Part shown: positions 1 to 64,000 of the stretch, piece by piece
How the letters are laid out: each line of letters starts with the position of its first letter
How positions within the stretch are numbered: position 1 is the first letter of the stretch
From: Eutreptiella sp. 'Long Island Sound 2002'
Taxonomy: Eukaryota; Protista; Euglenida
NCBI GenBank assembly: GCA_964036045.1
Contig: OZ038379.1
Location: 20,336,001-20,400,000, forward strand
Length of the DNA stretch: 64,000 nt
Direction: 5' to 3'
Translations under genes and position numbers: made by a program
The notes under the pieces: generated by a model
Told to the model about the DNA's origin: nothing
Seen by the model: only the letters and a program-made list of their open reading frames with translations
Database searches by the model: none

Positions 1-9
1 ATACAGTCT

Positions 10-1713
10 GTGTGTAGCAGACTGCGACATCAATGTTGGAGCTATGAGGCCCTGTTTCAGCTACGGGCTATGTCGGCCCCAGACCCCAGTGTTTTGGCTG
101 ATTTTCCTGCTGCCCCTGACTCTGTTGCTTCCAGTTCTGCCCTTGCACAGATGCCGATTCGCGTTCACCGCCGGAAGAGTACTCGCGGTCGACAGCCATC
201 GGATCGCGCCGGGAATCCTGCGGCGAAGTATGATGATGTTTCCACTCCTCCTGTTGCTGTTCTTTTTGACAGTTGGGCAGAAGCATACAGTCAGGACTCT
301 CAGTGGTCTTCTGTGTATAAGCAGTTGCAAAAAGGCGAGTATGTACGAAACTGCGCCTTGTATAAAGGGAAGATTAGGTGTAAGGGAAAGCTGGTGGTGC
401 CCAAGTGCTTGGTACGAGCTGTCATTGCTGCCATGCATGCGTACAGCCATCCGGGCCAGCGCAAGCTGGATGTGTTGTGTCGCCGCCGCTTTTTATTCCC
501 CTTCTCTCCAAAAAAGCTGATTGCTGAGGTCATTGCCCAATGTCCAGTGTGCCAGTCATGCAAAGCGCCGAACAGGTCCAGCGCTGATACACTGGAGCAC
601 TTTCCCATTCCTTCCACCCCTTTCTCAAGTCTTGCCATGGATTTTGTGGAGTTAGATTCTGTCAAGGTGGATGGACAGAATTTTGATTCCGCTCTGATAG
701 TTGTGTGTAGGCTCAGTGGTTATATTATAGCCATCCCCACCCGGAAGAAGGGGCTGGATGCTTCCAAATTGGCGCGCATTTTTCTGGAGCGCTGTGTTTT
801 TTTTATGGGGATTCCGCGTGAGATTTTTTCGGACAATGATCACCTGATTACCTCCGAGTTTTTCAGAACTCTCTGTGCTCAAAGCGGAATCGAGCAGCAT
901 CAGGGGGTGATCTATAGGCCACAGAGCAACGGGAGGGCGGAGGTGGCGGTGATGTCGGTAGTCAATGCCCTTAGGCGTTTTCTGGAGGAGCGCCCGGGTA
1001 ATTGGGTTGAGGCGCTGCCGATGGCACTCTGGGGTCTGAATGACCTGCCAGGGGCTGTCACCCCCTACTCCCCCCATCGGTTGGTGTTTGGGCGTGACCC
1101 CCCGGGGTTTGGGGACACACCCCCCATGGAGGATTGGCAGGGGCCTGAGGATGCCCTGCAGTTTTTCGAACGGGTTTCGCAGGAGCATACCCTGGTTCGC
1201 AAACGGCTTCATAAGCTGCATACAGCTGCACGAAAGAAATTTGAGGCACAACATCCCCAGTTGAGCTTGTCTGTGGGAGATGCGGTGTGGGTGCGTAACT
1301 TGCCGGGGGAGAGCAAGCTTGAGCGCCTATGGCAGGGGCCCTGTGAAGTGCTCCAAGTCGTCAGCGGTACGCGATTCAAGATTGACACCCCTGACGGCGT
1401 ACAGGTGCTGCCAGCGACCCGGTTGAAATATTATGTGGCACCGCAGGGCAAGCGGGAACCTTTTCATTTTTATCGCAAGAGGCACAACCCACGTGCCCAT
1501 GTGGAGGAGGAATGGGTCCTGGATAAGGTTCTGAAGGTGCAGTGGTTTGGGAAGGGCAGAAAAAGGCATCGCAAGTGGCAGGTTCTGTGGAAGGGCCATG
1601 ACAAGCCCACGTGGGAGCCTGCTTCTTCGTTTTTTCATCATGTTGCCCAGCCCTGGCGTGATTTTAATGCAGCCAAGGGACTGGATCTGCGTATTTCAGA
1701 AATTGTACAGTAA
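10..1713 (+). CDS. pol: Ty3/Gypsy pol C-terminus: integrase plus chromodomain (element truncated by window start)
   Basis: HHCC zinc motif (HAYSH...CPVCQSC), DDE core (LAMDFV, FSDND, YRPQSNGRAE), GPY/F-like WQGPCEV, chromodomain (EWVLDKVL...WQVLWKGHDKPTWEP). Confidence 0.93.
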   Translation: MCSRLRHQCWSYEALFQLRAMSAPDPSVLADFPAAPDSVASSSALAQMPIRVHRRKSTRGRQPSDRAGNPAAKYDDVSTPPVAVLFDSWAEAYSQDSQWSSVYKQLQKGEYVRNCALYKGKIRCKGKLVVPKCLVRAVIAAMHAYSHPGQRKLDVLCRRRFLFPFSPKKLIAEVIAQCPVCQSCKAPNRSSADTLEHFPIPSTPFSSLAMDFVELDSVKVDGQNFDSALIVVCRLSGYIIAIPTRKKGLDASKLARIFLERCVFFMGIPREIFSDNDHLITSEFFRTLCAQSGIEQHQGVIYRPQSNGRAEVAVMSVVNALRRFLEERPGNWVEALPMALWGLNDLPGAVTPYSPHRLVFGRDPPGFGDTPPMEDWQGPEDALQFFERVSQEHTLVRKRLHKLHTAARKKFEAQHPQLSLSVGDAVWVRNLPGESKLERLWQGPCEVLQVVSGTRFKIDTPDGVQVLPATRLKYYVAPQGKREPFHFYRKRHNPRAHVEEEWVLDKVLKVQWFGKGRKRHRKWQVLWKGHDKPTWEPASSFFHHVAQPWRDFNAAKGLDLRISEIVQ

Positions 1714-1913
1714 CAACTCTGCATGGTCTTGCTATTTTTTGGTCTGGGCTCTGGACAGGGCAAACCGGGGCTCCGGGGACACCGTCGAGGCGATAGTCGC
1801 AGGATACCGTGGAGGATCATAATCGACACGTCCATCCCCAGACATGGGACAGGGTGTCAGGTGAGGGACAGCGACAGGTCCTGGACTCCCAACCGCAGTG
1901 GCGGGGGGGGGGG

Positions 1914-2487
1914 TGCTGCGGATGCACAGTACTTGCTCTGATTTTTTTTCCTATTTTTTAATGGGACCTGCCGCTGATCTGAGATCTTGAGACCCCCCCA
2001 CCCGACCGTTGCAGAGTTGCAGTATTGTGTTTTTCCTTCCCCTCTGTCCTACCTCCTTCTGTTTTGTGTCCCGACTGTTTGACAGAGTGGGGTTTGCTAC
2101 GTTCCTCCCTGTCTGCTTGTGTACAGGTCTGCGTGCGGCTGGGGGCAATCAAGCCATCAAGGCAGTCCAATTCCCCCTGACGTCAGAATTCGGATCTCTG
2201 GGTAACAGGACAGGTTAAGACAGCGTCAGGCACAGTCCCACTGCAGGCAGGGTTCTGTCACAGGTGCTGTACATGCTCCAGGCAATGGATTCACAGCAGT
2301 TTTGTTGTGCTTTGCCCATGATTTGCTGTCAGAAAAAAAAAAATTTTTTTTTTGGTTGCATGGGTATGTTTGTGCTGTTTTTTGGGTTTCTGTTCTGATC
2401 CTGCCAGGCATGTCAGGTCTGCCATTGGTCGCTATGGGTTGTCAGTCAGACCCAGCCCCTGGTTCTGACTTGGAGGGGCGTGCAGCA
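1914..2487 (+). repeat. Candidate 3' LTR of the first Gypsy element
   Basis: G-run (1903-1913) as PPT, then TGCTGC at 1914 with matching GCAGCA ending at 2487 (TG...CA). The partner LTR is outside the window, so this is unconfirmed. Confidence 0.45.
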
Positions 2488-2735
2488 GACCAGCAGGACC
2501 TGACCCAATGGGACCCTAGGATTGGCCTACGGCACTAGATAGGGCTGACGTGGACCTGGGGATTGTAGTTCGGATGCAATTGCAAATCGTTGGATTTTAT
2601 AATGTAGGCTGATGCGCCTTTGTTTGTTCTATGGGTCTGTATTCTCCTTTTCATCACAGACCCCTCTGGTATGGATTCAATGTCCTGATTTGGCTTTGTT
2701 GCTCTGCCGGATTTGCGATCGCGCCGTTGCCGCTG

Positions 2736-4238
2736 TTATCTCTGCCTTACCCGCCTCTTCTTGGCTGCCACACGGTCGTGCATCCCCATCCGCATGTAGT
2801 TGACGACGTCGTCGATCTCGGCGTGGGACAGGACGTCAATACCATCAATTGGCTGATCCGTCCCCTCCTTGGGCTCAAACATGACCTTCATGGGCACCGC
2901 CTCCACCCTACGGATGAATGCTTCATCACCCGTGGGCTGGGCTTGCGCCCCATCCACCAGGAAAGCCTTGGTACCCCACGCTTGAACCGGGGAGGGCATT
3001 GATACACCCTTGGCGTCGATGAACAACTCCTCCTCTGGCCCGAATGACATCTCGTTCACGGTGATGGAGTCCAGCGTCGACTTGAGACCCTCCAGCGGAC
3101 ATGGGGTGGATCCTATGCCGGTTATGACCAGGATCCCCTTCGCCCTATCCGCGATGATCTTCTCCACCGTACGTCTGGTATTGTCCAGGGAGCCATGCCA
3201 ATACATGGGTCCCCACTCCTTCCAACCCCAATGCCTGTGCCAGGCTGAGTCTCCTCGATGCCAATGCCTCCTACACTTCCGCAGAAGTGGGGCATCCCGG
3301 GAAGCGAAGACATCCGTCTCGGGCGCTTCAGCTCCCAGCGTCTGAATCATCCTGGCGTACATTTGCGGCGCCATTCCATACTCCATGAGCTGAACTCCAC
3401 GGTCTCCTCTGGACTTGGCACCCACAGCTTGCACCGCTCGGACGATCCGATCCTCCTCCTCAGCATTCCATTGGGATGACCCGCACGCATAATCCGTGGA
3501 CAGCCATGTGAGGCATTCGTCGTCCTCCCGGACCAGCGTTGCGCGATGGGGAAGGGCTCCGATGGCGTTGGCCACCATGAAGTCATATCCCATGATCATA
3601 TCCCAATCGGTAATGTCGGCCACATAGAAGTTCCCGGATAGAGTGCTTCTCTTCGCCTGATCAGGGCGGTTCAAGCGCTCATGCTCCCAGAATTCCATAC
3701 TGATGGTGGCCTCATGGGTGCCGCCACCCATAATCTCTCCGTTGGCGACCTTCAGGCGGACCGGTCTCCGGCTGGGCTGCAGGAATTCCTCCTTGAACAA
3801 CCCTCTCCGGACCAGGCTCACCTGGGCACCCGTATCCACTAACACATCCACCACCTTCTCCTCTCGTCCGCACCGTACTCGCACTTTCAAGTGCAACTGC
3901 CGCTCGTCGCCATGAGGTGTATGGACGACTCTCACGGCATGCAACTCTAGCACGTCCGGGTGCATCAGGACTTCAAGGGTATGGTCACGGATGGTGTAGA
4001 TCTTGGGTTGGTCCTGCCCGTCCACGGGGCTCTCCGTGGTCGCTCCTTCCTTCTTGCCATGTCCCGTACCCACATGTACTTCCCTTGGCAGGGCGCTCCA
4101 GGGGTTGGGAGTGGCGAAACTCAGTGGTTTTGGCTCGTCTGGAGCCTTCTTCGGCACCCGATGTGCCTTCGCTTTCTCAGGGATTCCACTGATTTTCGGA
4201 GGAGAGACCTCCGAGGTCCCACTCCCGTGGGGGCTCCT
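2736..4238 (-). CDS. pol: Truncated Gypsy pol N-terminus: aspartic protease plus degenerate Dam-like methyltransferase domain; RT onward missing
   Basis: VLVDTGAQVSLV protease motif and DMIMGYDF flap. Then PETDVFAS...DSAW..W..MYWHG...TVEKIIADRAKGILVI, which follows the DIRS-type MT layout. Frame is open from the gag stop (4239-4241) to 2736. Confidence 0.85.
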   Translation of the reverse strand, partial: RSPHGSGTSEVSPPKISGIPEKAKAHRVPKKAPDEPKPLSFATPNPWSALPREVHVGTGHGKKEGATTESPVDGQDQPKIYTIRDHTLEVLMHPDVLELHAVRVVHTPHGDERQLHLKVRVRCGREEKVVDVLVDTGAQVSLVRRGLFKEEFLQPSRRPVRLKVANGEIMGGGTHEATISMEFWEHERLNRPDQAKRSTLSGNFYVADITDWDMIMGYDFMVANAIGALPHRATLVREDDECLTWLSTDYACGSSQWNAEEEDRIVRAVQAVGAKSRGDRGVQLMEYGMAPQMYARMIQTLGAEAPETDVFASRDAPLLRKCRRHWHRGDSAWHRHWGWKEWGPMYWHGSLDNTRRTVEKIIADRAKGILVITGIGSTPCPLEGLKSTLDSITVNEMSFGPEEELFIDAKGVSMPSPVQAWGTKAFLVDGAQAQPTGDEAFIRRVEAVPMKVMFEPKEGTDQPIDGIDVLSHAEIDDVVNYMRMGMHDRVAAKKRRVRQR

Positions 4239-7200
4239 CTAGACTTGGCTTCCCGCAGCCCCTTCCGGCTGCGATCCGCCAGGACTTTGTCCTCCACGTT
4301 GCTGGGCTTTGAGTTCCTCCAACGTCCTCAACATGTCCTCAGCAACTTCCTCGATCGACCTCACTCGTCGGTCTTGACCAGGTCTACCACCATAGCCTCT
4401 TCCTCCGCCTTTTCCTTGGCCTTTGCCTTGGCCTTTTCCCTCGTCTCCGCCCTTCGCTTTCCAATCGGAAATCCGCTGCTCCTTGGGCTTCTTCTCGGGG
4501 TGGGCGGCGAAGTAGGCCTTCTTGTCCGCCTCGTACACCTTGCACTGACGGTGGTCGTGTGCATGGTTGTTTCCCTTGCCATAACAGACCCAGCACCCGT
4601 CGTGCTGAGACCTGTACTCTCGGAACGAGAGCGGTGGGTTCCCGATCCTCCTTGGCTCTTTGCCCTTCTTGGGTCCCACCTGGCTCCATCTGGACCGATC
4701 CTGCCCATGGTTCTTCACGTTGTGCGCCACAAACGCGAAGAAATGGGCCTCCTCGTGATCCTCCCGGGACCAGTGGTCTTGGCCACTTCCACTACCATCC
4801 TCCGCGGAGTTGGCCGTGTCCTCGTGGATCTCTCGATGATGGCGGTCTTCTCGGTGGCCTCGTTGTCCATGACCATGTCGATCCTGCACGTGGGCCTCGT
4901 TCTTCGCATTGAGCTTCAACTCCACCGTGATGTACTTCACGATTTCGTCAAGGCTCATGCGGGCGAAGATGACTTGCATCCTCAGCGGCTCCCCGCGCCT
5001 CCACTCCACGTTGTTGAGGCGCAGCAACCTTTGCCCCATGGAGTCCCCGAATACCTCCACGTACACGGCGTTCTTCAGGCCCAACATCCGGTTGGGTTCG
5101 CCCAGGTTCCTCCTGAAGAACTCCATGATACCCGCATGGGTATCCTCCGCCGCCATAATCCTCACCGCCACGCGCTTCTTCGCCCTCTTCTTCTCCTCGT
5201 CCTCCACTCTCCTCTTCCAGTTGCCCGGGAGGACGTCCTTCAGCAAGTGGCGGATCTCACTGGCCTCGTTCCAGTCTTCCACCAACTTGAGGCATCTGCG
5301 GTACTTCCGCAGATACCGGTTCCACTCCCGGACCCGCAACTCACCGCGGTCCAGCGGCAGTGGAATGGACCACAGGTCCTCCAGCTTCTGGTTCGGAGCG
5401 TCCACCCGCTCCTCGTCCTCCAACCACTGAAGGCAGGCCTGCTCCGTCCTGATCAGTCCTTCCCGGATCTGATCCCGCAGCTCCTCCTTCAGGTCCTGCG
5501 CCAGGCGGTGTGGGAATGTCCGGCATACCCACTTGTCCCGCGGCGCTCCCCGCATCTCGCCGACGACCTCCTCGGCGAAGTCCTCCCAGTCCAGGATGAA
5601 GTCATCCAGGTTGGACGGGTTCCCGTCGTAATAGGGGATTTTGATTCCCCTGAGGTCGTCGATCCTGATGGCGTCTCCGACGTCTCCAGCCACCACTCCA
5701 CCAAGACGGATACCACCTGTGGCCGGGGGGTGTGAGTACACTCCCCGTACATCCCTCTCCTCCATGGAGTGCGGTCCAGTTGGGCCTGAACCCATGGGGT
5801 TTGGAATGCGGGAAGGAGTTGCTCCATCGGCTGTCCATATCCCCGTATTGGGGTCCTTCGCCCACAGGTTTCCGCTTGGATGGCCTCGACCATGTCCGTC
5901 GGCGCTTCCCATGGTTCGCCCCTGCATGGTCTGGTTCTGGATCTCCTCCTCCGCATAAACTGCATAGGTAGTTGTAGAGGGCGGTGGATCCTGGGTGGCA
6001 TGGGACATCTGTACCGTCAGGCTCCTCGGGTCCGTGGTTACGTGCCCTTCCCGCATGGACCCAGCCGGTGCCGTGTGTTCCCCGAGCATTGTGGATTCGC
6101 TGAACAGGGGAACAAACGGCAGCGCACCCGGGTCAACACGCGGAGGCGCGTATGGTGCCTCTGCAGGGCCGCCCATGGGTTTCTCCATGGCGCTCCTGAG
6201 GGTCTTAACCCGCTCCACCAGCTCTACCGCGGCCGGCTTTGCCGGGAGCTCCGGACCCGAGGCGAGGGGCTGTCGCTCCTCTAGCCTTCTCAGGCGTCCC
6301 GACATGTCCTCCACTAAATGGAGGAGGCTGTCCACCACTTGCTGCTGCTTCTGCAGGGCCAGCTCCAGACTCTCCCGGTACCGGGCCTGATCCGCTCGCA
6401 GCTCCTCCATGTGGTTCTCCGCGGCCGACTGGTCGTCCAGGATCCCCGCGACGTCCTCCTCTAGAGCGTCCTTGGCGTTGTCCAGGCGGTCAAGGTGATG
6501 CACGATGGCGTCCATCCCCATCTTCGGGTACTTGCCCATGAGGAAGGACACGTGCTCGCAGTGGCACGCAGCGTGCTTTCCGCCGGATTCAGCGCAACCC
6601 GCGGTTCCCGGCACCTCAGACTCCTCGCCCATGGGCGTATCGCCTATGGCGTCCGTCTCTAGTCCCGTGTGCCGGGGCACAGGTGCTGTCCGGGCCCTGG
6701 CTGGCCTCTCCAAGCCCTCGGCGTCGTGCTGCAGGGCGGGCTCGGGGGCCGTATGCGCCCTGGCGATCGGCGCGGGCGTCTCCGACTCCGAAGGTGGCTC
6801 GTAGGCTGTCCGATAGCCCTCGGAGTGCCCCTCGGATTCCCACAGCCTGACCGGGCTGGGGTCCGTGTCCATAGCCCCGGCGTCCCTTGCCGCGGACTTG
6901 GGTGACCCGCGCTTCCGGTAGCGCCGGGCCCGTCCTCCACTGCTGCCTGAATGGCAAGCCTCATCAGAGTCCTCCGCGGCGGAGCGGAGGTTGCATGCCT
7001 TTCGGCAGCGACGCTCACACATGGAGACCAGGTCCTCCATGTTACGTCCTCCTCTTCCCGAATGTCGTACTTCTCTTCGGGCTTCAACTTCCGGAGTTCG
7101 CCATGCTCTTGAACGTCTCGGTTCTTCTATGGCTCCAATCTCCGGCGTGGTCTCCACCGAGTCCACAATACGCACCCAAGGCGTACTTGGGCAGGGCTCA

Positions 7201-7346
7201 TAAGGGCCCAAGTCCCCGGGTCGGCGGTTGGTAGGGGCAGCAGGTAAGCCTCTACTACCATAAAGAAGGTCCCTACCAGGACCGGCCCCCGCTGTGCCCC
7301 TTCCGCCTGTCACCCCTGCTGACTTGCTCCTGATCAACGATTGCAT
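4239..7346 (-). CDS. gag: Gag of a second Gypsy family (true start probably downstream of the PBS, near MEDLVS at about 7040)
   Basis: Capsid-type KIPYYDGNPSNLDDFILDWEDF, coiled coil, non-canonical knuckle CWVC-X8-H-X4-C, GKG-rich tail. In frame with the protease ORF. Confidence 0.85.
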   Translation of the reverse strand: MQSLIRSKSAGVTGGRGTAGAGPGRDLLYGSRGLPAAPTNRRPGDLGPYEPCPSTPWVRIVDSVETTPEIGAIEEPRRSRAWRTPEVEARREVRHSGRGGRNMEDLVSMCERRCRKACNLRSAAEDSDEACHSGSSGGRARRYRKRGSPKSAARDAGAMDTDPSPVRLWESEGHSEGYRTAYEPPSESETPAPIARAHTAPEPALQHDAEGLERPARARTAPVPRHTGLETDAIGDTPMGEESEVPGTAGCAESGGKHAACHCEHVSFLMGKYPKMGMDAIVHHLDRLDNAKDALEEDVAGILDDQSAAENHMEELRADQARYRESLELALQKQQQVVDSLLHLVEDMSGRLRRLEERQPLASGPELPAKPAAVELVERVKTLRSAMEKPMGGPAEAPYAPPRVDPGALPFVPLFSESTMLGEHTAPAGSMREGHVTTDPRSLTVQMSHATQDPPPSTTTYAVYAEEEIQNQTMQGRTMGSADGHGRGHPSGNLWAKDPNTGIWTADGATPSRIPNPMGSGPTGPHSMEERDVRGVYSHPPATGGIRLGGVVAGDVGDAIRIDDLRGIKIPYYDGNPSNLDDFILDWEDFAEEVVGEMRGAPRDKWVCRTFPHRLAQDLKEELRDQIREGLIRTEQACLQWLEDEERVDAPNQKLEDLWSIPLPLDRGELRVREWNRYLRKYRRCLKLVEDWNEASEIRHLLKDVLPGNWKRRVEDEEKKRAKKRVAVRIMAAEDTHAGIMEFFRRNLGEPNRMLGLKNAVYVEVFGDSMGQRLLRLNNVEWRRGEPLRMQVIFARMSLDEIVKYITVELKLNAKNEAHVQDRHGHGQRGHREDRHHREIHEDTANSAEDGSGSGQDHWSREDHEEAHFFAFVAHNVKNHGQDRSRWSQVGPKKGKEPRRIGNPPLSFREYRSQHDGCWVCYGKGNNHAHDHRQCKVYEADKKAYFAAHPEKKPKEQRISDWKAKGGDEGKGQGKGQGKGGGRGYGGRPGQDRRVRSIEEVAEDMLRTLEELKAQQRGGQSPGGSQPEGAAGSQV
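7248..7260 (-). promoter_or_regulatory. Primer-binding site, initiator-tRNA-Met-like (TGGTAGTAGAGGC)
   Basis: Reverse complement of gcctctactacca; resembles the TGGTAGCAGAG iMet PBS and the PBS at 8423. Only about 85 bp of possible LTR lies upstream (7261-7345). Confidence 0.65.
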
Positions 7347-7606
7347 TTCTCAAAATCCTCAAAGTCCAGGGTCCAAAATCCAAAAATATAGAAAATAAAA
7401 TCCTCCTTCAACCCTGAATGGCAACCAGATCCCACAAATACAGCAATAACCCAATTCACAATCCAAATCAGGCTGCGGGCTTTCGTTCAGCACATCGATG
7501 GTCTCACGATGGCGGGCATGTACAAGAATTGCACCAAGGAAGAAAGCCCTGAAATTGGCATATGAACACAAATGAAGCAAGGTTGGGGAAAGAGGTAAAC
7601 ATATAC
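7347..7606 (-). pseudogene. Distal piece of an old decayed Gypsy pol that was the target of the 7607-19021 insertion
   Basis: Joins 19027 onward through the TATAC duplication; EGGFYFL resembles the EGFYLV chromodomain start of the young element. Weak by itself. Confidence 0.35.
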
Positions 7607-8423
7607 AGTAAGAAAAAGTGCTTTTCCATTGCTTTGGGACATACTCTAGTTGTATTAGAGATGCACTGAGCATCCATGCATTTTTATCTTAGTATTGGTC
7701 CAGCCGAAAGTGGTGAGAACACATTTTGACCTATGGAACCAAACACCCAATCAGGATATGGAGTGGACCCCTTAATCCCCTTTCAATCAGAAGTAAAACA
7801 TCTTTTCCTGAGTTGACTGAGCACTGACATACCTAAGGTAGAGCCTATGAATTTATCTATGTTTTTCCATGAATACTTATCTGCCCTAGTGGTATGCACC
7901 ATAGGGGGTTAGGCACCTCTTTTTGAGAGGTCCTGGGTTCAATTCCTGGTCAGCCTAACTAAGTAGGAAGATCCCATCTAAGTAGGAAGATCCCATGTGA
8001 CATGGCAGTGACCTCATCGCCACATACCATGCCACCTCAGCACATATGGGACCCAAAACAAAGAGTGCACATCTCCTAAGATGGCACTATGGAGAGAGAG
8101 TGATCCTGAGGCAGTTTTCTAACTCTTTTCCCAAAACATTTCAGCTATCTCTGTGAATATGCATTCATTTGTTTCCTGAGTTGCAGTTTCTGTGAATATC
8201 TAATCATCTTTCACTGTTTACACTGCAGCCCTTCATGCTTTGATCCTGAATTACCTTCTCTTTGCATACTGTTGGCTTGGGCTATCCTGGATTGAGTTGG
8301 CTTTACTGTATTTCAACCAACAAAAGCTTTTCATCATCCAAAACCAGCAGCAGGACACCCTACAGCAACAACAAGCAGCAGGAGAAGCAAAAACACAGTG
8401 CTGAAAACACTATAAACTTTTCT
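7607..8423 (+). repeat. 5' LTR (817 bp, AG...CT termini)
   Basis: Direct repeat of 18225-19021; directly followed by, and overlapping by one base, the PBS. Confidence 0.95.
7884..7955 (+). other. Decayed tRNA-derived segment (A-box and B-box like) inside the LTR; second copy at about 18502-18573
   Basis: CTAGTGGT (7886-7893) and GGTTCAATTCC (7936-7946), with T-arm-like CTGGG-TTCAATT-CCTGG. Confidence 0.55.
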
Positions 8424-8435
8424 GGTAGCAAGAGG
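8423..8435 (+). promoter_or_regulatory. Primer-binding site TGGTAGCAAGAGG (tRNA-iMet-like)
   Basis: TGG start at the 5' LTR end; similar to the iMet 3' end complement with one extra A. Confidence 0.8.
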
Positions 8436-8521
8436 CAGCCTGTCTCTGTGCACCGGCAGCGACCCCGCGCCGTACAACCAGTGCTCCGAGCAGGCAAACA
8501 TAAGCAGAAGTCCGGATTAAG

Positions 8522-11023
8522 ATGGATCCAGGAAGAGTGGACGCCGAGGTGAACACAGCGCCAGCGCCAGAGACACCGGCAAGGCCGGCGCCTGACGCTG
8601 TACCTTCGGTGGAGCCCTTACATGGGCCAATGGATACGGCGGAGGACTCCTTGGATGGCCTCCAGACGGCCTTTGGGGCCCTGTCGGTGAAGGAAATGGT
8701 CTCTCAGCCTCAGCCTGTGAAGAGGAAGAGAGGAAAAGAGAGCGAGAAGGATGCTGGAGAAGGAGCAGACGAAGGAGAGGAGCAAGGGCAAGACCCGACG
8801 GATGTCCCAACCTTCGAAGGCGCACCAAGCGCTTCTGGCCTCCATGCATCACCCTCTCCCATAACCACCACACTCCCAGCCGCCGCTACATCCACTTCCA
8901 CAACCAACCAGCCTATGGCAGAGGGCACAGGCTTTACTGGCATGCCTCACTACCCCGCCTATGGCATGGGCCCACCTACCACTGCGCTCCTTGAGGCAAC
9001 TACTGCCAGTGAGCCGGTGGCTTCCAGCTCTGCGCCGCGTTGGTATGCGGCTGACCATCCCCATCCACTCCACGCCACGGGAACCTACATGGAAGTTCCT
9101 GGGTATGCTCCTGGGTGTACACCTGGGTATGCACCCCTGAGTGGGTTGAGGAGAGGACCAGAGTCTCTGGGAGGCAGGAGTAGAGGATCGGGAAGATCCT
9201 CCAACAGGTCCCTGACGCGGTCGGAGATCAACGAGGTGCTCCAAGGAGCCACTTCGAAAATCGTGAGCGACCTCACGCAAGAGATCAGGGAGAAGCTGCA
9301 GCCCCTGATGATCCCGTCCCATGCGTCACCTACGACAGTGGGGATGTCACCCCACCGAGTACAGGCTAACCACCTGGCGGCAGGGTTGACGAATACCCTG
9401 GGGAGCCTGAGGAGCCGACCGATGCCGACTCCTGCAGCAGTACCAAGAAGCCCATTCGTCCCGAGGACAGCCCAGCCGCCCTACAGTCACGTGACGAACT
9501 CGACGAGGGCCGAGCTGGACCAGCTGGGGCTGACAGCCCTAAGGGCTATGGTGGACGTGGAGCCTTATGGCTCCAGTGATCTAGGCGGAGACCCCTCCGA
9601 TGATGGGCCGCCTTCGATGACTTCTTCTTCGCCATCGGATGACGAAGACCCTGAGGACCCCGAGGACTCCAAGGGTAAGAAGAAGAAGAAGAAGAAGAAG
9701 AAGACCCGACGCCCTGAAGGACGCCGAGCTCAGGAGGCGAAGGCTATTGCCACCTCCAAGATAGTGGTGAACCTGCCTGAATTCACAGGCAAGGACCTCA
9801 GCGAGTTCGCTGAGAACTTTGGCCGGTTCCTACGACCAACCGGCCAAACCCACGCGAGTGGGCGAGTGAAGTGCGACCTGCTCCTGCAGTGCTGCAAGAC
9901 GAAGTACCTGGAGAAGCAGGTCAGGCAGATCGTCACCAACTCCGCCACCTTTGCCGAAGTGTTGGTTGCCCTGGAGAGGCAGTACCCAACCTACGAGACC
10001 GACCTCTCCATCAGGGCCGAGATCCAGAACCTGCCCGTCCTGCCCAACAACCCCAAACCCGGCAGGGTCTCCGAGCTGTTGGCGGACCTGGACCACTGGG
10101 CTGGACGACTGACGCCCGGTTCCTACAGCAGCGACGACCTGCTGTTTTGGTTGTGCTCCAAGCTCCCCCGTGAGCTATGGGACGAGTGCCGTCTGACGGC
10201 TGAGCGCAAGGCTAGATCCCTCCGCTACGAGGATCTATGCGTGCTGCTCCTGGAGATGGCGCTGGAGAAGGAGAGCGACCAACACCTGAACCACTACCGT
10301 CCTGGTGGTGGAGGTTCTGGAGGCAAAGGGTACCAAGGGTCCCGACCTGGGCAGGGGACTACCCCCAAACACGCCCACGCCCGCCTAATGGAGAACGTGA
10401 AGGAGCTATTCTGGTGTGATGCCAGAGATGAACAGGGCCACCTGCAGCATGCCTCCGACTGCGAGCAGCGAGACTGCTTTGTGGTCCAGGGGAAGCAGCA
10501 GGAAAAGATCACCGGCGCCAAGGTGAAGATGCCGGATCATTACCGCTGCACCATCACGTGTGCATTCTGCGGTAAGCGGAAGCACTATGAGGACGAGTGC
10601 TACCATAAGCAACGCCTATCGGCGAAGCTTAAGGGGGAAGATCCTGGCAAAAGCTCAGGCAAAGGTGGAGGCAAGGCCAAAGGCAACGACTCCGGCAAGG
10701 GCAAGTCGAAAGGACGTGGTCAAGGTGGTCAAGACAAGGGTCAAGGCGGACGAGGAGGAGGCGCTAATCGCCAGAACGACAACAAGAACAAGGACAAGAA
10801 CGGAGGTAACCCCAACCCTAATCCAGGGGGGAACTCCGAGCCCTCTGGAGGGCAGTCTGGACCTACCACACGCTCACAGACGCAGGCCCAGCAAGAACAA
10901 GGAGCCAAGCGTGAGCATGAAGGTGGTGACGACGGCAACGCCAAGAAGAGAAGCCGTTTCATGAGGATGGCCCGCAAATTGCGGAACAAGGGGTTCGAGG
11001 TGACCTGTCCCGCGGAGTTCTGA
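8522..11023 (+). CDS. gag: Gag polyprotein
   Basis: LPEFTGKDLSEF capsid motif, CX2CX4HX4C knuckle (CAFCGKRKHYEDEC), poly-Lys tract, G/K-rich tail. Confidence 0.92.
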   Translation: MDPGRVDAEVNTAPAPETPARPAPDAVPSVEPLHGPMDTAEDSLDGLQTAFGALSVKEMVSQPQPVKRKRGKESEKDAGEGADEGEEQGQDPTDVPTFEGAPSASGLHASPSPITTTLPAAATSTSTTNQPMAEGTGFTGMPHYPAYGMGPPTTALLEATTASEPVASSSAPRWYAADHPHPLHATGTYMEVPGYAPGCTPGYAPLSGLRRGPESLGGRSRGSGRSSNRSLTRSEINEVLQGATSKIVSDLTQEIREKLQPLMIPSHASPTTVGMSPHRVQANHLAAGLTNTLGSLRSRPMPTPAAVPRSPFVPRTAQPPYSHVTNSTRAELDQLGLTALRAMVDVEPYGSSDLGGDPSDDGPPSMTSSSPSDDEDPEDPEDSKGKKKKKKKKKTRRPEGRRAQEAKAIATSKIVVNLPEFTGKDLSEFAENFGRFLRPTGQTHASGRVKCDLLLQCCKTKYLEKQVRQIVTNSATFAEVLVALERQYPTYETDLSIRAEIQNLPVLPNNPKPGRVSELLADLDHWAGRLTPGSYSSDDLLFWLCSKLPRELWDECRLTAERKARSLRYEDLCVLLLEMALEKESDQHLNHYRPGGGGSGGKGYQGSRPGQGTTPKHAHARLMENVKELFWCDARDEQGHLQHASDCEQRDCFVVQGKQQEKITGAKVKMPDHYRCTITCAFCGKRKHYEDECYHKQRLSAKLKGEDPGKSSGKGGGKAKGNDSGKGKSKGRGQGGQDKGQGGRGGGANRQNDNKNKDKNGGNPNPNPGGNSEPSGGQSGPTTRSQTQAQQEQGAKREHEGGDDGNAKKRSRFMRMARKLRNKGFEVTCPAEF

Positions 11024-14000
11024 CGGGGACGCTCTGGTGGCACCCAAGACCTGGTGTTTTGGGTACGTATCCGACTAGGGGGACGTGAATACCTGGGGGT
11101 ACTGGATACTGGGGCCACAATATCGATAGTGGCCAAGAAAATTTTACCTTGTGGGAGCCTGAAGAACACCATGACCACCGCCGCTATACGGATGGGGGAT
11201 GGACATGTGGTGCACAGCTGCGGGGACTGCGAAGTGGAGGTAGCTATGGGCTCCAAGACTATCGCCCATCGGTTCTATGTGATGGACACTGATGCCTTCG
11301 ACTTTGTACTGGGTACTGACTTCTTCGTGCAGCACTCCCAGATACAATCCCTGACGCTGCAAGCGCCCTACCTCCTGTACGTGGACCACGGCAGTGGCCG
11401 AGAGTCTGTGCCACTAGAGCAGTCGGAACATACCTCGAGTTACCTGAGACTATCGAAGGAGGAGCCCTCGAACATGATGGCGGCCTCCAAAACTGAGGAC
11501 TATCAACTATTGGGGGAAGTCCTAGACCAAGGTCTGAAGGAGTTGGGTTACTCTCGAGAAGACCTAAGTGTGGAACTGTTCGCCAGCGACAAGCAGCATG
11601 TACTGGACCTATACTGCAGCAAGGGGAAGAACTGCAGCTACAAATTTTACTGGCCCTCTTTCGGGATGGCCTACGGGAACCCCAGATTCAGTGAACTGGG
11701 GAAGGTGCTGACCAAGGTGGCCTTGGAACGTTCCCGTATGGTCCTGTGTTCCCCCGATTGGGGAGCCCATGGGGGCAACGAGTACTGGCGAACCCTCCTT
11801 GACAAGCTGACTATCAGCTCTGTGCGGTTACCTGATGAGGCCATCTACGTGCCTCTGGGACGCAAGACGCCCATTGGGAAGCCCGGATGGGGGAGTATGC
11901 TCAGCGTGGTGGACGGAAGTCTTACCACCATCCCCTGGGAAGACCTGGACCCTACTCTGGTCCAGGCTATACAACGAGAAAGCGATGGACTCGCCTTGGG
12001 TGACTTGAAGGATCGCCTACGACCTCAAGATGCTGTTGAAACTACACCCGGAGGAGATGAGTACGTCGTGACTGACACCAACGCCCCCAACTCTCCCTGT
12101 CATGTACCTGTCCCTGATGGAGTCTCTGAGTGTGGACTATCTGAGCTACCTAGCTCTATACACTCAGACGACGAAACTGAGCACGACGCCTTCTTCGTGC
12201 AGACTGCGGTGGAAGAAGTGGAGAACGCCGAGTACGTCGCCCCACTAAAACCCCTACTCTCCATGAGGGTGGAAGACCCCGTGGATGAAGAGCTGGACCC
12301 TCGATCCAGGCTTAGGGAGTATGTGGATTCCAAGAGGAAGTTGGTGGCGAAAAAGCTATGCTACGCGAAGCCTACCCGCAGCTCATGGCCACTGAAGCAA
12401 GGACGGATGGGAGACCTATCCCAACTGAAGGAGGACCTCGAACAGAAGATCACCACCTGGCAAAGGGAGGTAGATCTCAAGCTCATGAAGAGCGTATGGG
12501 GTGCCCATGTGAGGACCCCAGAGGAGGACGACCTCTCGGAGGAATGTGTATGTGAACCCCCTAAAGCGTGCCTATGTTGCCATCGTCCACCGGAGATGGT
12601 TGAGCAAGACCTTCTGTATGCCTACCAAGGGCTGAAGGATGCTACCGCGGGCGAAGAGTCGGTGGAGGACCACCTCCCGACGTCGATTCAAGGGGCAAGC
12701 AACTTACACTCCGACGAGGACATGGAGGACAAGATCAAGGTACTGGACCCGCGGGTACAAAAGCTGATAAGGACCTATCTTGAGGTGTTCGGAGAACTAC
12801 CCCCTCCAGCCTCATGCGACAAGCTGGTACAGATGGACCTCAAGCTGAAACCCGAGTTCGTGGGTCACAAGATCCGGAGGAGACCCTATCCAGCTCCTAA
12901 AGAGCAGGCCGACGAGATTGAGCGACAGATACAAGAATGTATCGACGCTGGCCTAGTCCTGGAGTACAAGGATGGGGACTACCCCCTACACTGCAGCCTC
13001 TGTTTCCTGGTGGCTAAACCTGGGTCTACAGCCAAACGGCTGGTAGTGGACTATGGAGAGCTGAACAAGAAGACGCTGAACCACTCAGGGTCCATTCCCA
13101 ATATGGAGTGTACCCTGGAGAAGATAGCCTCCTGTCGCTACAAGACCAAGATGGACAAGCGAAGTGGATTCTGGCAAGTGGACCTGACGCCCAACGCGCA
13201 GGAACTACTGGCCTTCATCACCCCTCAGGGGAGGGTATTCAAGTGGAAGGTCATGCCATTCGGCGTGGCTAACGCCCCCGCTCTGTTCCAAGAGCTGATG
13301 AACAAGATCTTGTCCATCCTACGAAGGAGACCTAAGGTGCAGGAGCTCATATCCCGTGGGGCCCAGATGGAGGCTCACATCGACGATGTATGCCTCGGGA
13401 CCAATACCCAGGAGGATCACCTAATCCTCTTGGGTGAGTTCTTTGCGGTCTGCCAGGAGAACCACACACGACTCAAGCTGGAGAAGTGTGAGTTCATGCA
13501 GGAGACCATGCAGTACCTGGGGTTTGACGTTGGCTATGGGTGGTGGACCCCAGCGGCCTCTAAGGCCAAACCCCTGATGGATGCCAAGGTACGACACGAA
13601 GACCCCAAGAAAGGACTTCATGATGTACGCAGTTTCATTGGGGCGTGCAACTTCTATCGCCGCCACATCAAAAACTTCACCTACACCAGCGCGGTACTGA
13701 CTGACTTGATCAAGAAGAGTACTACTTGGCGCTGGGGCCCACAAGAGCAACAAGCGTTTGACGAGCTCAAAGACAAGGTAGCCAACGCTAAGTGCTTGGG
13801 CGTGCCTAGGGCACAAGGGGAGATTATCCTGGTGACCGACGCCAGCAATGTGGGCGGTGGTGGAACGTTGTTCCAATGGCAAGCACTAGAGAAGGAGGAG
13901 TTCGACTCGGCCATTTCCCAATGGGGGACGGAAGGTCTCAACCGAGATGGAACCCTCAAGCACAGCTACCCTGACGACAAGTGGGTCCTAGTACCTCTGG

Positions 14001-15952
14001 GCCACTGGAACTGGAAGTGGAACCAGGCCAGAGGGAACTACTCCACCTATGAGCAGGAACTGCTCGCGGGTATGCTGGTGCTATCCTCACAAGCACGACT
14101 GTTGGGGAGTAACCCTGTGGTCTGGCTATGCGACCAAGAACCGGTCCGCAGTTTCCAGAAGGGCCCCCCACCTGAGAAGGCCAAGCTACGGCGCTGGTGG
14201 ACCTACCTCAGTCAACTACGGCTGACGGTACACCATATCCAGGGAGTGAAGAACGAGTGTGCCGACTACATCAGCCGCAACAACTTCGACGCCCTGATTG
14301 GTGCCCGGTCTGAAGCGCTGGCTAAGGAAGCGTTCAGCCGTATGGACGTACACCTGGACCTGAACATGACCATGATACGCCCCCTGGATGGACTCCAACA
14401 ATCGGAGTACCTACAGGAGTTTGGGGATATCTACCGGCGCCTGGAGAAACGCCTTGAACCCCTCCTGGTCAACCAAGACCAGTGGAAGCGGGACAAGAGC
14501 TACCTCTGGCACGAGGACCGCATCGTGGTGCCTAGTGACCGAGTCCCAGCGCTGCTGAAGTGGACCCATGAGTCCAGTGGTCATGTGGGTGCTGACCGTA
14601 CCCTGAGGCTGTTCAAGCAATGGTTCCACACTACGTGGACTGACGACCAGCTGCGGAAGACGCTCCTGCCTATCGTGGACAAGTGCCCGTGCAGGTCCTG
14701 TAAACCAGGGGATATCAGGGACAGAGGTCTCTACTCGACCCTGCCCATCCCTCACTGTGCTAACAGTGTTCTATACGTGGACTACACGGAGATGCCGAAG
14801 TTCGGGGGCTATGACTTCGCCCTCGTGGTAACCTGTGGGTTGACCAGGTTTACCAGGGTGTTCCCATGTACCAAGCACATTACCGGAGAGGAGACTATCA
14901 AGATACTCCTGGAGGAGTGGTTTTGTGTCTATGGGGCGCCCAAGGAGATCAACTCCGATGAGGACGTACGAGTACGCTCAGATACTGGCTGGTACAAGAG
15001 GGTCCTGAGGTCCCTCAATGTCCAGGTGTCTACGGGGATTCCCTACTCTCACACGAGCAACCCCCTATGTGAGCGACAGATTCGTGTCCTGAAGGAGAAC
15101 GTCAGGATATGGTGCAAAACTGAACGCACCAGAGACTGGGTGAGACTACTCCCCGTCATATCCTTGATGATGAACTCCCAAGAGAGTTCAGCTACTGGCT
15201 ACTCGCCACATGAGCTATTCATGGGGCGCCCGGCATGGTTCCTACATGCCCCCTATCCAGAGGACACCCATTCTTCTGTGGGTGAATGGGTCCAAGAGCA
15301 ACAAGCGAAGGTGGACAAGGCCAAGGCTATGCTCCAGAGAGTGAGGGAGCGTCAGTGGAACAAGAAGAACAAGCACCGTGTACCGGCCACCTACCAAGAA
15401 GGGGACTGGGTGCTGGTGCACCACAGTCGACTACCCGCCTGGCCACGCTCTACCAGCGATGACCCATACTTCGGGCCGTACAAGATCCTATCTGTGGATG
15501 GGCACCGTATCACCGTGCGGTGTTCTCCCCGTCTAGGGGGGACCCTGGTGTGCGCCGCTCAACACCTGAAGCGCTACCATGATCCTGAAGACCTCTGTGG
15601 GGAGGAGTGGGAGCTGAACGACGAGGAAATCGCCGCTCTGGACCTACAAGGGGCTGCCAGCCCTATGGAGGTTGAAGGTGAACTCCCCGACATGAACGCC
15701 GAGGAGATGGCTAAGGAGGGCTTCTACCTGGTGAAGTCTGTCCTACGCCACCGCTATCGCCAGGGTTGGCGCTTCCTCACCCTCTGGGAAGGGTTTGGAG
15801 TCGAAGAGGCCACCTGGGAGCCCTTCTCTGCATTTGTTCTACCTCAGGGACGCCTAAACTCAGTTCTGGTTGACTACTTGTCCCAGAACAACCTTGGTGA
15901 GTTGTTGAGGCTCGCCGAGACGCTTGCCTCCAAGAATAAAGCTAGGGACTGA
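11024..15952 (+). CDS. pol: Pol: protease - Dam-like N6-adenine MTase domain - RT - RNase H - integrase - chromodomain
   Basis: LDTGA; ELFAS...AYGNPRF...VLCSPDW; MDKRSGF and HIDD; LVTDAS, EQELLA, NECADYISR; HESSGH..CPCRSC, YVDY, NSDED, SNPLCER; YFGPY; FYLVKSVL...LWEGF..EEATWEP. Same frame as gag, separated by one TGA. Confidence 0.96.
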   Translation, partial: RGRSGGTQDLVFWVRIRLGGREYLGVLDTGATISIVAKKILPCGSLKNTMTTAAIRMGDGHVVHSCGDCEVEVAMGSKTIAHRFYVMDTDAFDFVLGTDFFVQHSQIQSLTLQAPYLLYVDHGSGRESVPLEQSEHTSSYLRLSKEEPSNMMAASKTEDYQLLGEVLDQGLKELGYSREDLSVELFASDKQHVLDLYCSKGKNCSYKFYWPSFGMAYGNPRFSELGKVLTKVALERSRMVLCSPDWGAHGGNEYWRTLLDKLTISSVRLPDEAIYVPLGRKTPIGKPGWGSMLSVVDGSLTTIPWEDLDPTLVQAIQRESDGLALGDLKDRLRPQDAVETTPGGDEYVVTDTNAPNSPCHVPVPDGVSECGLSELPSSIHSDDETEHDAFFVQTAVEEVENAEYVAPLKPLLSMRVEDPVDEELDPRSRLREYVDSKRKLVAKKLCYAKPTRSSWPLKQGRMGDLSQLKEDLEQKITTWQREVDLKLMKSVWGAHVRTPEEDDLSEECVCEPPKACLCCHRPPEMVEQDLLYAYQGLKDATAGEESVEDHLPTSIQGASNLHSDEDMEDKIKVLDPRVQKLIRTYLEVFGELPPPASCDKLVQMDLKLKPEFVGHKIRRRPYPAPKEQADEIERQIQECIDAGLVLEYKDGDYPLHCSLCFLVAKPGSTAKRLVVDYGELNKKTLNHSGSIPNMECTLEKIASCRYKTKMDKRSGFWQVDLTPNAQELLAFITPQGRVFKWKVMPFGVANAPALFQELMNKILSILRRRPKVQELISRGAQMEAHIDDVCLGTNTQEDHLILLGEFFAVCQENHTRLKLEKCEFMQETMQYLGFDVGYGWWTPAASKAKPLMDAKVRHEDPKKGLHDVRSFIGACNFYRRHIKNFTYTSAVLTDLIKKSTTWRWGPQEQQAFDELKDKVANAKCLGVPRAQGEIILVTDASNVGGGGTLFQWQALEKEEFDSAISQWGTEGLNRDGTLKHSYPDDKWVLVPLGHWNWKWNQARGNYSTYEQELLAGMLVLSSQARLLGSNPVVWLCDQEPVRSFQKGPPPEKAKLRRWWTYLSQLRLTVHHIQGVKNECADYISRNNFDALIGARSEALAKEAFSRMDVHLDLNMTMIRPLDGLQQSEYLQEFGDIYRRLEKRLEPLLVNQDQWKRDKSYLWHEDRIVVPSDRVPALLKWTHESSGHVGADRTLRLFKQWFHTTWTDDQLRKTLLPIVDKCPCRSCKPGDIRDRGLYSTLPIPHCANSVLYVDYTEMPKFGGYDFALVVTCGLTRFTRVFPCTKHITGEETIKILLEEWFCVYGAPKEINSDEDVRVRSDTGWYKRVLRSLNVQVSTGIPYSHTSNPLCERQIRVLKENVRIWCKTERTRDWVRLLPVISLMMNSQESSATGYSPHELFMGRPAWFLHAPYPEDTHSSVGEWVQEQQAKVDKAKAMLQRVRERQWNKKNKHRVPATYQEGDWVLVHHSRLPAWPRSTSDDPYFGPYKILSVDGHRITVRCSPRLGGTLVCAAQHLKRYHDPEDLCGEEWELNDEEIAALDLQGAASPMEVEGELPDMNAEEMAKEGFYLVKSVLRHRYRQGWRFLTLWEGFGVEEATWEPFSAFVLPQGRLNSVLVDYLSQNNLGELLRLAETLASKNKARD

Positions 15953-18216
15953 ACCTTACCCTTACCTGCCAAAGCGTATGTGTGAGTGTGCTAGGCCTAA
16001 GGTCCTGAGAGCAAGCCGCAGAAGTGGTGTCCTAATTATACCCAAGTCTGCGCCCTTGCTGAACCTGGAGGGTTGGCTTATTGATGCCACGGGGTACGCC
16101 CCGGGTCTCCCCTCCCCTATGCGCCCAATTTCTGTGCTGGCGCAAAACCTTGGGGGAATACCCAGAGTGTTAATCCAGGTATTGTTTTCCCTACCTACCT
16201 GTCTACTAAAGGGAGGGGTGGCCAAAAGCTATGAAGGCATGCAAAACGCCTGTTTGCTATGTGGCCAAAAACACTAACCTAACCCACTGTCACAGCCCAC
16301 CAACCCAGCTAAAATTGCAGGAAAAGGGTGGGACAGTGACACGCCCCCTACAGGTCCTACACACCCTACAGTGGCACCATCCTGGTGGGCGAGCGCTGGG
16401 CAACTGGCTCTAGCCCCCACGCAGGACTACCACTCCTACACGCACACTCTACTTGGCGTTGCGAAGAGGAAGTTCTCGAGGGTCCTAGCGACCCACCTGT
16501 GAAGTGACAAGAGAACACAGCGCTGCTAAGCAACTGTGGCCTCACAGGGGACGCCACAACGCGTTTCCCCTGCAAGGGCTTGGAGGGAAGGAGTGCTCGC
16601 GTGTGCAAGGCGCAGATGTCGATGAAGTCGGACTCCCTGCTCTGCCACAGGCGGAGCGGAGTTACTTGTTTGTGTGATCTGCGCCCCTGTTTAGCAGGGC
16701 ATAAAAAAATGCTGCTGCACCACTCACCCTACCTGCCCACCTGTAAAACAAAGGCAAATGAAAGGGCGTTTGCGGCGGAGGAACCAAGGCACACTCCAGG
16801 TATTATACCCTTCTCAGTGTGCCCTATAATACGCTGTCCGCAAACACGCTGCATGGAGCAGCTACCCTTGTCAAGCAAGCAAGCGTTAAGGGACTCCTCA
16901 GGTTCTCTTAAAGAACGTACCGAGGAGCCCCTGGGTAGCCTAAACAAGGTTTACCGTGCGCACTTCGCGTGGCCTACCCTTTAATGCGTGTGTGCATGCA
17001 CGACTATGCACAATCACGTTGGGCAAACCTGCCCATCTCCACAACAATCTTGACTCCACCAGGGGGTGGCCCCGCCTGGGCGTACCTACCTTACCTACCG
17101 CTGGGAAGTGAAGCAAGGAGAGAAAACAAAAGGGGCGCACGCGAAGAACGTTGCTATGCACTTGTGTGTATGACTAATCACCCTGATCTGACCGCTAATC
17201 ATCTGCAATCTTTCTAATCAATCCCTCTACCGCGTCCTGTCGTGGTTATCGTTGTTGACGCTGCTACACGACTCGTTCACGGAGACACGAGACGAGCAAT
17301 GTGTATGCGGCATGCAAGACGAGCATACCTGTAGTTTATACCTGATTCATTGAAGTCTTTTCAATTGATTTTCGAATTCTTGAATTTTTGAAGCTTCTAT
17401 TAGTGTGGGTGGAATCTGTATGTTTGTTTATTAATGTGTGTCTCGTCATTTTCAAGACTACGTGATACATACGTTTATAATTCCATTATTTTTCCATTTT
17501 CCGGCGCTTCGCTAGGAGCCGCTCCTGCGCGCCGCCATTTTGTACGTATGAATTTCTGGATTTAAAAAATCCAGAGATGACTATAATTTCTATAAAAATG
17601 TGCTGAAGATGCACAATTGGATTCTGCTCAGGTGTGTCGTTTCAGAAAAATTCTGCGCCGTCATTTGACGGATTTTGGTGTCGTCGCTTCGTTTTTGCGT
17701 GGATTCGTCCATAATTCTCCCATTCCTGCCTCTGCAGATACCCACGCGCAGCCTCGCTGAGTAGGCCGTGTTCGGGCCGAAACGCAGGTGCCTGGAGAGA
17801 CTGAGCAGAACCAAGACCCCACCAAGGGGCAAATTAATTTCTTTTCGACTCCCTACGCCCTAAGACAGGTCACAGGTCGCCAGCAGGTTTACAAGAACCC
17901 ATGCGAGTGTGTATAATGTGTCTTGCGTTTGGGTTGTGTCGACGCTGCGTCTTGGAGGAAGGGATGCATATGCACATGTTTGGCATGCTCCCAATCTAAC
18001 CCAACCAAGCCACAGGAGCCCCGGCAGCGCCAAGAGCGCTGAGTCTTCTGTAGGAAACTGTACAATCAGAGCAGCAAAAGGACGCCAGCCATGGTGAGCG
18101 CCCATTTTTCAGTGTGAGGGAGACTGTAGGTATTTTAAAGTAGATGTGGAAACCAAGGAAAGGCCAAGAAAAATTCCCTTTTTCCTAAAATGCGACAGTG
18201 GTGGCCACCACAGCAC

Positions 18217-18224
18217 AAGGGGGG
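18217..18224 (+). promoter_or_regulatory. Polypurine tract
   Basis: AAGGGGGG directly before the 3' LTR. Confidence 0.8.
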
Positions 18225-19021
18225 AGTAAGAAAAAGTGCTTTTCCATTGCTTTGGGACATACTCTAGTTGTATTAGAGATGCACTGAGCATCCATGCATT
18301 TTTATCTTAGTATTGGTCCAGCCAAAAGTGGTGAGAACACATTTTGACCTATGGAACCAAACACCCAATCAGGATATGGAGTGGACCCCTTAATCCCCTT
18401 TCAATCAGAAGTAAAACATCTTTTCCTGAGTTGACTGAGCACTGACATACCTAAGGTAGAGCCTATGAATTTATCTATGTTTTTCCATGAATACTTATCT
18501 GCCCTAGTGGTATGCACCATAGGGGGTTAGGCACCTCTTTTTGAGAGGTCCTGGGTTCAATTCCTGGTCAGCCTAACTAAGTAGGAAGATCCCATCTAAG
18601 TAGGAAGATCCCATGTGACATGGCAGTGACCTCATCGCCACATACCATGCCACCTCAGCACATATGGGACCCAAAACAAAGAGTGCACATCTCCTAAGAT
18701 GGCACTATGGAGAGAGAGTGATCCTGAGGCAGTTTTCTAACTCTTTTCCCAAAACATTTCAGCTATCTCTGTGAATATGCATTCATTTGTTTCCTGAGTT
18801 GCAGTTTCTGTGAATATCTAATCATCTTTCACTGTTTACACTGCAGCCCTTCATGCTTTGATCCTGAATTACCTTCTCTTTGCATACTGTTGGCTTGGGC
18901 TATCCTGGATTGAGTTGGCTTTACTGTATTTCAACCAACAAAAGCTTTTCATCATCCAAAACCAGCAGCAGGACACCCTACAGCAACAACAAGCAGCAGG
19001 AGAAGCACTATAAACTTTTCT
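18225..19021 (+). repeat. 3' LTR (797 bp)
   Basis: Copy of 7607-8423 lacking caaaaacacagtgctgaaaa; followed by TATAC. Confidence 0.95.
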
Positions 19022-19026
19022 TATAC

Positions 19027-20560
19027 ATTCACAGCCATAAACCCCTCATTCCCTGGACTCAGGACCTTCCCTTGACTCACCAACATATTGCCCTGAACCA
19101 GGTCAAATGAGATGGCTAAATGCCATGTGTCAAAAGTCACTACATAAACCCCAAAAATGTGTGCACTCCCAAGCCTCTAATTCCTAGCCCAATAGGAGAA
19201 GTGGCGTGTCATGGCCTAGAGTGGCACTCAGGACCATGCCCTACCCTGACATAACCTTGGTTGGACTTGGAGTCGAATGGGCTTAGAGAAATGACCTATG
19301 AGTTTGAACTCATAACATGCCAAAAAACTGCCAATTCACACCATATTGGCCATATATCAAATATATGCTCAAAATTGAAGTTACCACTTATCCGAAGGCT
19401 CAAAGCATGCATGGAATCGAAGTCTAATATTCATGGAGGATATAGACCAAAGGTCAATGCCCATGTACATCCCCACTTTACCCTCGAAACCCCTTCGGAT
19501 ATGGGCGCCACGCACTGCCCAAGTCAGCCCATGATCTTGAGACCAATTCTTGTAATCCTTCGTGCGCCAAGCCAAATGGAGTACGCGATCCGGCATATGG
19601 TGGTGTTCGACTCCAAAGCATATGCCAACATATGAACAACATACCATGGTTCAACTCTCCATAGGCTTCTTGCTGATAGCCGACCAGGTAAGTACACAAA
19701 ATGCAAAAATGAGCAAAAATTGAGGTCAAAAACATGAAAATATGACCAAATACAAAGTAGTCATGATAGTATATCTCTATGCTCACCCATGATATCCGCT
19801 CATGGTTCAATACACAAATGATTGGAACCATTTGCGAACAATTCCCCCACTTGGATCCCCAATCGGGCGCATGGAGATACCTTCGCCACTAATATCTACA
19901 TGCCCCATGAAAATGGGAGTGCACCCATGGATCTCTTTGTCCAACATACCATGAGCAATACATACGCGGTAGACTTGGTCTAGCGCTTTTCACAATTGGG
20001 ACATGGGCAAAGCCCTTGTCACGTATGGCTCCCCATCTCTTCGGCCACACGAAGATATATAACATGGGCGTGAGCATATCAAACATATACCATGCATACG
20101 ACACATACCCTCAAAATATGGCTCCCACCATGATATGCCATGTCCCTCCATTGACATAACTTCACGTTAAAAATACGTAGGAACCCAAGGAAAGTTGCTA
20201 TGCAACCCCAACACTCATGCGGTACACTCGAAAGTCGCATTAAAATATTCGGTTGCACGGCCCAAGAGTTATATATCAATTTATACCCTCTTGACCCTTA
20301 TCCCTTGCAACACCGGGCATGTGTACGCACCAAAGGCGTTTGATGCTTCCTAAATTAAGTTGAGACCAAGGCGTTTGCAACCCAACCTTCCTTATTCTCT
20401 TTCCTCACACTCGCGCGTAGATATGGTCCTTCAAAGTGGTCCCACGATTCACTTTTGTTTCCCTTATATCTCCAAGTCAAATGGGTGGCAAGTATAAGGG
20501 AAACCTGATTCGGGCATAGGGAAAGGAGTATGACCACTCGAAGAAGTCCAAATCAAGTGC
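19027..20560 (-). pseudogene. Heavily decayed Gypsy pol fragment
   Basis: Broken frames with RT-like pieces, e.g. LVGYQQEAYGELNH against LVAKPGSTAKRLVVDYGELNK in the young pol; many stops and a TG/CA-rich composition. Confidence 0.6.
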
Positions 20561-21013
20561 GGCGATGTCGAAGTCGAAAATCCGATTTGGACATCGCGAA
20601 AAATTCAGATTAAAATTTCGAGTGCTTATTTAGAAAATTGCGGAAGCAACGAACCCTTTGCTGATGAAATCTGACCCTTCAACGGAGTATCCGCCAAAAT
20701 ATCTGGAAATAACAGTTAACCAATCGGTTAACGCAAAATCGCGAGCCAACTGACAGTCGCCGATACATTGACCATCAGAACGAAAGGCTGAAAAATTACG
20801 GAAACACTATGATAATAAAACCCTGTTGATTCCTGATATTCCGATATATAAATCTCCGCTGGCGGTGCCTCGGTTCTGAATATGGCCGCTCATAGCCGGA
20901 ATGGCCAAACCTATAACACTATCACATCAGGTTAGGTCAAATGGATGGGAGAGTATGATATCAGCCAATGGCGGCTTGCCGGCACATAGATACACACCCC
21001 AAGTGACCCCAAG

Positions 21014-21376
21014 ATGGCCACGGGGGTCCGAACCGGCTTCACTACCGATCTTTTTCTACGGATACAAGAATACCGCAAACAGAAATCCATCCCCGACGCT
21101 ATGTCTTTTAAGAACCCGTTATTTTCTAAAGAGGACCTTGCATTGGCCGCACACAACCAAAAAGTAAACAAGGCTTCTTCTTATTCTTCAGCCTTTCGCA
21201 ACATGCCTCAAAACAATCAAGCATCCCAAGGATGCTACAACAACAACGCCCGACAAAATTATCGTGCCGGTGGCAAGGGCCGAGGCAAAGGAGGCAAAGG
21301 ATATCGCCAATCGGGTTACAGCTTCCGAGGCGCCGACTCCGGTCAAGCCAACACACCAAGCAGCAGTAGCTCATGA
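21014..21376 (+). CDS. DIRS gag-like ORF fragment
   Basis: Lies upstream of and overlaps the RT frame; N/Q-rich with an RGKGGKG tail. No strong motif. Confidence 0.45.
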   Translation: MATGVRTGFTTDLFLRIQEYRKQKSIPDAMSFKNPLFSKEDLALAAHNQKVNKASSYSSAFRNMPQNNQASQGCYNNNARQNYRAGGKGRGKGGKGYRQSGYSFRGADSGQANTPSSSSS

Positions 21377-23170
21377 CTACTCCGGCGTCCTCATCCCCGC
21401 CCGACTTCGCCAACGCCGCGCGTGGTGGAAGAGGCACGCCCCCCCGCGCTTTCTGGATATTTTGGACAACGGCCTGCTTTATCAAGTGCATTTACCTCAT
21501 TGTGTGTCTAGGGCGCCGCCTCTTTGTCCCTATGATAGAGCTTCGCTTGAATATTTTCATGCTCGGAAATTGATATATGAATATGAAGAAATTGCTGCCA
21601 TCCGGCGGTGCGCACGACGAGATGTTGATTATTTCTTTCCTTGGTTCGTGTTTCTCAAGGAAGAAACCACCACATTGGGTGGCAACATCAAACCCCGTTT
21701 CATTTCTAACCTTCGCAGGCCCAATGCAGGCATTCCTGTTTCCCATTTTTGCATCGACCACTGGGGGCATGTGTTCCCCGCCCTTCGCAAAAGGGCAATG
21801 GGGTGCGAAAGTAGACCTCAAACATGCATACTTCCACATCCCATTAAGTGAAAAGTTCGCTCGCTATACCGGATTTTCCTTTGATGACACCATTTTTAGA
21901 TTTGAGGCGATGCCCTTCGGTGTTGATGTAGCGCCACAAGTTTTTACCGATTTTGTGAAGGTGTTGCTTAAGCATTGGCGTTCCCAGAGTATCACGGTTT
22001 ATGGCTATTTAGATGATTTGTTAATTGTCGCGTCCTCGCACGATGAGTGCATTGCGCATTGGAACATTGTGCACCAAACGTTGAATGATGCTGGATTTTT
22101 GGTGAATGAACCAAAGTGTGTGCCGCCAACACATCACTTAGAGTTTCTAGGCATCCATGTCAACTTCGAGCAAGGCCTCGTTTCAATCCCCGAGAAGAAG
22201 AGGAAAGGTTATCGTAAAGAGTTAGGCAAGTTACTCACCAAATCGTCCATCTCCTTGCGGTCCGCCGTTTCCATTCTAGGCAAGGTGAGGTCCTTGCTTG
22301 TGTGTTTTCCCGGTTTGCGGTTATTGACCGATGCGCTAGTTGAATTGGTTCAGCTTAGTCGCTTTCACAGTTATGACAAGCGTTTGCCAGTCCCTTCCAC
22401 CGTGCAGGAACAGGTTAAACTGTGTAAAGTACACTTGAGTTCTTGGGAAGGGCGCCCCATGCTCGGTGCACCCTCCAATCGGCGCTTGGCCGCCGACGCG
22501 TCCGACACGCAATTGGGCGGCATTGATTTGCACACGCAACACACGGCTCACCGCTACGTGCCTAAGCACATTCACATCAATTTGAAAGAATTGCATGCTA
22601 GCGCGTTGGCGCTTCAATCCTTTGCCCAGCCTGGTGATATTGTGCATTTGTTAGTTGATAATTCCACTGCCTTTGCATATTTGCAGCGTCAAGGCGGACG
22701 CCTCCGGCTGCTGAACGACGCGGTCGGCGAGATGTTCACGTAGTGTTGGGCACACAACGTGCAGATCAGGCCCGAGTGGGTACCATCACCGCCAAATCCA
22801 GCCGATATAGTATCCCGGCGGACTATCGACGTGCGCGAGGTCGTCCTCTCGGACAACATTTTTCAACAAGTTACACGGGCGCTGGAGATGCCACATCTAG
22901 ACCTTTTTGCCACCCCGGAGAGCGCCAAATGCAAAACTTTTGCATGCCGGTGGCCAACGTCGCACCCTCACCAAGTATTGACGTACATGCTTCAAGCGTC
23001 TCTCCAAGGGATCCGCTTTGCCTACGCCCACCCCCCATGGAAAATCATCCACCCCTTCCTCAATCGCTTGTCCCAGTTCCCACTGCTCAAGGTTCTAATA
23101 GTAGTGTCCTTTTGACGGGCTGCCCCGTGGTGGCCCCTACTACTACGGCTCTTCGAGCCGAATTGCCCGA
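21264..23170 (+). pseudogene. DIRS RT - RNase H - N6-adenine methyltransferase, disrupted
   Basis: KPRFISNL, frameshift near 21800, KVDLKHAYFHIP, MPFG, YLDD, ADASD, INLKEL, VDNST, stop at 22741-43, NPADIVSR, then DLFAT...YAHPPW...LIVVSF and a stop at 23113-15 before RAAPWWPLL. Confidence 0.9.
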
Positions 23171-24491
23171 TATTTTTCAAAAAACGGTGCCCCGGCATAT
23201 TCGAGACACCATCGCGCGCGCCATTGCCCGCCCCGCGATGGGATGTGATTTTCGCCTTTGTCTTAGGGAGCAATTGCTCGCAGCCGGGTACACGTCAGTA
23301 GCGGCTGACCAATTTTTATCGCCACGTGACAAGTCTTTGAGGCGCTACAATAGCGCATTTGTTCTCTTTTTTAAGCTAGGGTGTGAACTCGGTTTCCCCT
23401 TTCCTGGCATCGGGAAGACACAAGTGGTTTCTGTGTTAAGCATGCTCTTTCAACATTCCATGTCTCAAGCACGCTCCGCGTACGCTGCAATTGTTATGTT
23501 TCCTTCCATGGCATCTTTGAAATTTGATCCGGCCATTCGGGCCATGAAGCAGCAGTGGAACGCTTCGTCTCCACAGTACGCTGCATTTTGGTGTGGAACC
23601 ACGGTGCTACAGTCCCTCATGGCACAGCCCGTGAATTTTCGATGTAGAATACAAGTCCGCAATAGATTGATCATTGTTTGGAGATTGCTCCACCTCTATC
23701 GCAGTGTCGACGTGGCGCATTTGCGTCGTCTTTGGGCCAAGGGACCAAACGGAGAGCTGTACATTGCATCGCAACGCAAGGGTTGGTTGTCGTACCGCTG
23801 GGAATGCGTCATGGTGTTACCAAACCATCCCAATGTGTGCCCGTTACACCTCATTGTACGGTACATGCATATCACACCCGAGGGCGCCCCTCGTGGGCCC
23901 TTGCTGATCGCTTTGGTGAAGCCGCACGGCGCGCTGTCTAGCGTTCGCGTCGACGCGCTAACCAAGCACATTTTGCAGGCACACGGTGTAGATGTCACTC
24001 ACTACAAGCCACACACCACACGAGGCGCTGGAAAACTCATTCACAAGCAAATGAATTTGCCCCCCGATATTTCTTGCGAAATCGGGTCGTGGGCCAATTA
24101 CGAGGCATATTGCAAACATTACAACCGACTTGGGGCCGTGGACACTGCCGCGACAGCGCTCATGGCACATTTGGCGGTGCACACGACTCCAAGCCCGTCT
24201 TGTGCTGCAGAGGCGCCTTTGCATACTCCCCCTAGTGAACAAGCCGGGGGAAGGAGCAAAGGCAACGGAGCAGCACGAGACGGGGTTGGACCCACCCCCC
24301 CACCCAAAGCAAGGCCTAAGCCTACCAAAGTGCCTATGCTGCGCGGCTGGCGCACATCGCCACGCCTTGGAGCGGCCGCTGTATCGCAGTCTTTGAAGAG
24401 GGTGAGGGATAGGGATGAGGGTCCGGAACGCAAGGCGGCGCGCACCACGTCGGGGCGCCGCTGCACAGCGTTTGTGCTTGATGAGGAATGA
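22743..24491 (+). CDS. DIRS tyrosine recombinase
   Basis: Catalytic set R (YRSVD), H-x-x-R (HTTRGAG), W (GSWAN) and Y (CKHYNR). True start is probably internal. Confidence 0.9.
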   Translation: MLGTQRADQARVGTITAKSSRYSIPADYRRARGRPLGQHFSTSYTGAGDATSRPFCHPGERQMQNFCMPVANVAPSPSIDVHASSVSPRDPLCLRPPPMENHPPLPQSLVPVPTAQGSNSSVLLTGCPVVAPTTTALRAELPDIFQKTVPRHIRDTIARAIARPAMGCDFRLCLREQLLAAGYTSVAADQFLSPRDKSLRRYNSAFVLFFKLGCELGFPFPGIGKTQVVSVLSMLFQHSMSQARSAYAAIVMFPSMASLKFDPAIRAMKQQWNASSPQYAAFWCGTTVLQSLMAQPVNFRCRIQVRNRLIIVWRLLHLYRSVDVAHLRRLWAKGPNGELYIASQRKGWLSYRWECVMVLPNHPNVCPLHLIVRYMHITPEGAPRGPLLIALVKPHGALSSVRVDALTKHILQAHGVDVTHYKPHTTRGAGKLIHKQMNLPPDISCEIGSWANYEAYCKHYNRLGAVDTAATALMAHLAVHTTPSPSCAAEAPLHTPPSEQAGGRSKGNGAARDGVGPTPPPKARPKPTKVPMLRGWRTSPRLGAAAVSQSLKRVRDRDEGPERKAARTTSGRRCTAFVLDEE

Positions 24492-24626
24492 TTTATGCGT
24501 AGCACTCTACACCAACTGCCTACTACAAAAAACAGTGCCGGCGCCAAGAGATGCACTCCAACCCCGTCTTGTGCTGCTCCGTTGCCTTTGCTCCTTCCCC
24601 CGGCTTGTTCACTAGGGGGAGTATGC
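24188..24626. repeat. Hairpin (24188-24290) plus a 70-bp inverted copy (24557-24626 versus 24221-24290)
   Basis: Direct comparison: one mismatch in 70 bp; hairpin arms tccaagcccgtcttgtgctgc and gcagcacgagacggggttgga. Confidence 0.85.
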
Positions 24627-27600
24627 GATTCCCGACCTGATTTCGACTCCAGGACCTTCGTACATTTGAAACTTTATATTATATACATCCCCGGAAGAAG
24701 CCAATTCACTTTGCAGCATCAGATTTCCAGGACACTACTGTAGAAATAAAGTTGAAACAGTATATTAATGGTTTCAGGAAAGGCTTTACATAATACTTAT
24801 TACTTTTTTTCTTTATTTCATCCAGAGGCGTCCGTACTTCTTACTTATTTTTTGATTCCCCCAACTGTCCCTTACTTAATATGACACATACAAGCAGAAA
24901 GACACGAGCACAACAAAACATGGTCCCATCTGATGGCCGAATCGATGTGCCGAAGAGTGCTAAGTGTACTTAATCGGGACCTTTGTCTGCCGCCCCCCTT
25001 TGCACTGGGGTGGCAAACCCTGCAATGGAGGACTGCACCAACGGCTTGTGGGTGGGGACATTTGCCTCTTCTTGATTCACTTGCTTCAACCACTACAACA
25101 TGGTACCAAATGCTCAATGATGCACCACAAAGCAAAACAGGAGATTTTTGACGAAATTTCAACTCAGTTTCGTTCGGTGCCGCTGCGCCAAATGTCGCTG
25201 TTCTGTTACTGGATTACGATTAGGCTACTGAAGTTTTAATGGCCGCAGACGCCCATTACTTAGGTTACTTTACTGAATTTTAATGATTTTGGGGGGGGTC
25301 CGGATTACTGTTACTGATTTAACTTTATTTCTATAGTAAGACACGAATGCAGAGTGATTCCCACGAAGCGACATACGAATCGAACACCAACCACATTGGT
25401 GAATTGCACGCGTTCTAAAATTTTGCCATGGAGGACGAAATGCCGTAGATAAGTTGTCAAATAAGTGCGGCTGCCAGGTCCAACCACATCGCGTCCCTGA
25501 TGCCATTTAGGTGGTACACGACCCGATGATTTCCCTCTCCCTATGATAGCTCTTCTCCGTCTGTCCCTTGTAGGGCTTCTACGGGCAAGGGAGGCGAAGG
25601 ACACCCGACCGCATGCACACACACACAGTAGCAAAATTAATGACAATGGTATGTTGCTATGTTGCAAGGCAAAACATGTTCCATGCACACTCTGCAGCCT
25701 TATGGATACTTCCCCATCTTGTTGAGGCGTGCCATTATTACTGCTTACGTGCACACAAGTTCTAGCCCTATACGAGCAGCATACAAGCATACAAGTGCAT
25801 ACAAACATGTTTCATACCATGTGCCCACTAGGCATGACCCAGGATGCTCAATGTGTGATGGTGAAACACATAAAGGGCTGGGACCCCAGCCCTTTTTTGG
25901 ACTTCAGGTTCCTCGTTACTCAGTGCTTCGTTGCTCTGGGCTCCGCCCGGAGCAACTAACACTCGGAACCTTCGCTATCCAAAAAATACATCATGCACGG
26001 TAAATGGTGGATACATTTCTTACTATTTCTACTATTTCTTACCATGTCTTACTTAGCTACTTGGGATACTTAGCTACGGGCCCTTGCGTGCGTGCTTGCT
26101 TGTCAGTATGGTGCCTATGTGACTGGCATTTTGGGTGCTAGGGTTGTTTTGAAGCCCAAATGGGAAACACGCAATGCTTCTGAATGCCATGCATTTTTGC
26201 AAACCATGCCTTTGTCGGGAGCCAAGGAGCACAGGTGCGAACGCCGGCCCTCACTCGGACGGTGCAAGTTTCTTTTGTCTTTTGTCTTTTGTTTTTTAAG
26301 TGGAGTGGTCGGGTGAAGCTATGGTACCCGGCGCCTTGGGTTGGCAACACCAATGTGCCACACTCTGCTGAGCGTAAGGGGGAGCTTGCTTGTGTTTCGC
26401 GATTCCTGACATATGTTATGGCCTCGTCCCGCATGGGTGACCATGGGAGGACCCATAAAGGGCAGGCGAATGAGATATGTGCCCGTGGGGTGCGGATTTT
26501 TTGCCGCTGCATGCGACCCCCAAAGTCGTGATGTTAGCGGGTTGGGCTTTGTCACGGTGGCATCACGAACGGGCTCCCAACCTCTCGCTATACTCTTGGT
26601 TGAAAGTAGAGTGCACATAGTGCCGTAAACTAAAATAAAAATGCCCGGACCAAGTTAGAATCACAACCTTTGTCGAGATTCATCTTCACTTGAATGACCT
26701 CACAAGCCCCATCCGGGGCACTTTTCGGGGCATGTTGCAAAACGATGTAAGTCCGTTGGGGGAGGGCACTTGAGTTATTGCTTCCATGGCCCCTTCTTTC
26801 GACATTCGAATGTCGAAAGAAAGATTTGACTACGAACAATTCGGACGACACACAACACTCTGATCATGCCCGAATTTTCGTGGGTTCATACATGAATGTT
26901 AATGCTGGGCACCCAAGTCCCAAGTGGACAAATTAACTTGGTGTCACAATGCCCACACTTTGAAGTGTCATGTCTCAACATCAACTAGCTCCCAATCGCA
27001 CCATCTCACCAAATACAACGGGTTGCCATGGTTTCGAGACATGATGTCATGATGTTGCTAGATCACCCTTTTGGGTTGAAAAATGAAACTCAAAATATAA
27101 GCATCGGGTTGAATGTATTGCAAGGGTTGAAAATTAGGAACAACGTTAAAGCGAGAACTGGACCCACTGTGGAAAAGTCTTCTTGAGGAGACCCATGGGT
27201 CCGGCCCACCCACTTGGTCCAAGGAGAGAATAAGAGGTTGATGTAAGGCAACATTTTCAGCGATGCATCTCCCAAAGATGGACCTTGGACCACACAATGC
27301 CTGTCGTTGATCCGTTGACATCCATACCACTAACCCGCCTGCCCTCACTGGATTGCCACGCCTTCTTCAAGTACCGTGTTCCATGGCGGAGGCAATTGAG
27401 ATTGCGGGCATAATACTATCCCCTCCAACCAGCAGTTGCCCAAGCGAAGAAATCACCTGTTGCATCCTTCCAAAAGCCAAAACCTAGAATAGCCTTCAAT
27501 TCAATGCTTGCACAAAGCAGGCACGCCTCTTGACACGTTGTGTGCGGTGCTCAAGCCTAGGCCATAGCCACGCACAATCAGTGACCCCCTGTAGCACGAT

Positions 27601-28040
27601 GTATGGACTCAATCTCCATCTCGCTCTCGATCAACCTCAACGCGACAAATGTATGGGATGATGCCCTGTGACACACCGGTCGGGAAATCATGTTGCTCAC
27701 CCATTTGTAAACATTTGTGTTTGCCAATTGCTTGCCATACATCGTGGAAAGAACACCCTTTCAAACCACAAAACAACAAGTTCCATATTTTTACGTCTAT
27801 GTGTACATTCCTTTTCTTTTAGTATGCTGTACTCCTATAACCTGGAACTTGAGCCCGAGTCCGGTTGAAACAGCTTGAGTGCCTAAATTCCAGGTTATAT
27901 AATTAAAACCGGTCGGGTGTGAGTTCCCGGGTCTATGACCCGGACTTAGAAACCGAGTGTATAACCCGGAACTCGGACCGAGTTTCGGGTTGCATATCCC
28001 GGACTCGGTCCGAGTTCCGGCACCCGGTCTATATATAATG

Positions 28041-28064
28041 CTCTGAGTGTCTATGTTTTTTTCG
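28041..28064 (+). other. Euglenid spliced-leader relic
   Basis: CTCTGAGTGTCTATGTTTTTTTCG against the recalled euglenid SL ACACTTTCTGAGTGTCTATTTTTTTTCG. Confidence 0.8.
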
Positions 28065-28226
28065 ATTACATGCTGTTTTAGCTGTGGAGCCTCTGCTGTG
28101 CATGCTTGCATTGTGTTTGACGTCACCGTAAGTCATGGTGTGCTACCTTGGCTTTATTGGTCCGGTGGTAGACAGCAAGGCACGCTTCTTTCACACCTAA
28201 GTATTTGGCAACATCTGCATTGCTAA

Positions 28227-28443
28227 TAGAAGGGTTGCGAGCCAATTTTGTCATCACCACCCCCTTGGCAAGCAGAGCCCTCCCCCAAACCTCTTGCATC
28301 ATGCACACATTCAGTGGTCTAATTGGACAACGAGCAAGAGGATGTCAAGGGAGAACAAATGAAGGCCGATGGCGTGAAAATGGAGGAGGAAATGGGTGAA
28401 CATAAGGTGGAGCAAGCAATTGGCGTTGGATAGGGAAATCCCG
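28227..28443 (+). repeat. 217-bp direct repeat, left copy (flanks the Penelope-like element)
   Basis: Matches 34704-34920 with 2 mismatches. Confidence 0.95.
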
Positions 28444-28580
28444 GACGATGCAGCAGTCCCAGCACCTACGGATGCCTCGCTTCTCTCTACCCCTCAGGAG
28501 ACCGGCCCCCAGTCCCCAGAATCTCAGGACATGGCCGAGGATGACGATGACATCATCTAGAAGGTTGAAGGCCTCACAAA

Positions 28581-31052
28581 ATGTCAGGTCACAAAATGTC
28601 TGCTGTCACAGATATACTCGCAGATTCTTTTCATGACCTACCTGCACATATTCGTGATGCGGTGGTTGCGGGGATGACGCGTATAGTGCAGCAAGACCTG
28701 GTTTTGGAAAAAATGACACACGTTGTTCAAGAGCTAGAAACATCCATTTCGACTATTTCTGCTGAGTTGCACAGAGATACCGATGACTTGGACCAGGAGC
28801 ACACGTCCAAATCTTTTTTGTCTCCCCCCTCCCCTCCTACTATGCACTTCGATAGTTTAGGTACAGATTCAGAGGTCTTTGGCGCAACCAGATCAACGCC
28901 TGATGCCCCCACCCGCGGAGACACAGTCTTCGCTGGGTATACTAGTGAAGATGATCCAGCTGAAATCCCACCCCTGGTTTATAGTACAGATTCTGACTAT
29001 GACTCAGAACCAGATGAGCCTGAAGAGACACCCCTACCGCGAGAAGCTACTGTGCTCACGGGCAGAGAGGATTTTGAAACTTTTGTTGAAAAGGTTACCC
29101 AAAGTCGCACCCTCACTGTCCTATGGAACAGGTTCGCTGCCCAGAATGGATGGTCATCATGGGATGATTTGGATAAAGGGAAACTGTCAACCACCCTAGA
29201 AAGTTTCCGGAAGGTGCGGGATGCGTATCTCCCTGATTGTGCTTCACCTCACGAACACGATAATTTCAGATTCACTAGTGGGTGGGAGGAATTTTTCACT
29301 GAAGTATGCCATGTTACCCTCTCCCTGTGGAGCAACCCGTGGGCCTCCCCCACTGCTGAGTATTGGCACCCAAACGACACAGGGGGTTTGGGAATTGAGT
29401 CTCAGACGCCACTGCTTCAGGTCCTGAATAGACTAGAGGCAAGGTCTGCGTGCTTCGTTAATACAGCGATGTGTCCTGACCCGTCTGACGATATCTTTCG
29501 AGTTTTCAACCGAAAACTGAGAAGTTTTGAACCGTTCCGGCTTGTGTGTGTTACCAAACGTGATGCATCATCCAGATGGAACTCATTTCTCGAGACCTGG
29601 GAACAAAAAGGTAGAGCTGTACTTTGTGGTGCAGTGCGCTTCATGAATGTTCGAACATACGGGTGGAAAAAGGAAACATGGTCAAGAATGAATGGCCCGT
29701 GGGAAGTATATATTCTAGAAAGTGGTATAAAACAAGTGGGACATGACTTGTCATCTGAAAAGTACTCCAGCTCCCTACGAGGACTGATCGGAGGGAAAAG
29801 TAGCTCAGAATGGTTTCCTTTGCCCTCTTTCTCTGAGAATCACTTGCCAAAAGGTTGTGCAGGCTTCAGGCATGCAGAGGTACAAACGTTCTGGGACAGA
29901 TGGGATGAGATTGCCCTGAAGAGAGAGGCATTGTTGCGCGCAAAACCTGTGAACTGGTCAGCAGTGCGGGACTCACTCCAGGAGACCAATCTTTTACTAA
30001 CTGATGCCAAGGACTCACGCCTACGCCGGATAGCCCGCCTAGCGAAGCTCCCACTCACCTGGAGGCTTGATGAGGTGGGTTCCTGGGTGTATACGGTGTG
30101 CGGCCCGTACCCCCCCTACGTAGGGCAAACCGGATGCTTCCAAAATCAGAGATCCTGCTTAGATAGATATAGGGAACACCTACAAAAAGCCAAGGCGTCG
30201 GCCAACCATTTCTCAGGTATCCGCCACAGAAAAATCAGAGCAGCCATGGGATTCGGAAAACTCCCCTCCCTTGCTCGCATGCTTGCTCGCGAGGGTCCAG
30301 CAAGAGTTACCATTGTGGCGCTACAAGACGTGGCTGATAAACAGGCTGGTGCCATTGAACGTTGGTGGAACACAGTCCTAGGCCAGACGCTGAATCAAGT
30401 TACCCCCTTTGGTGGTATCGACGCATTCAAAGTCGAACGGCTATTAGGAGCTCACTCAAAGACCATTTCCATGGAAACTGCCTCACTTACAACAATGGCA
30501 CAATCATTGTTACGCAACAACTCCTGTAAATCCAATCGTGAGATGGATGAACGGTGGTGGTTTGTTGCCACGTTCCTACGTGTCCTGTATGGTATCCCTT
30601 TGAAATGGGAACTGCACCCCGCTGACGGTGTCAACTGGGGTGAAGCCTGGCTTAGCACCAGCTCAGGCAAATTTTCTATCCTCCGAAAGGGGGTCTGTCG
30701 ATCGCTGGATCAGCTGTCTGCGCCCCCGCCAGGTGTGGAGTGGGAGAGGTGGATACACCCATCGTCACCTAATGCCCGCGCAGTTTGGGGCTCATTTCTG
30801 CCAGCCGCCATGGCCAAGTGTGTCTGGTTTGCGTGGGATGCAGGGGACGTAAGACAGAATTTTCGCTCCCTTGTGTGGGGGCTGACACGTGGGGCGGTAC
30901 CAGGAGGTTGGTGGAAAGCCCCCATGCGCAGGTTTTTTGAGTACTGGTCCCTGGAGCGCTTCTTCCCGCTGCATGCAGTTTTTAATTGGCAGAAGGAAGC
31001 CAGAGCCAGGGCAGCAGCAGATTTCAGGAAGGCGCAGCAGGAGGAGGTCTGA
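28581..31052 (+). CDS. Chimeric ORF: PLE N-terminus and GIY-YIG fused in frame to the RT C-terminus of the inserted second PLE
   Basis: WVYTV...YVGQT...RYREH...IERWW...TLN at 30084-30400. After 30562 the frame reads VLYGIPLKW...WGEA...SLVWGL...WW, paralogous to VLYNIPLKW...WGEA...SLLWGL...WW in the downstream ORF. Confidence 0.85.
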   Translation: MSGHKMSAVTDILADSFHDLPAHIRDAVVAGMTRIVQQDLVLEKMTHVVQELETSISTISAELHRDTDDLDQEHTSKSFLSPPSPPTMHFDSLGTDSEVFGATRSTPDAPTRGDTVFAGYTSEDDPAEIPPLVYSTDSDYDSEPDEPEETPLPREATVLTGREDFETFVEKVTQSRTLTVLWNRFAAQNGWSSWDDLDKGKLSTTLESFRKVRDAYLPDCASPHEHDNFRFTSGWEEFFTEVCHVTLSLWSNPWASPTAEYWHPNDTGGLGIESQTPLLQVLNRLEARSACFVNTAMCPDPSDDIFRVFNRKLRSFEPFRLVCVTKRDASSRWNSFLETWEQKGRAVLCGAVRFMNVRTYGWKKETWSRMNGPWEVYILESGIKQVGHDLSSEKYSSSLRGLIGGKSSSEWFPLPSFSENHLPKGCAGFRHAEVQTFWDRWDEIALKREALLRAKPVNWSAVRDSLQETNLLLTDAKDSRLRRIARLAKLPLTWRLDEVGSWVYTVCGPYPPYVGQTGCFQNQRSCLDRYREHLQKAKASANHFSGIRHRKIRAAMGFGKLPSLARMLAREGPARVTIVALQDVADKQAGAIERWWNTVLGQTLNQVTPFGGIDAFKVERLLGAHSKTISMETASLTTMAQSLLRNNSCKSNREMDERWWFVATFLRVLYGIPLKWELHPADGVNWGEAWLSTSSGKFSILRKGVCRSLDQLSAPPPGVEWERWIHPSSPNARAVWGSFLPAAMAKCVWFAWDAGDVRQNFRSLVWGLTRGAVPGGWWKAPMRRFFEYWSLERFFPLHAVFNWQKEARARAAADFRKAQQEEV

Positions 31053-31393
31053 GAGAAGTGTGCACAAGGGTGGGAGAGGGCGGGGACATTTTTTTCAGAC
31101 CCACAGGTTTGGTACGGATACAGTCTCTTACGGTGTTGGATGGTGGTGCTCGACTTAGACAATGTAGACAGGATGGTGCAGACATACCCGTGGTGGTGCC
31201 CGTTGTGTACCCATAGAACGCTGATTGCTGCTTGTGTTGTAGTTTGAGAGTGAATAGCGTAAGAAGAACGAAAGGCGATGGGCAGGGAACGGGAGGACAG
31301 GGTGAAGCGCTTGATGCCTGCACATGTCAAACTGTTTCCCAGCCTATGACCGGTTACTGAGGAGTCTTCTTGCCTCGCGCTTTCTGCTTGCTC
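30563..31393 (+). mobile_element. 5'-truncated Penelope-like insertion (RT C-terminus, 3' UTR, hammerhead) flanked by a perfect 75-bp duplication
   Basis: 30488-30562 is identical to 31394-31468. Confidence 0.88.
31261..31371 (+). ncRNA. Hammerhead ribozyme, type II topology
   Basis: aagaagaac-GAAA-GGC...GCC-TA-tgaccggtta-CTGAGGA-gtcttctt; stem II pairs with one bulge; predicted cleavage after 31346. Confidence 0.75.
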
Positions 31394-31400
31394 TACAACA

Positions 31401-34238
31401 ATGGCACAATCATTGTTACGCAACAACTCCTGTAAATCCAATCGTGAGATGGATGAACGGTGGTGGTTCCTAGCATGTGTTGCAGGCAAGATCGAACCCA
31501 ATCTGTTTGAACGGCTTTTTAAACACATTGCGAGGTTAACCAAGAGTAAATGGAATCTTATGGTGAAACGAAGACTGGTACTGCGAATTCCTTGCTTTGA
31601 CCCCATGATACAAACACAGGTGAGAGGGATCTGTATTGATGCTATGACCAAGCTCATGATCCCGAGGGGCCTCAGAGATTGGTTTGCTAAATCCATTTGT
31701 GTGATCCCGGTCCCTTTTATGACAATACGCGATGCCTTGAGTGGAGGAGGGCAGCAGAATGCGCCTAAAATCACAACACACATCCTGGAGGAATTGCGAT
31801 GTTCTGATTCAAATTTATGTACCTGGGTCTCTCTCCCACGGGAACTAGGAGCCTGGAAACTGGAAACTACACCTGCAGCACTCCAACAGGTATGTGCAGA
31901 GGCTCTGAGCCGTATTAAAAAGCGATCATGTATGTGCTCCCACATGCGCAAGGGCTCACCAAATTTTGGCGGCTTTCTTGACCACGTGGTCATTCGATCT
32001 CCGTCCGATTGGTCCCATATCCTGGAGCCCCAACCTGTACGTATTTTTACTGCAAATGCTAGAAATCAATTCTTCCCGGACCCAGGTTCACTCAGACAGC
32101 AGTTGACAAACATGACTACTGCCCTGCAGGAGCTGGCAGTTTCACAGGTTTCTGTCGAACGGTGTCAGTTTGTGGCGAAAGGTATTTTCGAGGGAGGGAT
32201 TGTAAAACAGACAGAGTCCACACTATGGGAAGCAATGCGAACCACAGTGGCCCAAGGCGTCCAGTTAGCCCCATGGCTCAATGGTTCACAGATCTATGGT
32301 TTGCGGTATGATGTCTCAGAGTTACAACTGAGGGTGACTGTTTGGGACAAAAAACTGACAAAATTAGGTGGTCTGTGCTCCCAGCTGTATGATACTCGTC
32401 TGTTAGAGTCTACTATTTTTGGCTCACGCTTTCAGTTGTGGGGGTGGGCTGATTCACCTGCCATTGCAAGGCTCGCAATTACACACATGGTCATCAAGCG
32501 TGCACGGGAATGTGGAATCATTAATGACATGCTGCAACGTCGTCTTGGCAGAGCCTGTTTTGCTTTACAGGAAGATACAGACGACTTTCTGTTTGAATGT
32601 TTTATGGACCCCCAGCCCCATAAACGCTACCCCAGTGCCCCAGCGATGTTTTCACTCCCTAAGTGGAAATCTACGGAGTATGATCCTGATAACCCGGTCC
32701 TGAAATGGAGGGATATTGTATCTTACAAATCACATGCCCTCCAGAGTTATAGTAGAGTCATTTCCCGTGCCCTACAACTGCTGTGTGCCTTCTTGCATAG
32801 CTCAGGACTTTGCCTGGGCTTTCCAAACATGTTGGGTGTGCGTGATCAAATTAAGGCAATTCAGCGATTTGCTGACGGTGCGACCTCGGTTAATTTTAGA
32901 GAGCGCGACATGGACGACATGTTTTGGCAAATTGAACGGTCAGAGGCTCTGCAAGCTATCAGTTGGGCCATAGACAGAGCACGCTCAGACGCTCGTGGGA
33001 AGACACTGTGGTTTAGTATAGCCAAAGGCCTGGAGAAAGACCTAGATAGATTTGGAAAAAATTCTGCGAAATCTTTTGTAACACTCTCGGAATCAGAAGT
33101 GCTGCGGTTTGTGGAGTACGACATGACTGAAAACGTTCTCCTCACTGTTGGTTCCCTTATATTATGTCAGGGTGCGAGAGGAATCCCCATTGGGGGATTT
33201 CTCTCAGCACAAATTGCCGAGATATGGGCCTGCTGGAAAGAGTTCACCAGCCTTTTTGGTGAAAATGTCCAGTCTGCCCAACGACAGCTTACCGACCTCT
33301 GTGCTGATTTTTCAAAGACACAGGGTATCCCTGTGCAGATTACACTTCCAGGGACAGTTGAGCTTATTCACCACTCCCCTGATGAAACAGTGCTAGCCCA
33401 TGACATGTTTGTCTCCAGGACAGTGCACCTGGTTACTCCAGAGACATTGTGCCAGTCAGGTTTCTCAGGGTGGTGGTCCCCTGCAGACAGAACCTTTGCC
33501 ACCGCCGAAGTTGCAGGCCACCATGTACGCTTCATACATACCCTCCCCTGGGATGGAGCGGAGGGGGGACGACTGCAGAGTATTGTGCGGCATTCAACAC
33601 GGAAAAATAAGCGCGTGGTGATGCAGTTTTTTCGAAATTTTGATGCGCTGAATGGGGTGGTGGGGGAGATCTTGTCTGCAGAGACTGAGGGTGTTGATAC
33701 AGGCCCCTCATCTCAGTCCAGACCAGTGGTCATCATGTCACGATATAGGGATAATATCTACTTTGCTATGGCGGGCATCTCCCCCTTTCTCGAGGCCCCC
33801 ACTTTATTTTTGATTGAGCAATTGACTGCGGTGTTGTACAATATCCCACTGAAGTGGGAACCCCATGGGAGTGTTACTACGTGGGGAGAAGCATCTATGC
33901 TTCTTGAGCAGCATATGGGATTTTTCAAGCACAGTTTTGGTCTGCAGAGAAAAGGAGTTGTTCAAAAACTCAGTGACTGGGTCACAGGGACAGTGACAGC
34001 AGAGTGGGAAAATTGGGTCGACGCCCACTCGCCCAATGCACGGATGGTGTTGCGCTCCCTTCTGCCCTCTTTGCTGTATAAGTCTCTCCTGTATGCCTTG
34101 AACAAACGAGATGTCGTATCCAACATGCGATCACTTCTGTGGGGCCTTGGTGTGAAAAGATATCCAGACCAGTGGTGGAGTGGTGGAGACCTGCCCTGCA
34201 TCGCTTCTTTCACAGATTCCGGCTTCACAGGGTGGTAG
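31401..34238 (+). CDS. Penelope-type reverse transcriptase (C-terminal part of the original EN-RT ORF)
   Basis: KWRDIVSY, DMDDMF (motif A), GIPIGGFLSAQIA (motif B'), RYRDNI (motif C), PLKWE thumb region. Confidence 0.9.
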   Translation: MAQSLLRNNSCKSNREMDERWWFLACVAGKIEPNLFERLFKHIARLTKSKWNLMVKRRLVLRIPCFDPMIQTQVRGICIDAMTKLMIPRGLRDWFAKSICVIPVPFMTIRDALSGGGQQNAPKITTHILEELRCSDSNLCTWVSLPRELGAWKLETTPAALQQVCAEALSRIKKRSCMCSHMRKGSPNFGGFLDHVVIRSPSDWSHILEPQPVRIFTANARNQFFPDPGSLRQQLTNMTTALQELAVSQVSVERCQFVAKGIFEGGIVKQTESTLWEAMRTTVAQGVQLAPWLNGSQIYGLRYDVSELQLRVTVWDKKLTKLGGLCSQLYDTRLLESTIFGSRFQLWGWADSPAIARLAITHMVIKRARECGIINDMLQRRLGRACFALQEDTDDFLFECFMDPQPHKRYPSAPAMFSLPKWKSTEYDPDNPVLKWRDIVSYKSHALQSYSRVISRALQLLCAFLHSSGLCLGFPNMLGVRDQIKAIQRFADGATSVNFRERDMDDMFWQIERSEALQAISWAIDRARSDARGKTLWFSIAKGLEKDLDRFGKNSAKSFVTLSESEVLRFVEYDMTENVLLTVGSLILCQGARGIPIGGFLSAQIAEIWACWKEFTSLFGENVQSAQRQLTDLCADFSKTQGIPVQITLPGTVELIHHSPDETVLAHDMFVSRTVHLVTPETLCQSGFSGWWSPADRTFATAEVAGHHVRFIHTLPWDGAEGGRLQSIVRHSTRKNKRVVMQFFRNFDALNGVVGEILSAETEGVDTGPSSQSRPVVIMSRYRDNIYFAMAGISPFLEAPTLFLIEQLTAVLYNIPLKWEPHGSVTTWGEASMLLEQHMGFFKHSFGLQRKGVVQKLSDWVTGTVTAEWENWVDAHSPNARMVLRSLLPSLLYKSLLYALNKRDVVSNMRSLLWGLGVKRYPDQWWSGGDLPCIASFTDSGFTGW

Positions 34239-34568
34239 GTTTTAAAACCATGATGTGCTGGTACCAAGAAGGGCGACAGGTTCTCAGTGTGTGACCTCGT
34301 TCTCTGTGCCAGACACTTTGTTGGTTGAAGTGCCAGTGGCGAGTTCGCTGCGGCGTTTCCCACGGTGTCTGTGCATGGAGACGTCGTGACCAACTAGCCC
34401 TATGCACATGGCATGAATGGCATGGTTGAGGACGTTGGTACCAAGGAGGACGACAGCTTCTCGGCGTATGACAGTTTTCTTTGCTGGATCTAACCCTATT
34501 GACATGACATGCATGACACGGTTGAGGACAAGTGAGATTGTTCGTTTCACATAATCTGGTGTTAGGGT

Positions 34569-34660
34569 GCAAGATACGAAAGACGGTGGACTAAGATGAG
34601 TAGAAGAACGTTGTTTCCCATACTTGATCTTCAGTCTATTGCAACTGATGAGTGTTTTGC
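34569..34660 (+). ncRNA. Hammerhead ribozyme, type II topology
   Basis: gcaagatac-GAAA-GAC...GTC-TA-ttgcaa-CTGATGA-gtgttttgc; 9-bp stem II, extended stem III; predicted cleavage after 34638. Confidence 0.85.
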
Positions 34661-34703
34661 TGCTTTGCTGCTCGCTGTAAAGCCCCCTTCTACTTGAACA
34701 ACC

Positions 34704-34920
34704 TAGAAGGGTTGCGAGCCAATTTTGTCATCACCACCCCCTTGGCAAGCAGAGCCCTCCCCCAAACCTCTTGCATCATGCACACATTCAGTGGTCTAAT
34801 TGGACAACGAGCAAGAGGATGTCAAGGGAGAACAAATGAAGACCGATGGCGTGAAAATGGAGGAGGAAATGGGTGAACATATGGTGGAGCAAGCAATTGG
34901 CGTTGGATAGGGAAATCCCG
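34704..34920 (+). repeat. 217-bp direct repeat, right copy
   Basis: Matches 28227-28443. Confidence 0.95.
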
Positions 34921-35225
34921 AGTATCTCTAGTGACTTGTTGAATGTATCTACTGATGTTCTTGAGGTTCTTGATAGCTCATAAGATGATTGGCCTTTGAC
35001 CCAAATTAGTGAGAGAGCTCTGACGCATCATTCGCATGAGGGTAGGAAAAGAAACCCAGGTGCGTGACTCTTTATCCATGCATGAACAATTGAATTTGAT
35101 TGTGAGGTTTCTTTGGTCTTCGCACTGCTCGGATTCGTGAATTACATTGCGGGAACAAGTAGATAGCTCATGAGCCACCTGACGAGTGATTGGGAACCTT
35201 GAAGGCCTCAACTTTGATGGAGGTA

Positions 35226-35823
35226 CTCCGCCCCCCGTGACAGTAGACCCGGGTCGGAGCCGAAGGCCTGGGTCTCTTAAAGTGTACTTTTCCAAGTGGG
35301 TCTCTTATATTGTAGGCCAATGAGCCACCACAAGACGTTTTTCCGGAAGAAGAGGTAGATGATGAAGAGAATGTCAATGAAGATGAACCGTCTCCACCTC
35401 TTGTGTTGAAGCCTGATGTGGTGGAGGAATTGGTCAGCAAGGGTGTTCTTCCTCCGCGGTCAGTTGTTAAAGGGAAGTCCATGAGAACGTAATCGCTTCA
35501 TGGTGCGAAGTGTTGGCCTTGGGCTGAGGCACTAATGTGAGTGTTCGTCAAGGCTATATATGTCATTTGAAGACCCATTTCTTGGACTTTTATGAGACAA
35601 TACCTACAACATTCAATGTTGGAGCAACCGGTTTTCGCCTATCTTGTCAAATGAGGGCTTGGGCTTTGGTTGGGGTTCGACTTTGTATCCTTTTGCAAGT
35701 GGGTCTCTTAAAGTGTACTTTTCCAAGTGGGTCTCTTAGCGCCTTGGTCAGCGCCGGCTCCAAAATTCGACTGGGTCTCTTATATGGTCTTTGCGGGTGG
35801 GTCTACTGTCACGGGGGGAAGAG
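35226..35823. mobile_element. Tc1/mariner-type (Stowaway-like) MITE
   Basis: Perfect 20-bp TIR core CCCCCCGTGACAGTAGACCC (35231-35250 and 35799-35818), CTC/GAG ends, TA on both flanks, internal gggtctcttaaagtgtacttttccaagt repeats. Confidence 0.75.
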
Positions 35824-35949
35824 TATACAAAGAATGAGCATATGCAGCCCCAAGGTTGTGTTGTCGCAACGCAACATTTGGGATTTGTTCCCTCTCCTTT
35901 CAAGGCGGCCGAATGGAAGCCTTGTGGTGTTAAAGACAGGCCCTCCAAA

Positions 35950-36105
35950 AAACTTGCATGTTTTTGTTGTGATCATGAAGTGCGGGCAAACAAGTGGTAA
36001 TCGTAAATGTGATTGTTGCTCTGCTATCTTCCACTTGGGATGTGTTGGTTTGACTCATCCACTCATGGTTTGGGTCGTGGGCATGTGACGGATGCAAGAA
36101 GGCCA
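35950..36105 (+). pseudogene. Frameshifted PHD finger
   Basis: CFCC...KCDCCSAIFHLGCVGL...WACDGC across shifted frames gives the C4HC3 pattern. Confidence 0.65.
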
Positions 36106-36982
36106 TGTAGACCAAGTCTGCTGCAGCATTCTTTGGCGATAGCCTAAATTCTTTGCCACTTGTCGAGTTCCGGGATATACAACCCGGACTCGATCGGAGT
36201 TCCGGGTTATACACCCGGTTTTAATGTAGTATTGTGCAATACCATGAGCAATATTGTTATTGGCTGAGGAGTTGGTGCCTGCGTGCTTGCTGAGCTAGTT
36301 GTTGCTCATTTTGACAATGGCCAACAGCTCTTGCCTTCTTACTAGTGCCACGTGCACGTCACACTTGCACCATGCGGAAGGCCACTAACGTTGTGGGGTA
36401 TGGGGTTGCTTTCCAAACCAAGCCTTAGACTTGGCCCAAATTCCTAACTCTACATGCGAGGACTGCAAGTTAATGCAGGTTATGAAACGTGTTCAAGGGG
36501 GCATGACATGGAGGGAGCATGTGGTAAATGGTTGCTTGTTCTATACCCACCCGAATCTTGTCCCAAGCTTGTGTAGTTTCGTGTGCGTTTCTTGTACATT
36601 TAGTACCAAACTCACACAATCCGTTTAAGCTTCTCGTTTCCCATGTAAGAGCTACTTGTACATATTTGTGTCGTCTTCCTGGACAAATTGACACAGTGTG
36701 CGCAAACCTACCACCGAACCATCAAACCATGTGTCATTGCGGTTCGCGATGCGAAGGTATTCGAATTCGTACCAAAAAGTGGCACCAAAACTATGACAGT
36801 ATGGCCGGGCAAACACACAACTATGTACAAGTAGCTTGCACATAGTGTACGAGTAGCTTTACAAGCTATGTGGGTTTGCGTGCAAATGTGCACCACTTTC
36901 CAGCACAAAAATACGGGTGGGCGCATTATTTTACCTGTGTGAAACACCACCTATTCCATCACAAGCCAATTATTGCGAGAGA

Positions 36983-38965
36983 ATGGAACGTGTGCATGAA
37001 GCACCCAACGAGGGGGATGAAATCGACGAGTTGACCTTGGATGGGACTGCCCGCCACATACGCTCAGTTTGTGGTGAAATTCGTCGTTGCCCCGGCCAGA
37101 TCATGGTCGCCATCATGGTCGTGCCCATTATTTTGTGCATTGTGGTGCGGTCTGCGGATGTTAAATCCCCTGGCACCGCAAGGTTGCATGCGATCGGTGT
37201 CGATAGCTCCATGGGTACACTCCAAGCGATTGCCCAAATTGGGAGCCATGTAACCAAGCACGCCACGACTATCACAGGTCCAACCAGGGGCATATCCGTG
37301 CGGACTACACGCAAGCACCCCATTCCTTTTCCGGCGATGCACCCGCCCGGAGTGTCCTCGCTCGCGCGAACCACTTGGCCTCAAAAGTCCATCACATGGC
37401 TCGCCCTTGGCCCGTTGTGCTTGTTTGGAGCAACGATTGCAGTGTGGCTCCGACGTGGTTTTGCCGCACCCTCGAAGGCGTGGGACCCTGGCTCCAAACT
37501 TTGCGATCCATCACGGGTCGCTCAAAGCACGGACCGCCGATTCGCAATGTGCGGTGTCGTCGGTATGCATGTCCCTCCGGACCGCCACCGGTTGCATGCA
37601 CCCACAATGTATCAGGAGGTGCTCGCGTTATTGCATGAGGCAGTGGCCAGCGGTGTTTGGCCAACCACCTCTAGTGCACGCGCGCGCCTCATTGACGGTT
37701 GCGGGCTTCACGGGGTTGCCCGTGGGGCATCTTTCACCGTCGTCAACCCGTTGCTGACCGAGCCCGCAAGACCGAAAGGGCGTGGTGGTTCGAAGGCAAG
37801 GGGCCGCAAAAAGAGAGGTGCCCTTGGCAACAAATTGTTCCCAGCCCTCGCGGAAGCTGTATTTCGGTTGGAGGCTGAGATCGCCCCTCGTGGGCGACCG
37901 GGAAGTGCTCAATGTGTTGTCAATTACAACACGCGGTTTGTGCCCCACGTGGACATGGGGTCGGGTGCTGGTGGCGATGCCACGTGCCTTATTGTTGCCC
38001 TCGGAGACTACGTTGGGGGTGGCGTCGTTGTGGAAGGACAGGTGCACGACGTGCGATATTCGCCGCTGGAGTTTGACGGGTGGAGACAGACCCACTGGAC
38101 CGAGCCGTTTATCGGCGATCGGTTCAGTCTCGTGTGGTACACTCCGACTACGGAGACACACGCAGTGGCTGCGGCGCGAATCTCCCGCGACTACGACCCG
38201 CCCATCCGGTACCGACCAGGGTCCACGGATGAAAACGTCGTTGTCGAGGTGCTGGGCCCGCGCCACGTGTATGCAGGGCCTGCCCGCGGTGACCCTCGGT
38301 GGCCTCCAACCGACTTCTCTCCGCGTGGTCACGTTGTGCTAGATGTTGGGGCACACATAGGGGCTTTCACGCGGTATGCGTTGGAGGCTGGTGCGTCGCG
38401 TGTGCTTGCTTTCGAGCCAGAACCCGAGAACGCGGCCCTACTTTGCGACAACGCTACTCCATTCGTCGGCCATGTTCAGCTATTCGAGGCAGCAGTCGTG
38501 CATGGCGGAGGGGACGTGCGCGATTTAGTACTGGGGCGCGACCGCAGCGATGGTGTCAAGAACACCTGGCGGCATGCGCTCGCGGGTCTCACGCACTACC
38601 AGGATTCTGCACGGGGTGAAGGCGCCGACGTGCTGCAGCGCGTGCGTGTCGCGACGGTGCCGTTATTTGGCCCTGGAGGGGTACTCACTGATGACGTAAC
38701 CTTCGTGAAGCTGGACTGCGAAGGGGCTGAGCTGGAGCTGCTCTTAACTTTCCCGCCCGGAGGCTGGCGCAATGTGCAGCGGCTTGTGTTTGAGTGGTCG
38801 TTCACAAAGAATCGCAGCATGGACGACTTCCGGGCGGTCGTGGCGCGGCTCGAATCTGAAGGATTTCAGGTGATGCACGAGGGCGTGGGGCATTGGGACC
38901 AGCTCCCGGAATGGCCATGGAATATGGACGCAGTGGTTTTTGCTGCCCGAGATCTGGGCTGCTGA
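36983..38965 (+). CDS. 2OG-Fe(II) dioxygenase fused to an FkbM-family SAM methyltransferase, with a two-TM N-terminal presequence
   Basis: HxD (PHVD 37945-53), distal H (38093), RxS (DRFSL 38120); FkbM motifs RPGSTDENV, LDVGAHIG, AFEPEPEN, KLDCEGAE. Uninterrupted frame; first ATG at 36983. Confidence 0.88.
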   Translation: MERVHEAPNEGDEIDELTLDGTARHIRSVCGEIRRCPGQIMVAIMVVPIILCIVVRSADVKSPGTARLHAIGVDSSMGTLQAIAQIGSHVTKHATTITGPTRGISVRTTRKHPIPFPAMHPPGVSSLARTTWPQKSITWLALGPLCLFGATIAVWLRRGFAAPSKAWDPGSKLCDPSRVAQSTDRRFAMCGVVGMHVPPDRHRLHAPTMYQEVLALLHEAVASGVWPTTSSARARLIDGCGLHGVARGASFTVVNPLLTEPARPKGRGGSKARGRKKRGALGNKLFPALAEAVFRLEAEIAPRGRPGSAQCVVNYNTRFVPHVDMGSGAGGDATCLIVALGDYVGGGVVVEGQVHDVRYSPLEFDGWRQTHWTEPFIGDRFSLVWYTPTTETHAVAAARISRDYDPPIRYRPGSTDENVVVEVLGPRHVYAGPARGDPRWPPTDFSPRGHVVLDVGAHIGAFTRYALEAGASRVLAFEPEPENAALLCDNATPFVGHVQLFEAAVVHGGGDVRDLVLGRDRSDGVKNTWRHALAGLTHYQDSARGEGADVLQRVRVATVPLFGPGGVLTDDVTFVKLDCEGAELELLLTFPPGGWRNVQRLVFEWSFTKNRSMDDFRAVVARLESEGFQVMHEGVGHWDQLPEWPWNMDAVVFAARDLGC

Positions 38966-41825
38966 TGTCGTGGAGGCAGGGCCACGCATGATGAAAAAGG
39001 ACAGTGTCTGGGAGATGGGTTTGCGTTCATGCCTCCTGGTCTAATTGAGTTTGCAGGAGCCCCTGCTCAATGCGCAGCCGCAAACGGTGGTGCCGAAATG
39101 GCAACGCACCACGCATGGGGTGCAAGGCACCATCACAGTGTGCTGTAATTCTTTGTGCGACCTGCTACCTCTGCTACAGTCATGAGCGGACAGTCTGAAT
39201 GGGGCTGTGGCTCTGGGTGAGAAGCGGTGTGCATGCTGTGGGCATTGGCGTGGGGAGGAGCGCTTGCAGCAGTTGGCGCCTCACTTGTTGACTGCTGGCC
39301 TGGCCTGTCTAACTGACTGATTGGCTGACTGTCAGCCTCTCTTCGAGGTGCACTGCCGAAGGCAATTGAATTTTGATTGCAGAAAACATTTGACTTGAAA
39401 TTCTTGATTGGAGAATAATTGATGTGGCAAAAAGTGCATCGAAAAATTTTTTGGCTTTGAAAATTGTTTTATCCGGAACTCTTTGTTGGGCAACAGTTAT
39501 GATTGGAAACACAATTGTTTGGCCGATCATCTGAAGAAGATTTCAGGCTCCAAAGGCCGTGTGTGTAAAGAAAATGCAATTGCTTAAAGCTGCAAACAGC
39601 CTCGTACAAAGAAACACTGAGAGCTGTGAGAACAATTTTTTTTTGCAAAAAGCCTCAGGATTAAAATTCACATACAAATTGATGGTTGTTGGGTGGTTCA
39701 TACATGGGTCATGTTTGTGTTTTTTGCAACTCTAGATTAATAAACAATGTCCTATGTCGTTTGCTCTACAGAATGTTTTGCACTACTCATCCCCAAGGCA
39801 TCCAGCATGTTTCCTATGTCTTTTTGCATGCAGCGCAAAAAAGTATTGCACTGTTCATCTCCAATGCATACATTTCTTTGCCATAGGTATCATGTAACAA
39901 AAACAATTTCTCTTCACTAACCCTTTTTTAGAATGTTTTGCATAGTGTTGTGCAACACCCATTGGCACCCATGCACCAGATTGAAAGACAATTAACTGCC
40001 TACACATTTCCTTTGTGTCATTGTTTCTACCATGCCTATGCACTGCACCAAACTTTAATGATTTTCCAAATATTGTCCAAACCAATGCGCCATGTACAAC
40101 ACCTCGCCTCTAAGAATCCCCCCCCCCCCGGCTTGACGATCCTTTGTTCAGGAAGAGGCCAAGGTTGCAAGGCAGGTGTTGCAGTGGTTAACATCCATAA
40201 GGACTTTTATTTTTTTTTTAACGGATGGACAGTCCCAAATCGCATGGCAACATAAATTGCATCAACAGAAATACACAGAAGCACTATGGCCTTGTCCACT
40301 GTGCCAACAAAGCAACAAATTGTTCTTCGAGAAAGGGAAACAGTCGTGCAAAAATACCACAAGCAGTTGCAACATAAAAAAGCTTATACTTCATGGTGCC
40401 ATCTCCGAACTGCACTTCAGAGCCACGAAACACTCCAGTGTACCAAGGGTCAGTAAATAGGACGTGGACCAACATCCCATTGACTGCTGCAGGTTGCCAT
40501 GATTTCTCAATTCGTCGCTGCAGAGCTGTGCATCGCCACTCCTGCTGTAGCATCCGCCCCCCCCCTTTGCAATCCCCCCCCGGGGGAACCGTGACTTTGA
40601 CAGCAGGTTTTTTGGTTGTGCTCTCTTGTTCTTCCCATGCTGGTGCCCCCCATCAGACTTGACTCCTCTTTGCATTCAGACACAAATGTATGCCATAGGC
40701 GCTGATGTTTGGTACCACTCTCACAGCAGTGGTGGCCAACTGTGGCACACAGCAAGGGTGGCCAATTGTCATTGGTCCCTTGCTCCGGACCCGAGTTCCT
40801 GCCTATTCAATACCAGGGTACTGGGGCCAAGGTGGTGGATCGATGTATCTCCTGAGTCGCTGGGATCTCCTGGTGTTGACAACTGTGCTTCTCCGCAACC
40901 AGCCCCCACAGCTACACCACAGGCACCTATACCCAAACCTGCTCCCAAGCACAGTGTGAAACGGGTTCTGGAAAGTGGTACAGATTTGTGGTATACAGAT
41001 TTGTGGTGCAACCCCCCCCCCCAAGAAGGGGAACCATCACTTCACGACCCCCCCCCCCGGGGAGGGGGGTGGCCTAACAAAAGGGGGGAGATTGCGGGGG
41101 GGGGGGGGGGGGCTAGTTGGTGTCAATATTATTGGTCGCAGCTGCCGCTTTGTGTGCACGGTTTTCCATTCCCATGTGTCGGTCGCGTCGCGTCGCACGT
41201 GCAGCAGCAGAAAATAAAAATAAAAACAAGAAAACCCTGTAGAGCCAAAGGCAAACACACAGAATTTTGAATTTGCCGACCTCAAAAAGCCCCCCAGAAT
41301 TTTTACGCCAAAAATTGGCGAGTGGGGCGCAAAATACCACCCCCCACAACCACAAAAAAGAACACTGGCGCCATGAAGTGCAAGGCGAGAAGGAGGGCAC
41401 GGCAGAGCAAGCGGTGCGTGTGTGTTAGGGCACCAGGGAGGGCAGTGGGTAAAGGGTAAAGATTGCGAGCAAGCAAGACAAAAGCAAAGCACGAGGGCAA
41501 GGCTCCTCACCCACTTTGTTGCAAAAAATCATTGGTGGGTAGATCTACGAGAAGCCCTATGCACGCCACTGATTGAGCCAAAGGTGGAGGTGTCAAACAA
41601 GGAGAAGACCACGCAGGTCCGCTTGACAGCCCCACAGGGGAATGAAGAATCCCGTAGTCCACATATGGAGCGCCATGCCAATCATTGCGGGAAAAGCGCT
41701 GCCCTACTGGGTACATGTACCCTGGCCTCACACCCTGGTTTAGTGCATCCTCTCCTCAAACCTTTGTTTGTCCATCCTGACCCATGACATCAAAAACAGC
41801 AGGCGGAGGGAAGGCACCACGACAT

Positions 41826-41895
41826 GCAAAGCAACACAACACAACACGCAACAACGCCGCAACACAACACAACACAACACAACACAACACAACAA
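41826..41895. repeat. (CAACA)n simple repeat in an A/C-rich low-complexity tract
   Basis: Direct inspection. Confidence 0.85.
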
Positions 41896-42582
41896 GGCGC
41901 GACAAACAAAGACAACAACAAAACAAACAACAAACCAACAACCGACCAAGACACAACGCCGAGCACCGCCACAAAAAAAAAAGCAAAGACAAGAAACCGC
42001 ACAACACACACAAAGAGGAACAAAGGTGCCATGAAGCACAACGCCATGAAGATGGAGGGTGGTGCAAGAGGTGCGTGTCAGGGCACAAGGGAGGTAGGAA
42101 GAGTGCGAGCACCGCAACATGCCGTTAGGCCGTCAAGCCATTTGGTCATGAGGCCACGTGGGGATGCTCGCGTGACCTCATGCAACAGCAGTTCTGCAAA
42201 ATTGACCCGTTGGCCAAAATTTTTCTGTCGCATGCCATGCACACAATGCTCCAAATGGTGTACAATGGTCGAGCGTCAATCAGAACGAGGGACAAACTGT
42301 TGGAGCGGAATGGGTCAACAGTGCTGGCACCTCCATTGTCCAGAGCTATCAACGATTGAGTTGGCGTTGTATTCGGAGCCTCCACAAGGAAGTGAGGTAG
42401 ACCTGGGTCTTGGTCAGTGATGTGCATGGTTGGGGTGTACGGCGACGACACTACATTTGCTAAGGCTTGTGCCAGAGAGCGGGGTCATGCTGGGGCTAGG
42501 ATTGGTTGGACTGATGGAATGGTCGCTGGAGCTGGGGCCGATTTTAGGGAGTCCTTCCATGTCGCCTGGGTAGTCGTTGGGG

Positions 42583-43197
42583 CTAGAGTCCGCGCTGGCC
42601 AGTGCACGGGATGTCCTGCAGGTGGCAAGGCGTCTTGCACATCAGGGTGTGTAGTATGCCACAGATAGAAGCCGCAGGTGTCGGGGGCAACTGAGTACAC
42701 GGCGGCGGGTGTGACACTTGCAGCTTGGCTGGTTTTGTGGGTGGTGTTCCTGCTGCCTTGCCGGCGACGTGTGATCCGTTCGCTCCATGCAGAACTCCTA
42801 GCAGACCTGAGTTGGTGCCGTCCGAGTTCATCATTTAGTAGTTGCTGAAAGCCCACCCGTACGCGTATTTAGTGGAGTCCATCCCTGCCCTGTACCCTCC
42901 ATTATATTGGGGCGGTGTTCGTGGAGACCCGGCAATGGCATAGAAAACGGCGTTCGTGAACTCCAAATACTCGTTGATGAGCGTGTCGGCGTGGCCAGGG
43001 GCGGCAAAGATGGCGTTCACGGTGCGCGAAACTGGCTACAGTCTCCGGGCCAGGTCGGCGCAAGCGGGGAACATAGTGTCCAGTTGGTCCCCGGAGGTCG
43101 GCGGAAGGAACATCAAAATAAGAGGCCTACGCTGGCCCACCTAGACGTGATGCCGGGGTTGGATGGCACCGGAAAAAAATAGACACTGAGAAAGTGT
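42583..43197 (-). pseudogene. SL-headed processed pseudogene of a probably secreted protein
   Basis: ACACTTTCTCAGTGTCTATTTTTTTCCG at 43197-43170 (26/28 to the recalled SL), short UTR, reconstructable signal peptide, then a long frame with two in-frame stops. Confidence 0.7.
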
Positions 43198-44899
43198 TGT
43201 TTCACTCTCGCGCAGTGGGGTTGCCCGTCGCCGCTTGATACAGTCCCGCCTGCGGCGCGACCGATCACTCGCCAATAATCTTTTTCTTGCTGACTTCCTG
43301 CCCGGGGTGGATGACTGTCATCAGTTGGTGCATTGTGGGGTGCATGCTTTTCGCTTTGAGCTTTTGGTGGAAGACGTGCTGCCATCATTGGGGGCGTTGT
43401 GAAAGTGTTTTGGAAGAAAGAGCTCACGGCAATGGAGACTGGTGTAGAAAAACCCGATTTTCACACATGCCAGCGCATTCATAAGGGTCGCTAGATGGAG
43501 GGTTTGTGCACCTCTCTGAAAAATTTTCCTTCAAATGTGGCACATGGTGACTGTCCAGATACTCAAGTATGCTGCCCAGGCCAAGACCAAGGGACCTGAG
43601 TTGGTCCTCTACGACACTTCCTCTAGATGGTGGCAAGGCTCATTGATATTGCTATATGTGTCACAAAAGTGGAGAAAAAGCTCCAAGCACACGACATCAC
43701 ATTTGTTGAACGTGATGGCATCATGCAAGAGCTTGAGATTTTGCTTAGGGGCAATGTTTTTGACGAGCCCCAGTTTTCTGGCCTCACCAGGGCTGTCGTG
43801 GAAAAGGCCAAAGGTCTTTAATGGCATGAAAATTGCATATGGGAGGCTGCATGATACTAGCTTTGAAGCGAATTCGTGATGGTTTTTTGGAGAAATGAGC
43901 AAGATATTTGCCAATAGGCCTATTTTGGGCAAATTGGGTTTGTTCGATTTTAGCAAGTGGCCAGTTGATGCCACCCCGGAGTCCCATAGTGTGCAGGACC
44001 TTCAAGCAATATTTGAGCATCAGAAAAAAACGTTTCCTTCAATGACATGGGAGACTATTGTTGCTGATTTTGATCAAATGAAGGTTGTATATAAAACAGC
44101 CCTGAAGCTTGTAGATTCCGGGGCCTTTTTGAAACATATCATTGTACTGCTCTGATGTGCATTTGCATTGGCTCCAAGTGCAGTTGTGGAGCAAGCATTT
44201 TCGCAACTCACACGGCTGCTTCCTCCCCAACCATTGTGCATCAAACCCAAGTTGGTGGACCAATATTTGATTTTGGCTCCGGATAGTGTGCCACAGACAA
44301 AGTACAATTTTGCAACTGTTTGGGAGGATATGCGCACCAATGCATGTTGCGCATGCTTCCGCTTGGCAATTGCTGACTAAGGAGGTGAGCATTTGAAGAA
44401 GAAGGCAAAAAAGAGGTACCAAGCCGAAGCACTCTGAGGTCATTTGTATTGACAATCCCAGGAGTGAAGCTTCATCCTCTTCCTCCAGGTGTGACCTATG
44501 TTCCTTTGAGTCTAGCAATGACAATGACAATTAGATTTGTAATCAGCTTGTGTGGTGAAACCAAATTGTTCAGCCCGCAGTGCAATGCCCGCTTTTTTGC
44601 ACTACATGTCTCATTTGGGTAGTTGGGTGGGTGGGTGGGTGAGTGGGTGGGTGGGTGTCCAATAGCCCCCCCACCCCCGTATATGCGAACAATATCTGTC
44701 GCTCATGGCCTGTGGGGGTGGGACATTTGTGGGTCTGTGGGTTTCTGGATGGGTGGGTCCGTGAAATCACCCCCCCCCCCCCCCCCGCCCCACTGGGCCC
44801 GCCACTTGCCCCCTAACCCATGACAAAAGAAGGGGTACAATGTGCCCCAATGAGTCAAAAAGTTGAGGAATATGGCAAGTCCACACATGAGCCCAACAC

Positions 44900-45060
44900 A
44901 GGGCAGCCCCGCACAGCACAACCCCAAATGGCAGAGCCCAACATAGAGTGGCCTAACATAGCACTGCCCCATATAGCACAACCCCACATAGCACGGCCTC
45001 ACACAACACAGCCCCACACAGCACAACCCCACATGGCAGGGCCCGCATAGCACAGCCCGA
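44900..45060. repeat. Degenerate 15-bp minisatellite (about cacatagcacaaccc), roughly 10-11 units
   Basis: Visible period; translates to repeating CYVGL-like pentapeptides on the minus strand. Confidence 0.8.
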
Positions 45061-45244
45061 AAAATGTGCCCTAACATGTAGAATGTTGCGCACGTTGGCT
45101 GCTGCTTGTGAACCATTCCGCATGTCCGTTGCATTGGGTTTTGGTTTGTAGGCTACCTTCAACATAGTGGCTATGTGTCCAATCATGGCGGATAAATAGT
45201 TTCTGGGTTGCCGCTGTCACACCATTGAAAACCTGTGTTTGCCC

Positions 45245-45766
45245 CTACTCCCTGAGCCTCATGACGTTGACAAAATCAAAGTATTTATTGTTTGTGAAAA
45301 ATTCCACGGCGTTGCTGATGGAGTGTTGCAAGTAGTGTGCTTGAGTGGGATCATCACTATGTGCTGCAGCGGCAGGCGGGGCATCAGCGCCATCGGAAGA
45401 GAACATTTTGGCCCAAGTCTTTCTTGTCATGCCGCATTCATTCACCACAATGGTCTGCACAAGTGGCATCTCAACCGTGTACAGCACGTTCACAAAGCCA
45501 TGTGCACAGTCACGTTGATGTTGCTCCATAATGGATGGAAGCGGGGAGTTCGGTGATTTTGCCAGTTGGGAATAGGCAAGAACATCGGGTGTTGTCGCAC
45601 TACAATAGGGGCACGGGTATCTGTCCTCATTCATACTTGTTGGTCCATCACGTCCACGGAGTTTGCACAGTAGCATGTGGTCTCCCTCCACGAAAATCCG
45701 TACTTTCAATTGTTCACCTTGCACTGTCACTTGCTTGCCATTCAGTATGCATAGTGCCTCATCCAA
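45245..45766 (-). pseudogene. Transib/Chapaev/RAG1-like DDE transposase fragment
   Basis: FVEGDHMLLCKLRG..GPTS...YPCPYC resembles the GYDEKLVREVEGL...YICTLC core pattern; downstream DCAHG may correspond to the D-x-L-H motif. Confidence 0.5.
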
Positions 45767-46760
45767 ATTTTATGTGGTCCAATATTTTTTTCGGTGTTTC
45801 TTGACTGTCTAACCACGGTACAGGGCAACCATAGAGTGGCGGTGTGGTGAGTGCTCTTTGTAGTTCTCAGTTTTTCGTATATTGACAAGGTTGTTGCAAC
45901 CACATGGGAGTCCCACAGAGGCCCCTCCTAATGTAAGGTCCATTGAACCCCTTGCCATGCTTTTTGGTGTGCCAACAGGCTGTAGTGTGTCCGTGTGTGT
46001 GTGGAAATCCAAGTCCGCACACGGACCACTACACCCCTCTATGACTTATTGCAAGGGGTCTAGACCCCTGTAGGAATTGGCGCATGGGGTGTGCCAATAC
46101 CTACAAGGGTCTATACCCCTGTATGATTTACGCGTGGGGGTTTACCCACTTTGGGGGCCACTACACCCCAAGCAAAAATTATTTGAGGGGTGTAGGGGGG
46201 TCAAACAATTTATGGGTGCAGGTTTACACAGCTGGGGGGACTCTACACTGCAAGCGAAAATTATTTGAGCCCTCTTCCGCTTCTAAGTCGTCTGAAAAAT
46301 TTCTTCGGTGCCTTCGGTGCTTTTGTTTTGGGTGTTTTGTGGACCATCTTTGGCCAAAACACTTTTTGGCGCCGACAATTTTCCGATTTCTGTTGGCAAG
46401 GAGGAGCCCCCCCCCCCCCACATTCTGAAACAAGCCGTCCATTGGGGTTGTGCCAAGCGGGAACCAGGGCAATAATGATGTGGGAAAACCCTCCTCCAAG
46501 AAGGCACTGTACCCCAAAGCACTCCAGGTGACCACAGGTCACTAAAAACTCCTCCAAGATAGTGACAGCGCGCTGCAGAAGCCTCCAAGGGACAGCATTG
46601 GAGGGGCTCCGAAGGCAGGCACAGCGTTTGGCCCCTGATCCTGCATGGTGCGCCGATACTCCCTTTGAAGATGACGTTCTTGCCTTCAAGAAATGCGCAG
46701 AAGTGCTCTTCTGAGTGGTGACGCAAAAAACCCCACGCCCGACACGACGGCGATCATGCC

Positions 46761-48041
46761 ATGTCGGACAAGCCCGTATTTGTCCCGGGTGACATTGCCA
46801 TTCTTATGGCTGAGCACAGGCGTGTCCTAAAACGCGGACCCGTCGGACTGCGCCAGTGGGGGATTGGCCACGGACTTTGCCCGTCTGTGGATGAGGCCGC
46901 GGGGGGCGGGGGGCACAATGTTGCGGTGTACTCCCCGCGTGCGTTTGTCAGCGTCGAATTCTCTTCAACAATGACCCTTTTGTTTTCGTACCCCGGCCAC
47001 CCTCCGTCGCTGTCTGGCGCCACGGAGCTTGCGAAGCTGACCTCTGATGACATCAGCGGGTGGCGCTACGTTTACAATCTCTGTGGGGGCGAGCATGCGA
47101 CCACAAAGGCAAGCATCCGGCACAAACTTCAGCCATACGTCGGGTCGCTGCACTGGGACGAGTCCGACCAGTCCGAACCTCTGGACTTCGGCTCGTTCCT
47201 GCGAATCATGAGCAAGCTGCCGACGGGCCGCCGCTGCGTTGTGCTGCTGTGGGCCCATGCGTCGGCCAAGGGACACTCGGTGCGCGCAGACCCGAACAGT
47301 GTGCTCATGACCTGCACCAGCCACAGCCCCACACAGTGCGTAAGCGCCGCATACAAGATGGCCCAGATCAAAGCCGCCCAGGCCCAGCACGCCATCGACA
47401 TGAAACAGGCCTACGAGGCTGCACTGGCCAAGGCCGCGGCTGCTCGGCTGGCGATAGAAACGAAAGCCATGAACATGAAGGCGGCCTACCACGCAGCAAT
47501 GGCCAAGGTCCAGGGCGCACAGCGGGTGAGCGAGGCACCTGCGACCCCGCTCTCCGTCCCGGCCGCAAGCAGAGCGCCCCAGGGCACAGCAGCTGGCCTG
47601 GTCACGGTGCCGGGGTCCCTGGGAAGTGTGACCATGCCGCGGATTGGCACCGGGAGCTTCACCCACGGGTCTCCGGGCTCCCAAGAGGGCCTCCGAGCAG
47701 GGCAGATGAGTCCCTCACAGGAAGTCGCGGCCTCAATCGAATTGATCATCAACGAGAGCTCGATGCGAATCCCCGAGCACAAGGCTGGCGGTGACAGCGG
47801 ACGGCTCGGGGCCCGAGCCCATCCCGTACCCCTATCAGGGTCCCCCAGAGATGGCCCTCCGACCGGCGAGCGGATCTCCCCGAGGACCCTCACCGTCTCC
47901 GCTCTCGAGGATGAAATCCTGACCATGGACATTGATCGCGCCACGAGCGATTACCAGGAGTCGGGTGGCGGTCTGTCAGACCGGTCCCTTGGCAAGGCCA
48001 GCACAAGGAGTGGGGAGTCCTGCGGATCCTTCGGTTGGTGA
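46761..48041 (+). CDS. Hypothetical protein, 426 aa, uninterrupted
   Basis: Long GC-rich ORF; globular alpha/beta-looking N half, Ala-rich helical repeat, S/P/G-rich tail. Family not recognised. Confidence 0.55.
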   Translation: MSDKPVFVPGDIAILMAEHRRVLKRGPVGLRQWGIGHGLCPSVDEAAGGGGHNVAVYSPRAFVSVEFSSTMTLLFSYPGHPPSLSGATELAKLTSDDISGWRYVYNLCGGEHATTKASIRHKLQPYVGSLHWDESDQSEPLDFGSFLRIMSKLPTGRRCVVLLWAHASAKGHSVRADPNSVLMTCTSHSPTQCVSAAYKMAQIKAAQAQHAIDMKQAYEAALAKAAAARLAIETKAMNMKAAYHAAMAKVQGAQRVSEAPATPLSVPAASRAPQGTAAGLVTVPGSLGSVTMPRIGTGSFTHGSPGSQEGLRAGQMSPSQEVAASIELIINESSMRIPEHKAGGDSGRLGARAHPVPLSGSPRDGPPTGERISPRTLTVSALEDEILTMDIDRATSDYQESGGGLSDRSLGKASTRSGESCGSFGW

Positions 48042-49927
48042 GGCGATGGGTTTGGGTCGGGCCACGAAATGCAGCGCTGTCTTTCAGGGACCACGTTTGT
48101 TTTTTTCATCAGGAGGCTCTCTCTCAGCCTAGAGCCTTTCGTGCCTCACGCACACTGGGAAGCGTACGGGCGTGGCAGTCTCCCACTGCATCCCCTGGTT
48201 CCACACTCAGCTAGTCCTCACTGCGTGTCAGATCCGCGACCACAGTCATTTGCGGGATCATTGTAGAATTGGACAGCTCTGAACCCTTGATCCCGAGAGG
48301 TTGTGTGGAGCACCGTACAGTGAGCAGGCGAGGCCAGCTCGCCTTGGTCGGGACCAAAACAGACGTTTTTTTCATCAGGATAGCCCTTGAAGGATGGCAC
48401 TCTGGACCTGCCGTCAACCGCCCTTTGCGCCGCGGTTGACCGCCGATTGTCGGCGGGTGCCCACCGGTGGCCCCTGTGCCCGCCGCCCCACCGCCGCCAC
48501 CCCAGCCACCTCAACATACCCACAGCCAACAGCCCCCGCGAAACGTGCCATGGCCCCGTACGGCGCGGACCTGGACCGCGTGCCACCCCCTCCCCACCGC
48601 ACCCACGGCCCAGCCGGAGCAGCCTCGGTGGAGCCACCGTCGGCCGCCCGGTGCGGTCGGTTGGCTGCCGTGCGACAGTTTTTTTTTGTGCGGCGTAACG
48701 GAACAGTTCTTTCCCCAAAGCGTTGAGACCGGTCCTGCCAACAGAGGGGGGCTTTGGACTAAACGCCCGCTTTGCTCGCCCTCAGTCTCGCAGGCCGGGG
48801 GCCGAAGTCAGCGGTCTGTCTCGGGCCCACAAGGAACCGCAGCTCTGTGCCAAAACCCACGAGGCACGGTCGGTCCAGGCGTCGAAGAAAGGGTTTGTTT
48901 TCCAGAATCCTTCGAGGCTTGGGGGATGTCCCAAGACTGCGGAGGGGCGCCCAGGTCTGTGTCAGGCCGCGGAGGGGCTGACAGGGGCCTGCACGCCGGT
49001 GTCCCATGGATGCGAGGAAGAGCCTCCACTGCGGACGGTCCTTCGTGGGCGATGGCCGAACACAGCGCACCGCAAACCGAACCGCGGCGCGGGTTCCACC
49101 GCATTGCCCCCGCTCTTGCATGGGAGCCTCTGCGCTGCTGTGCCCTTGCCACCTCCGCGGTGCGGCCCATGGCACATGCGAGGGCAGAGGGATGGCACTG
49201 CAGGACCACGGGGCACGTGGGCACGTGGGCCAACGGCCCTCGTCGCCCCTTCGATTGCTCGCAATGCGGACGGCTGGACGCAGACGCCCAAGAACGCCTG
49301 GGGGCTCGTGCTTCACGTGCACAGATGCTGAGCACATCAAGTGGCCAGAATGGGGACCTCTGCTGCTGCCTGACCGTACATCCTTCCGAGCCCCACTCTC
49401 CCAACCCCTGCACTTGTGAGCTCTCACCCACACAACTGCGCCCCCCCCCCCCCCGTCCCGGTCCCACACAACAGTCCCATAGTTCCCAAGTGAAGCAGAG
49501 CTCACGAGGTCCAGCGAACGTGCGATCTTGGACGCAGTACCAACCGTGAGGCCAGCAAGGGCTGGGTTGCAGCTCCTCCTCCCCCTAGCGCCCAACCACT
49601 GATCTCGATCAACAGGTCATACCCCACCAGCCTTTGTGGAACAGCCCCCGCAACCCCCTGTGCTCCCCATGCGGGGGTCAACTTGCAGTCGGCTTGAATC
49701 CCTCGGGGCTAGGGCCGCCCGTACCTCCGCCCCATTGTGATGCTTGCTGCCGCCGAAGCAAGTGCGCAGTGAGGCCCTCTTTTCAATGCAAAATTCTATG
49801 TAATCCTCCGAAGCCAATTGGAGGCGTTTGGAGGTGCTCCGATGCGAACAGTACATTTTGTGGTTATCATCATAAAACCCCACGTACAGAATCTGACGCC
49901 CGATGACGCGTACACGCGCAAGCACGT

Positions 49928-49999
49928 ACACGTACACTTACACGTACACTTACACGTACACTTACACGTACACTTACACGTACACTTACACGTACACTT
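49928..49999. repeat. Perfect tandem repeat (ACACGTACACTT) x6
   Basis: Direct count. Confidence 0.95.
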
Positions 50000-50299
50000 G
50001 TACCATCCGCCTGCCAGTCGTCATGCAAGTAGTGGCTGTCCCTCAACTGAGAGCGGCGCCTGTTTTATTCATAGCGCCCGCGACTGGCCATCCGCGGAAC
50101 CACCATTCGCCAAAATCAGCGTTTGAAGAGGGTCGAAGTTTCGGGGAGGGTGCAAGGCCCGAGGACCAGCACTGGTGACACCACCGTGGGACAAGTCCTC
50201 CAACCCCTTGGCGTGTGAGAGGCGGAGGTATTGGTTGTGAGGAGGTGTCGGTGCCTTCTTTTGGGTCTTTTGCCACCTGCTTCTTTCTTTCTGGCACTT

Positions 50300-51060
50300 T
50301 GTCATTCTGTTTGCAGCATCTGCACCACATTACCCATGTTTTTCTTTTGCATATGATATGCAGTTGAGAACCCCTCAGCTGCCACTATTGGCTGCAACAA
50401 GGCATGCAGTTGTGCAACCCAAAGGCTATCAACACAAGCCATTGTAGTGGACAGTAACCTGTGGTTCATACTGCAGCCCTTCGTGGGTCCAAAGGCACAC
50501 CAGACGCCCATCTCTTCGTCCGCTGACAATGTTACGTTCAACGGACTGCAGGGTTTCCAATGCTCTGCTGGCCGAGCCGACTGTCTTTTCATCTTCCCGG
50601 CAAGTGCTCAAGGTTTCTTCAAGCGCAGAAGAAGGTGCATCTTACGAACACGAACATTTTCACCAGTGCAGATTCTCATGTGTGAGGGGGCTCCAGGCGG
50701 GGAAACCAGGTGAAAGGCAAGCGCACAAAGTGGTATTTCCTTATGGTCATAGGGGGGCGCCTGTTCAGATTCTTAGCCCCAACACCCCCCCCCCCTGGCA
50801 AGTTTTTTTTTCAGGTAGCGCCCGAACTATAGGTCACCTGTTAGTCAGAATGTGGGCAACATGGAGGATGGAGGTTGGACCTGTGGTATTTGCTGGGGAC
50901 TTAAAGGCTGGGACTGTCATAATGGTGGGTTCCATTTCCATTGTGTGCAGCATTATGCACATTGTTGTTTCTATGCATGCTCCTGATTTGCCAATTTTTT
51001 CCACACAGCTCACACTAAAATGCAAATGGTATGTCTATTTCCATGCGGGAGCATTGAAGT
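50300..51060 (-). pseudogene. Possible piggyBac-like transposase remnant
   Basis: VTLSADEEMG followed, after a frameshift, by THEGLQYEP resembles the siDEsM...kqyip motif. Very decayed. Confidence 0.3.
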
Positions 51061-53863
51061 TTCTGCAGCATGCAAACTGGAGGGCAAACACAAAACAGTT
51101 GCAGTGGCAGTGGCAGTAGCAGTAGCAGCATATTGGGATCGAGTAGTAGTAGTCTTCGTCGTCGTTGTCGTCGTCGGGAGGAGCAATGCATTCCTCCTCC
51201 AAGAACCCCCATCCGCCCGTCCAACTCCTCTCTGGTTGGCCGTGAGTAGTACCGCCAGGGACGGCATTGTGCTCCCCCTAGGCGCTCTGTGTGCCTTAAC
51301 ATTGGCCACCCACCACAACTCCGGCACAGTATGTTCTCACACAACTGCTCTGCACAAGTGACCCTGCCTGCACAGGGCGGCCATGCACACAATAGCATAC
51401 GTGCCACCTTGATATGGAACAACGGAACACGACCGGCAGATTTGAGATTACCTTGCAGCCGATCCACATACCCGAACCCCTGCACTCAAGAGATCATGGT
51501 TACGGGGAGGGGGGGCATCTTCTTGACCAAATCCGACGGTGGACGTGACCGTTGTCTAAACAGTGCAACGGAGAGAGAAACGGCATCTTTGGACATGTGC
51601 TGCTTTTGCTTTTCAGTAGACAGTGCTGTATTGTTTCGGGGGAGGGAACGACATTCTGCAAAATGCATGTACAAGGGCCTGTATCCAGGTCTGTCAGACT
51701 GAAATGGGCGTATCATGCCAATGAATCGTCTAAACCTTAACCTGTTGAGGAAAGCAGCAGCGTTTCCTTAAGCCCACCTTATCATTGGGTTGGGCGTTGT
51801 GACCCCTCCCTGATGACAAGCGCCAGGTGTTCCGTTGGCCAAGATTTCTTTTACCCCTTCATGTGGCTCTGCTTAACCAAGATGAGACATTGCGTATGGA
51901 ATGCGATGTTTAGGGCTCCCAGTCCCTGGCCATTCCCCAGAATTGGCCGGCAACGTGCAAAACTTGTTGTAGGACCTGGATTGCGTGCTACCGAACACCA
52001 CTTCTTGCCACCACCAACCCTTTTAACACATTGGCAAACACTGCCAAAATTACAGAAAATCTAGGCCCCTGTCCAGGGAGCGCTGCACTTTGCTGTGTCG
52101 CAGCAGCGCCCTGTATGGTGGGTACTGCAGCATTGATGGCCTATCCATACACAAGCGCACATGCATGACATTCACAAATAATGGGTCCAACTTTTTAAAG
52201 CCCCAGAGCACAATCGGAGGCTGTTTTCTTTTTGAATGCGCATCAGTCTCTTCGGACACTGGGTGTCTTCAACGTATGCCTTGTATTACTGCATGCATAC
52301 GTCCATGATTGCTCCTGGTTTTATCACTCATCTACCTTGCAACGTTTATCCACGCCGCATCCACGACGTCTACATTTCCATTCAAATGCATGTCAGCCGT
52401 GACAGCGCAGATTTGGCACCACATATTTTCCGCACACATTTTTATCTTGTTGTCCTGTATGGAATTGCTGTTGGGCTATGCAGGCGCGTTCAAATAATCC
52501 CCCCCCCCCTCCTTGAATATGGCCCAAGGAAAATTTGTGCGGTGGTACCAAGGAAAACTCAATGTAGAACTGGATCGTGGTGCAGTGCGACAAAAATTGA
52601 CACAATGAACTGAGAGTTGTGACTATGACCATATACCTGTGTCACGGGGGTGTATGCGAGTCCTGTATCCGTTGCTCATGGCCCTCCCTGAATAGTAACC
52701 GCCCTTGAATAGGAACCCGGGGGGGGGGGGGGGGGGCGAGGGAACCGTCACTGTGGGAATGTTCCCCGGGGGTGTGAGGATACCATCGCACGCAGGTGGT
52801 CACTATTCAGTGGGGGGGGGGGGCGCATGAGCGCATCCTGTGGTCCTTGATTCTCTGTGCCCAAGAAGCGCCTCGGCAACGGAAACTCTGGCAGTGTCTC
52901 ACCCCTCCCCACTCCCTCCCCAAATCTCCGTTTTTTTTTTTGGATGCATGCAGTCAGTCATACGCCACCGGACACGCTGTGTGTAGCCCCTGTCCGACCA
53001 TCATGTGTCCTTGCCCGTATTCACTGACTCACATCAGGTGCCTGTCAAGCTCAAGGATGTAGTGTACTCACCGTCCTCCTGCATTGATTCCCTTTGCACA
53101 ATTCAACATTCGAATGGTGTTTGGTTTTAGGCCTCCAGTGCCAAGGCCACTGACGGGAAAGCCTCCTCCGAGGTCAGAAGAGAAAGAAAACGCCCTGCAA
53201 AGGGGCAAATCGAACCCAACAATTGCAGGCCCAGGATGCTCGGTGCACAGGGATGGCTGGAATCGCCCACCTTGACCCAAATCACCTGCAAATGCAGAAG
53301 CGTGTCTGCATGTGCACACGATAAACGTTTCCCGTATATGCGATGCCGCTTCGATCCAAAGGGGCACTGTTCTAGGTGCGTGCAGATGTGTCGTCATGTG
53401 CTGCAAGCTGTCATTATTCATGAAAGCCACCGATTCATATCACTGTCAATTGTGGATGAATGTTCATTTGCTCGATAACCCGACAGCGAGAAGCCTTGCC
53501 TCTTTGTACTGCATGACAGTGGGGCACAAAAGGTGGGACCAGAGGAGGGATACTGGGAAATAGTTATATTGGCTGACTACCTTTGTATTCGTTGCTGTGT
53601 GCTTGTGCTAAGATGTCGAGTGTCCGTGTATGCTCCCTGCTCTTACACGTACGTTTGCTCACACCGGGAGAGCGGGTGCCCAAGGGTGGTAGGGGTGAAA
53701 GAAGGAATGCAGCGAATTTGGGCAACACTGGCCGTACAAGAGGAGAAAAAGGGAAGACAGAAGAAATGCAAGGGATACTGGGCGCCCACCACGAAACATA
53801 GAAGGAGGGCAGCAAAATGAACCATGGGGGGAACGTTAGCGCGCCGGGCATCTTTTGTGACCC

Positions 53864-54170
53864 GTGCCCTACCGGTGGACTGTTGCTGTTGATATGTTGG
53901 GCAACATTATATGGATTTGCCCCTTAGCCCCCGGGACATCAGCAGATGTTTTGATTTGGGATGGGTATGGACCTTCTCGTACCCGAGGTGATTTCTTTGA
54001 TTTTGAAGTTGGGGGCCATGATGGTGCTTATAAAGGCCGGATTCATGTCATTGTGCCTCTCATTGGAAGAAAGAATGGCACTTTGACAGCCCGCCAACAA
54101 CGTTACAATGACGTGCACGGGTGGTATAGGGCACACATTGAGTAGCTGTTTGCTCGGTTGTGGCACGCAA
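53864..54170 (+). pseudogene. PIF/Harbinger (IS5-like, DDE_Tnp_4-type) transposase fragment
   Basis: AVDMLGNI...PGTSADV...DGAYKG...P...LTARQQRYN...RAHIE*LFARL. Confidence 0.8.
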
Positions 54171-55907
54171 GATGAGGCAGAGGATGAGGCAGAAGTGTGT
54201 GTTGTGTTGCCAGAAGTGCTCCACCGTCACAGTTTGTGATGAGTGTAAGGAGCACTATTGTACTGAATGTATTGACACCCACACTTGTGGGACCAATGTT
54301 CTTTGTAAAGTACAATACAAATGACATTTGGTGTTGCTGAATTCACAGATACTGCCTTATTATGCAACGTGCTTTGTAGGGAAGGTGTGCAGTGCAACAT
54401 GGTCTACTTGGGGGGCTTCTCCATGAGAGGGCAAATCTGGGGCTGAAGTCGGGATAGTTAATAGAAAAGTAGCGCGCCGGGCGCGCGCCAGGCAAACATT
54501 CCCCCATGGATCAAAACCGAATGGCCAGGCACACCAACTGGGTTCCGCCAGCTGGCCCAGCCGTGGGGCCCAATGGAGGAGCATGCCCCCTGCCGTGGGG
54601 GCCATTGGGTTTGCTGACCAACCCTCACCCCCCCACCAGGGTAGGGACAGGGTGGGTGGTTGGGCATGCAGAAATTCTCCATTGTGGGGCCTCTCCCCTC
54701 CTTGGAGATGGGGGGCCAGGCAGTCCAGCAGAAGACCATGGAGGAGAGGGGGGATGAACAAGGAGACAAGCCGCGGGGCCTCGGCCCGTGGCCGGCCCTG
54801 GGGGCACAAGGGAGCGGCTGACCACAACTTCCCCCTACCCCCAGCAGGGTCCAACTGGGGGGAGGGGGACCACAATCACCACCTCCCTTGGCCAGCATAC
54901 TCTTTTCAAACAGCCAACCCATGGCTGGCAGCTGCAATGGCAGAGGAGCACCGATCCCTCCCTCCCTTAGGGCTGGGAAGAGGGCGGGATGGGGGCACCG
55001 CAGAGGGTCCCAAGGTCGCCAGGGCCACAGGGGGTGAGCAGGGTGTCAGAAGCAGCGTCCCACAGGGTGCAGAAGCAGCGTCCCACAGGCTGCAGGAGCC
55101 AGCTGGGCTGGAGAGGGATGGATAGAGGGCACGCGGACGGATGCATGGGAGGGCGTCCAGTGAAGTGACCTGAGCCATTGGGGCGGGTCCTTCCCTTGCG
55201 CTGTGTACATTAAGGGGGAGTCACAAGGAGGCGGCATGCCGGCACCGCTGAGTCCTGTCTCTATGCTGACCTCTGTGTGTGCAGCGTGCAGGACCTTATT
55301 CGGCTAGTTTGCTTCCGCAATTGTTGGAACCATGGAACTTGGCATTGGAATTTCTATCTTGTGGTTGTCCATGAAGATTCAGTTTTTTCCATGAGTTGGG
55401 GATGGGGTGGTATATTGGGTATGCTGATTACTGTCTTGTCACTTGCTTGTCACTTGTTGCCACATGTGTGGTTGTCTAGGCACGCAGGTCATCATGCATG
55501 GACCGGGCTACTGACTGTGTCTTCTTAGGGTGCACGCACACAACGCGCTTGTTAGAGCAACAAGAGGTGTTGTTTCCGCCATTTTCAGTGCTTTTCCTGT
55601 TGTTCTCGCAAGGGAGGGGGGGGGTTAGTTCTATCCAGGCCTTTTGGAAGCGTGGTAAATTTGATAAGACAGTGGCAGATTGATCATTTCGACCTGGAAG
55701 CGGCTCACAGGGATGGCATGTGAACCAGACTGGTGACCAAGCTGTACGTTTGGGACATGCAGATGCTTTTTTGGCGCCAATTCGCCAATTCAATGGCAAT
55801 TGTTGTTGGTGCATTTGACACTGTGCAACACAGTGCTTGTGACATTCCCTTTTACAGGTGACCCCACATCACTCCGCATTCCGTCTCACTGCTCTTCAGC
55901 CTTCAAA

Positions 55908-56311
55908 ATGCCAAGCCCCGATGACGCCTCGGTGCTGCGCATTTTGCACACTACGAGCCACGCCACGGTGGCCATTATTCTCTCTTACTTCGGGACGTAC
56001 ATCGCGCTATCACTTGCACGCGCAACCCTGTATGTGCAGTCCCGCTGGTTTCGGTTCATGGCAGGGCTGAGCTTTGTGCTGCAGAGCGTGTTCGCACTTC
56101 ACTTTGTGGACATGCTGGGAATGAACTTCGGCTTGCGGTGGGGTATGGACCCCTTCATGACACTGGGCTCCTTTCTTCTGATCTCGGTCTTCGGAACTGG
56201 TGCCATCTACATCGCCATCTCCGCGCGTGAGCGGTTGGAGTCCCAGCTTCAGCAACACTTCCCCGGCTTCCCGCACGATCCCAAGACGCGGACGCTTGCA
56301 TCCCAGGCGCG
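55908..56311 (+). CDS. MHYT-domain membrane sensor, exon 1
   Basis: SYFGTYIALSLA...SVFALHFVDML..MDPFMTLGS. Pyrimidine-rich AG at 55898-99 just before the ATG fits a trans-splice acceptor; phase-2 GT donor at 56312. Confidence 0.8.
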
Positions 56312-56749
56312 GTATGGGACGAGCAGCCAGGGCTCAGGGGTTTATGGCATCAGGGATTCGCTTTCTTCCTCCTCTCTTTTTTGGTGTTTCGTCAGAGCGT
56401 CGTGTCCGACCGAGCCCGTTCTTGTCGGAGCATGTGACCCCGCTGGACCATTGTTGCCGACTGTAGTTTATGCTCAAGAATGAAACATGGGTGGTCGTGG
56501 GAAAGCGCCGCTAGATCATGCTCGTGAGAGTTATTTCTGCTGAGACTGCCAGCCACTCCGATTTGTGTTTTGTGACTGCTCATGTTGCTAGAGTGGGGTC
56601 CATCCCCCCCCCCCCCCCCAGAAACCCGTGTATGCCCTGGGATCGCAGGCCCTGGCACAACTGGCACTGCGACTACCCACAGCGCCACCAAGGGAATCCA
56701 GCCCCATGTTTTGGATGGAGTGGAACACCAGAAACAAACTGAGGTTTCT

Positions 56750-58271
56750 GTCTTCACTGACACCCGAACCACCAAGGCAGGGAGCACAGGTGTGGAAAGT
56801 GTGGGACAAACTGATCGTCCCACCAGAGGACAAACTTTTCATGCAAAAGGCGTTGTGGAAAAAACTCACAGTGGGCACCTGACTGGCGAACTGGCAGCCC
56901 AGGGGAACCCAGTGTCCACTGGATGGCCAGCAGGAAACCAGGAAACCAGTGAGCACGCGATGTGCTCGTGCAAATACATCCCAGTGGCGGCACACATCGC
57001 CATGCAGTGTATGGGGCTGGTAGACACGCCGGATGGCCAGTCCACGGACATTACAACCCTCCTATGGGACAAACTAGAGCTGTCTCTCACCACCACTAGT
57101 CCTGTGGACGGTGGTCAGGGCGTCGTGGTCAGTGAGGTGTGCTGCCAAAACAAGTACACAGCACTGGACCCTGTCATGGGACTTTTTTGTGGCTTTGTGG
57201 GTTAAGGTCCTACAACAATGGGAAAGACTGCCAGTGAGCACGTTGCCCACAGCTGAAGTTACCCCGCTCATACAAGCCCTCACCTCCATGCAGCAAACGT
57301 CGGTACTGCAACACCCGAGAGTCACGGTATCTAGTTCTCGCACCCCCCCGAAGCTAAAGTGCCCGCCCAAGAAACGGAAGAAAAAATTGGATCAGGCAGA
57401 GGGGCTTAGGGCAGAGCATGCGAGGGTGACCCACGAATATAAACAGCAAGGATGGACGATTGTCTACCCGGATGGTTCGTCGGAAAACCACCTGGTGGTG
57501 GTGAGGGTGGGAGGATATGGCATAAACTTTGGGGATACCCGCAATACAACCGCCTACATCCCACTGAGCGAAGAGCAAACAAACATACGGGCCCTCCGAG
57601 CCCTTGAGGGCCATAGGCTAGGGGAGTACCTGCTGGTCTGTCCACATTGCCTCCTGATTGTCAATGGTATGTTAGGGTGGGTGCAAAAATGGCACCGCCA
57701 CGGCTAGGCGACTGCCAAGGGGCCGGTACAACACAGGGACTTGTGGGAAACTCTATTGTGCCTTATAGAATCGCTGGGAGCACACGTGAAATGGCTTCAT
57801 ACTCCGTCTCACATTGACATCCCAGGCCACACCAGAGTGGACCATCTGGCTGATGTGGGGCGGCGGCAGTCCCCGTTGCTCTTTGGCCAAATTTCCATAC
57901 AACCCAGACGGCTCGAGGAAGCAGAGGCGGACGTATCCGATGAGGAATGGGATGAGGGGTGCGAGGGGTGGGAGCCGGAGGAGGAACTAGAGGAATCGGG
58001 ACCCCCCCCCCCCTTGCCATGCGAAGAACCACTACAAGGCACACCGCAACGGCAAGTGCCAGGGGCGCGGGGGGGGGGGGGGCTGGCAGGATCCCTCCCT
58101 CACCCTTGTCGGATATCGAAATCCGTACGCCAATGTGGGTTCCCAAGCGACAAAGGATGCAGACACCCCTCCACTTTACGCCGCAACCGTTTCAGTGGCG
58201 GGCAGGGGAGCTGGCAACGCCGCTGTCGCCGCTATGCCCTACTTCGTTGGAACCCGGAATACATTCCGTAA
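56750..58271 (+). pseudogene. 3' fragment of a LINE-like element (Cys/His region plus RNase H) in intron 1
   Basis: ALWKKLTVG; RNase H motifs VYPDGSS, EQTNIRA, HRDLWE, WLHTPSHIDIPGHTRVDHLADVG; stops and frameshifts. Confidence 0.75.
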
Positions 58272-59860
58272 CCCCCCGGGAGCGTCGCCAATGGCCTCTC
58301 GGGTCTCCATGCGGCTATTAGAATCCCTCGACCTGGCCCTCATGGATGATGGGGAGGGCCAAAACAGTGATGGAGAGTCCCCCCGATCAGAGGAATCCCA
58401 TGAGTCTGCGGCCACGATAGTGACCTGTAGCACAGAGGGTTCCAGATGTGCCACCCTGTGATCTGCAGCTGATGGCAATGGAGGAGTCCAGCCGGTTGAC
58501 CAACCGCCCCCACCAACCTCCCAGCAAGCAGCCTGCGCCCCCTGCTGTCTGTTGTATGTTATTGACCCCTGAACCGATACCTTGTACTCACTGGGTTTTT
58601 CAACCAAAGGACCAAATGCCAGCTGGATCCGGGAGGGCCAAATGGGAGCCAGCTAATGCTAGCGCCTGGTGATGGAGTGACCAGGCGCTAGGAGCTACCA
58701 CTGACCTGGATGTACGCCTAAGTTGATAGAGTCCAACCATTCAGGGAGGGAGCAGGCTGGAACACGCCGGTTGAACTGAATGCGCCGGAGGCGCCACGAT
58801 GGACAGAAGGTGATGAAGGCTGTGGGGCAGGCGCAGCTGGAGCCTAACGCGGAGCCTAACACTGCAACCTGACCGTTGATGCCCCCAGAAACGCCTGTCT
58901 ATGGGTTGCATGTAAGCACATTGCAGCACGGGATCCCCTTCCGAACATGTCCTCTCCCTGACTTCGGCTGTGCTTGTGCAAGGAGGATGTGGCTTGTTGG
59001 CGAAGCTGTCGAACACAACCGGGGAGGGTCAGCTTTTGGTTGGGTGGAGATCATTAGGCTACAGCGTTCCGATTGGCAGGTGAGTCAGCTCACCATGCCC
59101 GCAGTGTCGCATTGAGTTCTCATTTGCGCTCCGAGGTCATAGTGAGAATATCCCTTGTCTTCGGGGCAGAGCTGACGCTAAACTCCGGCAAAGATTTTGT
59201 CTGCATCCGGCAGCCTCCGGCAGGCAACTGGCAGCACATCCGGCAGCCTCCGGCAGAGGGTGTGGTACGGTGATGCGTGGGACTGGGCTGCCTTTTTCTA
59301 AGCCCGAGAGAGCGCCATGCAACCAATGTACAACAACCGCATGCAACAGCCTCTGGAAGAGGGAGGGATCGCATACGGTAGCCTCCACCGCAGAGTTGCC
59401 CTCACGTACGGTGGCCGTCGGAGTGCCGGAGTTGAGGTGCCGGGGTCAACTCTGCTTGGGGGTAGTATTGAGGCTTCTCATCCGTTGCCCTTCACAGATA
59501 AGGGCAACGGGAGGCGACGGGCGGTGTGGAAAGCACGATAGGGACTGTGCAGCACCGGGCCATAACCGGGGGACATCCCCCGGCCCTTCCCAGGGCAATG
59601 ACTTGAACGGGTGCGCCCGCGTGTGCGGGGCGCAACCCGCAACGACCTCCGAGTGCACCAGATCCACATCCCGGACAGCTCTGTTCAGCAGACCCTGAAG
59701 ATTGGGGAGCGGAAGGGGTGAGGATGGGGTCCCATGGGCCCACCTCCCACCGGCAACATTTCTCCCTGGCCCACGAGGCGGGTGGGACGCGTCGCGTGAC
59801 CCTTGGAGTGCCCGTACCATGTCCGCTTGTGCCGCGACGCCCCCTCACCGCTTTCCGCAG

Positions 59861-60506
59861 GGTGTTGTCGTACCTGCTTGGCCAGACCCACCTCCGCGCA
59901 GTGCTGCTGGCCATCGCCCTCTTGGCCGTGGGCGTCGCATCCTGCCACAACATCGCCATGTTCAGCGTGCGTGGCATGGACGGTGTGGTTTTCGCCCGCT
60001 TCACCTGGGGCAGCATCCCCGCCATTGGCTTTGCAATCTTAGCCTGCGGTCTGGTCATCCTCTCCTTTCTGCTGCTGCCCACCGGCCTGGGCCATCACCT
60101 CAGCACCATTGTGATCACCGGCACCCTGGCTGCGTATCATTACGCATCCATGCATTGGGCGGTGGTGTACACCTACTCCACGAGCGCAGCCCCGACCCCC
60201 ACCGGCTTCGTCCTCACAACTAACGCGGTCTTGGTGTTCGTCGCGTTGCAGAGCGTGGTCACTCTCGGGCATCTGGGACAATTCTTCAGCCACATGACCA
60301 TCGCGCACTATCTCCTCTCACAACAACAGCTCCAGACGGTGGAAAACCTGGCCAGCAACATTGCAGCCATGGACTTGGAGCAGTGCAGGGAGATTCAGGA
60401 CCAGTCAAAGCACCAGCTCTCTGCCCTTGAGAACTCTCTGTTCCAGATCGTGGACAACTTCGAGCTCTATCGGCCATTTTTGCCCCAACATCTTTTTTCG
60501 AACCAG
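59861..60506 (+). CDS. MHYT-domain sensor, exon 2 (further MHYT repeats plus helical linker)
   Basis: VASCHNIAM and AAYHYASM repeats; linker AAMDLE...DNFELYRPFLPQ. Acceptor ttccgcag at 59860 matches phase 2; donor cag|gtgtgg at 60507. Confidence 0.8.
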
Positions 60507-60709
60507 GTGTGGCCTGGGGTTGCCGACGTGCCCAGTCCCCGGGTTGGGTTGGGGTATTAGTTTGGATGATGCAATGGGACCGGGGATGGCAATCTGGCGG
60601 CCGACTGATGACAGAACGATTCTTTGTCGTGATCCCAGTACGATGCACAGTGAAGGCGCTGGAGCAAGGTTTTCTCAAAAATTCTCCCAAAATGGCCAAA
60701 AGGATGCTA

Positions 60710-61145
60710 CCTCCCCCCCCTATCATTATCACGCACCGAAATAATATCACGCATGCATGATAATGTTTTATACCTCCAAAATAATATCACGCATGCAATT
60801 CTTGACGTTAGAGGTAGCAACACAAAAAGGCGGAAACCAGGATTTCTTGCAACACCATTGCTACTTGGTCCAGTTATTTGGAGAGAAATGCGGACATTGA
60901 CAACTGCCTTGAAACTGGTTTAGGGTTGGGCTTGGGCTTGGGTTTAGGAGCGGATGCATCTCCCCTTGGGAGATCGGCACCCTGAGGACTACTGAACACT
61001 CTGCATTCGTTCTCTGAAAGTAAAGGGGGGTGAGGGTGAGCGTGATTTTGCACATCCCTGGGCGGCGGTCAAAATAATATCACGCACCCCCTATTATCAC
61101 GCACCGAAATATTATCACGCGCATGATAATGAAAGGGGGGGGGTT
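60710..61145. mobile_element. MITE with C-run/TCATTATCA inverted ends in intron 2
   Basis: ccccccctatcattatcacgc matches the reverse complement of gcgcatgataatgaaaggggggg; TA flanks; internal repeats of (a/t)atatcacgca. Confidence 0.65.
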
Positions 61146-61502
61146 TACTTATTGGTTGGGGCACCGACAGCACCCCAGAGGACCAGCACAGATTGCTGCT
61201 GTGGAGCGAGGTGTTTACACTAACGTACCTGCGAGTCCTGGAAGCCACTGCAGCTGCAAACAGCAGGGCACTACTTTCGGGATGACTGAGCACACAGCAC
61301 GCCTGTCGCCAGTGACAGTGAAGCCATTCAAGATTCCTGGTGGAATCTGTGTGCAAGGTTTTCAAGCAGCCCTCGCCAGGATGCACGGAACGGCGTTGGC
61401 GTCAAACCGCCGGAAACAATGTTTCCTGGTCCAGGCTGAGCGGGTTTGGCAGCCAGAAGCCACTTGGAAGCTCCTGGGGTCAATTCTTACAGCTGCTACA
61501 AC

Positions 61503-61947
61503 GGGGGGGGGGGGGGGGGGCCTTCGTCAGGGGACAAGTTCGTGGGGAAACTTCGTTTTTCAGTTTGGTGTCGAAGTTTTCCCCACGAAATTTTTTTGTG
61601 CAATTTGGGGCACTTCTCGCTCTTTGTGCATCCCTGGTGGCGGCGGTAGCCAGGTATTGTTGCGCTGTTGTCAGCGGTCAGTCTGTTTGTCACGTCCGTT
61701 CATCTTCCTTGCTTGGGAGTACGTAGAGTATGGAGAGTATGGAGAGCCAACCTGGGCCTTGCTCTCTTTTTATTATCTCTGATGAGTTGGTATTGTTCAA
61801 AATTTGGGCCTGCCAAAGTTTCACACAGCTGGTGTCGAAGTTTCCTGTGTCCGATAGCCCTGCACCAAAATTGCAGGTGTGTCGAAATTGTCCCCTTACG
61901 AAATTTTCCCTGCCGAAATTGTCCCAAGACGAAATCCCCCCCCCCCC
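61503..61947. mobile_element. MITE-like element with G-run/C-run imperfect TIRs in intron 2
   Basis: Gn-ccttcgtcaggggacaagttcg versus cgaaattgtcccaagacgaaat-Cn. Confidence 0.55.
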
Positions 61948-62695
61948 TCCCCCCCAATTGTATGCCCCACAAGTACCAAAAACTTTGGTGGCGTGGGACA
62001 TCAAATGGTTCGGTGCGTCCCCTGAGAACGAGGCAGACGACTGTGCAATCCCTGCTGTCTGGCCCCTGATCCTTGTGCCCCAGTCCTCTGCACCCCGACC
62101 ACTGGCCCCCTGTTCCCTGGGGAAGTACTTGCGCTGGGCGCACGTTTTGAGGTGGTTGTGGCAGGAACGGCCAGTTTGGGTCCCACGACCAATTCCCGCC
62201 ATGCGATTCCGACATTTGGTTGGCGACGAGGTTGCGGAAGGGACGTATGGCGTGCACTGCCGCGCCGGCACGGTCAGCTGCCGAAGACTTGGCTGAAGAA
62301 GCCCGAGATCACCAGGTCAAGGGGTTGAGGGGGGTGGTCCATAAAGGCAGCCTTGGGCACGGCTCGGCAGAGGTGTGCACACATCGGTCAGGCTGCCATA
62401 TCCCCCGTTCTGTGGTCCGGGCTGTACATCGTCACCCTCGAATCGAGGGCGGTTTTGGTGCCTGTCCATTGGCTGATGCGGTCATTGCATCCGCCGACTT
62501 TGCCCGCACCCCCGTTGGAGAGCCCTTAGGACTTTCCGCCACGTCACCTTTTCCCGAAACGCCGCTTCCGCGGTATAATGCCATTGCGACGGCGTGACGC
62601 TTGCCGGCGGGCCCGGCGCCGCGCCGAAACTCATTTCGGGTAAGTCCAGGGCGCTGCTGTTTCGCTGGGCCATTTCTCCGCTGTGTCATTCGCAG

Positions 62696-63114
62696 GCGGG
62701 TCTTTCCGATGCCCTGACTTGGAGTGAATCCCAACAGTCCATGAGGGTCTCCGTCTCAGTGAAAGAGGGGCTCCGGCCGGACGGGAGTCCCCAAGTGGTG
62801 CGTGCTCACAACTTCAACCGAAGTCATCAATCATCAAAGTCAAGCCTCAGCCACAGCCACGCATCCATCAGACGAGTGGTCGCCGGCTCGGTCAGCAGCA
62901 TGATCAGCCGCAGCAGCTCTACAGACAGCGCATGCAGCGCCTGTTCCAACCACACCACACAAGCGTCTGTGCAGCAGCAAGCAATTCGAAGCCCGAAGTG
63001 CTATAAAGTGAGGAGCCGGCGCACGCTGCCCCTCAATTTAGACCTGGGACTGACGAAGGTCGCCGCCACAATTCTACGCGTCCAGCTTCATCGGATTCCC
63101 TTTAGTGACTGCAG
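62696..63114 (+). CDS. Probable exon 3 of the MHYT gene (Ser-rich linker and start of a cyclase-like domain)
   Basis: Phase-0 acceptor ttcgcag at 62695 matches the exon 2 donor; ends LDLGLTKVAATILRVQL. The 3' donor is uncertain. Confidence 0.55.
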
Positions 63115-64000
63115 GTCTCGCAGACATCTCCCACCAAGATCTCTTGCCGCTCACCACCTGTCCACTTCCTGCCATACCCTGGCTGGCCATCTTTGAGCCT
63201 CCCCCACCTCTTCAGCACACTTCCTGAACTCTCGCCGCCTGCCGGACCTCTTATGCGATTCCCAGACGTCGTGCAGCCTCTCCCATTGTCACCTCCTTCA
63301 GACTTGTCCTAGCCTTTGCCAAACGCTTCCAGTTCCCCTCTGCTGCCCTGGGCCCTGCGGAGCGAAGTTTGGAGGGTGCTCTCCACCACTGATGTGGAAG
63401 TTGTACCTGCGGGCTCTGGGTCATGTCAGTGCTGCGTTGCATTTCCAAACATTTCGCCCATAGTGTCGCCAGTGGAGTGTGCTGCCTGTGCTACAGGCCG
63501 TGCGGCCCCAACGTTCTGTTCTCGGGCTGAAGGCCTGTGGACCCTGAACTCCGAGTGCGGAGCCGTGACTCATAGCCCTCTCCCAGAGCTCACTCTTTCT
63601 CTTTCACCCTCTCCGAGACGTCTTCCGGAGCTCACCTGCCCTTTCCACTCTTCTCTCCCAGGAACACAGAGCATGCCATAACGCATTTTCTACTGAACCT
63701 CCATGAACACGTCAATGAGAACAATGGGCTGGTGGTCAGCTGCACGGGTGATCAGGCTTTGGCCGTGTGGAAGGCACGGAACCCTCTGGCGGCGCTAACC
63801 TGTGCGATGGCGCTACAGCAGGCGCTCAATACAAAGGGTCAGTCCCACACTCAGGTGCATTGCCTTGTCGACAGAGCAGAGGGAGGAGGTACGGGCTCCG
63901 CTCACCGTCACCACCATCCCCCCAACCTGATCCAAACAACCCCCAGCTTTGTTCGAACGGCGCCAACAGGCGCCAGCACCCCTCCCTGGATCACTGAGAG

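What the first reader, a model, noticed from the sequence alone, without database searches (positions are those of the whole stretch)
34569..34660. Second type II hammerhead: covariation defines a new-looking PLE ribozyme architecture
It has a perfect core (CUGAUGA, GAAA, UA), a 9-bp stem II, stem III GAC/GUC versus GGC/GCC in the 31.3-kb copy (compensatory change), and a 6-nt palindrome UUGCAA as the whole of stem I. The flanking sequences of the two ribozymes are unrelated, yet topology, UA cleavage site, palindromic stem I and position near the element 3' end are shared. PLE hammerheads as I recall them are mostly minimal type I motifs with a palindromic stem III that work as dimers; this is a permuted counterpart. 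I cannot confirm it is undescribed.
Basis: partly seen in the sequence, partly recalled or inferred. Interest (0 to 1): 0.85.

Follow-up and report, generated by a model that had tools for sequence, protein, structure and literature searches.

The report
Permuted, dimer-type hammerhead in a retroelement tail
The tail of a jumping gene carries the core of a self-cutting "hammerhead" RNA in an unusual order, and one arm is a short palindrome that can only pair with a second copy; relatives keep this design, but nobody has yet shown that it cuts.

Summary
At 34569-34660 (+) every hammerhead core base is present in type II order: stem II 5' strand, GAAA, stem III, UA, UUGCAA, CUGAUGA, stem II 3' strand. 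A descriptor scan finds only this site and the 31.3-kb site in the window (0.013-0.067 expected).

The motif lies 65 nt from the 3' end of a 5'-truncated retroelement with an N-terminal GIY-YIG motif, probably Penelope-like.

I found the same design downstream of related ORFs in five further families from public assemblies. A model built without one of them still detected it.

- Stems II and III covary: 92% of cells are paired and 8 pairs changed on both sides.
- The 6-10-nt tract between the cut site and the core differs in all but two of the seven families. It is self-complementary in every one.
- The C3-G8 core pair appears as C-G, G-C and U-A.

No Rfam hammerhead model detects any copy. 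A canonical core can form only between two copies, as a domain-swapped double hammerhead. This part is inferred.

Cleavage is untested. Contig-level RNA data show no cut, and folding favours an inactive hairpin in this family. One transposing family has U4C.

The scan had already noted this design elsewhere in this genome. Verdict: a new variant of a known kind.

The parts
34569..34577 (+). Stem II 5' strand (11.9-11.1), GCAAGAUAC
   Evidence: Pairs with 34652-34660. Relatives show covariation, including G-C to A-U at the outer pair.
34578..34581 (+). GAAA = G12 A13 A14 A15.1
   Evidence: Invariant in all families compared.
34582..34636 (+). Stem III: GAC 34582-84 pairs with GUC 34634-36 and encloses a variable 49-nt insert
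   Evidence: Stem III is 100% paired in 9 sequences, and 2 of its 4 pairs changed on both sides. The insert ranges from 48 to 224 nt and is poorly conserved.
34637..34638 (+). U16.1 and H17 (A). The predicted cleavage lies between 34638 and 34639.
   Evidence: UA in six families and UU in L003. Cleavage itself was not tested.
34639..34644 (+). UUGCAA, a loop-less self-complementary tract in place of helix I
   Evidence: The other families have UGAUCA, UGACCGGUUA, UGGUCCA, UGGCCGGCCA and AUGGCCGU. All are self-complementary.
34645..34651 (+). CUGAUGA = C3-A9
   Evidence: G5, A6 and A9 are invariant. Positions 3 and 8 covary as C-G, G-C and U-A.
34652..34660 (+). Stem II 3' strand (10.1-10.9), GUGUUUUGC
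34661..34703 (+). 3' tail of the element, ending ..CUUGAACAACCU
   Evidence: This end is shared with L003 and L002, after which the sequences diverge. Contigs from runs X1 and X2 end or diverge at 34703-34705. The 217-nt flanking repeat starts at 34704.
31259..31373 (+). Sister copy in the nested, 5'-truncated element (cut 31346/47)
28444..34703 (+). Host retroelement. It is 5'-truncated relative to the 6.9-kb tandem unit in L002. ORFs are 28581-31052 and 31401-34238. It is interrupted by the nested 3' fragment 30563-31393 plus a 75-nt duplication.

Best explanation
This is a conserved hammerhead-derived RNA motif in the sense strand of the 3' UTR of N-terminal-GIY-YIG, Penelope-like retroelements. 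It is written in type II order, with stem II open and stem III a hairpin carrying a long insert. Helix I is reduced to a loop-less self-complementary tract of 6-10 nt. One copy cannot close helix I. A canonical three-way junction forms only when two copies pair, either two RNAs or two tandem copies on one transcript. Their palindromes then make one shared helix I, and each stem II forms in trans between the 5' strand of one copy and the 3' strand of the other. The result is a domain-swapped double hammerhead with an active site at each end of helix I. Each RNA would be cut after A34638, 65 nt before the element's end. In head-to-tail or partial tandem arrays, this would release unit-length RNA. 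Shown here: the motif, its position, its conservation and its covariation. Inferred: dimer geometry, cleavage and biological role.
For: Every core base is in place. Only two hits occur in 128 kb of sequence searched, against 0.013-0.067 expected. An extended descriptor run on 138.6 kb gave 7 hits. All are on the ORF strand and all have fully self-complementary spacers, against 0.37 and 0.017 in shuffles. Model R1, built without L001, detected L001 at E 0.004 over 98.7 kb, or 2e-5 locally, and detected an identical copy from a second sample, L012. On alignment A9, 92% of cells are paired, against 78% in shuffles and 34-54% when the partner is slid. Eight pairs changed on both sides. The C3-G8 pair appears as CG in 7, GC in 1 and UA in 1. 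U3-A8 is already documented in PLE hammerheads (PMC4209133), and C3G/G8C partly rescues activity (PMC11167929). G10.1-C11.1 is kept in all families but one, which has G-U. Conservation follows the hammerhead pattern. GAA is identical in 3/3 columns in all families, and G5, A6 and A9 are invariant. The stem III insert is identical in 2 of 92 columns. Six distinct spacers are all self-complementary, with a joint chance of about 1.6e-10 if independent. Cofolding of win31k and L003 predicts the intermolecular palindrome helix and swapped stem II without any constraint. The full double hammerhead is within about 1.5 kcal/mol of two monomers, or better, for win31k, L008 and L001. In L002 the motif sits in each unit of a head-to-tail tandem and of 810-nt partial tandems, so one transcript can carry two copies.
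Against: There is no cleavage evidence. A 247-nt contig from an RNA library (X1) crosses 34638/39 uncut, and no ends pile up there. These are contigs, so this is not a real test. For the focal family the modelled double hammerhead (-39.7 kcal/mol) is well above two inactive monomers (-56.2). The monomer minimum-energy fold buries the cut site in a long alternative hairpin that is itself partly conserved. All four L002 copies have CCGAUGA (U4C) and a U-U mismatch in stem II, yet that lineage made tandem insertions, so full core integrity is not needed for transposition. L010 kept the palindrome but lost the core. L007 and L009 show no motif within about 2 kb downstream. No Rfam hammerhead model matches at E<=10. 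Published PLE hammerheads cleave poorly in vitro and were dispensable for in vitro insertion (PMC4209133, PMC11167929).
Confidence: 0.55

Rival explanations
1. This is a hammerhead-derived but essentially non-catalytic 3' UTR element. On this reading, stem II, the long hairpin that buries the UA site and the palindrome act as a recognition or dimerisation signal for the element's RT. The palindrome would work like a retroviral dimer-initiation site. The core bases would persist through ancestry or protein contacts.
For: The alternative hairpin is the predicted minimum-energy fold in most families and shows some compensatory changes. U4C copies still transposed. L010 keeps the palindrome without the core. 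An uncut contig spans the site. Hammerhead mutants did not affect in vitro insertion of another PLE (PMC11167929).
Against: Covariation at the hammerhead-specific 3-8 tertiary pair (C-G, G-C, U-A), together with invariance of G5, A6, A9, G12-A14 and A15.1-U16.1, is what catalysis predicts. A binding site would not be expected to produce this pattern.
Confidence: 0.22
2. This is a monomeric minimal type II hammerhead. Stems II and III form in cis. Helix I is absent or is a 1-3-bp hairpin, for example UGG-CCGG-CCA. The RNA cleaves slowly without a partner.
For: The 10-nt spacers could form 3 bp plus a tetraloop. Cis stem II is the predicted monomer pairing.
Against: The 6-nt spacers UUGCAA and UGAUCA cannot form a hairpin. 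Self-complementarity extends through the central bases, which a hairpin loop would not need. The hammerhead-constrained monomer is 2.5-17 kcal/mol above the minimum-energy fold.
Confidence: 0.12
3. This is a chance resemblance, or a DNA-level palindrome such as an endonuclease or integration signal, next to unrelated sequence.
Against: The motif recurs at the same place in seven families with different sequences. It covaries, and a model trained without one family detected it.
Confidence: 0.03

Closest known systems
Minimal type I hammerheads of Penelope-like elements (Cervera & de la Pena 2014, PMC4209133)
   Same: Both lie in the terminal repeats or 3' region of PLEs. One helix is reduced to a palindrome, so two copies are needed. 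Sequences vary widely with compensatory changes. G10.1-C11.1 is kept, and a U3-A8 core variant occurs.
   Different: Those are type I, with helix I open and helix II a hairpin, and the palindromic helix is III. Here stem II is open, with strands about 75-255 nt apart. Stem III is a true hairpin with a 48-224-nt insert, and the palindromic helix is I. The hosts are N-terminal-endonuclease elements, which have been reported to lack canonical hammerheads (PMC8557442).
Type II hammerheads of bacteria, archaea and phages (Perreault et al. 2011, PMC3088659; Rfam Hammerhead_II)
   Same: The elements run in the same order, with stem II open.
   Different: Those have a hairpin stem I and usually a pseudoknot between loop I and the 3' tail. 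They work as monomers. Here there is no loop I and no Rfam match. A consensus pattern finds nothing in 185,579 prokaryotic genomes.
Double hammerheads of avocado sunblotch viroid and newt satellite 2 (Forster et al. 1988, as cited in PMC4209133)
   Same: Two copies on a multimeric transcript build two composite active sites, which gives regulation by copy number.
   Different: There the shared helix is III, not I, and stem II is not exchanged between copies.
Retrozymes / non-LTR retrozymes (PMC4918200, PMC7229834, bioRxiv 10.64898/2026.07.22.740005)
   Same: Tandem units each carry a hammerhead, like the 810-nt units in L002. They are thought to derive from PLE terminal repeats.
   Different: Retrozymes carry type I or type III hammerheads and yield circular RNAs. 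Neither circles nor cleavage are shown here.

Membership tests
Hammerhead ribozyme | Conserved core: C3 U4 G5 A6 N7 G8 A9, G12 A13 A14, A15.1-U16.1, H17 | tested here: met
   All positions are canonical in the focal copy, in L003, in win31k and in L011. L008 has G3/C8, L001 has U3/A8 and L002 has C4.
Hammerhead ribozyme | Helices II and III flank the core and are supported by covariation | tested here: met
   helix II is 88% paired with 5 pairs changed on both sides. Helix III is 100% paired with 2 such pairs. Slid controls give 34-54%.
Hammerhead ribozyme | Helix I formed within the motif | tested here: not met
   Only 6-10 nt lie between H17 and C3, with no loop. They can pair only with a second copy.
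Hammerhead ribozyme | C3-G8 tertiary Watson-Crick pair | tested here: met
   CG in 7, GC in 1 and UA in 1.
Hammerhead ribozyme | Site-specific self-cleavage 3' of H17 | not testable with these tools
   Only assembled contigs were available. One crosses the site uncut.
Hammerhead ribozyme | Match to a curated Rfam hammerhead model | tested here: not met
   There is no hammerhead hit at gathering score or at E<=10 in the window or in five loci.
Type II hammerhead (bacterial kind) | Stem II open; stems I and III closed by loops; loop I to 3' tail pseudoknot | tested here: not met
   The order and the open stem II are met. Stem I has no loop, so the loop I pseudoknot cannot exist.
PLE dimeric min-hammerhead | Type I order with a short palindromic helix III | tested here: not met
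   The order is type II. Helix III is a closed hairpin. The palindrome is at helix I.
PLE dimeric min-hammerhead | Located in the pLTR or 3' terminal region of a PLE, sense strand | tested here: met
   The cut site lies 55-76 nt before the shared terminus in the 34k-type families, and the motif is present in every tandem unit of L002.
Penelope-like element, N-terminal EN+ (Naiad/Chlamys-like) | GIY-YIG endonuclease N-terminal to the RT | tested here: inconclusive
   A conserved xIY-x9-Y[VI]GQTG..R..EH..N motif lies upstream of RT-like motifs. Protein-atlas neighbours are GIY-YIG clusters. There is no Pfam or PDB profile hit. The AlphaFold model is low confidence, pLDDT 47.
Penelope-like element, N-terminal EN+ (Naiad/Chlamys-like) | PLE/TERT-type reverse transcriptase with a CxC linker | tested here: inconclusive
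   Atlas neighbours carry HTH_animal, DUF8422, RVT_1 and GIY-YIG, which is the PLE architecture, at scores of 0.89-0.91. A CMC motif and RT-like blocks are visible in the translation. Pfam and PDB give nothing. The model is poor, pLDDT 33.
Penelope-like element, N-terminal EN+ (Naiad/Chlamys-like) | Partial tandem or pseudo-LTR insertions and 5'-truncated copies | tested here: met
   L002 holds a head-to-tail tandem (period 6885) plus 810-nt partial units. The window copy is 5'-truncated, and a nested 831-nt 3' fragment lies inside it.

The most novel reading that the evidence does not exclude
The permuted, helix-I-palindromic double hammerhead may be the 'missing' ribozyme of the whole N-terminal-endonuclease PLE clade, including animal Naiads. 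In those, only 'HHR_core' and 'half_core' fragments were noted, with the two halves far apart on either side (PMC8557442). It would process tandem transcripts into unit-length RNAs whose ends are held together by stem II. That would allow religation or circularisation, as in retrozymes.
Probability: 0.15. Interest if true: 0.85.

Novelty: new variant of a known kind. Interest (0 to 1): 0.7.

Why it matters
Hammerheads are a hallmark of Penelope-like elements, but the large N-terminal-endonuclease clade was reported to lack canonical ones. A covariation-supported permuted form with a palindromic helix I has three consequences.

- It shows that current descriptors and Rfam models miss a natural hammerhead topology.
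- It gives a eukaryotic retroelement example of type II order.
- It proposes a second way to make hammerhead cleavage depend on copy number, by sharing helix I and swapping stem II.

It also gives a concrete motif and model to search in Naiad and Chlamys elements, and a simple in vitro test.

Tried and rejected
- **Rfam:** no hammerhead hit at gathering score or at E<=10 on the window region or on five loci.
- **Protein-guided search of JGI metagenome contigs:** no relatives found.
- **Consensus DNA pattern:** 0 matches in metagenome contigs and 0 in prokaryotic genomes, although the pattern recovers both window copies.
- **ORF classification:** Pfam gave nothing at E<=5, and PDB profile searches gave only insignificant hits (E >= 0.14) to unrelated proteins.
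- **Structure prediction:** two AlphaFold runs were too poor for a fold search, with pLDDT 33 and 47.
- **Read laying:** only Logan contigs were served, so RNA ends could not be mapped.
- **Supplement of PMC8557442:** the Naiad 'HHR_half_core' sequences are not held.
- **More distant families:** L004, L005 and L006 have under 400 nt downstream, so they are uninformative. L007 and L009 have about 2 kb downstream and no motif.
- **Rejected, a type I or III hammerhead hidden downstream of CUGAUGA:** there is no GAAA in the right register.
- **Rejected, the weak model hits at window 42273-42368 and L001 2635-2731:** these score 8-10 bits with a broken core.

Full report
**Observation.** The sequence at 34569-34660 (+) reads GCAAGAUAC-GAAA-GAC-[49 nt]-GUC-UA-UUGCAA-CUGAUGA-GUGUUUUGC. 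Every conserved hammerhead position is present. These are C3-A9 at 34645-51, G12-A14 at 34578-80, A15.1-U16.1 at 34581 and 34637, and H17 = A at 34638. The order is type II: stem II is open (9 bp, two of them G-U), stem III is closed, and only six nucleotides, the palindrome UUGCAA, lie between the cut site and C3.

A descriptor scan of both strands of the window finds this site and, once one bulge is allowed, the 31.3-kb site. It finds nothing else. Shuffled windows give 0.013 strict or 0.067 relaxed hits. A fixed consensus pattern recovers exactly these two sites, against 0.00 expected. Rfam finds no hammerhead here, even at E<=10.

**Context.** The motif lies in the 3' UTR of a long element bounded by a 217-nt direct duplication, 28227-28443 and 34704-34920. 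Two large ORFs, 28581-31052 and 31401-34238, are really one coding region. It is interrupted by an 831-nt 3' fragment of a related element (30563-31393), which is flanked by a perfect 75-nt duplication.

The N-terminal part has a conserved xIY-x9-Y[VI]GQTG..R..EH..N block, which is GIY-YIG-like. The C-terminal part has RT-like blocks and a CxC motif. Language-model neighbours are GIY-YIG clusters for the first part and PLE-type clusters (HTH_animal, DUF8422, RVT_1, GIY-YIG) for the second.

Pfam gave nothing, PDB profile searches gave only insignificant hits to unrelated proteins, and two structure predictions were unusable. I therefore call the element a probable N-terminal-endonuclease Penelope-like element, not a proven one. 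Relatives in the same assembly form head-to-tail and partial tandems, as PLEs do (L002, period 6885 plus 810-nt units). The window copy is 5'-truncated relative to that unit.

The element ends at about 34703, with the sequence ..CUUGAACAACCU. Related copies share this end and then diverge. Contigs from other insertion sites break away at 34703-34705. The predicted cut is therefore 65 nt from the end. In the nested copy it is 47 nt from the end.

**Comparative evidence.** From protein homologues I fetched twelve loci. The same design is present downstream of the ORF, on the ORF strand, in the following places.
- L003.
- L002, in four tandem copies.
- L008.
- L011.
- L001, and its near-twin L012 from another sample.

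The parsed elements are as follows (stem III insert lengths corrected by hand, as explained further down).

| Copy | Stem II 5' / 3' strands | Stem III | U16.1-H17 | Spacer | Core | Stem III insert |
|---|---|---|---|---|---|---|
| win34k | GCAAGAUAC / GUGUUUUGC | GAC/GUC | UA | UUGCAA | CUGAUGA | 49 nt |
| L003 | GCAGAACAU / GUGUUUUGC | GAC/GUC | UU | UGAUCA | CUGAUGA | 56 nt |
| L002 | ACAUAGCAC / GUGUUUUGU | GAU/GUC | UA | UGAUCA | CCGAUGA | 49 nt |
| win31k | GUAAGAAGAAC / GUCUUCUUGC | GGC/GCC | UA | UGACCGGUUA | CUGAGGA | 65 nt |
| L008 | GGUGCACAC / GUGUUUGCC | GGU/GCC | UA | UGGUCCA | GUGAGCA | 92 nt |
| L011 | AGACAAAC / GUUUGUCU | GGC/GCC | UA | UGGCCGGCCA | CUGAAGA | 224 nt |
| L001 | GAUCAAGAC / GACUUGAUC | AGC/GCU | UA | AUGGCCGU | UUGAUAA | 48 nt |

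Covariance model R1 was built only from the first five families. It detected L001 at E 0.004 in 98.7 kb, or 2e-5 locally, which is an out-of-sample confirmation.

On the model alignment, 92% of cells pair, against 78% after shuffling and 34-54% when partners are slid. Eight of 14 pairs changed on both sides. That alignment was fitted to the structure, which favours it, but the stems are short and read unambiguously.

Three features that my first descriptor did not require came out consistently.
- Every spacer is self-complementary although the sequences differ. The joint chance is about 1.6e-10 if they are independent.
- G10.1-C11.1 is kept in all families but one, which has G-U.
- Positions 3 and 8 covary as C-G, G-C (L008) and U-A (L001).

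C3-G8 is a Watson-Crick pair only in the active hammerhead fold. U3-A8 is a documented natural PLE variant (PMC4209133). The C3G/G8C double change partly rescues activity (PMC11167929).

Conservation follows the hammerhead pattern. GAA, A15.1-U16.1, G5, A6 and A9 are invariant, whereas only 2 of 92 columns of the stem III insert are identical in all families.

An extended descriptor applied to all 138.6 kb in hand gives seven hits. All are in PLE sense and all have perfect spacers. Shuffles give 0.37 hits, and 0.017 with a perfect spacer.

**Mechanism (inferred).** With 6-10 self-complementary nucleotides and no loop, helix I cannot close within one copy. If two copies pair through the palindrome, nucleotide 1.1 of copy A faces the nucleotide that precedes C3 of copy B. 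The junction then closes only if strand 10.x of B pairs with strand 11.x of A. The result is a domain-swapped double hammerhead with one shared helix I and an active site at each end.

This structure has no pseudoknot. Unconstrained cofolding finds the intermolecular palindrome helix and the swapped stem II for win31k and L003. The complete double hammerhead is about as stable as two free monomers for win31k (-85.3 versus -86.2), L008 (-91.5 versus -86.4) and L001 (-45.5 versus -47.0). It is clearly less stable for the focal family (-39.7 versus -56.2).

The monomer minimum-energy fold pairs the cut-site strand with a second GGAC-like segment inside the stem III insert. That hairpin is partly conserved. 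It may be an 'off' state or an independent signal.

In tandem arrays such as L002, two copies lie on one transcript. Cutting both would release a unit-length RNA whose two ends carry the two strands of stem II.

**Evidence against, and gaps.**
- Nothing shows cleavage. Only assembled contigs could be laid. One 247-nt contig from a metatranscriptome spans 34461-34703 uncut and ends exactly at the element's end.
- All L002 copies carry U4C and a stem II mismatch, yet that lineage produced tandem insertions.
- L010 retains a self-complementary spacer, with a compensatory outer pair, but has lost the core.
- L007 and L009 have no motif. L004, L005 and L006 are too short to judge.
- The motif is therefore patchy across this clade. 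That matches what Craig et al. describe for canonical hammerheads in Chlamys.

**Comparison with what is known.**
- PLE hammerheads are described as type I with a short palindromic helix III, and as working as dimers (PMC4209133).
- Type II hammerheads are described as common in bacteria and archaea, with eukaryotic repeat-associated hammerheads almost all type I (PMC3088659).
- N-terminal-endonuclease PLEs are described as lacking canonical hammerheads. That paper remarks that some have core halves far apart 'on either side' (PMC8557442).
- My full-text searches found no description of a type II-order hammerhead with a palindromic helix I, and none of a hammerhead in euglenid retroelements.
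- The consensus pattern is absent from 185,579 prokaryotic genomes and from the JGI metagenome collection.

**Earlier notes in this scan.** Several notes report the same design in other windows of this genome (s1-197870, which has a follow-up, and s1-199734, s1-212998, s1-213001, s1-202952, s1-206468). This is therefore a recurrent feature of the genome and not a discovery unique to this window. I tested it independently on this window and on public loci.

**Verdict.** This is a real, selected, hammerhead-derived motif with a new topology, so a new variant of a known kind. I put the domain-swapped dimer mechanism at 0.55. Catalysis remains to be shown.

**Correction.** The stem III insert lengths printed are one too high. 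The correct values are 49, 56, 49, 65, 92, 224 and 48 nt.

Noticed in passing
window 34293-34387: A 95-nt piece inside the 3' UTR has an extreme word depth in run X5 (about 36,800, against about 800 nearby). It also sits at about 90% identity inside 5-5.6-kb contigs of three estuary metatranscriptomes. It is probably a fragment of another very abundant repeat or transcript.
   Followed up: no
window 34259-34529: There is an internal duplication of about 96 nt in the 3' UTR (34394-34433 resembles 34490-34529, and 34259-95 resembles 34436-72). One RNA-library contig shows a 'goes back 96' joint, so copies differ in repeat number.
   Followed up: no
L002 8028-10040: After a head-to-tail tandem (period 6885) come 810-nt partial tandem units. 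Each holds an RT C-terminal ORF fragment and the hammerhead-like motif with a U4C core. The array resembles a retrozyme.
   Followed up: partly
L010 about 2520-2560: This is a decayed relative of the 31-kb type. The CUGANGA box is lost, but the 10-nt spacer CACCCGGUUG is still nearly self-complementary, with a compensatory outer pair (U-A to C-G).
   Followed up: partly
window 28227-28443 / 34704-34920 and 30488-30562 / 31394-31468: Direct duplications of 217 nt (99% identical) and 75 nt (100% identical) flank the host and nested elements. If they are target duplications, they are unusually long.
   Followed up: partly
window 27950-27983 / 36188-36221: A 34-nt inverted repeat (91% complementary) brackets the whole insertion. 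This is consistent with the element lying inside a DNA transposon.
   Followed up: no
window 36917-38965: This ORF has an FkbM-type methyltransferase domain (Pfam PF05050, E 7e-14).
   Followed up: no
L009 535-1419; L011 2257-3618: piggyBac-like DDE_Tnp_1_7 genes lie next to PLE copies in two loci.
   Followed up: no
L001 5850-7250: Between the RT stop and the hammerhead lie 1.6 kb of short tandem repeats (41-nt and roughly 100-nt units). The contig ends repeat (1-102 = 8916-9017), so the element is assembled as a tandem or a circle.
   Followed up: no

What the first reader, a model, noticed from the sequence alone, without database searches (positions are those of the whole stretch)
36983..38965. 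Intronless 2OG-Fe(II) dioxygenase-FkbM methyltransferase fusion with a euglenid plastid-type presequence
The dioxygenase (VNYN..F.PHVD...IVALGDY.GG...FDG...H.TEPF.GDRFSLVWY) has the compact layout of TET/JBP/AlkB-related enzymes and is preceded by a basic patch (KGRGGSKARGRKKRG). FkbM methylases are known neighbours of TET/JBP and glycosyltransferase genes in phage base-hypermodification loci, and euglenozoans make base J. The N-terminus has TM1 (37100-37147), an 81-aa S/T/R/H/P-rich spacer and TM2 (37391-37450) followed by RR, matching Euglena class I plastid targeting. Inference: a two-step oxidise-then-methylate enzyme acting in the plastid on nucleic acid or a metabolite, possibly acquired horizontally or by retroposition given the lack of introns.
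Basis: partly seen in the sequence, partly recalled or inferred. Interest (0 to 1): 0.85.

Follow-up and report, generated by a model that had tools for sequence, protein, structure and literature searches.

The report
Plastid-type dioxygenase–methyltransferase fusion in a euglenid
This alga has an expressed, intron-free gene that joins an iron-dependent oxidising enzyme (of a so far unnamed family related to DNA-base oxidisers of viruses) to a methyl-adding enzyme behind a chloroplast-type import signal, so it is a good candidate for making an unknown chemical mark on chloroplast RNA or DNA.

Summary
Window 36983-38965 (+) is one uninterrupted 660-codon ORF. A transcript contig joins the spliced leader to an AG acceptor at 36964-65, 17 nt before the first ATG (36983).

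- **FkbM domain.** Residues 451-629 are a clear FkbM methyltransferase.
- **Dioxygenase domain ("X").** Residues about 205-390 match no Pfam model. They fold as a 2OG-Fe(II) dioxygenase and keep H322, D324, H371 and R380, which are at least 90% conserved in 44 relatives.
- **Family context.** X belongs to a large, unnamed family.
  - In diatoms, pelagophytes and other algae it usually follows a PUS1/TruA-like domain, and often precedes FkbM.
  - In virophage-type and other viral contigs it is fused or adjacent to the TET-associated glycosyltransferase. One such fusion aligns end to end with a true Tet_JBP-TAGT protein.
  - This context favours a nucleic-acid base as substrate over a protein. 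Structure alone ties TET, AlkB and prolyl hydroxylases.
- **N-terminus.** It fits the euglenid class I plastid presequence. About a quarter of the full-length algal relatives checked carry heterokont-type plastid signals.

Not shown: localisation, substrate, reaction order, and transcription of the 3' part. I found no sign of retroposition. The scan did not report this on other DNA.

The parts
36964..36965 (+). AG trans-splice acceptor where the spliced leader is added
   Evidence: an RNA contig matches from 36965 on and is preceded by spliced-leader letters; the local sequence reads ...CACAAG|CC; the leader 21-mer occurs 44 times in the genome against 0 for the control.
36966..36982 (+). 17-nt 5' UTR of the mature mRNA
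36983..38965 (+). Complete coding sequence, 660 aa plus TGA, with no intron
   Evidence: It is colinear with homologues over aa 198-657. ORF GC is 0.605 against 0.47 in the flanks.
36983..37099 (+). Acidic N-terminal stretch (aa 1-39, net charge -4) ahead of the first hydrophobic segment
37100..37147 (+). Hydrophobic segment 1 (aa 40-55): signal peptide or signal anchor
   Evidence: the Kyte-Doolittle 13-residue window peaks at 3.3 at aa 48-49. This lies inside the published signal-peptide range of 9-60.
37148..37390 (+). Transit-peptide-like spacer (aa 56-136, 81 aa)
   Evidence: S+T is 24.7% against 9.2% in the mature part, acidic residues are 2.5% against 11.9%, net charge is +8, and Pro is 9.9%. 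This matches the composition described for euglenid transit-peptide-like regions.
37391..37450 (+). Hydrophobic segment 2 (aa 137-156), followed by RR: stop-transfer anchor
   Evidence: the hydropathy peak is about 2.0 at aa 146-150. This is some 20 residues later than the published average range of 97-130.
37451..37597 (+). Basic linker (aa 157-205) without homologues
   Evidence: homology to relatives starts at about aa 198-209.
37598..38155 (+). X domain (aa about 206-391): compact 2OG-Fe(II) dioxygenase with an N-terminal helix (WPxTSxAR), H322-x-D324, H371 and R380
   Evidence: Alignment A1. AlphaFold model with pLDDT 85. Fold matches to TET, PHD and AlkB. Viral relatives fused to TAGT.
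37775..37819 (+). Basic patch in a variable, low-confidence loop of the X domain
   Evidence: Viral relatives are also basic here and at their N-termini.
38156..38962 (+). Conserved linker (RYRPGSTDxxVVxEVL) plus FkbM methyltransferase, with SAM motif VLDVGAHIG, EPEPEN and KLDCEGAE
   Evidence: Two-domain model with pLDDT 89.8 and pTM 0.88. Nearest shapes are phage FkbM proteins with TM 0.90.

Best explanation
**What it is.** This is an expressed, intron-free nuclear gene of a euglenophyte. It encodes a bifunctional enzyme behind a class I (signal peptide, transit-peptide-like spacer, stop-transfer) plastid presequence.

**Catalytic part.** It is a rigid two-domain unit.
- The X domain is a compact Fe(II)/2-oxoglutarate dioxygenase. 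It belongs to an unnamed family whose viral members take the place of TET/JBP next to the TET-associated glycosyltransferase.
- The second domain is an FkbM-family SAM-dependent methyltransferase.

**Most likely mechanism.**
1. X hydroxylates a base in a plastid nucleic acid, most plausibly the 5-methyl group of a pyrimidine.
2. FkbM caps the new hydroxyl with a methyl group. This parallels the glycosyltransferase that caps the hydroxyl in the viral relatives.

I favour RNA as substrate, because the algal relatives carry a PUS1-like domain. DNA is not excluded.

**Shown:** gene structure, trans-splicing at the 5' end, both folds, the conserved catalytic residues, and the family's domain partners.

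**Inferred:** plastid location, nucleic-acid substrate, order of the two steps, and the product.
For: **Gene and transcript**
- ORF and spliced-leader junction.

**FkbM**
- Family matches over the cut-offs, with intact SAM motifs.

**X domain**
- H, D, H and R are at least 90% conserved in 44 sequences.
- DSBH fold: the top Foldseek hits are CcTet and CMD1.
- The family is large: 1857 representatives at E<=1e-3 and 310 at E<=1e-30.

**Partners of X that speak for nucleic acid**
- PUS1/TruA-like domain (PDB profile E 1.4e-13; Pfam).
- C2H2 finger within the first 140 aa in 72 of 131 full-length (M-start, >=550 aa) proteins.
- An AlkB-type domain in P0026.
- TAGT fused in both orders, and as a neighbouring gene, in viral contigs.
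- X-TAGT (L025) aligns over its whole length with a Tet_JBP(74.7 bits)-TAGT protein, at 39% identity and E 2e-68.
- hhalign lines up HxD, H and R.
- Published work shows that phage 5-methylpyrimidine dioxygenases and JGT-like GT-A enzymes glycosylate 5hmC in DNA, and notes such pairs on giant-virus contigs (10.1101/2023.12.21.572611).

**Coupling of the two domains**
- pTM is 0.88 for the 462-residue two-domain model.
- The inter-domain linker is conserved.

**Plastid targeting**
- Presequence layout and composition fit the published ranges.
- 44 of 131 full-length relatives have an N-terminal hydrophobic core. 31 of these 44 have an [AGSC]F site after it, against 19 of 87 without a core (p 1e-7).
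- Ebenezer 2019 lists an FkbM methyltransferase among predicted E. gracilis chloroplast proteins. Orthology was not checked.
Against: - **No sequence membership.** No sequence search places X in Tet_JBP. The query has no Pfam hit, and the best viral relatives reach 20.6 bits against a cut-off of 34.9.
- **Structure does not discriminate.** In the exhaustive structural search, prolyl hydroxylases (Z 11.8 and 11.5) tie with ALKBH1 (11.0) and NgTET1 (10.9).
- **Prolyl-hydroxylase-like features.** A giant-virus member just passes PF13640, with 27.8 bits against 27. The distal His to Arg spacing (+9) is the one I recall for PHD2 rather than for TET/JBP. This is from memory; the PHD2 alignment is.
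- **Collagen neighbours.** Two virophage-type loci also carry collagen-repeat genes.
- **Presequence oddities.** The gene itself has no PUS1-like domain. The second hydrophobic segment lies about 20 residues later, and the spacer is about 20 residues longer, than the published averages. The presequence also starts with an unusual 39-residue acidic stretch.
- **Partial RNA evidence.** RNA covers only 36965-37343.
- **No direct functional data.** There are no data on location, substrate or product.
- **Divergent relatives.** The PUS1-like domain of relatives has Glu where the catalytic Asp should be, so its meaning is uncertain. The closest homologue, P0002, lacks the HxD aspartate.
Confidence: 0.5

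Rival explanations
1. X is a protein hydroxylase of the prolyl/lysyl 4-hydroxylase type (like PHD2, the bacterial EF-Tu prolyl hydroxylase or OGFOD1), acting on a plastid or translation-related protein. The FkbM domain then methylates the same protein or another acceptor. On this reading the viral X-glycosyltransferase fusions would hydroxylate and glycosylate collagen-like proteins, as the Mimivirus bifunctional enzyme is reported to do (recalled, not checked here).
For: - The top rows of the exhaustive structure search are prolyl hydroxylases: 6f0w Z 11.8 and 4iw3 Z 11.5.
- The only PDB sequence hint is PHD2, with motif-for-motif alignment at E 0.6.
- PF13640 scores 27.8 bits against a cut-off of 27 for a giant-virus member, and E 1.9e-5 for L025.
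- Collagen-repeat genes lie near the fusion in L008 and L009.
Against: - In algae X is fused to a PUS1-like domain, C2H2 fingers and an AlkB-type domain, not to peptide-binding modules.
- The partner glycosyltransferase matches the TET-associated family over its cut-off. In L033 the same subfamily is fused to a bona fide Tet_JBP domain, colinear with X-TAGT.
- Collagen repeats occur in only 2 of 20 viral loci.
- The Foldseek ranking puts TET enzymes first.
Confidence: 0.17
2. The two hydrophobic segments are a permanent hairpin membrane anchor, not an import signal. The enzyme sits on the cytosolic face of the ER, of the outer plastid membrane or of another endomembrane, and acts on cytosolic RNA or another cytosolic substrate.
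For: - A 39-residue acidic stretch precedes the first hydrophobic segment, which is more like a signal anchor than a cleaved signal peptide.
- The spacer (81 aa) and the position of segment 2 (137-156) exceed the published averages.
- RR after segment 2 predicts a cytosolic catalytic part. This is also the transit topology of class I precursors.
- Many relatives have no targeting signal at all.
Against: - The spacer has the composition of a transit-peptide-like region (S+T 25%, acidic 2.5%, net +8, Pro-rich), very unlike the rest of the protein.
- Relatives in heterokonts carry plastid-type bipartite signals.
- The nearest TruA-less relative, P0004, also starts with a hydrophobic segment followed by a basic, acid-poor stretch.
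Confidence: 0.2
3. It is a tailoring enzyme for a small molecule or a glycan (hydroxylation followed by O-methylation), as in polyketide or sugar pathways, where both FkbM and 2OG oxygenases are common.
For: - FkbM's founding member is an O-methyltransferase of a macrolide pathway (family knowledge).
- Phage FkbM proteins that resemble this domain are often fused to group 1 glycosyltransferases.
- A bacterial cluster of about 519 aa combines FkbM with a 2OG-FeII_Oxy_3 domain. This is a lead only, at score 0.87.
Against: - The predicted topology puts the catalytic part outside the ER/Golgi lumen, so secretory glycans are unlikely targets.
- The partners of X in eukaryotes are nucleic-acid modules.
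- No biosynthetic neighbours are present. The gene lies between transposon remains.
Confidence: 0.08

Closest known systems
TET/JBP (5-methylpyrimidine) dioxygenases with their tailoring glycosyltransferases (JBP1/2 + JGT; phage 5mYOX + GT-A/TAGT)
   Same: - Double-stranded beta-helix fold with HxD...H...R.
- The top Foldseek matches are CcTet and CMD1.
- Viral members of the X family are fused or adjacent to TAGT, and are colinear with a Tet_JBP-TAGT protein.
- The logic 'make a hydroxyl, then cap it' is shared.
   Different: - It does not reach the Pfam Tet_JBP cut-off.
- It is much smaller than JBP or metazoan TET and has no J-binding or CXXC domain.
- The capping enzyme is a methyltransferase, not a glycosyltransferase.
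- The predicted location is the plastid, not the nucleus.
- The eukaryotic relatives carry a PUS1-like RNA module.
ALKBH8 (RRM-AlkB dioxygenase-methyltransferase; makes mcm5U and hydroxylates it in tRNA)
   Same: One polypeptide joins a 2OG-Fe(II) dioxygenase and a SAM methyltransferase that act in succession on the same nucleic-acid base (family knowledge).
   Different: - The dioxygenase clade differs (AlkB), as does the methyltransferase (Trm9-like, not FkbM).
- The order is methylate, then hydroxylate.
- ALKBH8 is cytosolic.
- There is no sequence relation beyond the superfamily.
HIF/EF-Tu-type prolyl hydroxylases (PHD2, Pseudomonas PPHD; Pfam 2OG-FeII_Oxy_3)
   Same: - Highest Z-scores in the exhaustive structure search.
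- Similar C-terminal motif H-x-[TV]-x-P-x4-R-[FY]-[SA]-[LI].
- Borderline PF13640 hits in viral members.
   Different: - No peptide-substrate context.
- The partners are nucleic-acid modules and TAGT.
- The N-terminal helix motif WPxTSxAR is specific to the X family.
FkbM-family methyltransferases (TIGR01444 / PF05050)
   Same: - Scores over both curated cut-offs.
- SAM motif I and the K-x-D-x-E-G-x-E motif are present.
- TM is 0.90 to small phage FkbM proteins.
   Different: It forms its own algal clade. Bacterial FkbM proteins are only 28-38% identical, with a gap in scores. It is always found downstream of the X domain in this clade.

Membership tests
2OG-Fe(II) dioxygenase superfamily (DSBH) | Double-stranded beta-helix fold | tested here: met
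   The AlphaFold model has pLDDT 85.4. There are 74 PDB chains at Foldseek E<=1e-3 and 51 chains at Z>=8; those listed at the top of both searches are 2OG oxygenases.
2OG-Fe(II) dioxygenase superfamily (DSBH) | Metal triad HxD...H and a basic residue for the 2OG carboxylate | tested here: met
   H322, D324, H371 and R380 are present and at least 90% conserved in 44 homologues.
TET/JBP family (Pfam PF12851) | Sequence match over the curated cut-off | tested here: not met
   The query has no hit. One of 44 members reaches E 0.066. Viral relatives score 15-21 bits against a cut-off of 34.9.
TET/JBP family (Pfam PF12851) | Association with a TET-associated glycosyltransferase or other base-tailoring enzyme | tested here: met
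   This is met for viral members of the X family: fusions in L008-L010 and L025, and a neighbouring gene in L012. L025 is colinear with the Tet_JBP-TAGT protein of L033. The window gene itself carries FkbM instead.
TET/JBP family (Pfam PF12851) | Oxidation of the 5-methyl group of T or 5mC in a polynucleotide | not testable with these tools
   This needs an enzyme assay with LC-MS.
Prolyl 4-hydroxylase-like (Pfam PF13640) | Sequence match over the curated cut-off | tested here: inconclusive
   The query has no hit. A giant-virus relative scores 27.8 bits against a cut-off of 27, and L025 scores 26.0. Structural Z-scores tie with TET and AlkB.
FkbM methyltransferase (PF05050 / TIGR01444) | Sequence match over the curated cut-offs | tested here: met
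   52.9 bits against 22.7, and 66.4 bits against 37.7.
FkbM methyltransferase (PF05050 / TIGR01444) | Intact SAM-binding motif I and class I methyltransferase fold | tested here: met
   VLDVGAHIG lies at aa 452-460 and is invariant or nearly so in A3. The model has pLDDT about 95 over the domain. Fold matches include 2py6 (FkbM) and other class I methyltransferases.
Euglenid class I plastid presequence | N-terminal hydrophobic signal segment, then a hydroxylated, basic, acid-poor spacer, then a second hydrophobic stop-transfer segment | tested here: met
   The segments lie at aa 40-55 and 137-156. The spacer has S+T 25%, acidic residues 2.5% and net charge +8.
Euglenid class I plastid presequence | Positions within the published ranges (signal peptide 9-60, stop-transfer 97-130) | tested here: inconclusive
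   Segment 1 is inside the range. Segment 2 is about 20 residues beyond it. A 39-residue acidic stretch precedes segment 1.
Euglenid class I plastid presequence | Import into the plastid | not testable with these tools
   This needs proteomics or an import or localisation experiment.

The most novel reading that the evidence does not exclude
Algae with complex plastids (euglenophytes, diatoms, pelagophytes) share a so far undescribed enzyme family. It derives from the compact dioxygenases that viruses use with glycosyltransferases to hypermodify DNA bases. On this reading it installs a new two-step mark, hydroxylation then O-methylation (for example a 5-methoxymethyl-pyrimidine), on plastid RNA or DNA. 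The euglenid gene would be its minimal, plastid-targeted form.
Probability: 0.3. Interest if true: 0.85.

Novelty: new variant of a known kind. Interest (0 to 1): 0.62.

Why it matters
If the reading is right, this family would be a new route to modified bases in organelles. It pairs a TET/JBP-like oxidiser with a methyltransferase instead of a sugar transferase, and the pair appears in several unrelated algal lineages, with viral relatives. That would predict a nucleoside not yet catalogued in plastid RNA or DNA, and it gives a compact, soluble two-domain enzyme with which to test the prediction.

It also gives a name and a context to a sizeable unnamed protein family: 1857 cluster representatives at E<=1e-3, with no Pfam model.

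If the prolyl-hydroxylase reading is right instead, the finding is an ordinary lineage-specific fusion.

Tried and rejected
- **Sequence searches for X.** Pfam and NCBIfam on the whole protein, and phmmer or a profile against PDB sequences, gave nothing significant for the X domain.
- **Phage GenBank records.** tblastn gave no match.
- **Literature.** No paper in the library holds FkbM together with pseudouridine synthase and dioxygenase, or FkbM together with JBP. The two Aravind-group papers most likely to mention the family (Cell Cycle 2009, NAR 2013) are not held. Prior description cannot be excluded.
- **Plastid proteome.** The supplements of the plastid proteome preprint hold no 'FkbM'.
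- **Retroposition: rejected.** The DNA upstream of the acceptor is not the spliced leader. There is no poly(A) run after the stop. The presequence has a single genomic copy.
- **Base J synthesis: rejected.** There is no JBP-type architecture, and the predicted compartment is different.
- **Taxon of the nearest relatives (P0002-P0005): not resolved.** Their contigs are compact eukaryotic DNA without names. I therefore could not decide between endosymbiotic, horizontal and vertical origin.
- **Tree.** It places the gene with the TruA-less X-FkbM proteins on weak support only (SH-aLRT 84), and apart from the four paralogues in the same genome.
- **FkbM fold searches.** They gave only generic class I methyltransferases and phage FkbM proteins, with no clue to the acceptor.
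Full report
**1. The observation**

Window 36983-38965 (+) is one open frame of 660 codons plus TGA.

The ORF has 60.5% G+C (GC3 63%) against 47% in the 2-kb flanks. It lies between transposon remains noted by others.

**2. Expression and gene structure**

Four runs were laid on 36300-39700.
- Two runs of 2024 cover everything evenly at depth about 37. They are DNA.
- A 2013 run of the same organism holds a 373-nt contig identical to 36965-37317. Its first 20 letters (CTGAGTGTCTATTTCTTTTC) lie on nothing in the locus.
- With the following G, this 21-mer occurs 44 times in the 2.28-Gb genome against 0 for the reversed control. It has the form of the euglenid spliced leader.
- The genome reads ...CACAAG|CCAATT... 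at that point. The leader is therefore added at the AG of 36964-65, and 36983 is the first ATG of the mature mRNA.
- The presequence has only this one genomic copy, so the contig comes from this gene and from RNA.
- An estuary metatranscriptome adds two identical 151-nt contigs up to 37343.

RNA evidence stops there. That the rest is on the same mRNA follows only from the unbroken frame and from colinearity with homologues to the last residue.

There is no leader remnant, poly(A) tract or second copy that would mark a retrocopy.

Earlier notes of this scan name the organism as Euglena in some places and Eutreptiella in others. I did not test this and call it a euglenophyte.

**3. The methyltransferase**

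Residues 451-629 match PF05050 (52.9 bits, cut-off 22.7) and TIGR01444 (66.4 bits, cut-off 37.7). SAM motif I (VLDVGAHIG), EPEPEN and KLDCEGAE are present, and they are invariant or nearly so in 33 relatives.

The domain forms an algal clade of its own; bacterial FkbM proteins follow at 28-38% identity. Its nearest shapes are small phage FkbM proteins with TM 0.90. PDB matches are generic class I methyltransferases plus 2py6. Nothing here tells the acceptor.

**4. The dioxygenase ('X')**

Residues about 205-390 hit no Pfam or NCBIfam model and no PDB sequence.

In an alignment of 44 homologous segments, H124, D126, H173 and R182 are at least 90% conserved. These are H322, D324, H371 and R380 of the protein. 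An N-terminal motif WPxTSxAR is also conserved.

The AlphaFold model (pLDDT 85.4, pTM 0.84) is a double-stranded beta-helix preceded by helices.
- Foldseek ranks the TET enzymes CcTet and CMD1 first (E 1e-5), then PHD2 and AlkB.
- The exhaustive aligner gives a tie: prolyl hydroxylases at Z 11.8 and 11.5, ALKBH1 at 11.0 and NgTET1 at 10.9.

The fold and an active-looking centre are therefore shown. The subfamily cannot be read from structure.

**5. The family and its partners**

The profile finds 1857 cluster representatives at E<=1e-3 and 310 at E<=1e-30.

I classified 214 X-containing sequences:

| Architecture | Count |
|---|---|
| PUS1/TruA-like domain then X | 123 |
| PUS1/TruA-like, X, FkbM | 31 |
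| X-FkbM without the PUS1-like part (this gene included) | 7 |
| X alone or fragments | 39 |
| Viral | 14 |

- The upstream domain matches human PUS1 at E 1.4e-13 as a profile. Its RTD catalytic motif reads xQE, with Glu for the catalytic Asp. It may be a binding module rather than an active synthase.
- 72 of 131 full-length (M-start, >=550 aa) proteins have a C2H2 finger within their first 140 residues.
- One protein has an AlkB-type domain before X-FkbM.
- Named members come from Chrysophaeum, Aureococcus and Thalassiosira.
- This genome has four further X genes, one of them PUS1-like-X. It also has a 70-residue FkbM fragment.

**6. Viral relatives**

IMG/VR holds 20 loci with X at 23-37% identity.
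- Giant-virus MAGs encode stand-alone proteins of about 195 aa with very basic N-termini and the same N-terminal helix motif.
- Three contigs encode TAGT-X fusions and one encodes X-TAGT. TAGT scores 30.7-35.4 bits against a cut-off of 27.5. One of these contigs has a Sputnik-type capsid gene.
- In L012 the X gene abuts a TAGT-like gene.
- A small AT-rich contig of this assembly encodes a Tet_JBP (74.7 bits)-TAGT protein. It aligns over its whole length with X-TAGT of L025, at 39% identity and E 2e-68, with the metal and 2OG motifs in register.
- hhalign of A1 against that domain gives E 0.0025 with the same register.

X thus stands where a true TET/JBP domain stands, beside the same glycosyltransferase subfamily. 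Experimental work on phage 5-methylpyrimidine dioxygenases with JGT-like GT-A enzymes shows that such pairs hydroxylate and glycosylate DNA bases. The same work notes 65 such pairs on contigs with giant-virus capsid genes.

Language-model and shape searches also put small phage and giant-virus proteins nearest to X.

One caveat: two virophage-type loci carry collagen-repeat genes, and a giant-virus member just passes PF13640. A protein-hydroxylase reading is not excluded.

**7. Coupling of the two domains**

The X-FkbM region of 33 proteins has a conserved linker. It folds as one body with pLDDT 89.8 and pTM 0.88 over 462 residues. I read this as a fixed arrangement of the two domains. That is an inference from pTM; no interface analysis was possible.

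**8. Targeting**

The N-terminus has this layout:
- an acidic stretch, aa 1-39
- a hydrophobic segment, aa 40-55 (hydropathy 3.3)
- an 81-residue spacer with 24.7% S+T, 2.5% acidic residues, net charge +8 and 9.9% Pro
- a second hydrophobic segment, aa 137-156
- then RR

The published description of 375 Euglena plastid precursors places the signal peptide at 9-60 and the stop-transfer signal at 97-130. The region between them is hydroxylated, basic and proline-rich. Class I precursors travel with the mature part on the cytosolic side. The layout and composition fit that description. The second segment lies about 20 residues late, and the acidic start is unusual.

Two independent hints come from relatives.
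- 44 of 131 full-length relatives start with a hydrophobic core. 31 of these 44 have an [AGSC]F site shortly after it, the heterokont plastid-signal pattern as I recall it. Only 19 of the 87 without a core have it (p 1e-7).
- The TruA-less relative P0004 also starts with a hydrophobic segment and a basic stretch.

An FkbM methyltransferase is listed as 'chloroplastic' in the predicted E. gracilis proteome. I could not check that it is the orthologue.

**9. Origin**

In a quick tree, the viral sequences separate from all eukaryotic ones (99). The gene groups with the four TruA-less X-FkbM proteins (84, weak) inside a supported clade (95). That clade also holds pelagophyte-type PUS1-like-X-FkbM proteins and three of the genome's own paralogues.

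The nearest relatives sit on compact eukaryotic contigs without names. I cannot say whether the gene came with the plastid, by later transfer, or by loss of the PUS1-like part.

**10. Verdict**

The best explanation is a plastid-directed, two-step base-modifying enzyme in which a TET/JBP-like hydroxylase is followed by an O-methylating FkbM domain. I favour RNA as substrate; DNA remains possible.

The rivals are:
- a prolyl-hydroxylase-type protein modifier
- a cytosol-facing membrane-anchored enzyme
- a small-molecule tailoring enzyme

I found no description of the X family or of its FkbM and PUS1-like fusions in the searchable literature. Two relevant papers could not be read.

Noticed in passing
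window 39300-39375: A stretch of about 75 bp flanked by CTGA-type microsatellite reaches summed contig depths of 3-6 x 10^5 in the DNA runs, against about 37 for the surroundings. Many contigs diverge on both sides. It is a very abundant short repeat.
   Followed up: no
L033:664-2235 (-) = G000 contig C2138:18406-19977: An AT-rich 523-aa ORF fuses a bona fide Tet_JBP domain (74.7 bits) to a TET-associated glycosyltransferase (46.9 bits). It sits on a small contig of the assembly and looks viral or virophage-like. It may be an integrated element or a contaminant.
   Followed up: partly
L007:1504-1713 (-) = G000 C2:18882104-18882319: An isolated 70-residue piece, 80% identical to aa 483-551 of the FkbM domain, lies about 1.5 Mb away on the same contig. 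It is probably a gene fragment.
   Followed up: partly
L002, L003, L004, L005: The genome holds four further X-domain genes, 46-59% identical in the core. L003 is a PUS1-like-X fusion, and L004 has the X domain split by an intron.
   Followed up: partly
alignment A2 (PUS1-like domains of relatives such as P0036, P0039): The PUS1/TruA-like domain that precedes X in most algal relatives has a conserved xQE where pseudouridine synthases have RTD, so Glu replaces the catalytic Asp. It may be an RNA-binding pseudoenzyme.
   Followed up: partly
P0002 (closest homologue, 54% identity): The HxD motif reads H-C-S, so the metal-binding aspartate is lost while the FkbM part stays 64% identical. The dioxygenase half may be inactive in that organism.
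   Followed up: no
P0012, P0022, P0044, P0075, P0108, P0115 and others: Many diatom-type relatives begin with a signal peptide followed by an [AGSC]F site, as in heterokont plastid proteins. Others begin directly with the C2H2 finger. The family seems to have plastid and non-plastid forms.
   Followed up: partly
window 37051-37343: Two contigs of an estuary metatranscriptome are 100% identical to the gene's 5' part. This organism, or a very close strain, lives in that estuary and the RNA library holds this stretch.
   Followed up: no
L008:5600-7984 (+), L009:650-775 (+): Collagen-repeat genes lie on the two virophage-type contigs that carry TAGT-X fusions. This may be incidental, or it may hint at protein hydroxylation and glycosylation there.
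   Followed up: partly
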